The notes under the pieces were generated by a model. It saw only the letters and a list, made by a program, of their open reading frames with translations. It searched no databases and was not told where the DNA came from. The position numbers were made by a program, and so were the translations under genes. Shown here piece after piece: positions 1 through 64,000 of a stretch of DNA of 64,000 bases. This DNA comes from a virus. Lineage: Duplodnaviria > Caudoviricetes. The stretch covers positions 96,001 through 160,000 of the IMG/VR virus record IMGVR_UViG_3300032319_000936; one strand, 5' to 3'. Numbering within the stretch: position 1 is the first letter of the stretch; the number at the start of each line of letters is the position of its first letter.

Positions 1-744
1 GCGATATTCGCATCCTAGTAAATCAAGCTTTGATTCAAGTCTCACCATAAAGCTATCGTATCTGATAGCTGGTGGAAGATCGAATATTCTCATCGATCTC
101 TTAGTGGCATTCACCTCAAGACCGGACTCTATTAACCACGTGTTCTCTTCATTATTATACTTGGTTACTTTACCTGAAAAATCACGGAAATGCGGCTTCA
201 ATAATTTAGGCTGGCCGGAAAGATATTCAGCCACATCCTCCATTTTTCTAGGTAGTATATTAGTTCTATAACCAACTGCAATACCAACCATGTGAGTCAT
301 AAGACCTATTGGCATTTCCACATGGATCCAATCGTGTGATCCCTCCTCGTTGGCATCGTTAAGATCGGAGTGCTTTTCTATTAGCTCTTTTATCTTATTA
401 TTAATTCTAACAGAGGTGTACCTAGGAGCTGATGGAGAAGGGTTAACGGGGGAACCAAAAAAACCGTCTCCTTCCAATATCTGGAAAGAACAACCGAATG
501 GTCTTGCTAGTTTGGATATTGCTCCAGATAGTGAGCTGTCACTATGGTGGTAATGTCCGGTTTTAATAACCTCCCCTACTAGTCCAACAGTTTTATTGTA
601 TCTGGAAGGGGAGTTTTCTAAGATTAATCTCTGTACCGGAGTTAGAAAATCATAGAAATTTGGAATACCCCTACTCTGCAGAACATATAGAGCATAATCT
701 CTATATTGGGTATTGATCTGATCTGTGATGCTTAATTTATTCAA
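1..744 (-). CDS. Type II DNA topoisomerase A subunit (gp52/GyrA-like), 3' part runs off the window
   Basis: Not in the ORF track because it is truncated. Manual translation from TTG at 744 gives MNKLSITDQINTQYRDYALYVLQSRGIPNFYDFLTPVQR...YHHSDSSL...GFFGS...SAPRYT (catalytic Tyr)...VGIAVGY, and the frame is open to position 1. Confidence 0.92.
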   Translation of the reverse strand, partial: MNKLSITDQINTQYRDYALYVLQSRGIPNFYDFLTPVQRLILENSPSRYNKTVGLVGEVIKTGHYHHSDSSLSGAISKLARPFGCSFQILEGDGFFGSPVNPSPSAPRYTSVRINNKIKELIEKHSDLNDANEEGSHDWIHVEMPIGLMTHMVGIAVGYRTNILPRKMEDVAEYLSGQPKLLKPHFRDFSGKVTKYNNEENTWLIESGLEVNATKRSMRIFDLPPAIRYDSFMVRLESKLDLLGCEYR

Positions 745-789
745 CTTCTATAGTTTAGAAGTTCTATTGAAAAAAAGAAGCTAAGTTCC

Positions 790-2352
790 TTATCTACCGA
801 ATTTTTTAAGGTATTTCATACCATTCTGGCTGAAAGATTCGTTAACTTTTTCAGATTTTTTATTTCCTCCAGCTTCCTGAGTGCTCTTCTTTTCCTCTTT
901 CCTTTCCTCCTTTCTCTCCCTTCTCTCTTCTCTTTTAGATTTAACTCCATTATTTTCTGCTAGGATATAAGGAAGAGTTGCTGAAGGATTTGATTTAGCT
1001 GCTGCTAGTATCTTATCGAATGATGTTGCGTTCTTTATGACCTGATCTCCCGATGTCGTAGCATCCAATCCGTTTGCATTTCTTCCTTCGGGTAGAGCAG
1101 GAGTTATACAGAGATCAATTCTTCCTTTTTCAGCATCCCCGGGAGAGAATGTGTTGGTCCTTTTAGCCTCAGTTGCACTTCCTTCCAATCCATATTTATG
1201 AAAATTAGAGTTTCCGTCTTGCTGTAAAATAGATGAACCGAAATATTTACTTTTCGTGTCCGTATCTTTTATTATAAATTTATAAACACCCGGGTCTAAA
1301 ATATAAGATCCCTGCTGAACTATTAGTTTTGTGAATCCTATTTTAATGAAATAGTCGTACCAGTCTTTAACTCTAAATGCTGGTGACGGAGTTGTACTTC
1401 CCAAAAATGTGTCAATATCACCATCGATTTTAAACAATATAAAAAAGTCAGTAAAGTCATTCGGATAAGAATTCTTTATATCTAAAGAGGATCTAAGAGC
1501 AACTAAGTGATTTTCTCTTTCCCTTATTAGTTCAGTATCAACCCCTATATCCTCCAAAAATCTAAGTGCGGATTTTCTATTTTTTCCTATTGAGTCAAGT
1601 ATATCCTTATATTCTTTTGATCCAACAAAAGATGGTTTACCTATATTATAGTAGTTTGGCTGGGTTAAATTGCTCGTGGCCTTACTAAGATCGGGATTTT
1701 CAGTCTTGAGGGTCTCCGTTTTTTTGTTTTGGAATGAATTCTGGTTGGAAGCATCTATACCGCCATTTAAAGACGAGCTGGAAAAAGCTGCAAGTCCTGA
1801 TGGGCTACTAGTCGGTATCGTTTCCACTGGTCTTTCTTCTGCGGTCCCGAAGAAATAATTTTTAATCTGTTGTCTATCGTCAGCACTAAGATCACTCTTG
1901 GAGCTACCGAATACCGTCGAATCCGATGCGGTAGGGTCTTTAAAACCTCTTCTTGCATACTCAGCAGCATTAGCAACAATATCACCTAGATTACCTAATT
2001 TATCGCTCGAATTCGAGCTGTGAGCGCCTGAAGGTCCAGGTGGAGTTGCAATTGTGGCCCCACCTTTAGAATAAGATACATTAGTATCTTCCTTTGGTGC
2101 TGCTTTGACGCCATCTTTTTTGACTACTTCGACGCCATCGGATGAGAAATCAAGGGTAGCGCCGTTTAGCGTAACGTCGGTAATTGTTATTCCGTCACCA
2201 ATTTTTATTCCTCCTTTTCCTAGTTGTTTTTTAATTTCTTCAGAAGCTTTAGCTTCCTCGTCGCTAAGTACCTGAGCTGGTCCACTCTCGTTTATAGCTA
2301 TAGTACTGAATGAGAATTTATTAAAATCCATCCAGTTTTTTACTTTACTCAT
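790..2352 (-). CDS. Hypothetical protein (520 aa) with low-complexity S/G-rich and K/E-rich tracts
   Basis: Long ORF with no recognisable catalytic motif; the C-terminus VNESFSQNGMKYLKKF resembles the capsid-targeting-like motif. Confidence 0.7.
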   Translation of the reverse strand: MSKVKNWMDFNKFSFSTIAINESGPAQVLSDEEAKASEEIKKQLGKGGIKIGDGITITDVTLNGATLDFSSDGVEVVKKDGVKAAPKEDTNVSYSKGGATIATPPGPSGAHSSNSSDKLGNLGDIVANAAEYARRGFKDPTASDSTVFGSSKSDLSADDRQQIKNYFFGTAEERPVETIPTSSPSGLAAFSSSSLNGGIDASNQNSFQNKKTETLKTENPDLSKATSNLTQPNYYNIGKPSFVGSKEYKDILDSIGKNRKSALRFLEDIGVDTELIRERENHLVALRSSLDIKNSYPNDFTDFFILFKIDGDIDTFLGSTTPSPAFRVKDWYDYFIKIGFTKLIVQQGSYILDPGVYKFIIKDTDTKSKYFGSSILQQDGNSNFHKYGLEGSATEAKRTNTFSPGDAEKGRIDLCITPALPEGRNANGLDATTSGDQVIKNATSFDKILAAAKSNPSATLPYILAENNGVKSKREERRERKEERKEEKKSTQEAGGNKKSEKVNESFSQNGMKYLKKFGR

Positions 2353-2710
2353 TTTGGTTCTCTTTTTTATCTTTTTCTATAATGTATGTATCTCTAGAGT
2401 TTAGATAAAAAATAAGGGAATTCGCCAGTACAGAAAAAAGACTTGCCAGCAGTCCGCAAAGGAAAAAACTTAATATCGGGATATCTGAGTACCTAATATT
2501 ATCTTGATTGATAGAGATTAACCCAAAATAAGAAAGCAATGAAAATAGAAAGCCGCTCCAAAATCCAAAGCACTGAATGCAGCTAAGTAGTTTCCCTATA
2601 TAGGGGTATTTTACTAGAAAGTAATTTCTAACAGGAGCTACTATATAGGAGGTTACCACTAAGTAGCAAAATGAAAATGAGATGAATAGAAAAAGAATAA
2701 GATCCATCAT
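2345..2710 (-). CDS. DUF1360-like membrane protein
   Basis: Three hydrophobic segments and the LLSCIQCFGFW (CxxCxGFW) motif. Confidence 0.6.
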   Translation of the reverse strand: MMDLILFLFISFSFCYLVVTSYIVAPVRNYFLVKYPYIGKLLSCIQCFGFWSGFLFSLLSYFGLISINQDNIRYSDIPILSFFLCGLLASLFSVLANSLIFYLNSRDTYIIEKDKKENQNE

Positions 2711-3759
2711 ATAGAGAGTGCTTTATCCAATTCTTCCAACTTTAATCTCTGCTCGTCGGATATGAACTGTGGTACCTTAATGCTAACCTTAACGAGGATA
2801 TCCCCGTTTATAAATCCATTAAATTCCGGAATACCTTTACCCTGTAGTCTAAATATTTTACCAGGACTGGTTCCCCCTGGAACCTTGATCTTATATTCAC
2901 CGCCTTTCAGGTTTGGTATATTTATATCTGTCCCTAAGCAAGCTTCCTTATAGCTTATGGATTCCTCACATATTAGATTTATGCCGTCCCTCTTAAAATA
3001 TCGATGTGATACCTCATTCACATTCACAACAAGATCACCAGGGTTACAAGGTGATTTTGCATGGTCGCCCTTTCCAGATACAACAAAACTCATACCACCA
3101 ACGCTACCTCTTGGCATAGCTATGTCTATCTCGTCCAATATCCTTTCTGTACCTGTTCCGTTGCAGTGCTTACACGGATCCGTACTTTTAGATCCTGACC
3201 CCTGACATGTGTTACAGAAAGATTCATGACTGACTATACCAAATGCAGTATTTACGGTCTGTCTTATCTTACCTGAACCGTGGCAATCTTTACAGTTTTC
3301 AAGCTTACCTGAAGAGGATCCTGTTCCAGAGCAATACGAGCATCCCTCCTTTCGCCAGACAGCTACTCTCTTAGTAGCACCACTTAATATTTCATCAAGC
3401 GTGACCTCCATTGATACATTGACATTTCTACCCTTATTAATTAAAGGATCCTGTGAGAAGCCACCCTGTCTTCCGCCAAAAAAACTATAGAAATCGTTTC
3501 CTTGGAATGCATTAGATCCTTGGAATGGATTCCATCCCTGACTCCTGAAGGGATCTGGGTTGTCGTATTTTCTTTTCTTATCCGGATCCGAGAGTGTTTC
3601 GTATGCATCACTCACTTCCCTGAATTTTCTTTCCGATTCTTTATCTCCGTTATTTTTATCAGGATGATACTTAATAGCTAGCTTTCTATAAGCTTTCTTA
3701 ATGTCCTCGGGCGACGCATTTCTGTCAATACCAAGTATTGAGTAGTGATCATTTGCCAT
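2707..3759 (-). CDS. dnaJ: DnaJ (Hsp40) chaperone, type I
   Basis: J domain with KYHPDKN, a G/F-rich linker, four CxxCxGxG zinc-finger repeats and a C-terminal domain. Confidence 0.97.
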   Translation of the reverse strand: MANDHYSILGIDRNASPEDIKKAYRKLAIKYHPDKNNGDKESERKFREVSDAYETLSDPDKKRKYDNPDPFRSQGWNPFQGSNAFQGNDFYSFFGGRQGGFSQDPLINKGRNVNVSMEVTLDEILSGATKRVAVWRKEGCSYCSGTGSSSGKLENCKDCHGSGKIRQTVNTAFGIVSHESFCNTCQGSGSKSTDPCKHCNGTGTERILDEIDIAMPRGSVGGMSFVVSGKGDHAKSPCNPGDLVVNVNEVSHRYFKRDGINLICEESISYKEACLGTDINIPNLKGGEYKIKVPGGTSPGKIFRLQGKGIPEFNGFINGDILVKVSIKVPQFISDEQRLKLEELDKALSI

Positions 3760-3766
3760 AATTTTT

Positions 3767-4096
3767 TTACTTGAATATGTCTATAATTTTCTTAGGCTCA
3801 AAATCATCTAATGTAGACTTTTCTTTCCATTCTTTCTTGAAATTTCTACCCAGCTTTTGTATTTCTGCACAGATCTCGTAATCCTCGTGCGATTCCCAAT
3901 ATTGGATCATCTTTTGAGTAAATGAATCTATTTGGTCCTCCGTTCTAAACACGTAGTTCAGCTCCTCAGTAGGATTTCTAAGAGCGCTTAAAAAAAGATC
4001 CTGCACAGCTCTATCTATATGCTTTCTGAGTATACTAAACTGTGGATGTGGTCCTTCCGAACCAAATCCCTTAGAGGGGTAGAAGCTTTTAGACAT
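3767..4096 (-). CDS. Hypothetical protein with UVR-like EDYEICAEI motif
   Basis: ORF tightly packed in the operon. Confidence 0.6.
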   Translation of the reverse strand: MSKSFYPSKGFGSEGPHPQFSILRKHIDRAVQDLFLSALRNPTEELNYVFRTEDQIDSFTQKMIQYWESHEDYEICAEIQKLGRNFKKEWKEKSTLDDFEPKKIIDIFK

Positions 4097-4100
4097 GAGA

Positions 4101-4391
4101 TTATATATTTTTGGATTTCTTAAGGTTTGCTAATATGACATCCCAAACTTCCCCTCTAGAATATAAATCTTCTATGAAGCTACCGTCTGGATTCTTATAT
4201 TTTGAAATCTCATTCTCAGTTTCTTCCTGACCGAACTCATCCTTTAGGTAATCTATTCTGATTTGTACCTCTAGGTCGTTGTCTCGTGTGTACTTGATAC
4301 CATTTACAACACCTTCATTTTCGGAAACTTTGAAATCAAATTCTTCCATTGCTTTCCGCATCATCCATTCTTTTATCTCTTCCTCTTTCAT
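4101..4391 (-). CDS. Hypothetical protein
   Basis: ORF tightly packed between neighbours with an ATG start. Confidence 0.6.
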   Translation of the reverse strand: MKEEEIKEWMMRKAMEEFDFKVSENEGVVNGIKYTRDNDLEVQIRIDYLKDEFGQEETENEISKYKNPDGSFIEDLYSRGEVWDVILANLKKSKNI

Positions 4392-4394
4392 TTA

Positions 4395-5309
4395 CTATTT
4401 GTTATTTTTACTATCTAGATATCTTAGTAAAGCAATATTTTTCTGCTTTACTTCGAATTCTATATCAAAGTTCATCCCGTATGTTTCGGGATTCCCCCAG
4501 ATCCAGTCAGAATGAGCAAGCTCCTTAGCACTAGCATCTTCATATAATTTCCTAGAATCCGAATAGTGAGTGATTGGTATAAAATCTCCCCATGTCGAAA
4601 CGCAAATTGCCAAAGACTCCGCTTCAGATATTCCTTCTGGAGGATTGCAAATGTTATGCAGATAGTCAAATGTGACCGGGATCCCCACCTTAGAATGGAC
4701 AAGTTGTGCGAGATCTACCGAGGTGAACTGTGACTTTTTGTCATCAACCTCCACAACCAATCTTCTTTTCACGTTATCAGGTAGCTCTAGATAAGCTTTA
4801 CAAAACCTTTCAGCAGCTTCCTCCTTGGTTGGCTTTGATGTGTTAATGTGAATATTTATTGGGTAGTCGTAAGACTGGTCCAATCCCATTAGGTCCATTA
4901 TTTCTGCATGCTGTCTTAGCTCCTTAAATGATTTCTGAACTACATCAGGTCTTTCGGAAGCTATTACACAATAAGGCGAGGGATGGAATGTCAATCTCTG
5001 ATCTGTGGTCTTCGATAAATCCCCACACAATTTTAGGTTTATCGCGATCTCCTCGAAATCAGGTAGGTCTGATAATTCATATTCAGAGCACCATGGGAAT
5101 ATATCGGAACTCATCCGATACATGCGTATCCCAGTATCGGCGTTCCATGTTAAGACCTTATAGAGATCTTTCACATTTAACAAAGCCAGTTGTGAGGCGT
5201 AGGGTAGTCCCCTTTCTAGGAATGTTCTTTTGACCATACCTCTGTTCGTAGTAACCTTCTCCTTTTCAAGAGAGAGATTAATACAGCAATATCCATATCT
5301 TCTTTCCAT
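4395..5309 (-). CDS. uvsE: UV-damage endonuclease (UvsE/UvdE)
   Basis: GYCCIN, YRMSSDIFPW, RLTFHP, INIH, RLVVE, FDYLHN, THYS, HSD and EVKQK motifs. Confidence 0.95.
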   Translation of the reverse strand: MERRYGYCCINLSLEKEKVTTNRGMVKRTFLERGLPYASQLALLNVKDLYKVLTWNADTGIRMYRMSSDIFPWCSEYELSDLPDFEEIAINLKLCGDLSKTTDQRLTFHPSPYCVIASERPDVVQKSFKELRQHAEIMDLMGLDQSYDYPINIHINTSKPTKEEAAERFCKAYLELPDNVKRRLVVEVDDKKSQFTSVDLAQLVHSKVGIPVTFDYLHNICNPPEGISEAESLAICVSTWGDFIPITHYSDSRKLYEDASAKELAHSDWIWGNPETYGMNFDIEFEVKQKNIALLRYLDSKNNK

Positions 5310-5313
5310 ATTA

Positions 5314-5321
5314 CAAATATA
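5314..5321 (-). promoter_or_regulatory. Bacteroidota sigma-A -7 element (TAnnTTTG) upstream of uvsE
   Basis: TATATTTG lies 4 nt before the uvsE ATG. Confidence 0.55.
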
Positions 5322-5347
5322 TTGAATATCGCCGTAGTGAACCCGAT

Positions 5348-6310
5348 CTATTCGGTGTCTTTTAAAGCTTCTTTTACTTTTGCTATAACCATCTGCGAGG
5401 TTATGAGCCTATGACATTCGTTCTCCCTTGGAGTACCATGAAATATCGGGCAAGAATTTTTAATCCGCATGAAGACATTAAAACACCCAGAGCACCCAAT
5501 TTTGCTGTTTACTCTATAGCAATCAAACTCATTCTGTTCTTTCGTAAATCCGGCTACCATAACAACAGGGACACCATATGCCCAGGCAAGCCAAGCTAGA
5601 CCCGAGGATAGTCCTATAAAGATCCTGGATGATACTATGTGATCTATAGCAACTTTTATATCGTCAAATCCATTATAATTTATAACCTCATTTAGATTAA
5701 TGATTTTCTCGTATGAAACATTATAAACATCAATGTTCTCCTCTCTCAGATAATCTACGACATCCTGCCATCCATTAGGAACATCCCATCTTGCAATTAC
5801 CTTAAGTGATTCTGGTGCTATCGTTACCTTATTTTTTTCCACCAATCTTTCCTTGTATTTAACAGGAGGTCTATCTGGTAGAGTTTCTTGAGGCAGCAGA
5901 AAGGTATTTTTGGCCGCATAAAAAAGACCATTTATTGTGTGCATATAGTCTTCCTTATTATAGCCAACCGTTATCTGTGTGTCTACGTAAACCCTAGCAT
6001 AAGAATCAGCAGCTATAAAAACTATATCTTCCCCAATATCATCAAATAGATTTTTAAAGAAAGTGGTGACTAATATCTTTTTTGGTCTGTAATATTCAAA
6101 GAATGGCCTGAGAAAGCTAGAGAAGCATATGGTATCGCCAATACAGAAAGAGTCCAGATGTATTAAAATTTCCTTATCCCTGAAATTCCTGCTTCCAGGT
6201 TCCCTCTCTGTATAAGAAACAAGCTCCTCCTCTGAGTATTTTCTTCTTTTGTTTCTAATGTAATCGGGAGGAACTATCTGTGACCCTTCATTTTGCTGAT
6301 TGAACTCCAT
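5348..6310 (-). CDS. GT9-like / autotransporter heptosyltransferase-like glycosyltransferase
   Basis: IGDTI, FIGLSSGLAWLAWAYGVPVVMVAGF, and C-terminal CSGCFN...CP...EC cysteines. Start moved to the ATG at 6310 to avoid overlap with the topoisomerase gene. Confidence 0.8.
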   Translation of the reverse strand: MEFNQQNEGSQIVPPDYIRNKRRKYSEEELVSYTEREPGSRNFRDKEILIHLDSFCIGDTICFSSFLRPFFEYYRPKKILVTTFFKNLFDDIGEDIVFIAADSYARVYVDTQITVGYNKEDYMHTINGLFYAAKNTFLLPQETLPDRPPVKYKERLVEKNKVTIAPESLKVIARWDVPNGWQDVVDYLREENIDVYNVSYEKIINLNEVINYNGFDDIKVAIDHIVSSRIFIGLSSGLAWLAWAYGVPVVMVAGFTKEQNEFDCYRVNSKIGCSGCFNVFMRIKNSCPIFHGTPRENECHRLITSQMVIAKVKEALKDTE

Positions 6311-6320
6311 AGCTAAACAA

Positions 6321-7019
6321 TTAAAATCCGGATAGCCAATTTTTTCTTGCCTGCGAAGATTTACCAAAAGCCATTTCCAGACTAGATTTTGATTCAGGAT
6401 CAGGTGATATCTGTAAAATTCTTCTGTTTCTCATAACAAAATCCCAATCGTCCAAAGATAATGAACCTAATCCCTTAAGGTATCTTACATTTTTAAGATC
6501 CGAAGAAGATGCTCTCTTGAATTCATCTAATGAGAAGTAATATTTTTTAACCCTATCCCCAGAACTAACTAGAGGCGTTTCCAATATATGTAGCCTCCCC
6601 TGTCCTACTATCCACGGGAACCAAGTATAGAAAAGATTAACCAGCAAGCTAGTAATGTGGGATCCATCAGGATCCTGGTCTGTTGATATGACTATGTTTT
6701 TAAATGGTCCATCGAAACTCTTCTCCTCGGGGTCAAGATTCAATATTTGCATTAGCTCCAATATCTCCCTATTTGAAGATAGATCCCCGAGTGATCTTGC
6801 ATTCTTGATCTTTCCCTTTAATGCATATACACCGTCTTTCTTAGGATCCCTCTTTTGCAAAAGTGAACCCATAGCAGAATTATGAGACACCACACCATTA
6901 GCTAAAACAAAGCTTTCGTCCTCTTCCACAGTAAGATCTATACAATTATAAACACCCGAATTTTCTATTTTCTCTATTTCCACTATCTGGAAAAAATTTT
7001 CATGTTGTTCAGTTAACAT
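6321..7019 (-). CDS. Topoisomerase II B subunit, C-terminal piece: split-intein IntC (47 aa) plus TOPRIM C-extein (185 aa)
   Basis: DLTVEEDESFVLANGVVSHN|SAMG, then LKGKIKN, STDQDPDGSHI (DxD) and RYLKGLGS. Confidence 0.93.
   Translation of the reverse strand: MLTEQHENFFQIVEIEKIENSGVYNCIDLTVEEDESFVLANGVVSHNSAMGSLLQKRDPKKDGVYALKGKIKNARSLGDLSSNREILELMQILNLDPEEKSFDGPFKNIVISTDQDPDGSHITSLLVNLFYTWFPWIVGQGRLHILETPLVSSGDRVKKYYFSLDEFKRASSSDLKNVRYLKGLGSLSLDDWDFVMRNRRILQISPDPESKSSLEMAFGKSSQARKNWLSGF
6879..7019 (-). mobile_element. Split intein C-half (IntC) of topoisomerase B subunit
   Basis: Block F (CIDLTVEEDESFVL) and block G (NGVVSHN) followed by Ser+1. Confidence 0.92.
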
Positions 7020-7129
7020 ATTGTTGATTTTATTTTATTAATTGATTCTTCTATTAAAGAATCATATTTCCACCGATCCCTGACCAAATTTTTCCTGTCC
7101 GTTTCTATTTTTATTGAATATCCAGCTGA

Positions 7130-7639
7130 TTAAATATGATCAAAAACACATATCAAATCTCCATTTTTTATTTCAGAAGCTTTTCTCATTATAAAAGAGC
7201 TTTCTTTTTGGAGATAAATGCAATATTTGTGATCGTCACTGCATTTATAAAACGAGCCATCTTCTAGGATTAACCCGTTATGATATTTTTCATCACCAGT
7301 TTTAAATTTATCGGTCACCTCTAAATTTCCAATAAAATTTCCCAGACTAGATTTAACAATACAGTGTTTTTCTGCGTCCATATCCGAGACAGACAGAAAT
7401 GAAAAAACTGAAGATATTTTATCAAAGACATAATATCTGTGAGCCTTCGATTGGACTAATTGTGTTCCATCTTTTAGTGTTACAGTAAAACACTCCTTTA
7501 ATTTTCTTTGCTTATTTACGATCTTTCTGAATCTATTATTGTGTGTTATTACATCATCACCAAGCAAAACTTCCTTCATGGGTAGATTCAAAAGCTCGCC
7601 GTCTCTCCAAACATTTATTTTTTCATCCTCGTGTATACA
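7130..7639 (-). mobile_element. Split intein N-half (IntN) of topoisomerase B subunit
   Basis: Cys1 directly after EGL, then GDDVITHN and two block-B-like segments (DGTQLVQSKAH and DGSFYKCSDDH). Confidence 0.9.
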
Positions 7640-8869
7640 TAGCCCCTCTACTATAAATAGATTTTCCGCTTTAGAAGCTGTTGGAGGGAAATACTTATGA
7701 GAAAATTTTATCTTTACATTCTTTTTTTCCCTTCTAATCTTCTTTATCTCAGCATCTTTTCTTCTCTCATCGACAGATTTCTTTATTGATTTAAAGGTTT
7801 CTGTTCTGTAGAATTTCTGTAAGCCAGCTTCGAAGCTTCTAACGATGGTTGGCTCAACCTCTTCTCTCTTACTTACAAATTTAGTTTTATTCTGATCGCC
7901 AAATCTTACTAAACCGGGAGATAAATTAAGAATCAGTAGATGATCATAGAAGTGATGACCTAGGCTATCCTCAAGTTCACCATTGATTCTATCCATAACT
8001 ATCTTCTGATGAATACCCGTGCATATTGCAGAGTTCACAAAAGCAAAAGAAGAAGTAGATTCACTCTTTGGCCATATTAGAAGTTCCCCTATTTGACACT
8101 TGTATGAGAATCCCGGTGATAAAGCTGAGTTAATCAAGGTCTTGTTACCGTCCCATATAAACTCTATGTTAATGCTCTCGGTCTTTTTTTCGGTTTCTAA
8201 TACCCTCTTTTTCAGGACCAGTGTGGACCATAGAATATCACGGTCCCATTTATTATTATCGAATATCTTAGGCAGCGGGGAAAAGCTAACCCTTGTTCCG
8301 GTTTCCCTGCTAGAAGACTTCGTCTTTACATCAGGTTTAGATGCTAAAAAATTCTCCCACCTTTGAAAATATGTTTCTTGACTATTTGTTGTCTCTATCT
8401 CAAAGAATGACGACAAAGCGTTAACAAGACTAACTCCCATCCCGTTGGTACCAATTAGCGATTCCTCTATATCATCGTTATCGAAATTAGAACCAGCTCT
8501 TAGCATGGATACTGCGGTCTCAACGTTGGATAGCCCACTCTTTTTGTTCTTTTTAGATCCATTGAGAAATCCGTCACCTGAATCTGTAATGGAGATTGCA
8601 TTGGATTTGGTATCGATCTCGACTGTGATTTTCCTCATCGGAGATTTCATTCTCTTGGCCTCGTCGACGCAATTAGAAAAAACCTCATCGAAAAGTTTGT
8701 ACATACCAACAGAGATTGGTCGGGGTTGTGATTTAATACACTTACCCTCTTCCACTATAGGTACCTGTTCTTCCGACGTTTTTACACTACCAACATATAT
8801 GGTAGGTCTAGCCAAAATGTGTTCAAAGTCACTGAGGACTTGTATTTCTTTACTCGGTTTTGTAGCCAT
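7130..8869 (-). CDS. Topoisomerase II B subunit (gp39/GyrB-like), N-terminal piece: GHKL ATPase/transducer (410 aa) plus split-intein IntN (169 aa)
   Basis: EHILARPTIYVGS, EVFSNCVDE, DSGDG, AGSNF, GTNGMG, QNKTK, then FIVEGL|CIHEDE intein start and a TAA stop. Confidence 0.93.
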   Translation of the reverse strand: MATKPSKEIQVLSDFEHILARPTIYVGSVKTSEEQVPIVEEGKCIKSQPRPISVGMYKLFDEVFSNCVDEAKRMKSPMRKITVEIDTKSNAISITDSGDGFLNGSKKNKKSGLSNVETAVSMLRAGSNFDNDDIEESLIGTNGMGVSLVNALSSFFEIETTNSQETYFQRWENFLASKPDVKTKSSSRETGTRVSFSPLPKIFDNNKWDRDILWSTLVLKKRVLETEKKTESINIEFIWDGNKTLINSALSPGFSYKCQIGELLIWPKSESTSSFAFVNSAICTGIHQKIVMDRINGELEDSLGHHFYDHLLILNLSPGLVRFGDQNKTKFVSKREEVEPTIVRSFEAGLQKFYRTETFKSIKKSVDERRKDAEIKKIRREKKNVKIKFSHKYFPPTASKAENLFIVEGLCIHEDEKINVWRDGELLNLPMKEVLLGDDVITHNNRFRKIVNKQRKLKECFTVTLKDGTQLVQSKAHRYYVFDKISSVFSFLSVSDMDAEKHCIVKSSLGNFIGNLEVTDKFKTGDEKYHNGLILEDGSFYKCSDDHKYCIYLQKESSFIMRKASEIKNGDLICVFDHI

Positions 8870-8875
8870 ATTATT

Positions 8876-9643
8876 TTATCTAACTAGAGGAACTAGAACC
8901 TCTGTTACGAATTCCTCCATATCTTGTATGGAGATTTTATCAAAAGTATCCATCATACTGTGACAAAGATACCAAGATGAGTTATCAAGATACCCATTTT
9001 CATTGAGCATATCAGATTCTCCCTCCAATAAGAGAGGCAGGGGATTGATAACATTTGTGTCTATCCCATTCATGTATAACGGTAAGCAATCGCTTCCTGG
9101 CGTTCTTTTAACTGGGGGGTTGAACATTTCCTTTATTCTATCTGTGAGCTCACCTGAGTAGTCACCAATCATGAAGTTTCTACCACCTCTACCGCTTAAC
9201 TCTAAGTTAAGAACCCACTCTATAGAGCCAAAAAAACCATTCTTTATTTGACCAGCTAGCCTACTAGATCCAGCAAACCCAACCTCCTCACCGTCTGTTA
9301 TTACGACATTGACTTCGGGAACTAACTTTTTAAGAAGTATAGCATTAATAACCGAAGCCGAGTTATCGTTTGCATTTTCGGATTCTAAGTTAACTATATC
9401 ATGGTGGGCAATAACCATTCTTGTGGAATTCCCTCTTAATATGATATTATGATAGTGCCAACCTCCGCTCATAAAATAGTCAATCTCGTAGGTTATTCCT
9501 ACCCTTCCACACAAGTCGATTATGAATCTAGCACGGGGACTAGGTTCAGCACTATTCTCGAGTGCAGTTCCTAGATTTCTTACTTTACAAAAATCTTTTA
9601 GGGATTCAAGAATCTCCCTGTTTTCCATTGAGCTTATATACAT
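8876..9643 (-). CDS. M28-family zinc peptidase
   Basis: AHHD, ANDNSASV, DGEEVGFAGS, LNLE, SD and C-terminal His motifs. Confidence 0.85.
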   Translation of the reverse strand: MYISSMENREILESLKDFCKVRNLGTALENSAEPSPRARFIIDLCGRVGITYEIDYFMSGGWHYHNIILRGNSTRMVIAHHDIVNLESENANDNSASVINAILLKKLVPEVNVVITDGEEVGFAGSSRLAGQIKNGFFGSIEWVLNLELSGRGGRNFMIGDYSGELTDRIKEMFNPPVKRTPGSDCLPLYMNGIDTNVINPLPLLLEGESDMLNENGYLDNSSWYLCHSMMDTFDKISIQDMEEFVTEVLVPLVR

Positions 9644-9683
9644 TCCTTCTATAATTATCCAAGATTAATAACAATCTCCGTAG

Positions 9684-9718
9684 AAAAAAAGATGCCCGAA
9701 TAAAATATCCGGGCATCT
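9684..9718 (-). terminator. Intrinsic terminator
   Basis: AGATGCCCG/CGGGCATCT stem followed by a U tract on the minus strand. Confidence 0.75.
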
Positions 9719-9743
9719 AGTGGGTTTAGTTTAAAAAGTAAGA

Positions 9744-10265
9744 TTAGTAAGAGTAATGAACCTCTTCAATTTGCTCTGGCTTCAGGTATACTGAATAGTG
9801 AGCAGGATTAGACTTAGCCTTAACAGACAAACTCTGAGGATAACAAACGATGAATGTTCCATCAGCGCTTTTATCGATTCTATCCACAATAAATTCAGAA
9901 TCAAAGAAAACATCCTGCATAACACCAGCTCTTTCAATATCTGAAGGTGCAGCTTTTTCTATATCTATTCCAGTTTCGCGTCTGTACTTAAGAGCAGCTT
10001 CCTCTTTTGCTTTTGCAATAACCTCATCAACATATACAGGCTTAGTTTTTCCTTGCGTTGGAATTTCAGCTACTACGGTTACCTCATCAACTTCTCCCAT
10101 TGCTTTCTGATCCAATAAATCTTGAATAACAGCAATTGCCTTAAGTGGGCTAACGTTCATTTCTGGCTCACCACCTGTTTTGTTAAATGCAGTGTCGTCG
10201 TAAACCGGGATCGAACTCTCGTTAACATTCGAAACAAAGTTCTCGTAGATTTTAATGTGTTTCAT
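9744..10265 (-). CDS. Hypothetical, probably virion-packaged protein
   Basis: Starts MKHIKIYENFVSNVNE; GATATATA motif at 10292-10299 upstream and a terminator downstream. Confidence 0.7.
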   Translation of the reverse strand: MKHIKIYENFVSNVNESSIPVYDDTAFNKTGGEPEMNVSPLKAIAVIQDLLDQKAMGEVDEVTVVAEIPTQGKTKPVYVDEVIAKAKEEAALKYRRETGIDIEKAAPSDIERAGVMQDVFFDSEFIVDRIDKSADGTFIVCYPQSLSVKAKSNPAHYSVYLKPEQIEEVHYSY

Positions 10266-10291
10266 TTCTATTTTTTTTATTTTTAATAGTC

Positions 10292-10299
10292 TATATATC
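10292..10299 (-). promoter_or_regulatory. Putative phage late promoter GATATATA (representative copy)
   Basis: The same octamer lies shortly upstream of starts at 16190, 18947, 20479(+), 30913, 36818, 42289 and 63928; the variant GATAAATA occurs at 12901, 23537 and 57117. Confidence 0.6.
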
Positions 10300-10315
10300 A
10301 AACAAATTTTAGAAA

Positions 10316-11599
10316 TTATACTCTCTCTAATTTAGCTTTTCCTGATTTAAGATTTTCTTTGCCCTGCTTATAGAACTCAAGATTTTTCTTCAATCTATCC
10401 TGCTCTTGCGGGTGCAATGATGCAAAAAACGGAGATACAACTATCTGGGAGGTCTTCTCAAAAGCTATATCGGGGTGACCTATATAGAAAGCTGCTATGG
10501 AATATTCATCAACCATTCTCCATTGCCATATTTCAGGCTCTACGAATAGAATGTCACTAGTCCCTGGTGTTTTGATAGCTAGGTCTCCGTAAGTGAAAGA
10601 TAAAACGTATCTGTTCTCTTCTCTAAGCTTTCTCATAACGTGAAATACAGCTTCTAATCTTTGCGGTCTGTATTCCCATGCTCTAGAGTAAGCATTGATA
10701 ATCTCCATCGAAGGGAACTTCATCTTCTCCATTAATTTAGCTATCATATAGAGTGAATAGTAAACTTCCTCCTCCCATTCGCCTGCTTCTGCTCTTTTCT
10801 TATAAGCTTCTAGAGACTTTTCCAGCTGATCGGAATCCCTGTAACTTTGAGCCAAATAGAACATATATCTGGTATTGTTTGGCTCGTCCTCTAGTGCTTT
10901 TTCTAGAATCTCAGCATCTTTAGCATACTTCTCTTCTAGAGAGTTAGCTCTTTTCAATGGGCTGATATCTGCTTTAACGTGGCATCCTGGAAGAATAGCA
11001 CTTTTCAAATTTGGTAAATCGCAATGAAGATACTCGTGGAGTACACCCTTATAAACCCAAGGTTGATTGGATCTAACTATCTGAGCTCTGTGATATTGGA
11101 GAGCATTAAGTCTGTATGTGATCTGATAAGTGTCCATTGACTTATCAATGTGTGCAAATGGATTAAACCCAAATTGCTCAACAATAAACGTATCATCCGC
11201 ATCAATGATCCATCTATAATCGCATTTATCCTTAGCCAACTCAAGACTTTCAGTTCTGTTAACCTCAAAGTTAACCCAAGGTCTCTCGTGAAGCTCACCC
11301 TCTATTTCAAACTCTGCCATTGTTTCCCTGATCACCTCGATGGTATTATCAGTGGATCCTGTGTCAACAATTACCCAGTAGTTGATATAAGGGGCTACTT
11401 TTGATAAACACTCCCTGATATTATCGGCCTCGTCTTTTACGATCATAACCAAACACAGAGTAACTGTTTGTTTTTTAATCTCCTGCAATCCTGATATAGG
11501 GGCAGCTTTCATTGTTGAATTTTGTTGCGGTTGCTTAAAATTTTGTTTAGGTGGATTTGGCTTATTCCCACCTTTTTTTTTCTTTCTACTTGTTGGCAT
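10316..11599 (-). CDS. Family 2 glycosyltransferase with C-terminal TPR repeats
   Basis: CLVMIVKDE, VDTGSTDNT, IDADD (DxD), YKGVLHE, then TPR-like FYLAQSYRD helices. Confidence 0.9.
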   Translation of the reverse strand: MPTSRKKKKGGNKPNPPKQNFKQPQQNSTMKAAPISGLQEIKKQTVTLCLVMIVKDEADNIRECLSKVAPYINYWVIVDTGSTDNTIEVIRETMAEFEIEGELHERPWVNFEVNRTESLELAKDKCDYRWIIDADDTFIVEQFGFNPFAHIDKSMDTYQITYRLNALQYHRAQIVRSNQPWVYKGVLHEYLHCDLPNLKSAILPGCHVKADISPLKRANSLEEKYAKDAEILEKALEDEPNNTRYMFYLAQSYRDSDQLEKSLEAYKKRAEAGEWEEEVYYSLYMIAKLMEKMKFPSMEIINAYSRAWEYRPQRLEAVFHVMRKLREENRYVLSFTYGDLAIKTPGTSDILFVEPEIWQWRMVDEYSIAAFYIGHPDIAFEKTSQIVVSPFFASLHPQEQDRLKKNLEFYKQGKENLKSGKAKLERV

Positions 11600-11619
11600 T
11601 TTGAAAAATTTTGTTATTG

Positions 11620-12255
11620 TTATAGTTTATTTACTGATAAGATTTCATAATTAAGACCTGAATAATCTAATTCTGTCGCTATCCCGTATGTTTGCCCATC
11701 TATTTCACCTGAAAAGATTATCTCAGGAGCAAAAGGATCAATCCTATCCAGCACTATCTTGTGTAGCTTACCGTTCCAGATCCAGGTTACCCACTTCATG
11801 TTCTTTCTTAGAACCTTACCGCAGTGCTTATCCCTGTTACCCAGCATAACACGAATCCTGGTATTTTTTCCAGTAGGTGAGGGGTAAACTTCTACCAGTA
11901 CAGGATTTTCTAGAGAACCCGATATGAGTTCTAGACTTTTGAGATTGCAGCTTATTATAACTAGATCTCCTAGATCCAACCATTTCATTTTAGAATCTAT
12001 GCCCCGGATTGACTCCTTTATTATGGTTTTAAGTTTTCCTTCGTCTGTAGATTCGACATCAATATAGGAACTAAAGTCTTTAGATTTATAATTCTTAACA
12101 CCTTTTACAAATGATCCAGTTACAGAAGAGAAAACTGAGACCAGAAGATTCACAGCTTCATCTAAGAATGTCCTTTCGACACTCTGTTTAAGCTTCTCCT
12201 CTTTAATCCTCTTTTTTAAGGAATTTACAAATTGATCGACTGCTTCAGAACGCAT
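11620..12255 (-). CDS. Hypothetical protein
   Basis: Its ATG overlaps the adk stop (TAATG coupling). Confidence 0.65.
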   Translation of the reverse strand: MRSEAVDQFVNSLKKRIKEEKLKQSVERTFLDEAVNLLVSVFSSVTGSFVKGVKNYKSKDFSSYIDVESTDEGKLKTIIKESIRGIDSKMKWLDLGDLVIISCNLKSLELISGSLENPVLVEVYPSPTGKNTRIRVMLGNRDKHCGKVLRKNMKWVTWIWNGKLHKIVLDRIDPFAPEIIFSGEIDGQTYGIATELDYSGLNYEILSVNKL

Positions 12256-12896
12256 TATCCTTTATTTTGCTCCTTGGACTTTTGCAAGCCCAAAGCATCA
12301 ACAACATTAGACAAAACCGCTTCCTTCCCTTCGGACGAGTCTATTTTCTTAACTTTCCTGTTTTTAGTGTAAAGCTCTATCAGAGGTAAAGTCTTTTCAA
12401 GGTACTCGTCAAATCTCTTGTTAATAGTTTCAAAACTAGCATCGTCCTTCCTCCCCTCTTCTTTAGCTCTTTTCTGTAATCTAGAGATTGCTTCTTCCCT
12501 CGGTAGGTCTAAGAAAATAGCATGATTTAAGCCAAGCCCTAGTTTTCCTAGCATTTTATCTAGCATCTTAGATTGCTCTATATTCCTAGGAAATCCATCA
12601 AATGCTATATTCTTTTCTAAATCAAGTTCCTTAACCTTTTCATTTAACATCTCTAGCATCTTATCGTCTGGAATCATATTTCCATTTGCTATGATTTCCT
12701 TCAGCTCCTTATCGTCGGAGTTTCTAATTAGATCGCCTGTTGAAATGTGCTGAAAATCATAGTCCTTTACTAGTCCCTTTGCTAGAGTTCCTTTCCCTGA
12801 TCCAGGAGGGCCAAGGAGAACTATTATTTTCCCCTGCTTATCCGGAAGCTCTCTTTCGTTTACAAAATCGGAAAATCTTTTAATACTAGAATTCAT
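12255..12896 (-). CDS. adk: Adenylate kinase with N-terminal extension
   Basis: GPPGSGKGT P-loop, HISTGDLIR, DGFPR and short LID RKDD. Confidence 0.95.
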   Translation of the reverse strand: MNSSIKRFSDFVNERELPDKQGKIIVLLGPPGSGKGTLAKGLVKDYDFQHISTGDLIRNSDDKELKEIIANGNMIPDDKMLEMLNEKVKELDLEKNIAFDGFPRNIEQSKMLDKMLGKLGLGLNHAIFLDLPREEAISRLQKRAKEEGRKDDASFETINKRFDEYLEKTLPLIELYTKNRKVKKIDSSEGKEAVLSNVVDALGLQKSKEQNKG

Positions 12897-12917
12897 ACCC
12901 TATTTATCTATTTTTAA

Positions 12918-13694
12918 TTAAGATCCACAAGCAATACATCCATCAGGTCCACCGTCAAGGCTACATACTATATCGGAAGTTAATTTAGCGGCCAAATCAG
13001 CTAGCTCCTGTGAATTGTGAGTGAGTTCCTCAGGTAGCTCCGTTACAACTTTCTTAACTTCGTATTGCGGAACTGTTTCAATAACAGGGGCTTTAACCTC
13101 TTCTGTCTTTTGTGTCTTATATTTAGATAGATCAACACCAAGTCCTGAAAGAGCATCAGCTGCTGATTTAGTTCTCAAATAGTACATACCGGTCTTTAAC
13201 CCGATCTCCCAACTATGGAAGTGAGCAGCTGTCAATTTAGCAGCATTCACTCCCTCAATGAACAAGTTCATAGACTGTGATTGGCAGATAAATCTTCCTC
13301 TGTCTGCTGACATGTCCAATAGATCTTTTTGCTTGATCTCCCATACAGTTTTATAAACCTCCTTAATATCGTCTGGTATGCTAGGAATGTTCTGTACCGA
13401 TCCCTTGTTGATTATAATCATATTCTTCATATCCTCACCCCAGAGGTCCAGATTTATAAGATCTTTCACAAGATGCTTATTGACAACTACAAATTCTCCG
13501 GATAGTGTTCTTCTGGTGTAGATATTAGATGTGAACGGCTCAAATGCCTCATTGTTCCCCATTATCTGAGCTGTGTTGTGTGAAACCATACCGTTTTCCA
13601 ACAAGTATTCGTTAACATCCGGCACTTCAAGATCCCAAGTTGATCTTTCTTGGTCTGCCTTTCTGATTGATTTTATTTTTATCGTCTGTTTCAT
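12918..13694 (-). CDS. nrdA: Ribonucleotide reductase alpha (NrdA) piece 3: IntC-2 (40 aa) plus C-terminal extein (218 aa)
   Basis: WDLEVPDVNEYLLENGMVSHN|TAQIMGNNEAFEP...QSQSMN...LKTGMYYLR...CIACGS. Confidence 0.95.
   Translation of the reverse strand: MKQTIKIKSIRKADQERSTWDLEVPDVNEYLLENGMVSHNTAQIMGNNEAFEPFTSNIYTRRTLSGEFVVVNKHLVKDLINLDLWGEDMKNMIIINKGSVQNIPSIPDDIKEVYKTVWEIKQKDLLDMSADRGRFICQSQSMNLFIEGVNAAKLTAAHFHSWEIGLKTGMYYLRTKSAADALSGLGVDLSKYKTQKTEEVKAPVIETVPQYEVKKVVTELPEELTHNSQELADLAAKLTSDIVCSLDGGPDGCIACGS
13575..13694 (-). mobile_element. Split intein 2 of NrdA, C-half
   Basis: Blocks F/G ending HN, followed by Thr+1. Confidence 0.93.
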
Positions 13695-13734
13695 ATTTGT
13701 AATTTATTTTATTTTTTGCCAACCAAAATATGAA

Positions 13735-14073
13735 TTATCCCTTGATTATTTCATCATTCTCAGTGAGTTCATCAGCTCTAACCCAAACTTCCTCCCCATT
13801 TCTCTGACAAAGGAATCTGTGGTTGTGAGAGCATGTTACCACGTTACCATCCTCGGTCTCTATTTCAATAACAGGGACTTTGCCATTATAGAATATTTTT
13901 TCACATTCCTTAGTTCCGAATCGTGTCTCAACTTTAACTTTATCGTCAAAGAAAACCCACTGTTGCTGGCCAGATTCTTCTATCGATTTCCAGTCTATAT
14001 TTCTCTCTTCTAATATTTCTATATAGGACTTAACTCCACGATCGGTTCTGATTCTTGATTCAGGCACAAGACA
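13735..14073 (-). mobile_element. Split intein 2 of NrdA, N-half
   Basis: CLVPESRIRTDRG block A, ETEDGNVVTCSHNHRF block B, WVRADELTENDEI block N4, then TAA. Confidence 0.93.
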
Positions 14074-15279
14074 ACTGGCTGTAGGCATGGGTGCCAGGAG
14101 TAAAGAGTTTCTAACACCGTGTTTCATAACATCCTTTCTCAATTTACCCCAATCCCATCTCCCTGAAAGATCATCATCATTGAAACCCCACATATTGAAC
14201 TGGAATTCTCCTTTGCTAATCGGTGAGCCCTCAAATGATTCGTATGCACCATTAGCTTTTGCTAGATCTTTAGAAGCTGTGCATGATGCAAAATAGATTG
14301 TCTCAAAAATATCAGAGTTTATCTTTCTGGCTTCTTCCGACGTGAATCCGATACCCATGATAGCATATAAATCTGCCAATCCCTGGATACCTATTCCGAT
14401 TGGTCTGTGCTTCGTATTGGATCTCTTGGTCTCCTCTGTTGGATAGTAGTTAACATCAATAACCTGATTTAGATTAAGTGTTGTCTGATATGCCACCTTA
14501 TAAAGCTCATCGTGATCAACGTCACACTTGCCTCTTATTAACTTCGTTGTTCTAGCGTCGGTCGACTTTAAGAACTTGTTAACTGGAATGGATGCAAGGT
14601 TACAAACAGCTTGTTCCTCCTTAGAAGTAACCTCCATGATCTCGGTACATAAATTAGAACTCTTGATTGTGCCGATATTCTTCTGGTTAGATTTCTTATT
14701 CGCGTGGTCCTTGTATAGGATATAAGGAGTTCCGGTCTCGATTTGTGACTCAATTATCTTCGCCCAGAGATCTCTTGCTTTGAGTGTTTTTCTAGCCTTT
14801 CCAGCTTCCTCAGCAGCAATATAAGCTTGGTCGAAGGCATCTCCGTATAATTCCCAAATCCCTTCCACATCAGATGGAGAGAATAAAGACCATTCGCCAT
14901 TTTCTTTTACTCTCTTCATGAAGAGATCAGGTGTCCAAAGAGCCAAGAAAAGATCACGAGCTCTTCTTTCTTCCTTACCTGTATTCTTTCTAAGATCTAA
15001 GAAATCCTCAATGTCAGCATGCCAAGGCTCCATGTAGATAGCGAAGGATCCTTTTCTGCGGCCGCCCCCGTTATGCACTATTGAGATATCAGTAGAATAA
15101 TTTGGTACATCCTTAACTCTCAGATCATATAGATTAGAATCTGCTATCTCAGCTTTTTTAACTCCCTTTACCCTATTAAATTTTAATTTTTCTAAAGAAA
15201 GGCTAACTGATTCCTCTCTTATTTCCCCATCGATCTCAGGATGATGCAAAAAGACATTTTTAATTTTTCCCATTTTCAT
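13735..15279 (-). CDS. nrdA: NrdA piece 2: IntC-1 (70 aa) + central extein (332 aa) + IntN-2 (112 aa)
   Basis: ...IVHN|GGGRRKGSFAIYMEPWH...ETGTPY...SSNLCTEI (thiyl-radical Cys)...VCNLAS...RNSLLLAPMPTAS|CLVPES... Confidence 0.95.
   Translation of the reverse strand: MKMGKIKNVFLHHPEIDGEIREESVSLSLEKLKFNRVKGVKKAEIADSNLYDLRVKDVPNYSTDISIVHNGGGRRKGSFAIYMEPWHADIEDFLDLRKNTGKEERRARDLFLALWTPDLFMKRVKENGEWSLFSPSDVEGIWELYGDAFDQAYIAAEEAGKARKTLKARDLWAKIIESQIETGTPYILYKDHANKKSNQKNIGTIKSSNLCTEIMEVTSKEEQAVCNLASIPVNKFLKSTDARTTKLIRGKCDVDHDELYKVAYQTTLNLNQVIDVNYYPTEETKRSNTKHRPIGIGIQGLADLYAIMGIGFTSEEARKINSDIFETIYFASCTASKDLAKANGAYESFEGSPISKGEFQFNMWGFNDDDLSGRWDWGKLRKDVMKHGVRNSLLLAPMPTASCLVPESRIRTDRGVKSYIEILEERNIDWKSIEESGQQQWVFFDDKVKVETRFGTKECEKIFYNGKVPVIEIETEDGNVVTCSHNHRFLCQRNGEEVWVRADELTENDEIIKG
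15070..15279 (-). mobile_element. Split intein 1 of NrdA, C-half (followed by Gly+1)
   Basis: YDLRVKDVPNY block F and SIVHN block G; the next codon is GGG. Confidence 0.88.
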
Positions 15280-15280
15280 T

Positions 15281-16174
15281 TTATATTATCTCACTTTTTT
15301 TATTTTTTTCATCCCATATATGAAATTCAAATTTGAATCCCTTAAATACGCAAGACTCTTTTTTAGCTATGTTCTTTTCATAATCCAGTCTTAAACTATA
15401 ATCCGATTTAACTTCTACTATTCTATTTTCTGGAACTATATAGAGGTCAGGATAGTACTCCCTTTCAATCCCCTTAAAAAAATACACAATTGGATCATTC
15501 TCCTCAAATCCTATTTTTAAATCACTTCTTTTGTATTTTTTTAAAAATTCGGGTATAACAAATCTTTCATATCCCTGTACTCTTATCAATTCACCTTCAT
15601 GTGAAATAGTATAGGATTTGTAGGATTGTTCTTTTTTTCTTCTACATATGTTGGAACATGTTTTTCTAAATCCTTTGTTTGTTAATCTTTCTTTAGCTGG
15701 TTTCCCGCAAACTTCGCATTTAGGATGGTCCACCACATCATTCAAAAACATATGGATCATTATCCTTTTATCTGAGAAATTACTGTATCTGTTTTTTAAC
15801 TCCTCAATTAGAATATAATTCTCCATTAGCATCTGTGTAACTGAACCACATTTTTTTTGTTTTTCTAAACTATCCTCAGTAAGTGATTGTTTAAATTTAT
15901 CCAGTGTATCTACAAGAAATTTATCGCTCAATTCTTTATATTCGCCTTTGCTGTTATATTTTTTATAGGATCCTCTAAATTTCTTAAATCCTAATTTATC
16001 TCTAGGTACTTCGTGCAATCCATTCTCATACAAATAGGAAATTTCTTCGTACGGTAACCCATAGAATCCCATCTCTTTAGACCACTCTATGATATTTAAA
16101 GTCTTATCCGGATAATGCGAGGACATGTACGAATATTTTCTGAATTTTCCAGATTTGTCTTCTTCCATAGTCAT
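15281..16174 (-). CDS. Free-standing putative homing endonuclease (Zn-finger plus PD-(D/E)xK domain) between split-intein halves
   Basis: CEVCGKP...TCSNIC zinc motif and YYPDLYIVPENRIVEVKS. It is located between IntN-1 and IntC-1 and has its own GATATATA motif at 16190-16197. Confidence 0.8.
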   Translation of the reverse strand: MTMEEDKSGKFRKYSYMSSHYPDKTLNIIEWSKEMGFYGLPYEEISYLYENGLHEVPRDKLGFKKFRGSYKKYNSKGEYKELSDKFLVDTLDKFKQSLTEDSLEKQKKCGSVTQMLMENYILIEELKNRYSNFSDKRIMIHMFLNDVVDHPKCEVCGKPAKERLTNKGFRKTCSNICRRKKEQSYKSYTISHEGELIRVQGYERFVIPEFLKKYKRSDLKIGFEENDPIVYFFKGIEREYYPDLYIVPENRIVEVKSDYSLRLDYEKNIAKKESCVFKGFKFEFHIWDEKNKKSEII

Positions 16175-16219
16175 TGAATATTTTTAATTTATATATCAGA
16201 CCAGGGCGGAGTTTTTATA

Positions 16220-16543
16220 TTAAAAGCTTAGCAAAATATCCTCGCCGGTAATATTTTTTGCCTCTATCCATTCTGGATTTATGGTTCCAGATTCGAATTT
16301 AATCTCTATATTTTCTATGAGATTTCCACCCTTAATGCATAGAAATAAATGGTCCTCGGTAACTATATTTTTACCACCATCTGTTTCTATTTCGACCATT
16401 ATTTTATCTGATGATCTTGTGACTATCTTTTCTTCAACCAAATGATATTCGCCATCGGAAGAAAGTACTAGATCACCCGCTTCGATCTCTTCTATCTTTT
16501 TATCACCTCCACTAACTCTAATTAGGGTCTCACCAATAAAACA
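16220..16543 (-). mobile_element. Split intein 1 of NrdA, N-half
   Basis: CFIGETLI block [17 protein letters not shown] block B (TxxH), [13 protein letters not shown], then TAA. Confidence 0.92.
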
Positions 16544-17407
16544 CTGATCTACGTACCTCGCAGTCTCATTAAAAACTCTTAGCATCGGTATAATACCATT
16601 GGAATTACCATTTGTACCTTTGATGTAAGATCCTGTGCTTCTAATGTTATGAATAGCCAATCCTATTCCTCCTGCATTCTGTGAAATAACAGCAACATCT
16701 GATAATGTCTTGTAAATACCAGGAATTGAATCATCGTCCATCATTAACAGAAAGCAAGACGAAAGCTGAGGTTTCTTAGTACCGGAATTAAACAGGGTTG
16801 GTGTTGCATGTGTCATCATGTGGTTAGAAAGAAGCTCGTAAGTTTTAATAACGTTCTTCATATCATCTCCCCATATACCAGCGGCAACACGCATATACAT
16901 GTGCTGTGGTGTTTCTGCTACCTCACCGTTTGTTTTTAACAGGTAACTTTTCTCGAGGGTCTTAAAGCCAAAATACTCAAAATCAAAATCTCTCTCGTGA
17001 AGTATTGCACTATCCAGCTTGTTTTTATTCTGCATTACAACCTGATAGGTTTTTTCGCTAATCATCCCAGCTGGCTGATTAGTAACAGGATCTATGTAAT
17101 TATAAAGAGTCTCTATAGTATCTGAGAATTTCTTCTTTGTTGTTTTGTGCAGTCTAGAAACTGCAATTCTAGAAGCTAGAATGGAATGGTCAGGATGCTT
17201 TGGTATCATGGAAGCAGCTGTCTCAGCTGCTAAGGTGTCCAACTCCTGAGTGGATATACCATCATAGATTCCCGCGATTACCTTCTGGGAGATACCCACA
17301 GGGTCAACTAGGTCCTGGTTTAGACCATAGGTCATCTTTCTAATTCTATTAGAAACTTTCTCAAATCTCACTGGTTCTTTAGAACCGTCTCTCTTAATTA
17401 CTTGCAT
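16220..17407 (-). CDS. nrdA: NrdA piece 1: ATP-cone and N-terminal extein (288 aa) + IntN-1 (107 aa)
   Basis: [11 protein letters not shown] cone, [38 protein letters not shown]|CFIGET. Confidence 0.95.
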
Positions 17408-17425
17408 ATTTTATTTAACTTATTT

Positions 17426-18415
17426 TTAGAAATCTGTATCAAACCCAAATGGATCGTCCTCGCTTTTATTCATGATACCCGCTTTCTGATACTCCGAGAC
17501 CCTCTTTTCAAAAAAGTTCGACTTTCCCTGTAATGCTATATTAGCCATGAAATCGAATGGATTTTCAGAATTGTAAACTCTTGAGCAGCCAAGGTCTACT
17601 AATAGTCTATCTGTCACAAATTCAAGATACTGTATCATTAATTCAGAGTTCATACCAATTAGTCTAACTGGAAGTGACTCTGTTATGAATTCCTTCTCAA
17701 TTTCCAAAGCGCTGGTGAGAATTTCTTTTATTCTATCTGGAGAAACCTTATTGATGATGTGATTGTTGTGCAAATGTACAGCAAAATCGCAATGCATTCC
17801 CTCGTCTCTTGAGATTAGCTCATTAGAAAACGAAAGGCCTGGCATTAACCCTCTTTTCTTTAGCCAGAAAATAGAGCAGAATGAACCAGAGAAGAAAATT
17901 CCTTCCACAGCTGCAAAAGCAATAAGTCTCTCCTGGAAATGTGGTGAATCGATCCACTTTAGAGCCCATTCTGCTTTTTTCTTAACAGCTGGGATTGTAT
18001 CAATAGCTTTGAAAAGCATATTTTTTTCTTCCTGCTCCTGAATATAGGTATCAATCAACAAGGAGTAAGTCTCGCTATGGATATTTTCCATCATGATCTG
18101 AAACCCATAGAAGAACTTGGCTTCAGAATATTGAACCTCTTTAACGAAGTTCTCCGCTAGATTTTCATTCACTATACCATCTGAGGCAGCGAAGAAAGCT
18201 AAGATATTCTTAACGAAATATTTCTCATCCTCATTAAGAACGTTTCTCCAGTCGTTTAAATCCTGAGATAGGTCTATCTCTTCCGCAGTCCATATGCAAG
18301 CCTGCTGCTTTTTATAAAGATCCCATAAATCTGGATGCTCTATAGGGAATATAACGAACCTATTTGGGTTCTCCTGGAGGATCTTTTCCCCATAGGAATA
18401 TACTGAATTTTCCAT
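17426..18415 (-). CDS. nrdB: Ribonucleotide reductase class Ia beta subunit
   Basis: [47 protein letters not shown]. Confidence 0.97.
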
Positions 18416-18429
18416 TAAATTAATTTTTT

Positions 18430-18894
18430 TTAATAACCTCTATTTTGACGGTCGTGATTTTCTTTTTGCTTTGCCATATAGAGATTCACGATATCCTCGC
18501 TTGTCATTCCCATGGAAATACCAAAATTCATAAAGAAGTGGAGACCGTCGATCCACTCGTAATAAAGCTCTAATTTATCAGATTCCGATAGATCTGAAAT
18601 TTTCATGTCTGCGGCTTTAGCATTGTCTTTTTTCCAATATTTCCATGCGGCAGAGCCTATACCATCATTAACACCACCGAGTGCATCGAACATCTCATTA
18701 AGTTCGTCGGCTAAAGCGTGTTTGTTCACCATCCAAAAGTCAGCAATTTGCTTTATTGTCCAATCGGTAAAATCAAACCCGTATCTAGTCTGAAGCTCCT
18801 TTTGTTTATTGTAGATTAGTCCCAGTGTGTCCTCTGTTCCTTTGTAATAGTCCTGAACTTCTAGATCAGCACATTTGTTGTCTGTGTTAGCCAT
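18430..18894 (-). CDS. Dimeric all-alpha dUTPase/dCTPase (gp56-like)
   Basis: [37 protein letters not shown]. Confidence 0.85.
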
Positions 18895-18976
18895 TTTCTT
18901 GGTTTTTAATAGTTTAAATTAAGGTTTGACTCCCACCGGGGTTTTTTATATATCACCCCGGTTAGCCTTGGTCCCT

Positions 18977-20395
18977 CTATTTAGAGGAATTTTCTGATTC
19001 TTTTTTTATTAATTTTTCGAGTCTATCGATTTCGATCTGTAGAGCTAACATTTTGTCCTTTGTAGCTCTTCTTTTTGAGTAAAGATCGCTAACTATGCCC
19101 CTTAATATAGGCTCTTCATCTTCCCCTCCGAAATATGCTCCGGATGAAGTTTTAACCCAACTGTCCTTCGGAGTTAATATGCTCTTACCCTTATAGACCT
19201 CCGGGGATATACCCCATTGAACAATTGTATTTGGATACAGGGAGGCAAAGTCATAACAAGCTATCCATTCGTGCAATCCCGCTATTGGCTCCTTAACATA
19301 TCCACCTGCAAATTTAACTGCCTGCTCTTCTTTCCTCTCGTTAACAAATACCTGTTTTCTTTCTAGGAACTTTCTGAGCATCATGCTCTCTGTTGACCAA
19401 ACTGGGGAAAGTGCTCTATTGATTTCTACGCCTGTTACCAATGCTATCTTAAAGAAAGTCTGTAAGGTCTTTAGCTTCTGATCTATATAATGAACAAGAG
19501 CACAATCGACTGCGTTATAGTAGATAAAGTCTTCAAAATTAGATTGATATAGATCACGGAGAGTTCCGTTATATGAGATCTTCTTGAGTCCTATAGCTTT
19601 TTCAGCAACATAATCCAATCTATTGCTTTCCTTGATTTTAATAACTCTATCCCATTTCTTATAGATATCCAAATAATCGACCATTAGTATGTGTTGGGGC
19701 AACTGATTCTTTCCTATTAGAGTTCGGGATGGCGATATCATCTTGGGGTCTATTCCTAGCTTCTTTGCACGGTTTATCAGATATGGCCAGTCGTACCCTA
19801 GCCAGTTCCATCCTGTAATAAATGGCATCTTCGAGCCTATGTCCTTAAAGAAAGTATACAGCATATCATACTCGCTTTCAAATTGCTTGTATTTAAAGCT
19901 CCACTCGTCACCGGTTTTTTCGAAGTAGCTATTCAGCTTATTATGAATGGAAACTTGTTGCTCCTGAGTTAGAGGGTCTAGTCCTAAAACAATAAGCTTA
20001 CACTTATCCGTTGCAATACCGATTGATAAAACCCTATTCTTTGTGTTCTCAGTATCTAACGCATCAGCCATCTCATCCGTGATCTCAACCTCGATATCGA
20101 GAAAGTATTTCTTTGGTGTTTGATACTCCCAAAGCGGTGATGTTATGTTGCGATCTGACTCTTCCAGCATTTGAGCCATTCTATACTTATCGTATCTCTC
20201 AGAAGGAGCCTTTTTAACTGGTGCACCTGTCCAGTCTTTCCATTCTGGGTCTTTTTTTCTGTCATTAGGATAACACTTTGACCAAACAAATCTCTCCTCT
20301 TCAGGAACAGGAATGTGCAAAAAAACTAGATCACCCTCATCACTGAAATGAGAAACGTTCAAATACGTTCCTTTATTTTCTATGTCTACTATCAT
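18977..20395 (-). CDS. Family B DNA polymerase, N-terminal subunit only (exonuclease plus motif A)
   Basis: LDIE (ExoI), GWNWLGYDWPY (ExoII), YNAVD (ExoIII), FAGGYV and YDFASLYP (motif A). It ends in the fingers helix without KxxxNSxYG or YxDTDS. Confidence 0.9.
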   Translation of the reverse strand: MIVDIENKGTYLNVSHFSDEGDLVFLHIPVPEEERFVWSKCYPNDRKKDPEWKDWTGAPVKKAPSERYDKYRMAQMLEESDRNITSPLWEYQTPKKYFLDIEVEITDEMADALDTENTKNRVLSIGIATDKCKLIVLGLDPLTQEQQVSIHNKLNSYFEKTGDEWSFKYKQFESEYDMLYTFFKDIGSKMPFITGWNWLGYDWPYLINRAKKLGIDPKMISPSRTLIGKNQLPQHILMVDYLDIYKKWDRVIKIKESNRLDYVAEKAIGLKKISYNGTLRDLYQSNFEDFIYYNAVDCALVHYIDQKLKTLQTFFKIALVTGVEINRALSPVWSTESMMLRKFLERKQVFVNERKEEQAVKFAGGYVKEPIAGLHEWIACYDFASLYPNTIVQWGISPEVYKGKSILTPKDSWVKTSSGAYFGGEDEEPILRGIVSDLYSKRRATKDKMLALQIEIDRLEKLIKKESENSSK

Positions 20396-20419
20396 GCGTT
20401 ATTGGATTTGTTAGTATTG

Positions 20420-20444
20420 TATTGAAGTTATTCGATTTATTTCC
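20420..20444 (-). promoter_or_regulatory. Putative bipartite promoter G(G/A)AA(A/C)-N14-TCAATA (representative copy, upstream of polB)
   Basis: Same spacing at 765-789 and 21543-21567; partial match at 31680-31704. Confidence 0.45.
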
Positions 20445-20509
20445 AATATCCCCGTTCTTTTTTACTTAATTTTCCGCAGATATATAAATCCAACAAAACT
20501 TACATCGTA

Positions 20510-20806
20510 ATGAAAAACATAAAGTCTATTACCGATTTTCTAAACGAAGATTTTGATCCGGGAACGGTTCAGGTTCCAGGTGATGCGTACGCTACTCGGG
20601 TTAATTCTAGAAATTACCAGTCAGCGCACCAGCCCCTTCCCCAGGTACTAGACCCAATGTACGAAGGATCTTATTTCTGTGATTTTCTAGACGAGTGTGG
20701 CAAATCGGAAAATTTCACGAGCATTGTGAAAGAGAAGAGAAAATCACCAACAGAGATCACTAATTATCTAAAAGAAGAATTTCTTAGCAATTCAGCTAAG
20801 AATTAA
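20510..20806 (+). CDS. Hypothetical, probably virion-packaged protein
   Basis: MKNIKSITDFLNED N-terminus; GATATATA at 20479-20486 on the + strand. Confidence 0.7.
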   Translation: MKNIKSITDFLNEDFDPGTVQVPGDAYATRVNSRNYQSAHQPLPQVLDPMYEGSYFCDFLDECGKSENFTSIVKEKRKSPTEITNYLKEEFLSNSAKN

Positions 20807-20821
20807 AAATAAATATCAGAA

Positions 20822-21274
20822 ATGAAGCATTTAATATTATTTGAAGATTACACATCTACTGAATTAGATCTAGATCCAAAGATCAGAGAAGAATATATTA
20901 AGAAATTGGAGGATCTGGTAAGCTTTCCTGATCTTTATCGGGACGATTTTGAAACATGGATGGCAGTTATAGACGATGTGTCATCTAAATATTTGGATTC
21001 GGAAGAGATGTCTATCTCCAAACAAGAATATAATAAATTCCTAAAAGAATATAAAAGGGTGAGGGATGCTAATTCGAGCCAATTTCTTTTAGATGGGTTT
21101 TTTATTGGGATAAGCGGGGAGGTACCGGATACAGATTATGAGGATCTAAACGAAAAACCAATAGAATGGTGGTTAAAAGAGTTATCAGTATTTCCTAAAG
21201 AAATTGCTTATATGGCTAAATCTGTATGGGATAATATTAACATCTTTCCTATAGAATTTATCAGAATTAAATAA
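20822..21274 (+). CDS. Hypothetical acidic protein
   Basis: MKHLILFEDY N-terminus; lies 15 nt downstream of the previous gene. Confidence 0.7.
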   Translation: MKHLILFEDYTSTELDLDPKIREEYIKKLEDLVSFPDLYRDDFETWMAVIDDVSSKYLDSEEMSISKQEYNKFLKEYKRVRDANSSQFLLDGFFIGISGEVPDTDYEDLNEKPIEWWLKELSVFPKEIAYMAKSVWDNINIFPIEFIRIK

Positions 21275-21293
21275 TAAAAGATCTGGACATGAT

Positions 21294-21521
21294 TTAAACC
21301 TCTTGTTCAATTTCAAACTTATCCACATCTCTACCGACTATGAATTTTCCAACTAAATTATTATCCCTTTCTATTCTCATTCCAGCTAGTTCCAATCCTT
21401 CACCTATATTTATTAATGGCGGAAGCTTAACATAGTTTGCAGGTCCTCTTCGTTCATGGATAGCTACTTTAAGTCCCGCTTGTAAAATTTCGGCTATTAA
21501 TTTTCTTTTTTCAATTTCCAT
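21294..21521 (-). CDS. Hypothetical protein
   Basis: ATG ORF preceded by GAAAC-N14-TCAATA. Confidence 0.6.
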   Translation of the reverse strand: MEIEKRKLIAEILQAGLKVAIHERRGPANYVKLPPLINIGEGLELAGMRIERDNNLVGKFIVGRDVDKFEIEQEV

Positions 21522-21607
21522 TTGATACTATTTTACTTATCTTATTGATTTTGTAGTATTTTGTTTCACTTTGAAACTTAAAGGTAAATTCTGTATAAAA
21601 TTTCTCC

Positions 21608-22000
21608 TTATCTTATTTTTATAGAATCTAAATAAATTATTAATTTCTTATCGGTCGGTTCAACCGACAGATTTTTTTTAACAAAGATATCCCAGGAATC
21701 CTGACCATATTTTCCTATGCCGGGTAGCTCTGAAGGGTCATTGAAACCGTCTATCCACCTTTGACTCATCTTTTTTATTCTATCCGCTTTTACGTTTTGG
21801 AATCCCGTAGACTTTAGACATTCCGATATTCTTTCTTTTTGACACAGAACAGCAGAGTTTGGATCTGGTATGATGCTGAATAGAATGTCTAAAATAGGTC
21901 TAACCTGTTTATTGTTTGTTTGGTTTAGACATATACAACAGACCATCATTCTCCATGGGTTGTCCAGATACTCCTCCTGTATTAATATTTCTCTGCCCAT
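21608..22000 (-). CDS. MBD4-like HhH-GPD DNA glycosylase
   Basis: LIQE...PWRMMVCCICLNQT...LPGIGKYGQDSWDIF...PTDKKL; start set at ATG 22000, just downstream of the promoter. Confidence 0.85.
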   Translation of the reverse strand: MGREILIQEEYLDNPWRMMVCCICLNQTNNKQVRPILDILFSIIPDPNSAVLCQKERISECLKSTGFQNVKADRIKKMSQRWIDGFNDPSELPGIGKYGQDSWDIFVKKNLSVEPTDKKLIIYLDSIKIR

Positions 22001-22004
22001 GTGG

Positions 22005-22012
22005 CAAATATA
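22005..22012 (-). promoter_or_regulatory. Bacteroidota sigma-A -7 element (TAnnTTTG)
   Basis: TATATTTG 4 nt before the glycosylase ATG, with TTTG further upstream. Confidence 0.6.
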
Positions 22013-22028
22013 AGAAACACACCCGCAC

Positions 22029-22054
22029 AAAAAAAGCCGGTTGCCCGGCTTTTT
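22029..22054. terminator. Bidirectional-type intrinsic terminator after dnaK
   Basis: AAAAAAAGCCGG-TTGC-CCGGCTTTTT. Confidence 0.8.
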
Positions 22055-22070
22055 CTATAATAACACTGGA

Positions 22071-23372
22071 TTATCCCTTAACCTCCTCAAACTCAACCTC
22101 TTCAGCTTCCGTGCTTGCAGAGCTAGTGGTTTCTCCAGCTTCGCCGGGGTTAGCTTGCTCCTGAGCATAAACTTTAGTGGAGATTTCTTGGAGTGCCTCG
22201 ACTAGATCCTTGGTGCTAGATTCCATCTTTTCAACATCCTCACCTTTTATGGTCTCCTTAGCGGACTCTATCATAGAATTAATCTTAGCTCTTTCCTCCT
22301 CAGATGTCTTTTCCTCAAAGTCTTTAACCATTTTTTCAGCTTGGAAAATTAAGCCATCCAACTCATTCTTAACCTGGGATAGCTTAAGTCTTTCTTTATC
22401 TGCTTTCTCGTTAGCTAAAGCGTCGTCTTTCATCTTTTTGATTTCATCCTCTGATAGCTTATTACCAGCTTCAATCTTGATGTTCTGCTCTTTACCTGTT
22501 CCCTTGTCCTTAGCAGAAACACTAATGATACCGTTAGCATCAATATCAAAGGTAACTTCAATCTGAGGAACGCCTCTTGGAGCAGGAGGGACATCAGTTA
22601 GCATGAATCTTCCTAGAGTCTTGTTATCTGAAGCCATGGGTCTTTCACCCTGTAAAACATGGATTTCCACATTTGCCTGGTTATCAACAGCAGTAGAGAA
22701 TGACTCGCTTTTTCTAATAGGAATAGTTGAGTTAGATTCAATCAATTTGGTGAATACACCTCCCATTGTTTCAATACCTAAAGAAAGCGGAGTAACATCA
22801 AGCAAAAGAACGTCTGTGATTTCTCCTTTTAAAACTGCTCCCTGAACTGCTGCCCCAATAGCAACAACCTCATCGGGATTCACGCTCTTATTTGGCTTCT
22901 TACCAAATAGCTTTTCTACTTCCTCTTGAACCTTAGGAATTCTTGTTGATCCACCAACCAATAGAATCTCATCTATTTCAGAAACTTTAAGTTTGGAATC
23001 TTTGATAGCTTTTCTACAAGGGGCAAGTGTCTTCTGAATTAAATCGTCAATCATTTGCTCAAATTTAGCTCTTGAAAGTTTCCCTACAAAGTGCTTAGGT
23101 CCATCTGAAAGAGCGCTTAGATAAGGTAGGTTAATTTCTGTTTCTGATGAGTTCGATAATTCTATTTTCGCCTTCTCAGCAGCTTCTCTAATACGTTGAT
23201 AAGCCATTGGGTCCTTAGAGGCATCTATTCCAGTTTGAGACTTGAACTCATCCACGATCCAATCAATAATCTTCTCATCGAAGTTGTCACCACCAAGATG
23301 TGTATCACCGTTAGTTGAAAGAACCTCAAATACACCGGAGCCTATCTCCAGGATCGATACGTCAAATGTACC
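22071..23372 (-). CDS. dnaK: DnaK (Hsp70) exon 2
   Basis: GTFDVSIL...[11 protein letters not shown]...LVGGSTRIP...[16 protein letters not shown]...; joins exon 1 to restore YDLGGGTFD (627 aa spliced). Confidence 0.95.
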
Positions 23373-24373
<1,001 letters not shown>

Positions 24374-24493
24374 TTACTTTTTTTTTATTTTTAAAACTTT
24401 TATTTTTAACTCCGGATTTATAGAGCCGGGTCTCTGAGGATGTTTCACCCTCGTCTTTTCAATCTTTAATGATATAGGTTTAAAATCTTTCAT
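24374..24493 (-). CDS. Possible 39-aa basic upstream ORF of dnaK
   Basis: MKDFKPISLKIEKTRVKHPQRPGSINPELKIKVLKIKKK ends 6 nt before the dnaK ATG; it may be non-coding leader. Confidence 0.3.
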   Translation of the reverse strand: MKDFKPISLKIEKTRVKHPQRPGSINPELKIKVLKIKKK

Positions 24494-24538
24494 TTTTTTG
24501 TAATTTTTAGGACAACAATTCAAAAAGATTGCCGCAAG

Positions 24539-24564
24539 AAAAAAGGAGACATAATGTCTCCTTT
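24539..24564 (-). terminator. Hairpin AAAGGAGACA-TAA-TGTCTCCTTT (terminator or operator)
   Basis: Perfect 10-bp inverted repeat with a U tract on the minus strand. Confidence 0.6.
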
Positions 24565-24593
24565 CCTTTTATTTATATGTCAAAATTTACATA

Positions 24594-25040
24594 TTATAAA
24601 TTTCTAGACTCCTTAAGTTTGACAAATTCCCCGAATTTCTTAACTAGCTTCTTCTTTCTTTTGCTAGCAGCAGATGTTCCAACAGTTAGGCTGTCGAACT
24701 TATCGCCGGAGCCGGATAAGCTAGGATTATAGAATCCAGCATTAGTTCCACCGTTCTGGGGTGTAGCAGGATTTCCCATGCCTGGTGTAGCACCTAAAGT
24801 TGCTAAAGGAGCTGCCATACCTCCGTCCTCGTTTACTTGCATAGAGTAACCACACTCGTTTAGGTATTCATTTAACTGATCACAGGTAACACAATATCTG
24901 CTTTCATTTAACCAATTGTTCGTGCATTCCATAATACAAGCTTCGTCGCAAGATCCTAATTTTTCATTAACAAGATCAGCGTTCTTTTTCATGCAGACCA
25001 ATTCTCTGCCTTCTGTTGTTTTACCCGTTGGATAGTACAT
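24594..25040 (-). CDS. Hypothetical protein with repeated LNE/VNE motifs
   Basis: 148-aa ORF with C-terminal KKFGEFVKLKE. Confidence 0.65.
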   Translation of the reverse strand: MYYPTGKTTEGRELVCMKKNADLVNEKLGSCDEACIMECTNNWLNESRYCVTCDQLNEYLNECGYSMQVNEDGGMAAPLATLGATPGMGNPATPQNGGTNAGFYNPSLSGSGDKFDSLTVGTSAASKRKKKLVKKFGEFVKLKESRNL

Positions 25041-25041
25041 T

Positions 25042-25269
25042 TTAATTCAGTATGTTTTTTATATTTCTTTCGAATATCCTTATCACGTTTCCAGTTTCAT
25101 CTTTGGTAACATAGCCTATGATATCGTTATATGTATCGTAGATCGGTGAGCTTATTAGAAGCTTTCTCCCGTGATTATCAACGATCCATTTATTTAGGAT
25201 CTTACTTTCCTTCTTTGGACCCATTCTATAGTCCTGGTAGTTGCTATCTGGAGCACCGCAATCACACAT
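25042..25269 (-). CDS. Hypothetical protein
   Basis: Tightly packed ORF. Confidence 0.6.
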   Translation of the reverse strand: MCDCGAPDSNYQDYRMGPKKESKILNKWIVDNHGRKLLISSPIYDTYNDIIGYVTKDETGNVIRIFERNIKNILN

Positions 25270-25271
25270 AA

Positions 25272-25628
25272 TTATTCCTTATCTTTATCGTCAAATGACA
25301 CGCCAACTCTAATCGGTATACCATATTTATCAAAAGTTGTTTTTATATGGCCTACTGTTATCTTAACTTTGGTCTCTTTTTCTTTTATCTTTTCCAGACC
25401 ATTTACTCTAATGACTATCTTTTCAAAGTCATCAAGGATCTTCTTATCAACCTTCTTCTCTAACCAATCCCAAGGGTTTTCGTCAGGTATCCAGCTGCCT
25501 TGTGGTATAGAAGCAGCTACCCCTATTAGGACGTAAACGTCTATCCACACCCACTCAACACTGCCGCCGCTCCAAACTAGAGAGTCTCTATCGTCATTCC
25601 ACGGTAAATAGTATTTATTATCTGGCAT
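25272..25628 (-). CDS. Hypothetical Trp-rich protein
   Basis: Tightly packed ORF. Confidence 0.65.
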   Translation of the reverse strand: MPDNKYYLPWNDDRDSLVWSGGSVEWVWIDVYVLIGVAASIPQGSWIPDENPWDWLEKKVDKKILDDFEKIVIRVNGLEKIKEKETKVKITVGHIKTTFDKYGIPIRVGVSFDDKDKE

Positions 25629-25735
25629 GTTATTATAATTCTTCTAAATTATCACCGCCTGCCTGTGATATCTTGTGTATAGTGTGACATTAACTGCATG
25701 CTATAACACAGAAGATATATTTGGGATAAAAATTA

Positions 25736-25882
25736 TTATCTTGGTCCCTCAGGTTTTTGCTCCTCTGTGGTTTGTTCCCTAACAATCTGATTAAAGAAAT
25801 CAATAAGGGGTAAGCCATACTTAACTGGCATTTCTTGAATGAAAGCGTCTAACTGCTTTAAGTGTTCTTCGGTTAAGTTCAT
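25736..25882 (-). CDS. Small hypothetical protein (48 aa), tail-fibre module
   Basis: Below the ORF-track cutoff: MNLTEEHLKQLDAFIQEMPVKYGLPLIDFFNQIVREQTTEEQKPEGPR, 3 nt after the upstream stop. Confidence 0.65.
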   Translation of the reverse strand: MNLTEEHLKQLDAFIQEMPVKYGLPLIDFFNQIVREQTTEEQKPEGPR

Positions 25883-25885
25883 ATC

Positions 25886-26134
25886 TTATTTTATAATTGT
25901 TACTCCTATTGCATTCGCTACGCACTCAGTCACCCGCGAATTGTCCTCACCCCACGCTTCAAATTCAGCTGTGCTTAAAGTGTAGTTACCATTGCTTAGA
26001 ACCTTGCCTTCGGTCTTTAGTTCATAATAGGTAGTGCAAGTAGTTGCGCTTGTTTCAAAATTGAGAATGAGTACACTCATCTCTGTTGCTGTTCCTGCAT
26101 TTAAAGGAAAGACTATTGGTTGTATTTTAGCCAT
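25886..26134 (-). CDS. Small tail-fibre-associated protein
   Basis: Overlaps the upstream gene; located in the fibre module. Confidence 0.6.
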   Translation of the reverse strand: MAKIQPIVFPLNAGTATEMSVLILNFETSATTCTTYYELKTEGKVLSNGNYTLSTAEFEAWGEDNSRVTECVANAIGVTIIK

Positions 26135-26327
26135 TTTGTTGTTGTAATAATTCCCAAATAATGTATGCTTCAGGTGCTGTATCGTACCATTGCCACCCGT
26201 CTATTGGCTCTCTGTTACCATCTCTTTCGAGTGTGTATGTTGCAGCGTAAACGAAGTGAGGGCCGTAGAACCAACCCTCTTCTGTCTGCTTGTAAAATCC
26301 ACTTGTATCTTCCATAATATTATCCAA
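26127..26327 (-). CDS. Small hypothetical protein (aromatic-rich)
   Basis: Overlapping start/stop with both neighbours. Confidence 0.6.
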   Translation of the reverse strand: MDNIMEDTSGFYKQTEEGWFYGPHFVYAATYTLERDGNREPIDGWQWYDTAPEAYIIWELLQQQNG

Positions 26328-27681
26328 CTATTACCCAGTTTTTACCTGTTGCTATTGCTCTTTCTCCTGCTGTTAATGCACTCGCTCCCCAGTTACCGGT
26401 TATCGTTATTGTCGCACTTGTTGTTGCTGTTCTGTCTACTAAATTATTAAACACTTCAACAAGTGCTGTTCGTGAAAGTTGGCAGTTTAAAAGGCTTACT
26501 GTTCTTGCAAAAACCATAGGGCATCTATCCAAAGAAAAGTTGTTTTGAAAAATTGCTCCAAAATCCGTTCCGCTTGTTGTGGTAATTGATGTGGTAGAAA
26601 GTGCTGGAATAGAATTTACTGAACTACAACTCAAAAACATACCACTCATATTATTTACAAGAGCTGTATTTAACAATGGTATTGATTGAAGTGAAGTACA
26701 ACCACTAAACATAGATGAAATATTAGTAACTGCAGACGTGTTAAACAATGGTATTGTTACTAATGATGAACAGTTTTGAAACATAGATGACATATTAGTA
26801 ACTAACCCAGTATTAAACAATGGTACACTTTTTAATGATGAGCAACCTAAAAACATAGATGAAATATTAGTAACTGCAGACGTGTTAAACAATGGGATAG
26901 ATTTTAATGAAGCACAGCCATTAAACATAGATGACATATTTGTTACAGCAGATGTAATAAATAACGGCACTGATTGTAAAGAAAAACATTGAGTAAACAT
27001 TTGGCTCATATTTGTTACAGCAGATGTAATAAATAACGGCACTGATTGTAAAGAAAAACATTGAGAAAACATTTGGCTCATATTTGTAACTGCAGAAGTA
27101 TTAAATAATGGTACTGATTGTAATGAGGAAAACTGAAAGAATAAATTTGGTAATGAATTACATCCTCCAATAGTTTTTATATCAAATCTCTCGCAATATG
27201 AATGTCTTATTATTGTGCTTCCTAATACTATGCTTGTGCTAACACTTGCATTAGGCATTGATAAAATACAATCTAAAAAACCCGATGCGTATGCAGTAGT
27301 TTGAATTGGTGAAGTTACATAAGCTCTCTGTAAATCAATGATTCGAAGTAATCCACTTACTGGAGTAACAACAATCATTGCTTGTTTGTAACCTCTACTC
27401 GTTAATGTAGCATTGCTAACAGTTGCGTAGTCGTATTGATATTGCGCAACCGTTCCGCTATTATGAAGCGTTACCGTTCCGTCTCCCCAGTCTACTTGAT
27501 ATTGTCCTGCACTTGTTGTAAATAGAAAAGCTGCAAAGTTCTGCCCTTCAGGAAAGACAGCGTAAAGCCCTACAAATGTATCGTTGGCTGCTGTTACTGT
27601 TGGCATAGCTAGCCAGTCCGAAGGTCTAACCCATTCTGTATTACCGCTTGAAATCGGCAAACTAAAACTTCCTACTGCCAT
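26320..27681 (-). CDS. DUF285/BspA-like leucine-rich-repeat surface protein
   Basis: About eight 24-aa repeats SLxSxPLFNTSAVTNMSxMFxxC, with an N-terminal VDWGDG beta motif. Confidence 0.85.
   Translation of the reverse strand: MAVGSFSLPISSGNTEWVRPSDWLAMPTVTAANDTFVGLYAVFPEGQNFAAFLFTTSAGQYQVDWGDGTVTLHNSGTVAQYQYDYATVSNATLTSRGYKQAMIVVTPVSGLLRIIDLQRAYVTSPIQTTAYASGFLDCILSMPNASVSTSIVLGSTIIRHSYCERFDIKTIGGCNSLPNLFFQFSSLQSVPLFNTSAVTNMSQMFSQCFSLQSVPLFITSAVTNMSQMFTQCFSLQSVPLFITSAVTNMSSMFNGCASLKSIPLFNTSAVTNISSMFLGCSSLKSVPLFNTGLVTNMSSMFQNCSSLVTIPLFNTSAVTNISSMFSGCTSLQSIPLLNTALVNNMSGMFLSCSSVNSIPALSTTSITTTSGTDFGAIFQNNFSLDRCPMVFARTVSLLNCQLSRTALVEVFNNLVDRTATTSATITITGNWGASALTAGERAIATGKNWVIVG
26590..27160 (-). 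repeat. 72-nt coding tandem repeat array
   Basis: 26935-27015 matches 27007-27087 with one mismatch; AAACATAGATGAAATATTAGTAACTGCAGACGTGTTAAACAATGG recurs 144 nt apart. Confidence 0.85.
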
Positions 27682-29048
27682 TAGTTAAAGATGTTAAATG
27701 TTACTGTTATATCTGCGCTTGGCAAGTTCGTTGCGTATAGCTTAACACTTCCTGCGCTGCTCAATGTCGCAGGCAATACTTGCGCTGCTTGTACTATTGC
27801 TATTGTGCTGTTAGCGGGTATAACGTCAACAATGCTTGTGCTTAAAATTGCTACGTTTGAATAGTTGTATTCGTATAAACCACTAACCAAACTCCAACTC
27901 GCAGCCGTTAACGTTACAGGTGTAACTTGTAACACGGTTAACCCTGTCGCAATCGTGAATGTTCTGTTGGCTGATAAGTCTTGCGTTGTGCCGTTAATCG
28001 TGAGCGTTCGCGTTTCGGGAACTGGAGTAAATCCTAACGCGTTTTGCTTGCCGTTGAAAGTGGTCCAATCAGTAGAACTTAATGCGCCTCTATTCGTTGC
28101 GCTTGCCGTTGGTATATTCAGTGTTATTACAGGTGTTGTTGTACCCGTTGCAACAGTGCTTGTGATATTTGTTCCTGTAGTACCTATAGTCAATGCCGCT
28201 ACGCTTGTAACCGTTCCCGTAACTATATTTACGTTACTGTAAAGAGATGTGCCATTTACTGTAGCTAATGTAGGATTTTGAGGAAAAGTTATATAACAAT
28301 TTGCATTTGTAAAAGAGGAAGGCGTTGTTGCAAGGTATCCTCCTACTGATATTATACAATAAGTTCCATAGTCAACCGCATAGCCAGCAGTAGTAAAAAC
28401 ACAATATTCACCTGCTTGATTTCTAATAATAATAGAATTACCCCCAACCAGATTATTTATGAAATAATTGTTCATAAGAGTAATGCCATCACTAGTGGTG
28501 TAGGAAATCCTCATTTCATATGGGTCACCTTCAGAGTACATGACATATACTTCTCCTGCACCTGGAACAACAGGGGAAGATGCTATAAATAGCCCATAAT
28601 TGAAACCGCCAAATTTACCATTAAATTTATTCCAATCTGCTGAGGATAGTGCACCTCTATTAACTGAGCTTGCTGTTGGTACATTAAGAGTGATAACTGG
28701 AGTAGTTGTGCTATTGGCGACCGTACTTGTCAAATCTGAACCGGTTGTTCCAATAGTCAAGGCAGCAACACTTACTACTGAACCTGGTCCAGTTGGGCCA
28801 GTTGGTCCAGCTACACCTTGAGGCCCAGTCGTTCCAGTAACACCTTGAGGTCCAGTTGGTCCGGCTACACCTTGAGGTCCAGTTGGCCCCGATGGACCCG
28901 CAGCACCTGTTACCCCACCACCACCTCCTATAAAGACCGGATCTCCTAGACCATTGAAATAGTTACCAAATCCATCCGTTTGTAGGATGTTCTGGTAAGT
29001 GAATGATATCTTCTGGTCTGTAAGGTTGTATGCTGGATTGTTTGGCAT
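27681..29048 (-). CDS. Tail-fibre-like protein with collagen segment and duplicated beta module
   Basis: GPTGPQGVA repeats; two copies of [41 protein letters not shown]. Confidence 0.75.
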
Positions 29049-29059
29049 TTAAGCTGCAT

Positions 29060-29932
29060 TTAAGATTTACCCTTTATTTGTACTCTAACTTTCTTGGATT
29101 CCTCCACCCTAAATGCATTTTCCCATGGAGAAAATACAACATCGTCGACAACAACTTCTAAAGTAGCTCTTCCAGTTGTCCCCTGTGGGAGAACGACTAG
29201 TTTCTTAATTGGTATAATGCAAGTGCCATCCCTCTTTATTTTTCCATAGAACACTAGGTTCCAGGTATCAGTAATCAGTATTAATCTAGCGGTAGCTGTG
29301 CTTATGGTGCCCTCGATAGTCACTTTACACTCGAATACCTCGTCTCTGTCCCTATAGAAAGAATAATATTTAGAAATTGGCTCCACCGGAAGCTTTTCTG
29401 GTCTTGGCTTTAGCCCAATACCCTCAGTGTTTTGGAATCTTTCTATTCTTTGTTTTTCCGGAGAAGGATCTGGTTTTTTAAATTTTCCAGATCTCAAAAC
29501 CTGCTGGAATGGGGTTAGTATCTCTTCTTCCTCAGCATCCTCTAACTCATCAGGTTCTATAAAATCTATGTATTTCTCAGATGGGTCCTGGAAAGTGAAA
29601 TTACCGCCTTCTAATTCTTCCTCGTCTTCAATCCCACAGATACATTCAGACTCATCCATTTGACACTCGTTGCAAACAGGCTTAGGAGCTGGTCTTTTTT
29701 CCTTCCTTGGCGAATTCACATTTCTGTCTACCTCGGATATCTCCTCGAGTGAGGGTATTTCCATTTTACCAAAAGAATCAGTCGGAACGTTTTTATTTAT
29801 TTGAGAGGATTCTTCCTGTGGTGGTTGTGCTTCTATGAATCTTGCTCCCAAGGTAGATCTAATCAAATCCTCTACGGACCCGTGTGTTCTCACTTGAGAA
29901 CCACCAAACATATTATTCTGGAAGATATTCAA
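29060..29932 (-). CDS. Hypothetical protein (acidic N-region, Cys motif, C-terminal beta domain)
   Basis: CNECQMDESECIC motif; long ORF. Confidence 0.7.
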   Translation of the reverse strand: MNIFQNNMFGGSQVRTHGSVEDLIRSTLGARFIEAQPPQEESSQINKNVPTDSFGKMEIPSLEEISEVDRNVNSPRKEKRPAPKPVCNECQMDESECICGIEDEEELEGGNFTFQDPSEKYIDFIEPDELEDAEEEEILTPFQQVLRSGKFKKPDPSPEKQRIERFQNTEGIGLKPRPEKLPVEPISKYYSFYRDRDEVFECKVTIEGTISTATARLILITDTWNLVFYGKIKRDGTCIIPIKKLVVLPQGTTGRATLEVVVDDVVFSPWENAFRVEESKKVRVQIKGKS

Positions 29933-29943
29933 CTGCTCTCTAG

Positions 29944-30357
29944 TTATTTATAATCACCTTTCTCTTCTTTTCTCTCAAGGTAACCTATTAGGTACTTGAT
30001 ACCTTTTATATAATCCCTACTTCTTATAAAAGGTTTTGCAAATTTCTTAATGTCATTTCCGCTTCCCTCCGGTTGCTCAGCTGACTTTGGGGGATTGTAT
30101 CTTCTCACAGTTCCGGACGGGTGTATGGTGTAGAAAGGAAAATCGTGACCCTTATCCTTAGCATGCCTTCTAGTCCTGATAAACTTCAAGGTGTTATTAA
30201 GCTCCTGTTGATCTGATGTGATCTCCTCAAACCCCATTCTGAGAAGCTCCTTGTAAGCAGGACTTCTTCTAGCAGAATTAAGGTTTAGCTCTCTCCTTAA
30301 TTCGGATTTGTATTCATCCGCTGGATCGTAATCTGAAAAAGAAAGTACGTTTTTCAC
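29944..30357 (-). CDS. Hypothetical protein
   Basis: MKNVLSFSDY N-terminus (GTG start). Confidence 0.65.
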   Translation of the reverse strand: MKNVLSFSDYDPADEYKSELRRELNLNSARRSPAYKELLRMGFEEITSDQQELNNTLKFIRTRRHAKDKGHDFPFYTIHPSGTVRRYNPPKSAEQPEGSGNDIKKFAKPFIRSRDYIKGIKYLIGYLERKEEKGDYK

Positions 30358-30472
30358 TTTTGTTTATTATTATTTTCCTTTATATGTTTCCAATTCTAAT
30401 TGACCACTCGATGCTAATGTCTGTACTTTAGCAACCATATTAGCGAGACGGGTAAGTGATGAAATTGCGGGA

Positions 30473-30883
30473 CTATCGGTTTATATTTTCATTTACCCAG
30501 TCTCTATAATCTTTTAGATTCTGTAAATTCTTTTTACCTTTCTTTTTCTTCTTTACATCCGGATCCAAGTAAGGAACTACTGGACCAGGACCGCTTGGAG
30601 AAAATTCTTCCGCACCGGTAACATTAACAAGTGGAACTATCGCTGTCTTTCCTCCGACTGCTAATTCACCTTTTTCGTTAACTTCGTCCTCTTTTACGTA
30701 ATGTGGAAGATTCTTTGTCTTGGTTGATGCAAAATCTTCTAATTGTTTCTTGGTCATTTTTTTAGCTAGTGCTAAAATTTCAGACTTGTACTTTGGGTTC
30801 AAATCTGATGGCTTAAGCTCTCCGGTCTTAATACCATAAGCAGACCCCATTAACCTTTGTTGGGCTTGACTTTGTGCTGGCAT
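30473..30883 (-). CDS. DUF3008-like protein with C-terminal extension
   Basis: MPAQSQAQQRLMG...MTKKQLEDFASTK..LP pattern; GATATATA at 30913-30920. Confidence 0.7.
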   Translation of the reverse strand: MPAQSQAQQRLMGSAYGIKTGELKPSDLNPKYKSEILALAKKMTKKQLEDFASTKTKNLPHYVKEDEVNEKGELAVGGKTAIVPLVNVTGAEEFSPSGPGPVVPYLDPDVKKKKKGKKNLQNLKDYRDWVNENINR

Positions 30884-30933
30884 ATTAAAAATATTTTTTT
30901 ATTGGTATAGGCTATATATCAAAAAGGAAAGGC

Positions 30934-31161
30934 TTATAAATATAAGCCCTTCTTTTTCTTTTCCCACTCCTTCTGAGTGATTGGTTTGGAAGACAAGGTC
31001 CAGTTTGTATCCGGATTTATTATCTTCTTCTTTTTCTTTTTCCAATCAGAAAAAGTCCAGAGGAATCTATTGTATCCCTTCCCAACCGTCTCGAAGCCCT
31101 TGTCACCTGGTTGTATTGCAATAAGTGATTGCGGGGGTGCATAAAAAGATGTTTCAGCCAT
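30934..31161 (-). CDS. Hypothetical basic protein
   Basis: ATG ORF with an A-rich leader. Confidence 0.6.
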   Translation of the reverse strand: MAETSFYAPPQSLIAIQPGDKGFETVGKGYNRFLWTFSDWKKKKKKIINPDTNWTLSSKPITQKEWEKKKKGLYL

Positions 31162-31183
31162 TTAATTAAATCAATTTTTCTTT

Positions 31184-31390
31184 CTAATTTACGACTGCTT
31201 CGATCCTTGTTTTTGCGATCTGCACAGTCTCAAAAGACATCATAGTGCCTTTCATATATTCAGCAACTTTAGTCTCCGCTTCAATAACGGATTCTGCTGC
31301 TACTAAAAATTCAGATTTTCTAACAACCGGTTCGCCCTTTCTGCTAACTTCACCAGTTTCAAAATTTACTTTTGCTAAGTAGTAACTCAT
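31184..31390 (-). CDS. DUF4494-like small protein (Bacteroidota-type)
   Basis: YxAKV...EFLVAAESVIEAETKV...IAKTRIEAV pattern. Confidence 0.7.
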   Translation of the reverse strand: MSYYLAKVNFETGEVSRKGEPVVRKSEFLVAAESVIEAETKVAEYMKGTMMSFETVQIAKTRIEAVVN

Positions 31391-31429
31391 TTTAATTTGT
31401 TTTAGATTGTTTATATATTCACTTTAAAT

Positions 31430-31458
31430 AAAAATGGGACCTTAAAGATCCCATTTTT
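31430..31458 (-). terminator. Intrinsic terminator
   Basis: AAAAATGGGA-N9-TCCCATTTTT. Confidence 0.7.
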
Positions 31459-31476
31459 AATAATTTGTCCTAGAGA

Positions 31477-31653
31477 TTAGGCAGCGTTCTTTTTATCTTG
31501 AACTTCCACTCTCAGATCTTGAGCTAATTTCTTAAGATCCTGCATAGCTTGTCTAACTCTTGTTCCTGCGCTTGAATTCCCTTTGCTGTAGAATTTTTCA
31601 ACGTCGCCTTGTACTCCTTCAAGAAGAGCTTTGATTTGTTCGAATTTCTCCAT
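31477..31653 (-). CDS. Histone H1-like (Hc1-family) small protein, Bacteroidota type
   Basis: Below the ORF-track cutoff: MEKFEQIKALLEGVQGDVEKFYSKGNSSAGTRVRQAMQDLKKLAQDLRVEVQDKKNAA (KF..KGN.SAGTRVR motif); has its own terminator. Confidence 0.85.
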   Translation of the reverse strand: MEKFEQIKALLEGVQGDVEKFYSKGNSSAGTRVRQAMQDLKKLAQDLRVEVQDKKNAA

Positions 31654-31706
31654 TGTTTTTTAATTTATTTATTAGTTTATATGAAAATTATCTAAAAAGG
31701 TTTCGA

Positions 31707-32249
31707 TTATCTAGAGATTAAAATTGAATTTTTATCAACTCCTTCCTGTACGCTCCAATCTTCTCCCAAGTATGAAATAACTATGGATTTCATAAATTCC
31801 ATATATGTTCCTTCACCTGAGAAAACTAGATTATCCTGTATCTCGTCGTAAATCTTGGATACTTTAGCATTATACTCCAGGTAATCCAAAATACATTTAG
31901 AAACGGTCTCGAATAGTCTAGACACATCGCTTTCCTCCATTTTAAACTCCGCAGATGTCGCGGGAGGTAAATCAGCTTTGCTTACCGCTATATCCTCTAT
32001 TTGCTCAGATGATAATTTATTAATGCCAAGCACGCAATATGAGTTCTTAGGCTGATCTATTACCTGATGGCTGGAGTATTTACCAATCATGAGTCTAAAG
32101 GCATCCTGTTTTCCTTCCTCCCCTGTGTCTATGTAAAAGAGATAGTTAAAGATGTCCTTTTCTTTCCTTAAAAGGAAGGGTTTCGTTCCAAATCCATCGG
32201 ACTCGAAAACAGATTCTAAGAATTCATTAAATTTTTTAATTGAAGCCAT
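31707..32249 (-). CDS. Hypothetical, probably virion-packaged protein
   Basis: MASIKKFNEFLESVFE N-terminus. Confidence 0.7.
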   Translation of the reverse strand: MASIKKFNEFLESVFESDGFGTKPFLLRKEKDIFNYLFYIDTGEEGKQDAFRLMIGKYSSHQVIDQPKNSYCVLGINKLSSEQIEDIAVSKADLPPATSAEFKMEESDVSRLFETVSKCILDYLEYNAKVSKIYDEIQDNLVFSGEGTYMEFMKSIVISYLGEDWSVQEGVDKNSILISR

Positions 32250-32250
32250 T

Positions 32251-33336
32251 TTATAAAAATATTTCTACCTTGTTGGGATAAACCCTGAAGTATATATTCA
32301 AGTCATTAAGTATCTCTATGTTTCGATCATTTACAAACGATTCATTTTTAACTAGAACTGAAAGAGCATCTGGAAATCCACCCGTATTCTCGCTATAGAT
32401 TATCATCGTGTTAAAGTTCTCTGGCTTGGAGTAATGCTCTATCTGATGGCATATTAATATTGGAACTATCTTATCCGGATCGCGGTCAGTTCTAAATCCA
32501 ACTATCTGGTGAAATCTCTTCCAGAACTCGTTTGCCTTTATCTGGCTAGATTTTATTTTAGCCAGAAGCAGGTTCAAAGATCTCTTACCGTATGTTTTCT
32601 CCTTCTTTTTTGATTTGCCGCTTATCCTATACGATAGGTCTATAAACTGCTTAATTTTAGGGGATACTAGATTATCCTCGCTGGTAATAGATGCACTTAT
32701 AGTGGATTTCACTTCAACACGATTGCCATCTATAAAAATATCAGCACCTCTCTCATTGTTGATAAATCCTCCAAAGGAAAGACAAGAAAGTGTCTCACCC
32801 TTACCTCTTCTTCTTTTACCGCTCGGAAAGTATGCATCTATAGTATAAATCTCCTTCAGATCCTTTCTAGAAATACCATTGAAGCTATCGATCCATCCTA
32901 TATCAGTTGTGCCATTCTTTACGGCATCGGAGAAACTTATAGAACCTTTGATGGGTTGTTTTTTAATGAATCTTTTCTCTATGGTATCTAAGGTAACGGG
33001 ATCTAGATTAATGTAGAAATCCTCAACGTATCCCCTCCTGAACATAATACGGGAATCCTCGTTAGATCTACCAAAGAATACCTTATATAGGGTTTCTATA
33101 ATCTGACTAGATCTCTTATCACTATCGTGTATAATATCAAGCAGAGAGGAAGAGCTTTTTATATTCTTTATTAGTTTTCTCAGCTTTCTGAAACCAGCTT
33201 CATCTATACCTGATAAATTGAATTCATCCAGTCTATCTGACATAGAGCCAAGAATGGATTTGCATTGCTCTATTTCTAGTGCAACTATATCCTTAGGTGT
33301 CTCTGATTTTTTAGGTTTTCTTTTTGAAACCTGCAT
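32251..33336 (-). CDS. Putative PD-(D/E)xK nuclease
   Basis: GKGE...GADIFIDGNRVEVKS motif. Confidence 0.55.
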   Translation of the reverse strand: MQVSKRKPKKSETPKDIVALEIEQCKSILGSMSDRLDEFNLSGIDEAGFRKLRKLIKNIKSSSSLLDIIHDSDKRSSQIIETLYKVFFGRSNEDSRIMFRRGYVEDFYINLDPVTLDTIEKRFIKKQPIKGSISFSDAVKNGTTDIGWIDSFNGISRKDLKEIYTIDAYFPSGKRRRGKGETLSCLSFGGFINNERGADIFIDGNRVEVKSTISASITSEDNLVSPKIKQFIDLSYRISGKSKKKEKTYGKRSLNLLLAKIKSSQIKANEFWKRFHQIVGFRTDRDPDKIVPILICHQIEHYSKPENFNTMIIYSENTGGFPDALSVLVKNESFVNDRNIEILNDLNIYFRVYPNKVEIFL

Positions 33337-33340
33337 TCAG

Positions 33341-35281
33341 TTACTTTTTAGAACTTTGGTTTAATCCGTTATGTACACCAGAAACGAGGGTTGCGTATAA
33401 TGAAGCGACACAAGGTGGTACTAACTTCTTAAATGCTGTGAAATCCTCATTCTTAAGTTTATCCCTTACCTCGGTTGCACTAGTCGTTCTTTTGGTTTTA
33501 AAGACCTTCGTAGTGGTTGGGAATTCCTTACCCGCTTTAACCAGGTAATCCACTTGCTTGTTATAATCGTCAGATTTATCATCTCCTGCCCCTATTAACT
33601 CGATTCTATAACCTAGCTTTCTAATCTCTCCAGCTATAATACCTAAAAGACCTCTATTGACAATTATGAATCCGCTTAAAACTTCCGGATATTCTCTAAC
33701 AACAGATTCCATGTAAGTCTTTATAACATTATCGTCGAATGGTGATTTTCCTGATTTATTATGACCAGGATAGACCACAACAGCTATAGATGGTAAATCG
33801 TTTTGCTCTTTTAGTTCCTTTGTCATTGCTAAGTGACCTTTATGGAAAGGTTGGAATCTGCCAACAATAATATTAATTGGCTTTAATTCATTTTTATTAG
33901 AATCCTCTTCTAGCGGAGCTATATTTTTAACTTCCTTTGTGTCTATATGTTCAAGATCAGATATGAATTGTGAGAATGTCTCGCCATATGGTTGGGGTTC
34001 TTCCTGCTCGTTATCGGATTCCTCAGTGACATATTCTACTTTCTTTCTAAATTTAGATTTAAAATCATTGAAAGAAGGTATCTCAGATTCGTTTATTTTT
34101 TTAGTCTCCTTTTCAGAAATAGCTTCTTCTATCTCCTTCACGACTGAATTGAACTGATCTATAAAATCCTGATTTATTATTCCACCAGCTCTCTTTTTTA
34201 TTTTTCTAAACTGGTTAACGATCAATTTATATAGGGATTCAAAAGCGTCATCCTCTTCTATATAGGCAAGAGCAGCTCTATTTGGAACCATTTTCTTATT
34301 GACTCTAAACTCATCTTTCTTTAAATATTCAGGTTCCTCGAAATCAGTTTCACTATACTTATCCTTATACTCATCTAAGAACTTAACAAACACGTCAGAG
34401 ATAAAAGAAAGATATCTTTCATCTTCTGTTTTACCTTTGAAATCAAAACTACCAACTCCTCTTTCAAGTATGAAATTCATAACATCCAGAATAGTTATAA
34501 CTAAGAAATCGCTAGGCTTTGTCTCTTTCTTCTGCACATATTTACTCTTTGCCAGCTCGGTGAAAAGAGGATCTACCATTTTTGCTAAAACCGGTTCTTC
34601 ACCTTCCTCATCAGAGCCAAATCTAAATACTATACCTTCGATTGCCTTTTCTAGATCATTATTCAATGCTGTCTTTTCCAATTTAGGATTTAAAACACCA
34701 ACTATGTAAGCCACAAAGCTCTTTGTTCTAAATTCCTCTATAAGATCAGAGAATGGTGTGTTTATAAACTCGAGAATACTTCTTTTTTGGAGCTCTGTTA
34801 ATTTGCCTTGAAAAATGATAGGTGGCCTTTCTACTCCTAGTAAATCCGCCCATTTATCTAGATCTTCTTTACTTTGTATAGTTGACTTTGCTCTGCCGTT
34901 ATCTAATTTGTGGACGTACGATAGAATGAGATTGTTGTTTGGCATTCTATCATAAGCAATCTCAAGTGGCTGCGGAGAAGAGAAATATTCAAGACCAAAT
35001 CTCCACCCTCTTGGTATCAATTGTATCACGTGTGGTGGAAGTGACTCTATGTATTGTATAGGCTTCTCGTAGTACTTCATAATGGTTCTATCGACCATTG
35101 TGATGGGATTTCTCTGATCCCTTTTATAAAACTTAAATTTACCATTATCGATATCGCGTTCAAATGTGAACGCAGAACCGTCCATCTTTTCGTTCACTGT
35201 CACGAAAGAGCTAAAGAGGTTGTTGATAAACTCGTTCCCTTTTTTGTGGTAAAGATCCTGTAGATGGGAAATACTTGACAT
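33341..35281 (-). CDS. Fusion: ATP-dependent (RNA-ligase-like) nucleotidyltransferase domain + HxGH cytidylyltransferase/NMNAT-like domain
   Basis: VNEKMDGS (motif I), GLEYF, EGIVF and LAKMVD, then an acidic linker, GRFQPFHKGH, SPF and SATEVR. Confidence 0.75.
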   Translation of the reverse strand: MSSISHLQDLYHKKGNEFINNLFSSFVTVNEKMDGSAFTFERDIDNGKFKFYKRDQRNPITMVDRTIMKYYEKPIQYIESLPPHVIQLIPRGWRFGLEYFSSPQPLEIAYDRMPNNNLILSYVHKLDNGRAKSTIQSKEDLDKWADLLGVERPPIIFQGKLTELQKRSILEFINTPFSDLIEEFRTKSFVAYIVGVLNPKLEKTALNNDLEKAIEGIVFRFGSDEEGEEPVLAKMVDPLFTELAKSKYVQKKETKPSDFLVITILDVMNFILERGVGSFDFKGKTEDERYLSFISDVFVKFLDEYKDKYSETDFEEPEYLKKDEFRVNKKMVPNRAALAYIEEDDAFESLYKLIVNQFRKIKKRAGGIINQDFIDQFNSVVKEIEEAISEKETKKINESEIPSFNDFKSKFRKKVEYVTEESDNEQEEPQPYGETFSQFISDLEHIDTKEVKNIAPLEEDSNKNELKPINIIVGRFQPFHKGHLAMTKELKEQNDLPSIAVVVYPGHNKSGKSPFDDNVIKTYMESVVREYPEVLSGFIIVNRGLLGIIAGEIRKLGYRIELIGAGDDKSDDYNKQVDYLVKAGKEFPTTTKVFKTKRTTSATEVRDKLKNEDFTAFKKLVPPCVASLYATLVSGVHNGLNQSSKK

Positions 35282-35321
35282 AAATTCGCTTTTTAATTTT
35301 AACTTAAATTTTACTTTTGTT

Positions 35322-36248
35322 TCAGCCTAATTTTTCTGTCTCAGGTGGAACAGGTAAATCTGTTCTATTTAGTAACTGTATAAACTTCTCCTTTATCTGA
35401 GGAAGAAATTCTTTATATTTGAAATTCGGAGAAGTCATTATAGATAAAACTTTTTCGAATGTTTTGACGTCATTCTCACTATATCCTGGTCCAAGGGCAT
35501 AGTTTATAAATTCCTGTGGATCATCTGTTATGAATTCTTCTGTTCCCGGAAGCTTTTGAGCATTTTTTAATCTCGGCTTTAATTTACCTCTAAAGCTTTT
35601 GGTTTGGAGATATAAACCGCTAGGTAAAATCAAAGCAGGTGTTCTATAATCTAAAACCTCACCCTGTTCATCATTAGCCAATATCTCTCTTCTTGCAACA
35701 AGAGCTGCACTTAAAAGCCAATTTCTATGAGCAGATTTCCACTGGCTTTCATCCATTCTATAATCAGGCGAATAATAGATAAACTTCGCCCATTCCATAT
35801 TTTGGAGAGGCATAAGATCCAGTTGGACAAAACCGTTATTTGCATCACCAGCTATTGGCCAAGCTACACTAAGTATATTCAGGCCAGATAGATTGTTCAT
35901 TTCTGGCTCAAATCCAAGAACTCTAGGTAGCTCTGGGCTTAGCATATTCATAAGAGTCTTCGAGCACTCCTTGAATGGTATACCATTCTTAGTAGCAAAA
36001 TAATTTCCATTAAATCCAAGATCTATATCACCGGATGTGTCCTCGATATTTTTCTTCTTTCCGGTTGAGCCTATAAAAATATAGTCCTTTCCCTCTTTAT
36101 AGGAATCAAGATCTAAAAGAGGTAACAGAACCTCTTTTATATTTTCTATGGTTTTCATAGCTTCGTCCTGTCTGATCGGTCTAGCACTTTTAATAGCCTT
36201 CCCGCCTTCAGATACATTCTTAAACTCCCCGAAATTTTTTAATCTCAT
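35322..36248 (-). CDS. Pol-beta-superfamily nucleotidyltransferase
   Basis: IGSTGKK...SGDIDL and VQLDLM third Asp; MRLKNFGEF..VSE N-terminus. Confidence 0.75.
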   Translation of the reverse strand: MRLKNFGEFKNVSEGGKAIKSARPIRQDEAMKTIENIKEVLLPLLDLDSYKEGKDYIFIGSTGKKKNIEDTSGDIDLGFNGNYFATKNGIPFKECSKTLMNMLSPELPRVLGFEPEMNNLSGLNILSVAWPIAGDANNGFVQLDLMPLQNMEWAKFIYYSPDYRMDESQWKSAHRNWLLSAALVARREILANDEQGEVLDYRTPALILPSGLYLQTKSFRGKLKPRLKNAQKLPGTEEFITDDPQEFINYALGPGYSENDVKTFEKVLSIMTSPNFKYKEFLPQIKEKFIQLLNRTDLPVPPETEKLG

Positions 36249-36802
36249 TATTTCTTCTGATTTATTCTACCGTAATATCTCGATGTTGCATCGTATAGAT
36301 CCTCAGCATATCTTTTCTCGTCTTCTGTCTTTGGCTTGTCAGGATCAAAGTCTTTACCGAAAATTTTCTTGCCTCTTTCCACACCATTCATGTAAAAATT
36401 AGCAGCATCCTTATCTGTAACTTTTTTCTGATCACCACTAAATGTTTTTCTTTCCCACCTGTCCAAATCCTCCTTGCTTTTCTTTTTGTAACCTTCCCCT
36501 TTTTTAGCGTCACCGAAAAGAGCATCACTAACTCCAGCTCCTAAGTTAAGAAGAAAACCAGATATTGAACCTAAAACTCTCAAAGGATCTCCTAGATTTT
36601 TAGTTTTTCCGGGTGCATCCTTTCTAGCATCCATCCCGCTTTTAACTCTTCCCTTTATATCCTCTAACCAGTTTCCGATATTGCTAGATCTTTCTCTGTC
36701 CTTGAAAACAGAAAGCTTTCCCTTTAAAGGTCCGTATCCTCTATCTGAGCCGTAATATCTTCTCTCCTCTGTTATAAATTGATCGAAATTCTTGATTCCC
36801 AT
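36248..36802 (-). CDS. Hypothetical, probably virion-packaged protein
   Basis: MGIKNFDQFITEE N-terminus; GATATATA at 36818-36825. Confidence 0.7.
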   Translation of the reverse strand: MGIKNFDQFITEERRYYGSDRGYGPLKGKLSVFKDRERSSNIGNWLEDIKGRVKSGMDARKDAPGKTKNLGDPLRVLGSISGFLLNLGAGVSDALFGDAKKGEGYKKKSKEDLDRWERKTFSGDQKKVTDKDAANFYMNGVERGKKIFGKDFDPDKPKTEDEKRYAEDLYDATSRYYGRINQKK

Positions 36803-36836
36803 AAGAAATTTTTATTCTATATATCAAAAATTAGCG

Positions 36837-38360
36837 CTAAAGCTTAACCTTGAATACTTTATAAGAGAATCCTTCCCTTTTATAGATCTCGATTCTAACA
36901 AGACTGTGCTTCATTAGATAATTTTGATATCTGGGACTACTAAAATCATCAACAAAGTCTATCACGTTAACTTTCTCCTTTCCCTCCATTTTTCTCATTC
37001 CTCTTCCCAAGCTTTGCTTGATTAAGACCTCGCTCTTGTATGATTCAACAAGGAAGATATTGTGAAGGTTGTTAATAGAAATCCCCGTCGCAAATGTTCC
37101 GTATGTTGCTATCAAGATTCTATTCTCTCCGAAACCCATTCTTGATTTATACTCCTCCCTTAAATTCTCGTCGGTGTCACCATCAACATAAAAAACTTCT
37201 TTATCGTTATTCTTATCTCTTATTAGATTGAATATTTGTTTGCCGTATTCGTCCTTCACGGACTGGAATAGAACTAGTGAATTTTTGGAGATTTTCGATA
37301 TAAAATCAACAATATAGTTAATCCTCTTCTTGGATTCAACAACCATTCTTCTCTCAACATTATAAATCTCCGTTCCCTCTACATTGCCGTGATTTGACTT
37401 CAATTCAGCTAACTTGTCTTTGTATTCCTGCTCGAGCCAATCTAGGATAACAACCTTTATCGATATTGGAGTTGCATAGTTATTTTCAAAAAGGAAGCTG
37501 GGTGGTATTTCAACGACCAATGGTCCAAGGAACTGCTGTATAGTTAAATAGTCAGCTGTCCCTCTTTTTGTTAAAGTACCGGTGAGTCCATATCTCCATT
37601 GAGAATGCATGCATTTTGCTAGTATCTTCTTAATGGACATTGAATTACTAAAATGAGCCTCGTCCACAAACGCTGCATCAACTTCTTCAAAAAATTCAGC
37701 TTCCTGTTTCACTAGGGATTGGAATGTACCTATTATCAGATCGCATCCAGGTCTTAACTTATTACCCGCTCCGATCTGTTGTATTTTAACCCCCAGTTTC
37801 TGCAGGCCATAGTCATCAAAATCCTCACTTGCCTGTATGACAAGGTTAGTATTAGGAGCTACCATCATATACTTCCTAATGAGACCCTGGCTTTTCAAAT
37901 AAGCAAATATCATAAATGATATAAGGGTCTTCCCCGAGGAAGTAGCTACCTCTGAAACAGAATATCTATATTTGATAATCTTCCATGCAGTTTCTATCTG
38001 GTAATCTCTGGGCTTTTTATCTGAATCAGCAAAAAATTCATTAGTCCACTCTGTAAATTCCTCTAATGTCAATTTCTGGTTGATAATATTTGCTAGTCCG
38101 TCTATCTCTATCTCTATTTTATACTCCTCGCCTATCTGCATCAATTCTCTCCACAAGCCTATAGGAACTCTCCAGAATGCTCCTTTCTTTTCTATGAAAC
38201 AGACATTACCGTCCCATATTTTTTTCTTGACCAGAGGATGGAAAAAGTGGTTGTGTATTTTCTTAGTCATCGATATCTCAATTTGCTTCTTCTCAACCTC
38301 ATCAGGAGACTGGGTTAGGACAAGCCATTGGTGATCATCGGATACTATAAATTTAAGCAT
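36837..38360 (-). CDS. uvsW: UvsW-like SF2 helicase
   Basis: PRDYQ, ATSSGKT, VDEAH, GLTGT, FATGI, QSLGRGMR. Confidence 0.92.
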   Translation of the reverse strand: MLKFIVSDDHQWLVLTQSPDEVEKKQIEISMTKKIHNHFFHPLVKKKIWDGNVCFIEKKGAFWRVPIGLWRELMQIGEEYKIEIEIDGLANIINQKLTLEEFTEWTNEFFADSDKKPRDYQIETAWKIIKYRYSVSEVATSSGKTLISFMIFAYLKSQGLIRKYMMVAPNTNLVIQASEDFDDYGLQKLGVKIQQIGAGNKLRPGCDLIIGTFQSLVKQEAEFFEEVDAAFVDEAHFSNSMSIKKILAKCMHSQWRYGLTGTLTKRGTADYLTIQQFLGPLVVEIPPSFLFENNYATPISIKVVILDWLEQEYKDKLAELKSNHGNVEGTEIYNVERRMVVESKKRINYIVDFISKISKNSLVLFQSVKDEYGKQIFNLIRDKNNDKEVFYVDGDTDENLREEYKSRMGFGENRILIATYGTFATGISINNLHNIFLVESYKSEVLIKQSLGRGMRKMEGKEKVNVIDFVDDFSSPRYQNYLMKHSLVRIEIYKREGFSYKVFKVKL

Positions 38361-38362
38361 GA

Positions 38363-38812
38363 TTATTTAACTGTTGTTCCTCTAAGATATTCTTCTAACG
38401 CTATCCTTTGACGAATTCCATATAGCATGTGATCCACTGTTTGAACCGTCTGGTCCATGAATTTTCTATGTCCCTCTACGAGTTCTATTTTTTCAACCAA
38501 AGCTGTTAAATCTCCCTCAATTAGAACAGTCTTCTCGTTAGATCCGTACCTCACATCAGTTTTCTCAGAGTATTCTTTTAGCTTAGCAGATTTACCCTCT
38601 CTGTACTTAGCATTAAGTTTAGAGACTATACCAGCTAATTTAAAGCTGTATTCTAGAAGCATTTGTCTGTATCCAAAAAGATCGACCTGTGCTTTTGCAA
38701 CTGTTTTTATGTCTTTCAGGTTAAGAGCTAGCCCTTGTATTTTCTCTCTCCACTCTTCCCTTTCTCTATCAAACATTTGCTTGAAGTCTTCTTGCTTTTC
38801 CTCTTTTTCCAT
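38363..38812 (-). CDS. UvsY-like recombination mediator
   Basis: Helical protein of about 150 aa next to uvsW, with IEGD...DHMLYGIRQRIALEEY C-terminal pattern. Confidence 0.6.
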   Translation of the reverse strand: MEKEEKQEDFKQMFDREREEWREKIQGLALNLKDIKTVAKAQVDLFGYRQMLLEYSFKLAGIVSKLNAKYREGKSAKLKEYSEKTDVRYGSNEKTVLIEGDLTALVEKIELVEGHRKFMDQTVQTVDHMLYGIRQRIALEEYLRGTTVK

Positions 38813-39042
38813 TAGAATAAACTTTTTTTGCTTTTCTTGTTTTTATTTTCTATGGTTTTAATAACCACGGTTTTCTTTTTATCCTGAGGTTTTTTCACAT
38901 CAGGTTCTTTCATATCTGTGTTTAATGAATCAAGAGCAGAATCCTTAATTTCCAAAGGGAATTTAAACTTGGGATGCGAGTCATCGTCAATTTTATTTTC
39001 CCATTCTTCCATCTTACTCTGGATCTCCTTTGTGTCATCCAT
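38812..39042 (-). CDS. Hypothetical protein
   Basis: ATG overlapping the primase end; its stop overlaps the next ATG. Confidence 0.55.
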   Translation of the reverse strand: MDDTKEIQSKMEEWENKIDDDSHPKFKFPLEIKDSALDSLNTDMKEPDVKKPQDKKKTVVIKTIENKNKKSKKSLF

Positions 39043-40099
39043 CAATAAAGTATCCCAAGTCCAATACATCGTCAGTAAAGTAATTTTCGAATCTTCTGAT
39101 TTTCTTACCCGTCTTTCTCAGATGGATAACAAGATCGTTCAAATCCCATTTTCTATTCTTTGTTATAGTGTGATCTTCTAAAAATTTTCCCCAGTTAAAC
39201 ACCTTAAATCCAGATGTGAGTAACTCTATGGATTTATTAAGCCCAGCCTTATCCCAATCATACCAGAATCTAATATTCTCGACATCAAATGGAAATCTAT
39301 TTTCAACTGAACAAAGTCCCACTGAATTTTTCCAAAGCCAAGAATCCATCGGTCCTTCGAATATTGTTATATCTTCCCCAAAGTCAATTGTAGCAACATT
39401 GAAAACAGATGAGATAGGATCTATTTTTCGGCAGCCATCCAGGAATTCACTGTCCTTACAGAATAGAAGTTTTTCCCATATTCCACTTAGTTTATAAGTC
39501 AGATACTTAGAAGATCCCTTTATTGAATTCATATTTCTCAACTGAAGTCCAATTATTTTGTCTTCCTTGTTAAGATTGAAAAGGAATAGTTTCTCCTTCT
39601 TAGGATCCCATGCAAATCTATTGTCTACAGACTGGTATCTCTTTCTTAGGTATCTTTCTATAGGTTGACCTGATACATCCTTTAAACCCAGGCTTTCCAT
39701 AAATTGTGACCTCGGTATAATGAACTTGTTGATGTCATCTTCGAAGAACATGGAGATATCAGTAGAGCCTATTATCGGTCTTCTCTTATCTCTATTTTCA
39801 TCTAAGATCTTCTTAATCTCAGAAACCTCATCTCTGGATAGCTTTCCATAAACCCCAAATTCATTAAAGAAGGATAAGGAGGATTTAAAAACTCCGCATC
39901 CCCCATTATAGCATTTATATGCCTGCGTGTCCATATAGAAGTTACCTCTTTTCTTTCTGGCGTCATTAGAGTCTCCGCAATATGGGCACGAGAAATTAAG
40001 ACGGTTTCCCGAAGAGTATATCCTCTGTTTACTGGAGGATCCAGGAAATTCCCTACTGAGGACTTCCCTGACGAGTGATTCTATTTTGCTAGGTTCCAT
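39035..40099 (-). CDS. DNA primase (gp61-like)
   Basis: NFSCPYCGDS...KCYNGGC zinc ribbon, IFEGPMDS and WYDWDKAG TOPRIM, DLND. Start moved to ATG 40099, downstream of the terminator. Confidence 0.92.
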   Translation of the reverse strand: MEPSKIESLVREVLSREFPGSSSKQRIYSSGNRLNFSCPYCGDSNDARKKRGNFYMDTQAYKCYNGGCGVFKSSLSFFNEFGVYGKLSRDEVSEIKKILDENRDKRRPIIGSTDISMFFEDDINKFIIPRSQFMESLGLKDVSGQPIERYLRKRYQSVDNRFAWDPKKEKLFLFNLNKEDKIIGLQLRNMNSIKGSSKYLTYKLSGIWEKLLFCKDSEFLDGCRKIDPISSVFNVATIDFGEDITIFEGPMDSWLWKNSVGLCSVENRFPFDVENIRFWYDWDKAGLNKSIELLTSGFKVFNWGKFLEDHTITKNRKWDLNDLVIHLRKTGKKIRRFENYFTDDVLDLGYFIDG

Positions 40100-40104
40100 T
40101 GGAC

Positions 40105-40138
40105 AAAAAACAACCGGAGAACTCAAGCTCTCCGGTTG
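40105..40138 (-). terminator. Intrinsic terminator after SSB gene
   Basis: CAACCGGAGA/TCTCCGGTTG stem plus U6. Confidence 0.8.
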
Positions 40139-40153
40139 ATATTGTTTTAAATC

Positions 40154-41149
40154 TTATAGATCTGCGTATAAATCTTCTAGTGAAGAAGATCCACCTGAAC
40201 TCTTAGGTGTCTCAGATTTTAAGAAATCTGAATTTGGCTTCATAGAATCTGAGTTTGTTGTTACCTCAGTATAGAAGTCGGAGGATTCGCTAGTAGCTTT
40301 GTCTTCTTTAAAAGGTGCTTTAGCTGGGCCGGAAGAAGTCACATTAGAAGATGCATTGGATACACCACTAACAATCTCGTTAATAAGTCTTCCGTCTGGT
40401 ACTGTGCTTCTGATGACGCCCATTACTTTTTCGGTTAAATTATCATCCCACTCCTTGTATTCGAAAGATCCAAGATTTTGAGGACCGGTCTTCAAATACT
40501 CAAGAACGCTATTCATTCCCTCTTGTGTTTTCTCCATCTTGTTACCATCGATGGTGATTGGTCCTCTCTCGCCTACAAATTGGCAAAGATCGTAGTTGTT
40601 CCATTCTCCAACTTTTCTAACGCTAACTCCGAAAAGTTTACCGTCGAATAAGTCATATGGGTTGCACGGATCACCATACTCTGGCTTCAATTGTGCCTCT
40701 ACCATATCATTGATCTTCTTACCAAATTTCCAGATCATTATTTTACCCTCTAATTCAGGTCTATTCTTATCCTGTACTACTTGTACTAAGGAATAATAGT
40801 CCTCCTTTCTAGAGAATTTCTTAGCCAACTCCTGATCTGCAGCAGAGTGAGAGTTCTTAAGCTTCCAGAAGATGTCTTTTAAAATAGACTTCTTACCAAC
40901 TGTAGATGGGCAATCTACAGAAAAACCGTCTCCGCTTTGCGGATCGTTCAAATACACGTAGTATTTGTGGACCTTAGATTTCTTAGGATCTGCAGAATTT
41001 GGTACAAAGCGGATAAGTGCTTTATACACTCCGTCCTTACCATCCTCTGGGTACGGCTTGTAAAATTCCAAATCCTTAGATTCTCCAGATTTTGTCTTGG
41101 TTACGAACATGTCGCCATCAAGATTGAAAATGTCATTCAAGTTACTCAT
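40154..41149 (-). CDS. Single-stranded DNA-binding protein (gp32-like)
   Basis: ALIRFVP, CPSTVG, PELEGKIMIWKFGKKI, NYD, and acidic tail LEDLYADL. Confidence 0.9.
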   Translation of the reverse strand: MSNLNDIFNLDGDMFVTKTKSGESKDLEFYKPYPEDGKDGVYKALIRFVPNSADPKKSKVHKYYVYLNDPQSGDGFSVDCPSTVGKKSILKDIFWKLKNSHSAADQELAKKFSRKEDYYSLVQVVQDKNRPELEGKIMIWKFGKKINDMVEAQLKPEYGDPCNPYDLFDGKLFGVSVRKVGEWNNYDLCQFVGERGPITIDGNKMEKTQEGMNSVLEYLKTGPQNLGSFEYKEWDDNLTEKVMGVIRSTVPDGRLINEIVSGVSNASSNVTSSGPAKAPFKEDKATSESSDFYTEVTTNSDSMKPNSDFLKSETPKSSGGSSSLEDLYADL

Positions 41150-41299
41150 AATTTTTAATTGTTTTTTATTTAAGTTTAATTACTTACTTTTGTTTCGTGG
41201 CTATTGCAAAGGACATTGATAATTTGGCCCATTCTAGACGGGTTTCCAAATTTTAATAAGTCGCTATTGATTTTAGATACAGCTGCAGAACGCTGCTGA

Positions 41300-42022
41300 T
41301 CAGGCTTTAGCCAGTTTCTTTTTTTTGCTCTTAGTTTTCTCCAAATTTTTCTCATTCTTACCTTCTAATATTTCTCTTAAATATAATAAAATCCAAGTTG
41401 CATCTACCAAATCATCAACTGGCTTATTTACAGCTTTAGCTCCTGTAACCCATTCAGATTTATTGTCTGCTAGTGTTTTACAAAAATTATCCAAGTTTGT
41501 TCCATCTTTTTCTCTATTACTCAAAGCTTCATATAATTCGTCCTTCTTAGCATTACCTTTTAAAGCGAATTTTTTTATAGAGGTTGGAGAAAAAACATAA
41601 AAATTATCACTTCCTATATGACTACATATTCTTTCTCTTAATAATGCTGTAGCCATTGATATATCAATCAGTGCATTACCATTAGAGGAAAAACTAAGTC
41701 CTTCCATAGCTATCTTAACCTCCTCCTCTCTATTGTCTATTACGTCACGGATGCCGTTCCATAAAGTCAAAACAACATCCAGAAAATAGTCGATCTTTAT
41801 TCTTTCCCTTTCAGAATATTCATCAGGGATAGGTTTTCTATCTAGAAACTCTATCCTGAAATCAGAACTAGCAGATAGAACAGAATAGGGTTTCTTTGCG
41901 TTTTTCAAAAGAGAATCCCGGTCTCTATCAGACCTAGTGATTGAACCCCAGTGGTACTTACCGTCAGCTAGTATACAAAAAGCAGGTGAGTTTAAGGAAA
42001 AATCTATTCCTACTAGAATCAT
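41300..42022 (-). CDS. RuvC-like Holliday junction resolvase
   Basis: GIDFSLNSPA, MEGLSF, PTSIKKFA..GNAKK, DDLVDA. Confidence 0.8.
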   Translation of the reverse strand: MILVGIDFSLNSPAFCILADGKYHWGSITRSDRDRDSLLKNAKKPYSVLSASSDFRIEFLDRKPIPDEYSERERIKIDYFLDVVLTLWNGIRDVIDNREEEVKIAMEGLSFSSNGNALIDISMATALLRERICSHIGSDNFYVFSPTSIKKFALKGNAKKDELYEALSNREKDGTNLDNFCKTLADNKSEWVTGAKAVNKPVDDLVDATWILLYLREILEGKNEKNLEKTKSKKKKLAKA

Positions 42023-42025
42023 AAA

Positions 42026-42268
42026 TTAGGCTTTTGGCTTCAGTTCGACTCTTTGTCCAGCTGCGCCAGTGTATCCATAAACCTTGATAAGTTTATTGTA
42101 GCACTTCTTCATTTGATCCTCTGATAGACAGTTTACAATGTCAATCAAAACTCTTTGATCATTTCCGGAAGCTGCTACAAGCAAGTCCATCATGTTTTCT
42201 TTGGAGTTTATAAGAGGTTGTGCAAACTCCATTTCGTTTAATTCCTTAACTGTTGAAAATTTCTTCAT
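42026..42268 (-). CDS. Hypothetical protein
   Basis: MKKFSTVKELNE; GATATATA at 42289-42296. Confidence 0.65.
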   Translation of the reverse strand: MKKFSTVKELNEMEFAQPLINSKENMMDLLVAASGNDQRVLIDIVNCLSEDQMKKCYNKLIKVYGYTGAAGQRVELKPKA

Positions 42269-42294
42269 CTTGTTTAAATTTCTTTATGTATATA

Positions 42295-42852
42295 TCAAAC
42301 TCCCTCTTTGGCTTCCAGATGTATCTCAATGAAGTTACACGAGAAGTTAAGTGTAAAAGTTTGAACCTCCGGAGAGTTTTGTGTGTAACCTAATGTGAGG
42401 TTAGAGATGGCTGTAAGAATAGTCTTCTTGAAACCCACTGTGGAAACTATATTACCGTTATTGTCCATCAATCTGATACTTAAATCGTAATCATACTGTA
42501 TTGGATTTTTAAAATCAAGGTACCAAAGCAGCGTGTCCATCATAACCAGATAGTTAATATAGCCATCGAGAAGCTTGAATGTAACAGTGAAATCCTGAGT
42601 GAATAAATCCTGGATTGGCACTGAACCCTTATATCTTTGCTTCTTACCAAGATATCTTGTCTGTTCCACAGTACCAGACTGTAGCTCCGGAAAGGTTATA
42701 GATTGTATCGTACTATTCATCATTTGTGCAATAGTATCGTACGGAATGGGTTGCTTCCTTAAATAAGGAAGGTATTTATTAGTTACGCTCTCAGGAAAAA
42801 ATCCTTTAGGAAAGACGAAGTAAAAATTACTACCTTTGGAATTAAGAATCAT
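42295..42852 (-). CDS. Tail-tube/tail-completion-like structural protein
   Basis: About 185 aa with beta pattern QSITFP...FTVTF...LTLGY...FTLNF, at the edge of the structural block. Confidence 0.55.
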   Translation of the reverse strand: MILNSKGSNFYFVFPKGFFPESVTNKYLPYLRKQPIPYDTIAQMMNSTIQSITFPELQSGTVEQTRYLGKKQRYKGSVPIQDLFTQDFTVTFKLLDGYINYLVMMDTLLWYLDFKNPIQYDYDLSIRLMDNNGNIVSTVGFKKTILTAISNLTLGYTQNSPEVQTFTLNFSCNFIEIHLEAKEGV

Positions 42853-42858
42853 CTATCC

Positions 42859-43455
42859 TTATCTATTTTTTTTAGTCAGAAGAGAACTGACATTAATTAT
42901 ACTCCCAGCAGCCTGGATAAACAAATCAGGGGTCAAGCCTGGAAATTGCTTATACCCAAGATTTCCCGGTGTTAGGAAATATGCTATTGTAGCAGCATCT
43001 GTCCACCCCGATGATTTAAAAGCACTAACTATACCAGATACACCTTGAATAATCTCGGCGTTTGTAAAAGGAGACGTTGATGCTGCTGCTGTTGTTTTCG
43101 TTTGTGTCTTTGTGGGATCCGCTTTATATGCCCCTGTTAATCCTGCTTGAGGGCCTATGCTATAAAGAAAAGATCCCGCTGAGGTTACTTTCTGTAATAG
43201 CTCTTGAGGACTAGTCACTGCGGTTGTTTTTGGTGCTGTCGCAGGTCCTGTTGCTGCCGTCACGCCAACCTGTATTGATTCGCTTACTATAGCTGAACCT
43301 GGGATGCTGTAAGTTGTTCCAGTAGGCTTCCAGTAACCCCAATACACAACAGATATCGGTAAATTACTAGGAGCATCCGGGCGGGTAGAAACGACCTGTG
43401 GGGTTGCCTTTCCCCCAACAACGGAATACTGGGATTTTTTTCTTGATACTGCCAT
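42859..43455 (-). CDS. Hypothetical T/A/S-rich structural protein
   Basis: Composition and position. Confidence 0.6.
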   Translation of the reverse strand: MAVSRKKSQYSVVGGKATPQVVSTRPDAPSNLPISVVYWGYWKPTGTTYSIPGSAIVSESIQVGVTAATGPATAPKTTAVTSPQELLQKVTSAGSFLYSIGPQAGLTGAYKADPTKTQTKTTAAASTSPFTNAEIIQGVSGIVSAFKSSGWTDAATIAYFLTPGNLGYKQFPGLTPDLFIQAAGSIINVSSLLTKKNR

Positions 43456-43466
43456 TTCTAAATTTA

Positions 43467-45242
43467 TTATTTATTTTTCGTAACTGTAACGTTCACATTA
43501 GGGCTCGTTTGTACGCTGGTTACAGTACTAACTGGGTCTCCCCCCTGAGTTATGAAAAACCTACGATCGTTTAGCTGAAGTATGGTTCCGGATATAGAAT
43601 CGTCCATCCTGAAAGCAACTTCTCCCTTAGAAGGATTAGCTAAATTCTTATCTCGTAATGAAGGCACATATATCTTCTTTCCTGTGTTGTCTATAAACAC
43701 CATCCTATAGTTTACGGTGTCACCTAAATCTATTTCAACCGGAGCACCATCAGATCCGCTCTTGTACAGCTTAAACTTATAATAGTTATCAAAAGGTGTA
43801 ACATCCACGACTAATCTTCCAGCCGGTTGAGCTGTGGTTGGAGCCGCAGATGTATCATTCTGAATAGATCCATTACGAATAATAAGCGGTATATTAGTGG
43901 TTGATATTATATTATAATTAATGAAAAGATTATTGGTCCTAACTATCTCAGTTGGTGTTGGGTTGGATTGCCCAGGAACTGTGAGTGAAGCTTGATTATA
44001 GACCTTATTATAGATCTTCATCACCTGAGGGAAAGTATTTAGCTGTATTGGAGAAATATTAGGTCCCCATTGCCCAGGGTTATTAGAAGTGTATGTTCCT
44101 ATTCTAACCACACGGGAGTTATCCACAGTGTTTACTAGAGACATTGTATACTTAAGGGTGAAGCTTGCAGCCACCGCAGAATTCCTAACTATGGGTCTAT
44201 AGAAATTAGGAACGTCGTATCCTGTTGTCTGTATAGTCTGAAAAGTATTGGTAGTAATAAGAGCAACACCTATCTGCTCCAAAGTTTCTATCTGGTGGTT
44301 GATATAGTAGTTGTTTCCAATAGAATTCTGGAAAAGTATAAAATCCTCTATGAACCCTTGATTATCTGTTGCAAAATATTCAAAAAATTGGCCAGATGCT
44401 GACTCCTTAATAACCGCACCTATATTAGCAAATGGGTCTTCGCTCTCTAGTGAAAGAGCAGAGATTAATTCAGAGTCATATTTCTCGTAACCAAGATAGT
44501 CTACTTTGTTAGCTACACTCCAAACCTCCATTCTAATCGGGGATGCATAAACATATCCTTTACCACTTTGACTGGTCAGTGCTGCAAGGGTTTGGCTTCT
44601 AAATGAAGCAGCGGCTGCCTGATACTTATTATTCATATCAGCCAAGCTTGGTACTTTGACCTCAAAATATCTATCATAGATATTAGCACCTATTTTAAGA
44701 GGGCTAGGATTGAGGGTATATGCTTGCTGCGTTCCTTTCTGTATCAGTACCTGTGAGAATGTCACGAAGGTCTGATTAACGTCCTGATATTTCACATTTA
44801 TAATAACACCGCCTATATTAGATAGGTTATAACCTGCAACAATGTGATATCTTATAGAATCGTAAACAACCTCTATGTTACCAGGAAAAGTTATTTGCAA
44901 TTCATTGGTGGGTGTTAACTTATCGGTGAAGTCATTGAAAGGTATGATCAATCCAGGATCAAGAGTAACGAAAGAGTTAGTCGAGATCTGAACCACACTA
45001 TTTTCTCCAGTATTATGTGTTACCGGATAATTCTCATTAAGATTGTAAATCTGATTGGTCGGGACAATAGCTGAATTGTTTACAATGGCTGTAATGTATT
45101 CATTTACCATCTTATTAAATCCCACTGTTACGGTACCTGTGTTTACCGGATAGGTCTCAGGGTTTGGTTGGTCAGCATACATCCACTCCATTAGCAGATA
45201 TGGTGTAAGCTGAACAAATTTAGATGTTGTACTATAAGCCAC
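43467..45242 (-). CDS. Putative virion structural protein
   Basis: 591-aa beta-rich ORF within the structural operon. Confidence 0.65.
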   Translation of the reverse strand: MAYSTTSKFVQLTPYLLMEWMYADQPNPETYPVNTGTVTVGFNKMVNEYITAIVNNSAIVPTNQIYNLNENYPVTHNTGENSVVQISTNSFVTLDPGLIIPFNDFTDKLTPTNELQITFPGNIEVVYDSIRYHIVAGYNLSNIGGVIINVKYQDVNQTFVTFSQVLIQKGTQQAYTLNPSPLKIGANIYDRYFEVKVPSLADMNNKYQAAAASFRSQTLAALTSQSGKGYVYASPIRMEVWSVANKVDYLGYEKYDSELISALSLESEDPFANIGAVIKESASGQFFEYFATDNQGFIEDFILFQNSIGNNYYINHQIETLEQIGVALITTNTFQTIQTTGYDVPNFYRPIVRNSAVAASFTLKYTMSLVNTVDNSRVVRIGTYTSNNPGQWGPNISPIQLNTFPQVMKIYNKVYNQASLTVPGQSNPTPTEIVRTNNLFINYNIISTTNIPLIIRNGSIQNDTSAAPTTAQPAGRLVVDVTPFDNYYKFKLYKSGSDGAPVEIDLGDTVNYRMVFIDNTGKKIYVPSLRDKNLANPSKGEVAFRMDDSISGTILQLNDRRFFITQGGDPVSTVTSVQTSPNVNVTVTKNK

Positions 45243-45255
45243 TTTTAATCAATTA

Positions 45256-46119
45256 TTATTTAAAACCATCTGTTTGCAAAAACTTGGGAGAGAAATGAAA
45301 TCCCGCACCAATATAAACACCAGGAGAAATACCACCTGCACCGACCACATAGCCAAATCCCACATTTAATCCAAGGCCGAATCTCTTTCTTTCCTGCATT
45401 AAAGTTTTTCTGTTCTCCGGGGTATCCTTTATTTGAAATGAGTTAATATCGCTAAAAGTTATACCGGGATAGTCAGTGGATACCCTCGTCATTAGTCTTT
45501 TAGTTTTAGGATCTCTATAAAGTCCTGAAACTATGGATATTTGCTGTTCCATACTAATCTCTGCGGAGTTAGTGATTAGATTAGCACTTACTATCTTAGG
45601 ATCATTTTCATCCTGATTTATCTTGATCTCATATGGGATCTTACCGGAAATCTTCAATGAATTCTGACCAGGTAGTGTTGGATTATGTGTAAAAGTTACA
45701 TACTCCTGACCCGACTGATCTTTATGTACCTTAGTTGGTACGTCTCTAAAAACATCAACATACTTAACAACAGTCTGTATTACAACCTCTGGTGTTTTTT
45801 TCTTGGATAAATCCAGCTTATTTATTAGGTCCTTGTTATCATCAGATAATTCAGACATCTTTAGTTCATAAGCAGATTTCTCATTAACCAGATTGCCATT
45901 CTTATTGGAGATAAATCTCACCGAATCCTGAGAGGCCAATAAATTATTATGCTCTCTTTTTGCTTCAGCTTCAATTCTATCGCTTACGTTACATTGTCTA
46001 AGTAACAGCAAAGCTAAAATAGCAGCTGCTATAACAAAACCATTTCTTTTAAGAAACGAATAGGATTTTCCCTTTATTGTTTCTTCGTTATCCTTGATAA
46101 CTTGCTTCAGATTTTTCAT
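45256..46119 (-). CDS. Putative spanin-like lysis protein
   Basis: N-terminal TM helix followed by Cys, a coiled coil, and a C-terminal amphipathic Gly/aromatic beta hairpin (RFGLGLNVGFGY...GVYIGAGFHF). Confidence 0.5.
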   Translation of the reverse strand: MKNLKQVIKDNEETIKGKSYSFLKRNGFVIAAAILALLLLRQCNVSDRIEAEAKREHNNLLASQDSVRFISNKNGNLVNEKSAYELKMSELSDDNKDLINKLDLSKKKTPEVVIQTVVKYVDVFRDVPTKVHKDQSGQEYVTFTHNPTLPGQNSLKISGKIPYEIKINQDENDPKIVSANLITNSAEISMEQQISIVSGLYRDPKTKRLMTRVSTDYPGITFSDINSFQIKDTPENRKTLMQERKRFGLGLNVGFGYVVGAGGISPGVYIGAGFHFSPKFLQTDGFK

Positions 46120-46366
46120 TTTCTTCTATTTTTTTCCACTTCAAAGAGAAAATGTCAATTTGTCCCTTTCCGTATTTTTCAGAAAGCTGATCTAGAAAAT
46201 TTAATTCCTCTGACCTTTTTCCCTCTAAATCCTTAATGAGTATCTCAGTTTTTTCTGAGAAATCCTTCATCATTTTCTCTATCTCACCTATTTCAGAATG
46301 CAATTTCTTATAGGTTCTAGATAGATCAAGAACATAATCTCTTTCCTCTTTTGTTAAATCAATCAT
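46088..46366 (-). CDS. Small coiled-coil protein (possible fibre chaperone)
   Basis: Heptad pattern ending KYGKGQIDI. Confidence 0.55.
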   Translation of the reverse strand: MIDLTKEERDYVLDLSRTYKKLHSEIGEIEKMMKDFSEKTEILIKDLEGKRSEELNFLDQLSEKYGKGQIDIFSLKWKKIEENEKSEASYQG

Positions 46367-46400
46367 ATTTATCTATAGTTTAAAAGTATCCCATTTTATA

Positions 46401-48131
46401 TTAAGGGAAGCTCATTAGAGCTGCTAATGGTTCACCAGAAAGAATCGTAACTTTTGATGTGTAGTTTGTTATTCTTAATGGATAGCTTTGTCCCGAGCAT
46501 GTTTTCACATAAGCCATAACTTGATTGTTATTGTTATAATGATACATTATATCAAAATAATAGCAAGGTGTTCCGAAAGTAACGAATTGCTCTTGGTATG
46601 TAGACTGTGTCGTTCCAGATATGTTTGTTAATTGATCCCACACTACGCCGACTATCTTTCGGTTAACGTTTGTAAAACTACCATAGTCAAGGAATATTCT
46701 GAATTCGTTAACATAAGAGGAACCATATAAAGGGTAGCCCTCTGGTTGCTGCGGATTTGTTACTGTCCTTGGTATTTTTACATAAACAGAATTCCCTCCC
46801 CGCCATGATGCGGGTAAAGTGAAAGTTACAGTATCTGTGTAAAAATTAGAAACGGAAGAAACGTCAGCGAAATATCTTAAATTTGCTGGTAATGTATTAG
46901 CTGCAATATAAAAACTTCCAGACTGTGCTGCAATCTGAGTGTTACCTACAACATGATACGAGAACGGACCGGTAGGCCCTGTCGGAACTCCAGATGTCCA
47001 TATATTATAAGAGGCGTAGCCATCACCGGTGGCTCCAAATACTGCTCTAGATCTAACGTCCCTGTATGCAACACCGGTTAGCGGATCAACCTCATCCAGT
47101 ATAGCAGTTGATTGTTCAATACTGAAAACCTGTCTCCACTCGTCACCGGGGCTAGTATACTCTAGCTCCGACGAGAACTGTGTTGTATAAAACCTAGCCA
47201 TCGCATTACTAGAAGTCGCTCCTCTGCTTATAACTACACCCTCTTTGCTACTCGCTACAGAAGCTGCAGGCTCTATATTTATTTCTCCATACACATACGT
47301 TTCCATAGATGCATTTAGTTGGCTGCTTGTAAGCTGATAGTTATTTGTCTGTATCTGTAGACTTCCAGTAGAAGAGAAAGTAACAGATGACATCGTAATA
47401 TCATTATAAGCATTAAAATATGCTCTCTGAGCGGACATGTTAGTATATCCTGAATATTGAGGATAGATTAGGAGGGATCCATTATTAGACGCCACATTGA
47501 AATCGTAATTACTATTGAAATTTACTCTAGAATTATTCCCCGTTTGATCCCAGTAAAAAGAAGGTTGTGAGGTAGAAGAACTATTTGATTTACGGAAAGA
47601 AAAAATGGGGGTAGCTGACTGATCATTCGTGCTAATTAGAAGCTTTGAATAATTAGGATTTATGTAGCTAGCTGTGTTTCCGCCATCAGATATCACCAAA
47701 GATTTGTTATTCTGATTAGAATTTGAAAAATAGATAGCTGAATATTCGGTAGGCGCAGAAAAAGTAGGTATATCGTTTTTGACCTGGAAGAATTGTGATT
47801 CGGTCAGGGATATTCCTGTGCTTTGCCAGTTTGTACCGTCATACTGATACACGTTACCATTACCGGTTACCCCTTGGTCTATCCATTGGTCATATTCATT
47901 AGCATTGTCTGGTGGAGTGACACTAAGTGTCCAGGAAGAAGCTCTTTGACCGCTCACTCCTGTTGCTCCCAATTGTCCAGCTCCACCCGGATACCCTGTA
48001 GGTCCTACTACACCTGACCTCCCATAAGGACCAGCAGAAAAAGAAACGATCTGAGAAAAGTTCTCATTTATCTTGTCTACTATGAGATCTTTAGTGTCTC
48101 CAGTGAATATTTGTTTATTACTAAATCTCAT
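46401..48131 (-). CDS. Tail fibre/spike-like protein, paralog 1
   Basis: GDTKDLIVDKINENFSQ + collagen + GQRASSW module; true start probably MRFSNK at 48131. Confidence 0.7.
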   Translation of the reverse strand: MRFSNKQIFTGDTKDLIVDKINENFSQIVSFSAGPYGRSGVVGPTGYPGGAGQLGATGVSGQRASSWTLSVTPPDNANEYDQWIDQGVTGNGNVYQYDGTNWQSTGISLTESQFFQVKNDIPTFSAPTEYSAIYFSNSNQNNKSLVISDGGNTASYINPNYSKLLISTNDQSATPIFSFRKSNSSSTSQPSFYWDQTGNNSRVNFNSNYDFNVASNNGSLLIYPQYSGYTNMSAQRAYFNAYNDITMSSVTFSSTGSLQIQTNNYQLTSSQLNASMETYVYGEINIEPAASVASSKEGVVISRGATSSNAMARFYTTQFSSELEYTSPGDEWRQVFSIEQSTAILDEVDPLTGVAYRDVRSRAVFGATGDGYASYNIWTSGVPTGPTGPFSYHVVGNTQIAAQSGSFYIAANTLPANLRYFADVSSVSNFYTDTVTFTLPASWRGGNSVYVKIPRTVTNPQQPEGYPLYGSSYVNEFRIFLDYGSFTNVNRKIVGVVWDQLTNISGTTQSTYQEQFVTFGTPCYYFDIMYHYNNNNQVMAYVKTCSGQSYPLRITNYTSKVTILSGEPLAALMSFP

Positions 48132-48138
48132 TTTATTT

Positions 48139-49833
48139 TTATGAAGTTGTAGACACACACCCGCAAACAATAGCGCTGTCGCTGGTGGTGTAATTCTTTA
48201 AATTTCCTCCCCAAGCTTTGAAATAAACTTTCCATTCATTTAGTGAATTCGTTTTAACTATAGTAAATTCAAACTGATCTGCGTATGTATTCTCATTTCC
48301 GCCCGTTACAAGATCACCTAATAAAACTGCATTTTTCTTAGCCCCAGAAGAAAAAGTGAAAGTAGATGAAGGGTCGTTAGAATTAGGTGCGTCCAATATA
48401 ATGACATTAAATCCCCATCCGCTAGATGTTGTATTAACTCTGAATGTCATGGATTCACCTACGGAAACTAAATAGCCATATCCAGTTTTAGGTGCGGATG
48501 CAGAGTTTGGTATAAATATAGCAAGTGATTGCTTTGCTACTACACCACCTGTGTTTATATCGGCATGGAAAAATTCACCAATCTGATGACGCATTAGATT
48601 GGTGTTCGTAGTTGTACTTGTTGCTGCACCTACTGAATAAACATACTGCGATCCCGTGGTTTTTCCAGACCAAGTAGGCATGGATCCTGTACTATTATAA
48701 CCGGATGCTGTTTTAGGATTTGGGAAATATCCGCTAGTTTTTTTAGCAAATTTATTGTTACCGTCAGAATCAGCCAGATAAAAATTGTTTGGTCTTGCTA
48801 AATAAGGTCCATAAGCAGAATATGAAGACGATCCGGTGTATTTGGCACTTAATAGATTTTGACCCGTATTATATGCGGTAGTTCTATTGTACGTGATACC
48901 ATTTTGAACCATCACCGTATTTCTTCCGGTCGTTGCTGAATTAGTGAATGCCGAAAAAGAAACCGGTCCTGTAAATCCATAATTATTCCACACAGCATTT
49001 GCAGAGTTTATAGCCAATGTGGGGGAATTGATGCTAAAATCGCCAGTTGCTGCATAATAATTAAGATCGCTAGAAAATGCTCCGGTTATCCCGGATCCTA
49101 TGCTCACATCTTTGAATCTAACCTCATTATGAGCAACCCCATTAAAGTTTGCAACATTAAATCCAAGTCCTCCTTTTGCCTCGAAATTCAATCCATAAAC
49201 ATCAGAACTAGCTGTATTAGTAGTGTACCACTTGATTTTAGGAGTTAGTGAATTAAAAGAAGAACCGGTCTGATATTGATATTTAGAAAATTCTAAAAGA
49301 GGGAATCCAGTTGTTCCGCCAGTGCCAACCATTAATTTGGAAAGCTGTGGATTCTTAACATTTGCTCCAGAAGCTCCCGAAAGTACTAATGTTTTTTCAG
49401 CGGGGGACGGTAAAGCTATAGTATAAGCCTGTGTTGGGTAACCTGATGTAAGGCCGGTAGTTGATGCTGCAATTTCAAAAACACCAGTTTGTGAAATTAA
49501 AAATCCTTGACTGACCCAGTTATATGATCCATTTGATTGCGTCCATTCGAAAACTTCACAGTCATTAGCTAGGTCTACCCAATAGTCACCTCCAGTGACA
49601 CCCGATGTTGGTCCCGTATCCTGAACAAACCAAAAATTACCTCTTTGTCCTTGAAATCCTATCGGGCCAGTAATCCCAGTTGCTCCATATGACCCAACTG
49701 CTCCAGGTATACCGACAGATCCATAAGCACCACCACCCGCATTTATAATCTGGTTAAAATTATAATTCAGCTTGTTAGCTACGTCTGACTGGGAATCCCC
49801 TTCTTGTAAGTTTAAAAGCCTTAAATCTATCAT
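48139..49833 (-). CDS. Tail fibre/spike-like protein, paralog 2
   Basis: GDSQSDVANKLNYNFNQ + collagen + GQRGNFWF...GDYW module. Confidence 0.7.
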   Translation of the reverse strand: MIDLRLLNLQEGDSQSDVANKLNYNFNQIINAGGGAYGSVGIPGAVGSYGATGITGPIGFQGQRGNFWFVQDTGPTSGVTGGDYWVDLANDCEVFEWTQSNGSYNWVSQGFLISQTGVFEIAASTTGLTSGYPTQAYTIALPSPAEKTLVLSGASGANVKNPQLSKLMVGTGGTTGFPLLEFSKYQYQTGSSFNSLTPKIKWYTTNTASSDVYGLNFEAKGGLGFNVANFNGVAHNEVRFKDVSIGSGITGAFSSDLNYYAATGDFSINSPTLAINSANAVWNNYGFTGPVSFSAFTNSATTGRNTVMVQNGITYNRTTAYNTGQNLLSAKYTGSSSYSAYGPYLARPNNFYLADSDGNNKFAKKTSGYFPNPKTASGYNSTGSMPTWSGKTTGSQYVYSVGAATSTTTNTNLMRHQIGEFFHADINTGGVVAKQSLAIFIPNSASAPKTGYGYLVSVGESMTFRVNTTSSGWGFNVIILDAPNSNDPSSTFTFSSGAKKNAVLLGDLVTGGNENTYADQFEFTIVKTNSLNEWKVYFKAWGGNLKNYTTSDSAIVCGCVSTTS

Positions 49834-49850
49834 CTATCTATATATTGTGG

Positions 49851-50375
49851 TTAAGGGGCTAGCACAAAATTTCCACTCCATCCGCCCTTTCCGTTGTAAC
49901 TATAAGCCTCCCAGAAAACCCAAGGATAAGCGGTTGCTCCTGGCTGTGTGCTCGTTGTTGTAGTTGTATTTGATCCGAAAACAGTAATCTCTATTTGCGA
50001 GCAAATGTTTAGATTACCAGAGCTAGCTCCAAAGATGAAGTAGTCAGTATTAAGTGTTTGAGGTCTAGTAGTTCCATTCCAGAACCCTATAAAAGAAAAT
50101 CCGGATAAGGAAGGCAAGGATGAACTGGGAATAGGTCTATCACATATTACTCTCAATTTAACAGCTTCGCTTTTTGGTAGGGTATCTATTGAAATATAAT
50201 TAGCTACATTGAATCCAATACCAAGGTAAGACCCAATAGCACCTGCTGTAGCGGTGCTATCTGATCCTACCGATCCATAAGATGGGTCTATAAAAATAGT
50301 TCTAGAATCTATTAGATCAAAATATGGTATTTCGTACCAATTTATTTTATTTTTTAACTGAGGAGTAGGTGCCAT
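49851..50375 (-). CDS. Structural protein resembling the C-terminal domain of the fibre paralogs
   Basis: SQIEITV...WVFWEAY compared with DQFEFTIV...WKVYFKAW in paralog 2. Confidence 0.55.
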   Translation of the reverse strand: MAPTPQLKNKINWYEIPYFDLIDSRTIFIDPSYGSVGSDSTATAGAIGSYLGIGFNVANYISIDTLPKSEAVKLRVICDRPIPSSSLPSLSGFSFIGFWNGTTRPQTLNTDYFIFGASSGNLNICSQIEITVFGSNTTTTTSTQPGATAYPWVFWEAYSYNGKGGWSGNFVLAP

Positions 50376-50391
50376 ATTCTAAAACAAATAT

Positions 50392-51579
50392 TTAAGGAGT
50401 AGTCCAAGTAAAGGCCGGACTGTTAGTATTATTATAGTACTTTTCCGAAGTTTTTTTCGTATAAACTTTACCATTTGCTCTAATTTCCAAAACAGTACCT
50501 GATTGTCCTGAAGAAAACTTACCTAAATTAACCCCAGTTGATGCATACAGTGAGGCGCCATAGCTAAAAAAACGGGTAACACGAAACGGTATCTGAGAAT
50601 AGAATGGGGGAGTAGTATCCCCAGCATTTTTAGTGACGTTGAAGTATCCGTCATTCTTTGCTACACTTGGATAAAAATTAAAATTAAATGCCGGGCCAAC
50701 AGAAGAGTCGGTGCCAAAGTTAGCGTACGATTGGGTGATTGAAATATTGGTAGTATTAGGAAATAATAAATTACCCGCTGGTGCATTAAGTATAATGTTT
50801 CCACCAACGGTCATATCTTGATCTGCTAGCGTTATTGAGCTAACCTGTGATTCAAACTTAATCTGATTTGATGCATTTATACTCATGTATCCTGTAGCAC
50901 CGCCGCCGAAATCAATCTTATATGGCCCATATGGAACGATTGAATCTAAATTCAAGCTATCGCCCCACGAAAAAAATGGATGCTTAACGAAATCTGATGT
51001 TGCACCCGTTGATCCTGCTATGTCTAGATCTGCTCTGCTAAATTCCATCAAATAGTCTGAAGCTAGATCCGGATTAGTCGATATAACGAACTTAGCTCCC
51101 TGCGGATTCAAATTACCCGCCTGTTCTGGTTGATCATCAGCAAGGACAAATGCAAAATCCTGAGGATTATCCTGATTAAAAGCTACTGCAGCTCCATAGC
51201 TTTGACCACTTGGTCCAATGACACCTGTTACATTCTTAAACAGATTCTGGTCTCTTTTTAGGCTAGAAATGTAATTCCACCCTGTTGCTCCGTAGGAATA
51301 ACAGTCAGCATTGCCATCCAGCCAGTAATCACCAGTGTTTACATCAGGACCTGTTGGTCCAGTAATCTGAACGAACCATCTGCTTCCTCTTCTACCGGTT
51401 TGTCCTGTTGCTCCGGCTGGTCCAGCATGACCTATAGTTCCTCTTTCACCGGTGGGTCCTTGATCTTCAAGTGTGCCACCCATAGCATTGGATAGCTGAT
51501 TAAAGTTCTGATTTAGTTTATTAACCAAATCTGATTGTGGATCTGCTGGAAAAAAAGGCTGTAAATTCAGTCTAGACAT
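50392..51579 (-). CDS. Tail fibre/spike-like protein, paralog 3
   Basis: ADPQSDLVNKLNQNFNQ + collagen + GRRGSRWF...GDYW module. Confidence 0.7.
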   Translation of the reverse strand: MSRLNLQPFFPADPQSDLVNKLNQNFNQLSNAMGGTLEDQGPTGERGTIGHAGPAGATGQTGRRGSRWFVQITGPTGPDVNTGDYWLDGNADCYSYGATGWNYISSLKRDQNLFKNVTGVIGPSGQSYGAAVAFNQDNPQDFAFVLADDQPEQAGNLNPQGAKFVISTNPDLASDYLMEFSRADLDIAGSTGATSDFVKHPFFSWGDSLNLDSIVPYGPYKIDFGGGATGYMSINASNQIKFESQVSSITLADQDMTVGGNIILNAPAGNLLFPNTTNISITQSYANFGTDSSVGPAFNFNFYPSVAKNDGYFNVTKNAGDTTPPFYSQIPFRVTRFFSYGASLYASTGVNLGKFSSGQSGTVLEIRANGKVYTKKTSEKYYNNTNSPAFTWTTP

Positions 51580-51584
51580 TTCTG

Positions 51585-54500
51585 TTAAATTTTATCTATG
51601 TTAAATCTGAATATAATCTGATAGTTGAAATTAAGCTCGAGTTTATATGTGAAATTATAAACCAAATTATTAACCTTCGTCAGTATTAAATTCTTATCTG
51701 GGATGTATCCATTTCTGAGTCTTTCCGCTGCCGCTATATCACCTCTGACCTGATATTTTGCATCTTGTGTCCCTGTTGCAGTTTTTTTAACATAAGCCTG
51801 TAAAACTGACCCCTCGTATATAGGAGCTATATTTAATTCCAGATATGATAATATATCGTCCTGTATTGAAGCAGGGTCTCCAACTCCAAATTCCGAAATA
51901 ACATTGCTCAGGAAAACATGTCCTACCCCGTCATTCATTAGATACCTTCTTAGCATTCTATCCAGCCTGATTACACCGGTTATTGTAGTGTCATCAGGTT
52001 TCTGCCAGAATATTTCAACATTCGGAAATATGTTAACATTCAAGGATTTCACTGGTATAGAAGCATTATAAGGCAATAAAACACCAATACCAGAAGCTGA
52101 ATTAGTAGCGTTTATCTGTTGAATCGGGATTAATGAATTGAAAGCATTAGTGTTTATGGTGCTAACGTCACTTGTACCCGATGTTGTGGATAACTGGAGG
52201 ACTATCTGATTATCTATAATGATATTCTTGGGTGTCTTCATCATTTTACTACCGAGAAAGCTTTTTTGCTCTGCCATCGATCTGGTTCCGGCAACCGGGG
52301 TTTCCAAAGTAGCAGAAGTGTATTTATTATAGTAACCAGCGTCCCAAGATGACTGGAACACATTAAAGTCTTTCCTAGCAATAGGTGTTTGTCCAACTAG
52401 AGGATATCTAGGTCCAGCTGGTAGATTCTCGCTTTGCTGCAAGATGCTATTTTCAGAAACCTTCGTATAATTAATATTTTTTATAAGTCCAAAGTTGAGT
52501 GTTTGTGGAGCAAATGTGCAGTTTCTAAAAGAAAGGTCGATTCCTGTATTTGGTATGGTATCGTTCTTATCATATTGGAAAAATATAGTCTTTTTAAACA
52601 TCGGCTCATATTTACCAGAATATCTAAGTAATTGTGAAGGCACGCCAGTTGGTGAAACCTGTATGTCATACGAATTAGCTTGCCTCACTGATTCAGTCTG
52701 CGGACCTCTCCCTGGTATTAATCCAGGTTTAATACTAGCAGCAGGAGAAGAATATACCTTAACCGGTCTAGATTCACCGATCTTATAAATCTGAGCTGGT
52801 TCCTCGAAGTAGACCGAGAAATCTTCCAATTTTACAGAAGATGTTGAAGTTGCATCACTGTAAAAATAAGATTCATATTTAACATAAGGATTTAGAGAGT
52901 TTACCTTATCTGCCACATATGAAAAAGAGGTTCTCTTTGCTATAAAATCAAAATAATTTTGACCACCTTGGATCTGGAAAACAGGTTTATTTCTATAAAT
53001 ACTGCTAGCACCAACAGGTACAGTAACAGGACTAGAGAACGAAAAAGGTACAGTGAAATAGTAGTTACTGTTTTGCCCAACCGGACCAAATTCTAAAAAT
53101 CTCTCACCAACCCCAGTTGGCCATGGGTATTGGCACCCGATATCAGGTACAGAAAAACTACCAGGTCCCTGATAACTTAAACCAGATGCAGATGCGCTAT
53201 TCGGATAGGTTAGATTGACCTCCTCTCTTAAATCAGTATCGTAGTTAGGGTTATCTGTTATCGCTATTCTTCCTGGGTTTGTTGTCGAATTAACAACACT
53301 GCCTGATGAATTAGATAGGTTTAAAGCAACACTTAATTTAGTATCTGCTATACTGTATAGAGGCTGCCCGTTAACGAATGAACTAGCAAGCTCATTTTTG
53401 TCGCTCAAGCTATAGAGGAGGGTATAGTCAGCTATCGGTGATCCACCAGTTCCTCCAGTATATCCAAGTGGCTGGAGTTTATAATCATTCATAACAACAT
53501 CGATAAGCATGATTATAAACTTCTGCGTGTTGTTTTCTATGAATTTATAAGAAACCGGAGTCTGTATCTTAGTGGAATCCTCTGGTATTACTCTTAGTAG
53601 TGAAGCATATCTGTATCCTTCGTATCCTCTGTAGCCATCTATATAAAGATTAACATCGTTACCCTGAACATCCGCTTTGAAGTCAGACCTTTTCTTCAAT
53701 ATAACTTTTGCTCCCCTGAAGATAGTTTCATAATAACCGTTACCCTCATTGTAGGTAAACTCTGTAAATAACTCCTTTGTCTGATCTGTCAAATCCTGAT
53801 ATTCAGCGGGATAATCCTCAGGTGTTACTGTAAAGTAAGACGGCAAATAATCAGAAGAATTAGGTGTTGGGTCTACAACTGAATCAAGATCTATAGGTCC
53901 AGCCATATAACTTTGTTGATCCTTCATAAATTCTACAGGAAATTCCCTTGGTACATTTTCCAGAAGGAACCATTCGTGAGTCAAATACTTAGGGTCAGGA
54001 TAGAAATTCTGGAACGTAGGTGAAAAATTACTGGGAGAAAAAGAAGGACTAAGATTTAATCTATATTGGTGACCTCTAGAATCAGTACCGTTTTTATATC
54101 CCCATTTATTTATGAAAGGAACTATCCTAGATAAATTAGCTCTTTCAATTGTGTAATTCTCCTGTAAATAAGAGTATTCGCTAGCAAGCAATCCATAATT
54201 AAATTGCTGCTCTTTTGTTGCATTATTTGGCTGTAAATTAGTTTGCTCTATCGATCTGATACCAATGAACCCCTGGAAGCTGTTTAGATTTTTTTCATAT
54301 CCTGTATCTGTATTATATGTACCATATAAAGCATTGGAAAACTCAAGAGGATAAACAACAGGAACTATCGTTGATGTATTACCATTTGTAAAACTAGAAG
54401 CACCGCTAACACCGGTGAAGGTGTTAGTCCCGTTATAAAGGATGCCGTTATAATAAACCGATCCGTTCTTTACATAATAAGGTATATCAGCTACTATTTC

Positions 54501-57086
54501 TCCTTCAGTATCAGGTAAAAGCTCTAAATATCTGAACGTCTCGTAATTTGGATTTATACCATACACAGATGACCAAAAATCGAAATCGAAATCCTTGAAA
54601 TCAAAAAATGTAAATACACCTGTTTTTAAGATATAGGGTTCAAATACATTGAACTTTGAATCCGAACCTAGAACTATTTGTTCATAAGGGTCAGCGATAA
54701 CAGCGGTTCTAAATAGGGCATAGTCGTTAAATCCCGTAACAAGTTTGGTGTTTGTATCATATATTGGGTCATCAACGTATCTACCAACCTCTTGTATCAT
54801 TGAAAATCCTTGCTTGGTCTGTATGAAGTTACCAGTTCTGACTATATTCAAAACATCATCATCAAACGATACCCTAATTAGTGGCTTATCCGTACCACCT
54901 TGGAAATACTTAACCCCCGAAAATAATGCTGCGTCTTCGTCTTTAATATTAAGGTATCCGCTACTAGAAAATGAATAATACTTTTCCCAGGTAGTTCCCT
55001 GTAAATCAGCCGGATTCTGATTGGACGAGGAAGCGGAAGCGGTAACGGTTGAAAGTGCCTGATAATATTGGCTGCCATATCTTACAATGTCGCCAATAGA
55101 ATATGCACTAGACGGTGACCACATCCATTGATATTTGGATTCAAAATAGTCATAGTTATCGAAGACAGATATGTAATATGTGGAATTTCCTATATCATTA
55201 GCATTTTTAACTCTAATTATAGAACTGGATTCCACTGTACCAGAATCCCACACCAATTCGGAAACGTCATAAACCGAAGTTGAAAAAGAATTAGCTATAT
55301 CGCCAGTGGTACCTGAAAATGCGTTAAAATAATAATCGTTTCCGCTACTATATGTGCTCCCAGCTACCCAAACTATCGTAGCAGAAAAATCACCGCTTCT
55401 AATTATATCAAACCTTTCAGCTCCCTCTGATCTAGATCCCTGTGGCCAATATATCTTGATGGTAATATCCTTACTTGGTATATCCCATGGCTGTAGAAAT
55501 TCTATATTGAAATATGGATTTCCGTTTTTACTGGTTACAAATCCTTTGGCACTTAGAGCTTGATTCTCTATACCCGTGAAGTTTAAAAGATCAACTGAGT
55601 TGTTCTGTAAAACAAAAGTTCCAGCAGTGCATCCAGTAGAACCAGTAGCGCTAAAGAATTCTGTAGAAGGGTCATAAGGTCCATATCCATAAGGGGAACT
55701 TGCAGTTACTGAGCTATCCCAGTTATCAATTCTCTTAAGCGAATAAAAGTTATCGTTCTTATCAGTTACATAGAATAATTTCAAAGAGCTAATCGAATTA
55801 GTGTCATTTGATCCAGGAATGAATCCACTTGCTCCTTCATAATATAGCCTAACACCTGCTGTAGCAGCTACCGGATATGATGTGTTATCGTAATAATATC
55901 CGAATGCATTTCTGCTAGGTATCGGATAGTTTTGATTACCCTCTGAATTTCTAAATTGATAAAGGAATTCACCATTCAGTATAAATTCACCGGTGTCATT
56001 TCTAGAAACATAGGCTCCGTAATATCTGTTGATATCATAGTCAGTTGCTTCTGTATCATCAAAAAGGAATTCTAGATTTAAAAGGCTAGGACAAATTATT
56101 CCATTTCTGGAAAACCCCTCAGTTATAAACCTTTCCAGGTCAATTTGTACCGTTGAATCAGAGCTTGTAAAATAATCCCAAGTCAATTCGCCTGCTTGTG
56201 TATAAACTCCAGAATTTACAGATATGCCATTGAAATATGTAAATCCGCCATCTCCGAGGTTAATGTTCACCGGTGAATATGATTCACCAATGTCAGAAAA
56301 TATCCTCCTGATATAGTTACCTATCCTTGTGCCAGACCTCAAATCGAAAGTTTTTATCACACCAGAATTGGGTAATATTTTGTCAGTAAAATAGGTCTGT
56401 ACATTGTCTACATTATCGATGTTATAAAGTTCATCGAATATAACAACGGATCCACTTCCCGAAAAAATACTATATGAGGTTAGCGAACTTAGTCCAGTGA
56501 AAAAATCACCACTTTGATAGTAAACAGGATTTCCACTTCCATCTACACCATATCTGACCACGAAATTATCCTGATCGTAATTTTTAACCACCTTATACTT
56601 TACACCCTGACTGATAACAGTCTGATTCTGTGAATATGTATAGGAAAGAGGTCCAGGTACTTTGAATATAACAAAGAAATCCGGTATCTCACTCTTTATC
56701 CAAAGAGGTGCAAAATAAGAGAAGTCTTCGGGATAGTTTTTATCTATAAGTGTTTGAGCACCCGCAGAATATAAAAAATCATATTGCCCTGCATAGTTAT
56801 TACTGGATTGGTTCTCACCGTTTGTCAACTGGCCAACCTTAAAAACAATGCTTCTGGATACTAGACTAGGATTGAATAATTGAAAAAGGTCCTGAGCATA
56901 TGTTTTTTCTCCAGTAACATTATACTTCTTAAAAATGTCAGTACTTAAAACAGTATCTGCATTAATAGAATTTAGCCAAACCCCTCCCTCTGAATCGACG
57001 GTGATTTTTACATTTCCCGATAAAACGGGATTCGTTCTCATTAAAGAGAATGATGTGTTGTAGTCGTATAACTTTTGAAATGCCAT
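51585..57086 (-). CDS. Large virion structural (baseplate/tail) protein, 1833 aa
   Basis: Y/F/S/T/N-rich ORF; the internal WSPSSAYSIGDIVRYGSQYYQAL segment is a CBM5/12-like module. Confidence 0.7.
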   Translation of the reverse strand: MAFQKLYDYNTSFSLMRTNPVLSGNVKITVDSEGGVWLNSINADTVLSTDIFKKYNVTGEKTYAQDLFQLFNPSLVSRSIVFKVGQLTNGENQSSNNYAGQYDFLYSAGAQTLIDKNYPEDFSYFAPLWIKSEIPDFFVIFKVPGPLSYTYSQNQTVISQGVKYKVVKNYDQDNFVVRYGVDGSGNPVYYQSGDFFTGLSSLTSYSIFSGSGSVVIFDELYNIDNVDNVQTYFTDKILPNSGVIKTFDLRSGTRIGNYIRRIFSDIGESYSPVNINLGDGGFTYFNGISVNSGVYTQAGELTWDYFTSSDSTVQIDLERFITEGFSRNGIICPSLLNLEFLFDDTEATDYDINRYYGAYVSRNDTGEFILNGEFLYQFRNSEGNQNYPIPSRNAFGYYYDNTSYPVAATAGVRLYYEGASGFIPGSNDTNSISSLKLFYVTDKNDNFYSLKRIDNWDSSVTASSPYGYGPYDPSTEFFSATGSTGCTAGTFVLQNNSVDLLNFTGIENQALSAKGFVTSKNGNPYFNIEFLQPWDIPSKDITIKIYWPQGSRSEGAERFDIIRSGDFSATIVWVAGSTYSSGNDYYFNAFSGTTGDIANSFSTSVYDVSELVWDSGTVESSSIIRVKNANDIGNSTYYISVFDNYDYFESKYQWMWSPSSAYSIGDIVRYGSQYYQALSTVTASASSSNQNPADLQGTTWEKYYSFSSSGYLNIKDEDAALFSGVKYFQGGTDKPLIRVSFDDDVLNIVRTGNFIQTKQGFSMIQEVGRYVDDPIYDTNTKLVTGFNDYALFRTAVIADPYEQIVLGSDSKFNVFEPYILKTGVFTFFDFKDFDFDFWSSVYGINPNYETFRYLELLPDTEGEIVADIPYYVKNGSVYYNGILYNGTNTFTGVSGASSFTNGNTSTIVPVVYPLEFSNALYGTYNTDTGYEKNLNSFQGFIGIRSIEQTNLQPNNATKEQQFNYGLLASEYSYLQENYTIERANLSRIVPFINKWGYKNGTDSRGHQYRLNLSPSFSPSNFSPTFQNFYPDPKYLTHEWFLLENVPREFPVEFMKDQQSYMAGPIDLDSVVDPTPNSSDYLPSYFTVTPEDYPAEYQDLTDQTKELFTEFTYNEGNGYYETIFRGAKVILKKRSDFKADVQGNDVNLYIDGYRGYEGYRYASLLRVIPEDSTKIQTPVSYKFIENNTQKFIIMLIDVVMNDYKLQPLGYTGGTGGSPIADYTLLYSLSDKNELASSFVNGQPLYSIADTKLSVALNLSNSSGSVVNSTTNPGRIAITDNPNYDTDLREEVNLTYPNSASASGLSYQGPGSFSVPDIGCQYPWPTGVGERFLEFGPVGQNSNYYFTVPFSFSSPVTVPVGASSIYRNKPVFQIQGGQNYFDFIAKRTSFSYVADKVNSLNPYVKYESYFYSDATSTSSVKLEDFSVYFEEPAQIYKIGESRPVKVYSSPAASIKPGLIPGRGPQTESVRQANSYDIQVSPTGVPSQLLRYSGKYEPMFKKTIFFQYDKNDTIPNTGIDLSFRNCTFAPQTLNFGLIKNINYTKVSENSILQQSENLPAGPRYPLVGQTPIARKDFNVFQSSWDAGYYNKYTSATLETPVAGTRSMAEQKSFLGSKMMKTPKNIIIDNQIVLQLSTTSGTSDVSTINTNAFNSLIPIQQINATNSASGIGVLLPYNASIPVKSLNVNIFPNVEIFWQKPDDTTITGVIRLDRMLRRYLMNDGVGHVFLSNVISEFGVGDPASIQDDILSYLELNIAPIYEGSVLQAYVKKTATGTQDAKYQVRGDIAAAERLRNGYIPDKNLILTKVNNLVYNFTYKLELNFNYQIIFRFNIDKI

Positions 57087-57179
57087 TTACTAATAATTAT
57101 TAGAATCTGTTATTAGTATTTATCATCGATTAAAAAGGCTGTCAATTCCATTTGTTCCACCCAGAATAGAATTACAGTT

Positions 57180-60100
57180 TTAAACACTTAGAACGTTATT
57201 TATAATATTAACCGTGGAATTTGCTGGTGGAGTTACTTGGGATCCAAAGTTAGGAGCTATAAGTGTCTGATTTCTATATGCACCGGTAACTTCTATATCA
57301 AAAGAAAATACGCTAATTGCTCTCTGTTGTAGGTCTATACCAATCTTCTTAGTATAAGTTACGTTACTCAAAGTGCCAGCTTTTCTATATCCTCCGATAT
57401 ATCCTCCAACATCCTGTGCTCTAAATTGGAATATAACTGGAATATTAACAGAGTTATTCTGTCCTTGATAGATTCTTTTAGATGCCTGTGACGTGAATCC
57501 ATCCACAGCTAAGTAGGTTGTCTGCGGTATACCTAAGAAAAGATAAGCCCCGCAGGAGTATTTACCGATGAGGTACTGATCGTTTGCATTAAACCCAACT
57601 CTATCCTGCCATTGTGAATCATATATGTCAACAGAGGCAGCAGTTGCTCCTGCCGCTGCTGTCGGAGTTCTGTATTGAGTTTGTGTGTAATACCCAGGTA
57701 GAGCTGTATCAGCGTAGAATCCAAGTGCATGCCTGAATGCAGGATATAAAATAGACCCGGTTACGGTATTATCAAAATTAGGCTTAACGTAGGTAACATA
57801 ATCACCTGTAGCACCAGTATTCAGGGACGGGTGAGTTGTTGATATACAAAATTCTGAAACGTATCCTCCACCCTGTGGTGTTGATCCCGACCATAAGCCA
57901 GACCAAATACCTGCGGCTGTACCTCCAGACACTGTGGCTGGTGTATTTTGTGGATCGTACGGTATCAAACAAGATCCATTGAGAGGCATAATTCCACCAG
58001 TTACGCCAAAGAAAGAGGTACTAGGTGTGCTACCTGAGTAGTCATATAAAGGATTGAAAGTTGGTATCTGCGAACTTGTTAGATATAGATCTTGATCCAA
58101 TCCGATGTTCTTGTACCTCGAATACGCGTACTGCCCATATGTTTGAGCACAAGCAAAAGGAGCAGCCTGATAAATGTTGGTATTTGAAACCACATCTGAC
58201 GATGCGTATGTTGTTACAGATAAAGGAACCGCACCATATCTAAGGTTAGTTCCGTAGCCATCTATCTGAGGATAAGTCGAAATAGGAGCTTGAGTGGTAA
58301 ATCCACCGGGAACTATAGACTGAAGTTCTACAGGGGTTGCCTGAGAGTTAGTAAGTGATATAAGATAGGTCTTAGTGTATATCTTACCTATATTTGCAGT
58401 AACAGTTAGATCAAATAGATCGTTATAGTATCCTGCATTTAATGAAATTACCTGTCCAGCCGAAACTTGAAGTGAGCTGACCCCGTCCAATAGATAAACT
58501 TCCAAAACACCAACAGTAACAGAAACAAGAGATTGTAACGTTGCGATCTGTTGCTGAAGTTCCGCTAATTTATCAAATATGCTTATGGTTCCACCTGCTG
58601 AATTGAAAAAACCAGATGCTATACTCGAGCCCTGGTGAAAATACGTAGCAGTATTCTCAGTAAACTGCTCAGAAAGATGCTGGGGAAGTCCCTGTGCGGT
58701 AAGGCTCTCCTGCACGGTTACCACTGCTGAATCCTCGCTATTTTTCTTCAATAGATCAGTTATACCATTTACGGCTAAGTCACTAGGGAATGAAATAGAA
58801 ACAGGGTCAGAATATATCGATACGTGGGGATTATTAGGCCATCCCGCTTCAGACACAGATGCTATTTGTATTTCTACTTTTTCACCTTTTTGAATAGGAA
58901 TATCAATTTGATTTATATTTTGGGCATCAGCATTATCAACATTCTCCGGAGCCCAAACATAAACTCCCTTATTCTCATCATAGACTTTCTTTCTAATTGG
59001 AGTTGTGTATTCCACCCAATTGGAGAAAGCTCCAGTCTTTTGCTGTCCGTTATTATCAACGAATTTAATTTGCTCAGTTGGCTGGGTTGCACCACTATCA
59101 GAGAGATATCTGTATCTTACCTTGAAAGCTATCACCTGCTGCGAACCTGTTAAAGGATCGAAAACAGGGTCAGGTATTGCCCAGAATCCTCTTACTCTAT
59201 ATTTAGGCTGCGTATCAATCTGTGAAAGATCGGACGTAGTCGTTTGGATGTCCTTCACAATGGATGAATAAAGCTGACTCTTCTTTGATTTCTCGTTTAT
59301 AAGAGAATCTAATTTAGCTTGTATCGTACTAATAGCCCCCGAAGAAGATTTAGTTGCGCCTAAAGATTTAGCTTGATTTAGCTGAACCATAGTTTGATTA
59401 ATCGAAGCATCCAATGCAACTAGCTCGGTCTTAAGAGAGCTTTTGGCGGCAACCTTATCTGTAGCTGTCTTGGAAGAAACAGAGTCAGTAACCTGCTTAT
59501 TAATTTGAACAACTTTAAAGTTTGTCCCTGCAACAGTAGGTACATTAGGTGTTAATCCCTGAATAGCAGGAACTGTTTTTTCCTTTGCCATATCAAGAAA
59601 CACCTTGCCGATATCTGCTACCTGTGTCAAATAAAACTGTTCTAAAGAAACAAGATTACCTGCTGAATCCAGAGTAGTTAATTCACTGCTCCAGAATGTG
59701 ATACCTGTAGACCACTCAGATGAAACTATATTGAAATTATCATCGATCGTCTTAAAGAAAACCCCCTGTCTTTCATCATTTCCGATGTTAACATCAACGA
59801 ATCTATCTCCGAGGTCGTTCGAGAAATAGCTAAGTGTATCAGCTCCTAAGAAAACCTGCTGATAACCAGATACTCTCTGTAATTGAACCGAGGATTCATC
59901 TACGTTAACAGAGGTGATCAAATAGATCGTGCCATCTGCGGTGGCTAGTCTATCCCCATTATTAAGGGTCTTGCTATTCTTTACACCTGTTGTTGTGTCC
60001 GTGTACTTTAAACTTGCTAACTTATAATTACGAACCGTTGTTTGAACTAGCTGCCCATTTTGACTTGTTGTAGAAGCAACACTATCATAAAAAGAGGTAA

Positions 60101-60743
60101 CGCCAAAAGATCCAGTATATCTGAGTTTTCTCAGGGGTAATTGCTCTAGACTCTCATCTGTGAAGTATTGAATCCCTGCAGCAGTTAATTCAGTTACGAA
60201 GGTATCATAAGAAACGTCATTTCTGCCCTTTAAAGAATTATCAAAGAAATCCTTTTGAGCCTGAGTTGTTGTGTTAGCAATAATTCTTTTGATAAGTATC
60301 CTATCAGCATTCTCAGAAATCTTTCCTGTTACATCTATACTCACATATAAAAGAGGACTTAGAAAGCTTTCAAAAAACCAATTGTCCTTAGTTTGAAATG
60401 TTCCAGGTACAGGAAGATTTTTCATTGGCGCAGGGTTCTTTAAAGGCTCTGCTTTGAAGACCTGTGAATATGTTCCGTCGGGATTTCTAACAGTTGATCC
60501 ATTTGATATCCCAGCTAAAGACTTAATATTATTATCGATTCTTTCGATTTGAGCTCTCATGTATCCGTATGACGGAATGCTAGCTGTTGTGGGATTCCCG
60601 TTGTCATCTAATACCTCGATAGAAACAGTTTCATTTGTAGACGTCGCTACCTCATTTAGACCATTAATAATTTCTAAGGCGTTCTTTTGAAGCCTTAGAA
60701 ACTGAGCCACTAAAGAACTTATCGAATTTTGGGTACCTGCCAT
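57180..60743 (-). CDS. Large virion structural protein, 1187 aa, with internal coiled coils
   Basis: Long ORF in the structural operon. Confidence 0.7.
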   Translation of the reverse strand: MAGTQNSISSLVAQFLRLQKNALEIINGLNEVATSTNETVSIEVLDDNGNPTTASIPSYGYMRAQIERIDNNIKSLAGISNGSTVRNPDGTYSQVFKAEPLKNPAPMKNLPVPGTFQTKDNWFFESFLSPLLYVSIDVTGKISENADRILIKRIIANTTTQAQKDFFDNSLKGRNDVSYDTFVTELTAAGIQYFTDESLEQLPLRKLRYTGSFGVTSFYDSVASTTSQNGQLVQTTVRNYKLASLKYTDTTTGVKNSKTLNNGDRLATADGTIYLITSVNVDESSVQLQRVSGYQQVFLGADTLSYFSNDLGDRFVDVNIGNDERQGVFFKTIDDNFNIVSSEWSTGITFWSSELTTLDSAGNLVSLEQFYLTQVADIGKVFLDMAKEKTVPAIQGLTPNVPTVAGTNFKVVQINKQVTDSVSSKTATDKVAAKSSLKTELVALDASINQTMVQLNQAKSLGATKSSSGAISTIQAKLDSLINEKSKKSQLYSSIVKDIQTTTSDLSQIDTQPKYRVRGFWAIPDPVFDPLTGSQQVIAFKVRYRYLSDSGATQPTEQIKFVDNNGQQKTGAFSNWVEYTTPIRKKVYDENKGVYVWAPENVDNADAQNINQIDIPIQKGEKVEIQIASVSEAGWPNNPHVSIYSDPVSISFPSDLAVNGITDLLKKNSEDSAVVTVQESLTAQGLPQHLSEQFTENTATYFHQGSSIASGFFNSAGGTISIFDKLAELQQQIATLQSLVSVTVGVLEVYLLDGVSSLQVSAGQVISLNAGYYNDLFDLTVTANIGKIYTKTYLISLTNSQATPVELQSIVPGGFTTQAPISTYPQIDGYGTNLRYGAVPLSVTTYASSDVVSNTNIYQAAPFACAQTYGQYAYSRYKNIGLDQDLYLTSSQIPTFNPLYDYSGSTPSTSFFGVTGGIMPLNGSCLIPYDPQNTPATVSGGTAAGIWSGLWSGSTPQGGGYVSEFCISTTHPSLNTGATGDYVTYVKPNFDNTVTGSILYPAFRHALGFYADTALPGYYTQTQYRTPTAAAGATAASVDIYDSQWQDRVGFNANDQYLIGKYSCGAYLFLGIPQTTYLAVDGFTSQASKRIYQGQNNSVNIPVIFQFRAQDVGGYIGGYRKAGTLSNVTYTKKIGIDLQQRAISVFSFDIEVTGAYRNQTLIAPNFGSQVTPPANSTVNIINNVLSV

Positions 60744-60748
60744 TTTGA

Positions 60749-62950
60749 TTAGATATTATTATTTGTTAAACTTTTTCCTATAGCATCAACCTGAAATATC
60801 AAGTTATTCTGATCGATACATACGATTTCCAGAACTGGCATATAATCATAACCGGAGAAGAAATCGGAATCTAATGAAATAATCAGTGTTGAATAAGGGG
60901 TTCCTGTTGGATTTGAAACTGGATATTCACCTGTTGCATTAGTCAGGATATTAACAAAGAATGCAGAAGGATAGATTCTATCACCAAAGGTTATCCTGCA
61001 TCTTTGCCCAGTCTTCCATCTAACGGTAGTATCCTGCAATCTGATGTTTAGATCCTGTGTTAAAGTTATCGGTATTCCGTTATTTACATGTTTGAAGTAG
61101 TTAGAAAACTCAACTAACGGTATTATATTAGAACCAGTTTGTGTCAGAGTACCAACACCGTAATTTGATCCTATATTAAAATCTTGATTCGAGTTGTTTA
61201 TATAAAGCTCATTTGGTATTGTCCTATCGACATTAATACCCATTCCCTGTTTTACTAAATCAAGATCATATGAAACAGTTATAGAGGATTGCCCATTTAT
61301 AATGGATCTCATAATATCATAGTTTTGATCTATGAGCTGCATGACTGCGTTCGTGTTCGTAAATAACGATTGATTAGCAGCATATGAAGCTTCAAGCTGT
61401 AATATTCTAGCTTCAAGAGTAGCTGTGGTTGTGCTAGATAGAAGCAAATCCTCCATAGCAGTAACTCTCTGTTCTAAGAAGATAAACTGTGAAGCAGTGT
61501 CATTGATAGTACCAGAAGCATCTTGCAATACATTCATAGCATCCATAAACATAGACAGCGAGAATGACGAATAGTCATTTATAGCCTGCTCTACACCAGT
61601 CTGATCCACATCGGTATCAAACTTAAGATTGATTTTAAATCCGTAAGAGTTACCATTTAGTTTAGTAACTGGGTTTGGTCTATATTTACTAAATCTAGGT
61701 ATGAAGGAATCACCAGATGCTGAATTAACATCATCTAGAAAAAGAACACCATATAAGTTAGTTGCAACGTCAGCTTCATTAGCAGGATCGTACACATCGT
61801 AGTAAATAAGAACGGCATTAAAATCAAAGTCGTTAGCATCAGAAGTAGAGTTAAATTCCTCTAGCGTAGAGATATTAGGGTTATCAATAATCTGCTTATA
61901 TGAATTTGGATCAAAATCTAATCCTATCGAATCGAGGTTTGATCTAACGAATTCCCAATTTGTTATCGATCCATAAGTCTTGCTTAGGACCTTGTTATAT
62001 GGGTTAACAAAAGAATCATCAGAAAAATAACTGTTTGGTGTATCTAGAGGTGCATACCAGTTCCCAGTGTAAGTAGATCCATCGAAGGTATCACTATAAG
62101 AAACAGTTGGTACACCTGAAGCTTCCTCGTCAAAGATAGCTAAAGTGCTTAACCCCGAGGGATTTACATCCAAATAAGATCTTCCCGTTAGATATTCGGC
62201 ATCTAAAGGGTCTGAAGGATTATTAGTCCAGGTAAAATCTGGGTAGTAATTAGTATCAACAACGTTCTTAAATAAAACAGTAGGAGTGCTACCGTCAGAG
62301 GTTGGCACATATACATAAACCTCAGAATAAGCATTATCTTGATTTCTAACAGAGTTAACAATATCAAGACCACCAATATACTGAACCACTTTGCTATAAG
62401 GACCAGTTAATCCATAACCACCGGTTTGCCCAGTGGGCTCATCACCCTCAACATATCTTTTCTGTGTTACAGGCAATCCATTGGAATCGAACGTAACGCT
62501 ATTTTGGTCCAAAGACGGTGACACTTGTTCGGAAGAAGCCGCTTTAAATCTCAAAGCACCAATCTCTCTCATCCATTTCCAGAAAACTCTCTCAGAGACA
62601 TTCTGTTTTAGAGATGGATCATATCCATCGCTGCTGGTTATAGTTGTTTCTAAATTTAAACAGTACGATTGAAAGCTTTGAGAGAATGCAATGTTAGCAT
62701 CACTAGGTACGAGATTATATGTAGCAGTACTCCAATCTATAAATGCACTATCCGGAGCGTTTAATTTAACCGTATTATCCTGAGAAGCAGTGGTGCTAAT
62801 ATCAGGAATATTCAATAGTGCAAATTTGGAAAACCTGAATTTATTGACCGAATTATTAAATGTAAAAGCAAGGTCCTCTGCCGCTGAACTAAATGTATAA
62901 AAAGTTCCGCCCTGAACTTGCAGGGGTCTAATAAAAGGGGTTTTTGCCAT
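60749..62950 (-). CDS. Virion structural protein, 733 aa
   Basis: Long ORF in the structural operon, with a coiled coil LEQRVTAMED...LEARILQLE. Confidence 0.7.
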   Translation of the reverse strand: MAKTPFIRPLQVQGGTFYTFSSAAEDLAFTFNNSVNKFRFSKFALLNIPDISTTASQDNTVKLNAPDSAFIDWSTATYNLVPSDANIAFSQSFQSYCLNLETTITSSDGYDPSLKQNVSERVFWKWMREIGALRFKAASSEQVSPSLDQNSVTFDSNGLPVTQKRYVEGDEPTGQTGGYGLTGPYSKVVQYIGGLDIVNSVRNQDNAYSEVYVYVPTSDGSTPTVLFKNVVDTNYYPDFTWTNNPSDPLDAEYLTGRSYLDVNPSGLSTLAIFDEEASGVPTVSYSDTFDGSTYTGNWYAPLDTPNSYFSDDSFVNPYNKVLSKTYGSITNWEFVRSNLDSIGLDFDPNSYKQIIDNPNISTLEEFNSTSDANDFDFNAVLIYYDVYDPANEADVATNLYGVLFLDDVNSASGDSFIPRFSKYRPNPVTKLNGNSYGFKINLKFDTDVDQTGVEQAINDYSSFSLSMFMDAMNVLQDASGTINDTASQFIFLEQRVTAMEDLLLSSTTTATLEARILQLEASYAANQSLFTNTNAVMQLIDQNYDIMRSIINGQSSITVSYDLDLVKQGMGINVDRTIPNELYINNSNQDFNIGSNYGVGTLTQTGSNIIPLVEFSNYFKHVNNGIPITLTQDLNIRLQDTTVRWKTGQRCRITFGDRIYPSAFFVNILTNATGEYPVSNPTGTPYSTLIISLDSDFFSGYDYMPVLEIVCIDQNNLIFQVDAIGKSLTNNNI

Positions 62951-62971
62951 CTTCTTCTATCCTTTGTTTTT

Positions 62972-63895
62972 TTAGCTAGCTGTAACGTTCTGGCCACCTA
63001 ATATAATCCATGAACCTCTTTGCTGTGTTTGGCTGCTTGCAATTCTAGATTCCCACTGTAGGGTGACTGAGCTTCTATATGGCGTATTAGCTGCGAAAGT
63101 GATACCTGTATATGAGCCATACGTATTGTCAGTATTAAACCCGGTATAGTAGGTTTGTGTTACCCCAGTAACTCCAGTTGCAATAAAAGGAGTTGTTGCT
63201 CTTGCAGTGTTAACGATAGTAACCCTATATCCAGAAGGCAAACTAGAGGCTGTACCTCCGCTTCCGCCAACCACTTGCATGTAAAATCCGGTTGGACCAC
63301 AGTTTGCATAGATAACATCTTCAGTTCCAGTGAGGACATAAGGATTGTTAACATTAGTAGATATACCACCGCCACCTACACCAGATGTACTAACAGGAAA
63401 TGCAGAAGTTAATCCAGGTGCTCCACCAGCTAATGATCCATTAGTGCTCCAGTTGTTTGCGTGAACCTCATTGGAATAAGCCCCGTAAGTAGATCTTCCA
63501 GTATAACCAACGTTACCAGCAAAGCTAGCTGTTACACCAGCTGCTTGGGTTAGATTACCAGCTATCCCTAATGCCCCACTAAATGTGGATGCTCCAGATA
63601 CTGCTAGTGTCTGTGTTGACGTTGAAACGAAAGAAGCAGCACCGTTACTTGCTATTGATGATAGTGCAGTACCTGACGCAGGAGTGGAGAAAGTGTTTGC
63701 TCTAATAGTCAAAGCAGAAACTCTACCCGTTGAAGCTCCGGTCAAATCCATTACACCCGTAGAGGTGTCTATTCCAAATACATTTTCGAATCCATTTATC
63801 CAATTCTGAAGAATTAGAAAGTTGGAATTTATAGTAATTCTGGATCCTGATATCGAATCGGAACCTAAAATTTCAGTAATACTTACAGATGCCAT
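62972..63895 (-). CDS. G/S/T-rich fibre-like structural protein
   Basis: N-terminal ILGSDSISGSRITINSNF resembles the fibre-paralog anchor; GATATATA at 63928-63935. Confidence 0.65.
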   Translation of the reverse strand: MASVSITEILGSDSISGSRITINSNFLILQNWINGFENVFGIDTSTGVMDLTGASTGRVSALTIRANTFSTPASGTALSSIASNGAASFVSTSTQTLAVSGASTFSGALGIAGNLTQAAGVTASFAGNVGYTGRSTYGAYSNEVHANNWSTNGSLAGGAPGLTSAFPVSTSGVGGGGISTNVNNPYVLTGTEDVIYANCGPTGFYMQVVGGSGGTASSLPSGYRVTIVNTARATTPFIATGVTGVTQTYYTGFNTDNTYGSYTGITFAANTPYRSSVTLQWESRIASSQTQQRGSWIILGGQNVTAS

Positions 63896-64000
63896 TTTTT
63901 ATTATTTTTTTATCCTTTTTTCAGGTTTATATATCGAAGAGAAATTATATCAATAAACACTAATCTCTAAAGTCACCATAAACTCTAAGGATCGGTTCCA

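Follow-up and report, generated by a model that had tools for sequence, protein, structure and literature searches.

The window, a stretch of 64,000 nucleotides corresponding to positions 96,001 to 160,000 of the Caudoviricetes record IMGVR_UViG_3300032319_000936, carries nrdA, which encodes the large subunit of ribonucleotide reductase (RNR), the enzyme supplying DNA precursors, as three separate open reading frames on the minus strand (16220-17407, 13735-15279 and 12918-13694), all of which end in a TAA stop codon. Piece 1 consists of an extein (residues 1-288) followed by the N-terminal half of a split intein (IntN1, residues 289-395); piece 2 is composed of IntC1 (residues 1-70), extein (71-402) and IntN2 (403-514); and piece 3 of IntC2 (residues 1-40) and the last extein (41-258). 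The exteins thus contribute 288, 332 and 218 aa, respectively, and the ATG of each downstream piece sits directly ahead of its IntC half. A gap of 45 nt separates piece 1 from an inserted gene, which is followed by piece 2 after 1 nt, and pieces 2 and 3 are 40 nt apart. In its reading frames, lengths, stops and spacers, this layout agrees with the initial annotation, which had described nrdA as broken into three genes. The features are as follows:

17426-18415, minus strand: nrdB (RNR small subunit), directly upstream of nrdA on the same strand; PF00268, E 9e-109
16544-17407, minus strand: extein of nrdA piece 1, residues 1-288, ending in RYVDQ; ATP-cone, all-alpha domain and start of the barrel with Cys216 of SSCFL
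16223-16543, minus strand: IntN1, 107 aa, with Cys1 (CFIGETLI) and block B VTEDH; Hint and Hint_2 matches; TAA at 16220-16222
16175-16219, minus strand: 45-nt spacer ahead of the endonuclease gene; RNA fold not significant, z -0.75
15281-16174, minus strand: free-standing endonuclease gene, 297 aa, DUF7487; Pfam PF24308, E 3e-15
15070-15279, minus strand: IntC1, 70 aa, ending in ISIVHN, with Gly at +1; PF14890, E 1.6e-4
14074-15069, minus strand: extein of nrdA piece 2, joined residues 289-620 (GGGRRKG...PMPTAS); PF02867, E 1e-124; thiyl Cys427 in NLCTE, and Cys444
13738-14073, minus strand: IntN2, 112 aa, with Cys1 (CLVPESRI) and block B TCSHNH; PF14890, E 4e-10; TIGR01445; TAA at 13735-13737
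13695-13734, minus strand: 40-nt spacer between pieces 2 and 3, with no endonuclease gene
13575-13694, minus strand: IntC2, 40 aa, ending in GMVSHN, with Thr at +1; PF14890 positions 121-155
12921-13574, minus strand: extein of nrdA piece 3, joined residues 621-838; PF02867 positions 390-523, E 8e-44; YY pair 751-752 and C-terminal CIACGS

No spacer folded better than its shuffled versions (z -0.75, -1.69 and +0.22), none displayed regulatory hairpins of the type that Dassa et al. (2009) describe ahead of the endonuclease gene, and promoter-like and terminator-like sites occurred only at chance level.

Removal of the intein parts joins the exteins exactly at RYVDQ/GGGRRKG and PMPTAS/TAQIMG into a chain of 838 aa, which aligns to an uninterrupted NrdA (L012) with 0 gap columns and 93.8% identity, bearing out the seamless class Ia NrdA proposed initially. 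According to Pfam and NCBIfam, the ATP-cone and the all-alpha domain lie on piece 1, and the barrel runs through all three polypeptides (positions 1-72, 69-392 and 390-523 on pieces 1, 2 and 3, respectively). The catalytic residues are dispersed likewise, as had been claimed, with C216 on piece 1, C427 and C444 on piece 2, and the YY pair together with CIACGS (833; CIAC at 833-836) on piece 3. This set of domains, the Cys trio, the YY pair, the C-terminal CxxC and the adjacent nrdB identify the product as a class Ia RNR alpha subunit (NrdA). It is the only nrdA on the 180,758-bp contig, which is estimated to be 66% complete, and no second intact copy was found there. Further, profile searches returned Hint or intein matches at every broken end, with cognate IntN and IntC halves at both breaks, in line with the matching split-intein halves that had been reported.

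Intein 2 displays Cys1 (C403 of piece 2), TCSH in block B, a terminal SHN and Thr at +1, and by these sequence features break 2 is a canonical class 1 split intein; IntN2 and IntC2 would dock, and pieces 2 and 3 would be joined by canonical class 1 trans-splicing. The spacer without endonuclease gene resembles locus gp41-7 of Dassa et al. (2009; PMC2677866). Relatives L091, L096 and L097 carry ORFs at break 2, matching phrog_22677 (to which no function is assigned there) and no Pfam family, and their C-terminal motifs indicate that these ORFs may be Vsr-like. Intein 2 is absent as an exact unit from two close relatives (L010 and L011) and from runs X2, X6 and X7, in which AGAA takes the place of window positions 13575-14077; it is present in runs X2 and X4, and in the population of run X4 other DNA has entered at 13717, within the 40-nt spacer.

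Break 1 displays the layout of the fractured genes described by Dassa et al. (2009; PMC2677866), in which the host protein's N-terminal portion with IntN, a spacer of 27-51 nt, a free-standing endonuclease gene, and IntC with that protein's C-terminal portion follow each other on one strand; the corresponding elements here are the 45-nt spacer, the 297-aa PD-(D/E)XK gene and the 1-nt gap. The whole inserted gene noted in the initial annotation is this free-standing endonuclease gene, which makes break 1 a published arrangement. The NrdA loci of that study (NrdA-1 to NrdA-7) likewise involve a phage-like class I RNR; however, all of them are two-piece genes cut directly N-terminal to the thiyl-radical Cys, whereas the present gene is cut at VDQ/GGG and PTAS/T into three pieces, and its intein 1 has no +1 nucleophile. 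The endonuclease also differs, being a DUF7487 protein of PD-(D/E)XK type with a D...ExK motif, neither GIY-YIG nor clearly a member of the Vsr-like family of Dassa et al. (PMC2677866).

The C-terminal domain of this endonuclease (residues 184-297) is predicted to adopt the PD-(D/E)XK fold, with P242 and the motif residues D243, E254 and K256 invariant in comparison with 16 homologues, and a Cys-rich segment lies at residues 153-177. An AF2 model (pLDDT 87.5) was matched by VIA to TnsA (Z 9.2, rmsd 2.7, 104 aligned), I-Bth0305I (Z 7.4), Vsr (Z 7.3) and Hjc (Z 6.6), and its alpha/beta core with the D...(D/E)xK motif places the protein in the PD-(D/E)XK superfamily; the nuclease core was seen by VIA only, with nothing at E <= 0.001 from plain Foldseek and no match in a sequence search of the PDB. 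The protein also has a weak match to phrog_3339 ('homing endonuclease'). It is probably the mobility gene product of the intein-1 element and would play no part in NrdA assembly. Its putative homing function has indirect evidence in the presence/absence polymorphism of the gene, in its low dN/dS (0.08) and in an identity between divergent phages that exceeds that of the host gene. One variant in run X2 is missing the gene (joint 15327 to 16202).

Canonical trans-splicing requires Cys, Ser or Thr at +1. Intein 1 ends at VHN/GGGRRKG, so that Gly occupies this position, a point overlooked in the initial annotation, and the intein departs from canonical class 1 there, with Cys1, VTEDH and the terminal His-Asn all present. 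Gly at +1 makes standard transesterification, and with it canonical trans-splicing, impossible at joint 1; since the other catalytic residues are intact, the joint would be made by aminolysis or be non-covalent. Consequently, the peptide YVDQGGGR, predicted initially for this junction, could arise only by a non-canonical route.

Glycine is the usual +1 residue across the clade of intein 1. It is found in all of the approximately 45 relatives sharing IntC1 and in 14 of 17 contiguous inteins examined at the same site, including forms of 345-363 aa, whose length suggests an endonuclease domain. An extein-blind profile search recovered Gly at +1 in 23 of 29 representative clusters at the intein-1 site and Ser in the other 6; among the 33 matches listed in other host proteins, the +1 residue was Ser, Cys or Thr, except for one Ile and one Lys. 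Two forms with Ser at +1 constitute a single clade (98/99) in an unrooted tree of 14 rows. Split and contiguous forms both occur, in phage and giant-virus contigs, and a tblastn search for cultured phages with intein 1, run with IntC1 on 50,697 phage records, matched the extein part alone. Cys1 and the block-B Thr and His of IntN1 are invariant among 48 unique relatives, and these residues together with the terminal His-Asn remain invariant in relatives down to 30-34% identity.

In having the Cys1 and His-Asn of a HINT domain and lacking a +1 nucleophile, intein 1 corresponds to a type-A bacterial intein-like (BIL) domain. BIL domains are found in bacterial proteins that are variable and non-essential, and they are not known to move at a fixed, conserved site. 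Conversely, intein 1 occupies one conserved site in an essential enzyme, with a putative homing endonuclease alongside and with split, mini and full-length forms, and this host context, a conserved site in an essential phage and giant-virus enzyme, is intein-like as judged from the sequences. The likeness to type-A BILs resides in the terminal residues, namely an N-terminal Cys, a C-terminal His-Asn and no +1 nucleophile (Amitai 2003; PMC4031507), and, among PDB entries, the IntN1 profile has one of its best matches in the BIL structure 2lwy (E 6.6e-7), with the gp41-1 intein about equally good (E 2.5e-7).

Type-A BIL domains are able to ligate without a +1 nucleophile, for which the proposed route runs from a thioester through Asn cyclisation to an attack made by the alpha-amine so released (reviewed in PMC4031507, citing Dassa 2004 and Aranko 2013). 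Our preferred reading, to which we assign a probability of about 0.5, is that the sole recognisable class Ia nrdA of an uncultured freshwater phage was broken at two sites by mobile split inteins unrelated to each other and continues to be used, with joint 1 closed by aminolysis to give the 838-aa chain. IntN1 and IntC1 would dock pieces 1 and 2; given the intact Cys1, TxxH and His-Asn, the thioester at the N junction would still form and Asn cyclisation would still cut the C junction, and the freed alpha-amine of Gly would then attack the thioester, producing a peptide bond as proposed for type-A BILs. Ligation of joint 1 through the Gly alpha-amine appears somewhat on the probable side. Against it, cleavage products outweigh the spliced product in type-A BILs (PMC4031507), so that the yield of aminolysis may be too low for an enzyme required in quantity.

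A serious competitor, which we rate as the less probable of the two, is that no ligation ever takes place at break 1: IntN1 and IntC1 would dock tightly and probably self-cleave through thioester hydrolysis and Asn cyclisation, and NrdA would act as two non-covalently associated chains, residues 1-288 and the trans-spliced residues 289-838. Apart from the yield of type-A BILs and the glycine itself, which takes away the nucleophile for the branched intermediate, the precedent of phage Aeh1 (nrdA-a / mobE / nrdA-b; Friedrich 2007; Crona 2010, PMC3045599) favours this possibility, since its NrdA-a and NrdA-b, although not spliced together, assemble into an RNR with full activity. In Aeh1, nrdA is likewise interrupted by a free-standing endonuclease gene and the active-site Cys residues lie on separate polypeptides; however, the Aeh1 pieces bear short tails that are not intein halves, are two in number, and are divided between Cys439 and Cys462 (E. 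coli numbering). Docking, which both readings have in common, is consistent with an ESMFold2 model of the IntN1/IntC1 complex, whose ipSAE of 0.85 against 0.21 for the best control may reflect likeness to solved split inteins; at least 90% of the contacts agree between runs, the partner pLDDT is at least 72, and, of the sets used for calibration, 58 of 80 solved complexes but just 2 of 110 mismatched pairs attained this ipSAE level. Conservation of the catalytic residues does not separate the two readings, because cleavage needs them too. What weighs against a joint that is only docked is the presence of Gly at +1 in the contiguous 345-363-aa inteins as well, in conserved RNR genes of giant-virus and large-phage contigs: were these to excise themselves without ligation, they would leave RNR fragments without a docking tag.

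It is very improbable that nrdA is instead decaying, overrun by selfish elements and inactive, with the phage relying on the RNR of its host or on another of its own. A second RNR gene is possible given that the contig is 66% complete, mobile elements abound in the genome, which has a group I intron and five inteins, and the nrdA of Campylobacter phages, in which related inteins occur, is described as a gene undergoing degeneration (PMC3653736). However, the exteins are gap-free relative to the intact homologue and retain all catalytic motifs, and the same architecture is kept in a relative (L090) whose exteins are no more than 64-66% identical, as well as among middle pieces, where it recurs in at least 7 clusters. 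On sequence divergence, purifying selection acts on the two inteins as well as on the endonuclease, with dN/dS values of 0.09 for IntN1, 0.24 for IntC1 and 0.08 for the endonuclease (the last against L090).

The breaks are also a recurrent feature of natural populations. L010 and L011, from other metagenomes and with 97-98% DNA identity, have break 1 and its endonuclease in common with the window; no indels occur at the breaks in contigs that span them from sequencing runs of four studies; and the 395-aa and 514-aa pieces recur at 99-100% identity on several further contigs. Alleles without intein 2 or without the endonuclease gene occur in the same populations as element-bearing ones, and each element is either wholly there or wholly missing. 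Mobility is further supported by the comparison with L090, in which the inteins and the endonuclease (69-75% identity) are closer than the exteins (64-66%). An assembly or sequencing artefact, or a recoded single reading frame, can be dismissed at contig level, as the initial annotation held for recoding and for a sequencing error, given the independent assemblies from other samples and studies that reproduce the breaks without indels, the conserved 297-aa gene in its own frame inside break 1, the ATG codons right before the IntC halves, and intein-free alleles that differ by exactly the element.

The architecture had been considered unusual, a view that no longer stands, for it recurs in many phage contigs, is known from another combination of sites too, and is also present in a cultured Klebsiella phage. 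The nrdA of jumbo phage KP13-7 (OP617745.1, genus Alcyoneusvirus) harbors two split inteins, one of them at the site equivalent to break 2 (..SHN/TSSQ), with an endonuclease gene between the halves and an IntN 30% identical to IntN2, and the other at the thiyl-Cys site, accompanied by a GIY-YIG gene; in the region corresponding to break 1 (after SCSQG), the interruption is an HNH ORF and intein halves are lacking. These nrdA pieces are annotated as hypothetical proteins, and we found no published description of them. In full-text searches, which covered the literature incompletely, neither a natural gene split by two split inteins nor an RNR intein with Gly at +1 was found.

Pairs 1 and 2 are different inteins by sequence, the IntN halves being 29% and the IntC halves 33% identical. 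The divergence fits the orthogonality that the initial annotation had deduced from the needs of a three-piece assembly; we infer orthogonality itself from this identity of 29-33%, whereas a charge polarity common to both pairs (acidic in the tail of IntN, basic in the first strand of IntC) counts against it. The middle piece has the form of the central fragment in engineered multi-fragment ligation, IntC(a)-cargo-IntN(b) (e.g., Pinto et al., 2020; PMC7090010), and, as in those sets, cross-reaction of the pairs would cyclise or skip it. The engineered sets were designed, whereas this one is natural and is accompanied in the same genome by a third split intein, in a topoisomerase gene.

The locus therefore represents a natural three-fragment protein assembly, and a middle fragment of the form IntC-cargo-IntN implies that selection would have tuned both pairs, as well as the topoisomerase-gene pair, against cross-reaction; mutually orthogonal split-intein sets are what protein engineers seek. 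At joint 1, the textbook rule of Cys, Ser or Thr at +1 is broken, with the other catalytic residues kept across a wide clade in an essential enzyme, so that either these inteins ligate at glycine, a chemistry that would join proteins tracelessly, or RNR can be active with this loop permanently broken. As a tentative extension, held at slightly under even odds, the intein-1 clade as a whole (split, mini and full-length RNR inteins of phages and giant viruses) may routinely ligate without a +1 side-chain nucleophile, with the Gly alpha-amine attacking the Cys1 thioester directly. If true, the clade would constitute a fourth mechanistic class of true inteins, at work within an essential enzyme, and would supply traceless split inteins of natural origin whose sole remnant is Gly; one of these would work beside an orthogonal canonical pair in a single protein. 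Moreover, alleles that have intein 2 and alleles that lack it coexist in the same lakes, as do those with the endonuclease gene and those missing it, which offers a live view of how fractured genes originate and spread.

The minus strand of the window carries tightly packed genes, and the nrdA stretch lies within a nucleotide-metabolism block whose order is polB N-terminal part, dUTPase-like gene, nrdB, nrdA piece 1, a 297-aa gene, nrdA piece 2, nrdA piece 3 and an adenylate-kinase-like gene; the source, an IMG/VR virus contig of 180,758 bp in which the window takes up bases 96001-160000, is classed as linear, with an estimated completeness of 66%. The three nrdA ORFs are as follows:

16220-17407, minus strand: nrdA piece 1, 395 aa, TAA stop; extein 1-288, IntN1 289-395
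13735-15279, minus strand: nrdA piece 2, 514 aa, TAA stop; IntC1 1-70, extein 71-402, IntN2 403-514
12918-13694, minus strand: nrdA piece 3, 258 aa, TAA stop; IntC2 1-40, extein 41-258

Pieces 1 and 2 are separated by 45 nt, the 297-aa gene and 1 nt (break 1), and pieces 2 and 3 by 40 nt (break 2). Ribonucleotide reductase (RNR) models from Pfam and NCBIfam divide cleanly across the three ORFs, and each broken end bears a Hint or intein match. Joined without the intein parts, the exteins yield 838 aa with junctions RYVDQ/GGGRRKG and PMPTAS/TAQIMG (slashes mark intein boundaries), displaying 93.8% identity and no gap columns against the uninterrupted NrdA of viral contig L012, an alignment in which all catalytic motifs are kept. 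The initial annotation, which had described three ORFs, their intein parts and a seamless 838-aa product, was thus correct in every number according to ORF calls, domain models and the L012 alignment.

The 297-aa gene inserted in break 1 encodes a DUF7487 protein, for which the protein collection searched contains 20 close relatives. In its AlphaFold model (pLDDT 87.5), the C-terminal domain (residues 184-297) forms a PD-(D/E)XK nuclease core; structural matches include TnsA (Z 9.2), the catalytic domain of the homing endonuclease I-Bth0305I (Z 7.4), Vsr (Z 7.3) and Holliday-junction resolvases (Z about 6.5), and P242, D243, E254 and K256 are invariant among homologues. In the fractured genes described by Dassa et al. 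(2009), split-intein halves are separated by a 27-51 nt spacer followed by a free-standing endonuclease gene. Since the inserted gene carries such a nuclease core, break 1, with its 45-nt spacer, corresponds to this arrangement. Break 2 of relatives holds an ORF of 323-424 aa from a separate family, phrog_22677, which the window lacks, in this respect resembling locus gp41-7 of Dassa. The three-piece nrdA is well supported as an observation, and it belongs to the fractured genes, a known kind.

Intein 2 is canonical, with Cys1, a block-B TCSH and a terminal GMVSHN followed by Thr at +1 (the first extein residue); its nearest cultured-phage relatives are nrdA inteins of Campylobacter phages (33-38% identity) and of a Klebsiella phage (30%). 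Intein 1 likewise has Cys1, a block-B VTEDH and a terminal ISIVHN, but Gly at +1, and all of the approximately 45 relatives sharing IntC1 read HN/GG(G). On large phage contigs and giant-virus MAG contigs, contiguous inteins occupy the same site (RYVDQ/C...HN/GGG), either as mini-inteins of 149-189 aa, such as the 152-aa one in L035, or as full-length forms of 345-363 aa. A profile built from IntC1 only, without extein residues, was searched against 1.84 billion representative proteins; among the best 63 matches, the 29 clusters at nrdA site 1 had Gly (23/29) or Ser (6/29) at +1, and the 33 in other host proteins had Ser, Cys or Thr, save one Ile and one Lys. Furthermore, all 48 unique IntN sequences keep Cys1 and the block-B Thr and His, and all 38 unique IntC sequences the terminal His-Asn, at identities as low as 30-34%. 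The intein 1 family keeps the residues for the acyl shift at the N-junction and for Asn cyclisation at the C-junction, without the acceptor of the branched intermediate. A conserved N-terminal extension of IntC1 (consensus FLHHPExDGEIREES; piece 2 residues 8-30; window 15190-15260, minus strand) precedes the usual IntC strands, and in the complex model parts of it contact IntN1.

Regarding assembly, pieces 2 and 3 would be joined by ordinary trans-splicing, and IntN1 and IntC1 would bring pieces 1 and 2 together. Docking of the latter pair is supported by a complex model with ipSAE 0.85 (best control, 0.21). Solved complexes attained this mark in 58 of 80 cases and mismatched pairs in 2 of 110, and the pass may reflect likeness to solved split inteins; contact agreement between runs was at least 90% and partner pLDDT at least 72. 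For the missing +1 nucleophile, type-A bacterial intein-like (BIL) domains offer the sole published precedent found: their thioester is proposed to be attacked by the amine that Asn cyclisation sets free (review PMC4031507). The IntN1 profile matched a BIL structure (2lwy, E 6.6e-7) and the gp41-1 intein (E 2.5e-7) about equally. Ligation of joint 1 by such aminolysis has, in our estimate, a probability of about 0.5. Cleavage and/or docking of the halves without a peptide bond falls short of even odds: the Aeh1 enzyme provides a precedent for an NrdA lacking a peptide bond at its break (PMC3045599), but long contiguous members of the clade also have Gly at +1, and their excision without ligation would leave RNR fragments with nothing to hold them. 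Because these long contiguous members share the glycine, we lean towards ligation at joint 1. To an intein specialist, this glycine joint would be the real surprise of the locus.

As piece 2 is laid out IntC1-extein-IntN2, cross-reaction of the two pairs would cyclise the middle piece or skip a piece. The inteins are 29% (IntN) and 33% (IntC) identical, with alike charge polarity. Orthogonality of the two pairs is expected.

Divided over two ORFs, a type II topoisomerase gene with GHKL ATPase and Toprim domains (window 6321-8869, minus strand) holds a third split intein; its 110-nt spacer contains no endonuclease gene, and the +1 residue is a canonical Ser:

7130-8869, minus strand: topoisomerase N ORF, extein ending FIVEGL/C, then a 169-aa IntN
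6321-7019, minus strand: topoisomerase C ORF, 47-aa IntC ending VVSHN/SAMG

The family B DNA polymerase is also divided, into two genes about 20 kb apart. The first (window 18977-20395, minus strand) covers the exonuclease domain and the beginning of the polymerase domain, and the second (positions 92853-94541 of the whole contig, G000:C1, minus strand, outside the window) the remainder. The broken ends resemble helical tails, not intein halves, and the second gene bears a contiguous mini-intein at YSDTDS/C...VHN/SNY. At G000:C1:81653-83587 (minus strand, outside the window), a putative thymidylate-synthase-like gene would carry a full-length intein with a LAGLIDADG-type motif, ending TVHN/CTIGYHF. 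Counting this putative one, the contig holds five inteins, three split and two contiguous. A group I intron (window 23406-23795, minus strand; Rfam RF00028, 50.6 bits, E 6.5e-10) sits between Hsp70/DnaK ORFs 23780-24367 and 22071-23375.

Middle pieces of the IntC1...IntN2 type form at least 7 clusters at 90% identity. Among the other contigs compared, L012 has no intein at either site, L010 and L011 have intein 1 only, and L091 and L096 split intein 2 only; L092 and L094 combine split intein 2 with a contiguous intein at site 1, and L097 has a different three-piece gene, broken at the thiyl-Cys site and site 2. In the cultured Klebsiella jumbo phage KP13-7 (OP617745.1, 30877-36407), nrdA occupies at least four ORFs, mostly annotated as hypothetical, with two split inteins: one, accompanied by a GIY-YIG gene, interrupts the thiyl-Cys site, and another, at IMPGE/C...SHN/TSSQ, has an HNH gene; the break after SCSQG holds an HNH ORF without intein halves. 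In the literature searched, coverage of which was incomplete, we found no natural gene described as divided by two split inteins, and no RNR intein described with Gly at +1.

Natural alleles of the locus were also recovered. From nrdB through piece 1 and the inserted gene to piece 2, L010 and L011, which come from other metagenomes, are 97-98% identical to the window in DNA. Missing from both is precisely 13575-14077, intein 2 together with its stop and spacer; their sequence resumes at the Thr +1 codon, and downstream of this site identity is only 91%. Their allele reads GCT TCT/ACA GCT, and the window, at the same place, GCC AGT/TGT. Runs containing the nrdA stretch come from 14 studies, mostly recorded as freshwater metagenomes, and Logan contigs from four of them were set against the window. 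These Logan contigs match it without indels. At the level of contigs, the stops are thus not artefacts, in agreement with the earlier claim that the breaks are not sequencing errors. The joint lacking intein 2 (13574 to 14078, with AGAA between) occurs in runs X2, X6 and X7, and the allele bearing it in X2 and X4; in X2, a further joint (15327 to 16202) removes the inserted gene. Contigs of run X4, from another study, part from the window at 13717, within the break-2 spacer: IntN2 and IntC2 are there separated by at least 555 nt of other DNA that opens with an apparent ATG. As in L091, this is probably split intein 2 in a version that carries an endonuclease.

Intein 2 and the inserted gene are, then, presence/absence polymorphisms in natural populations, sometimes inside one sample. 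In L090, a more remote phage that has nrdA in the same three pieces, extein identity to the window is 64-66%, and that of IntN1, the inserted gene, IntC1 and IntN2 is 69-75%. In comparison with this phage, dN/dS was 0.09 (IntN1), 0.24 (IntC1) and 0.08 (inserted gene). The elements are under purifying selection, and their being better conserved than the host nrdA exteins points to lateral spread.
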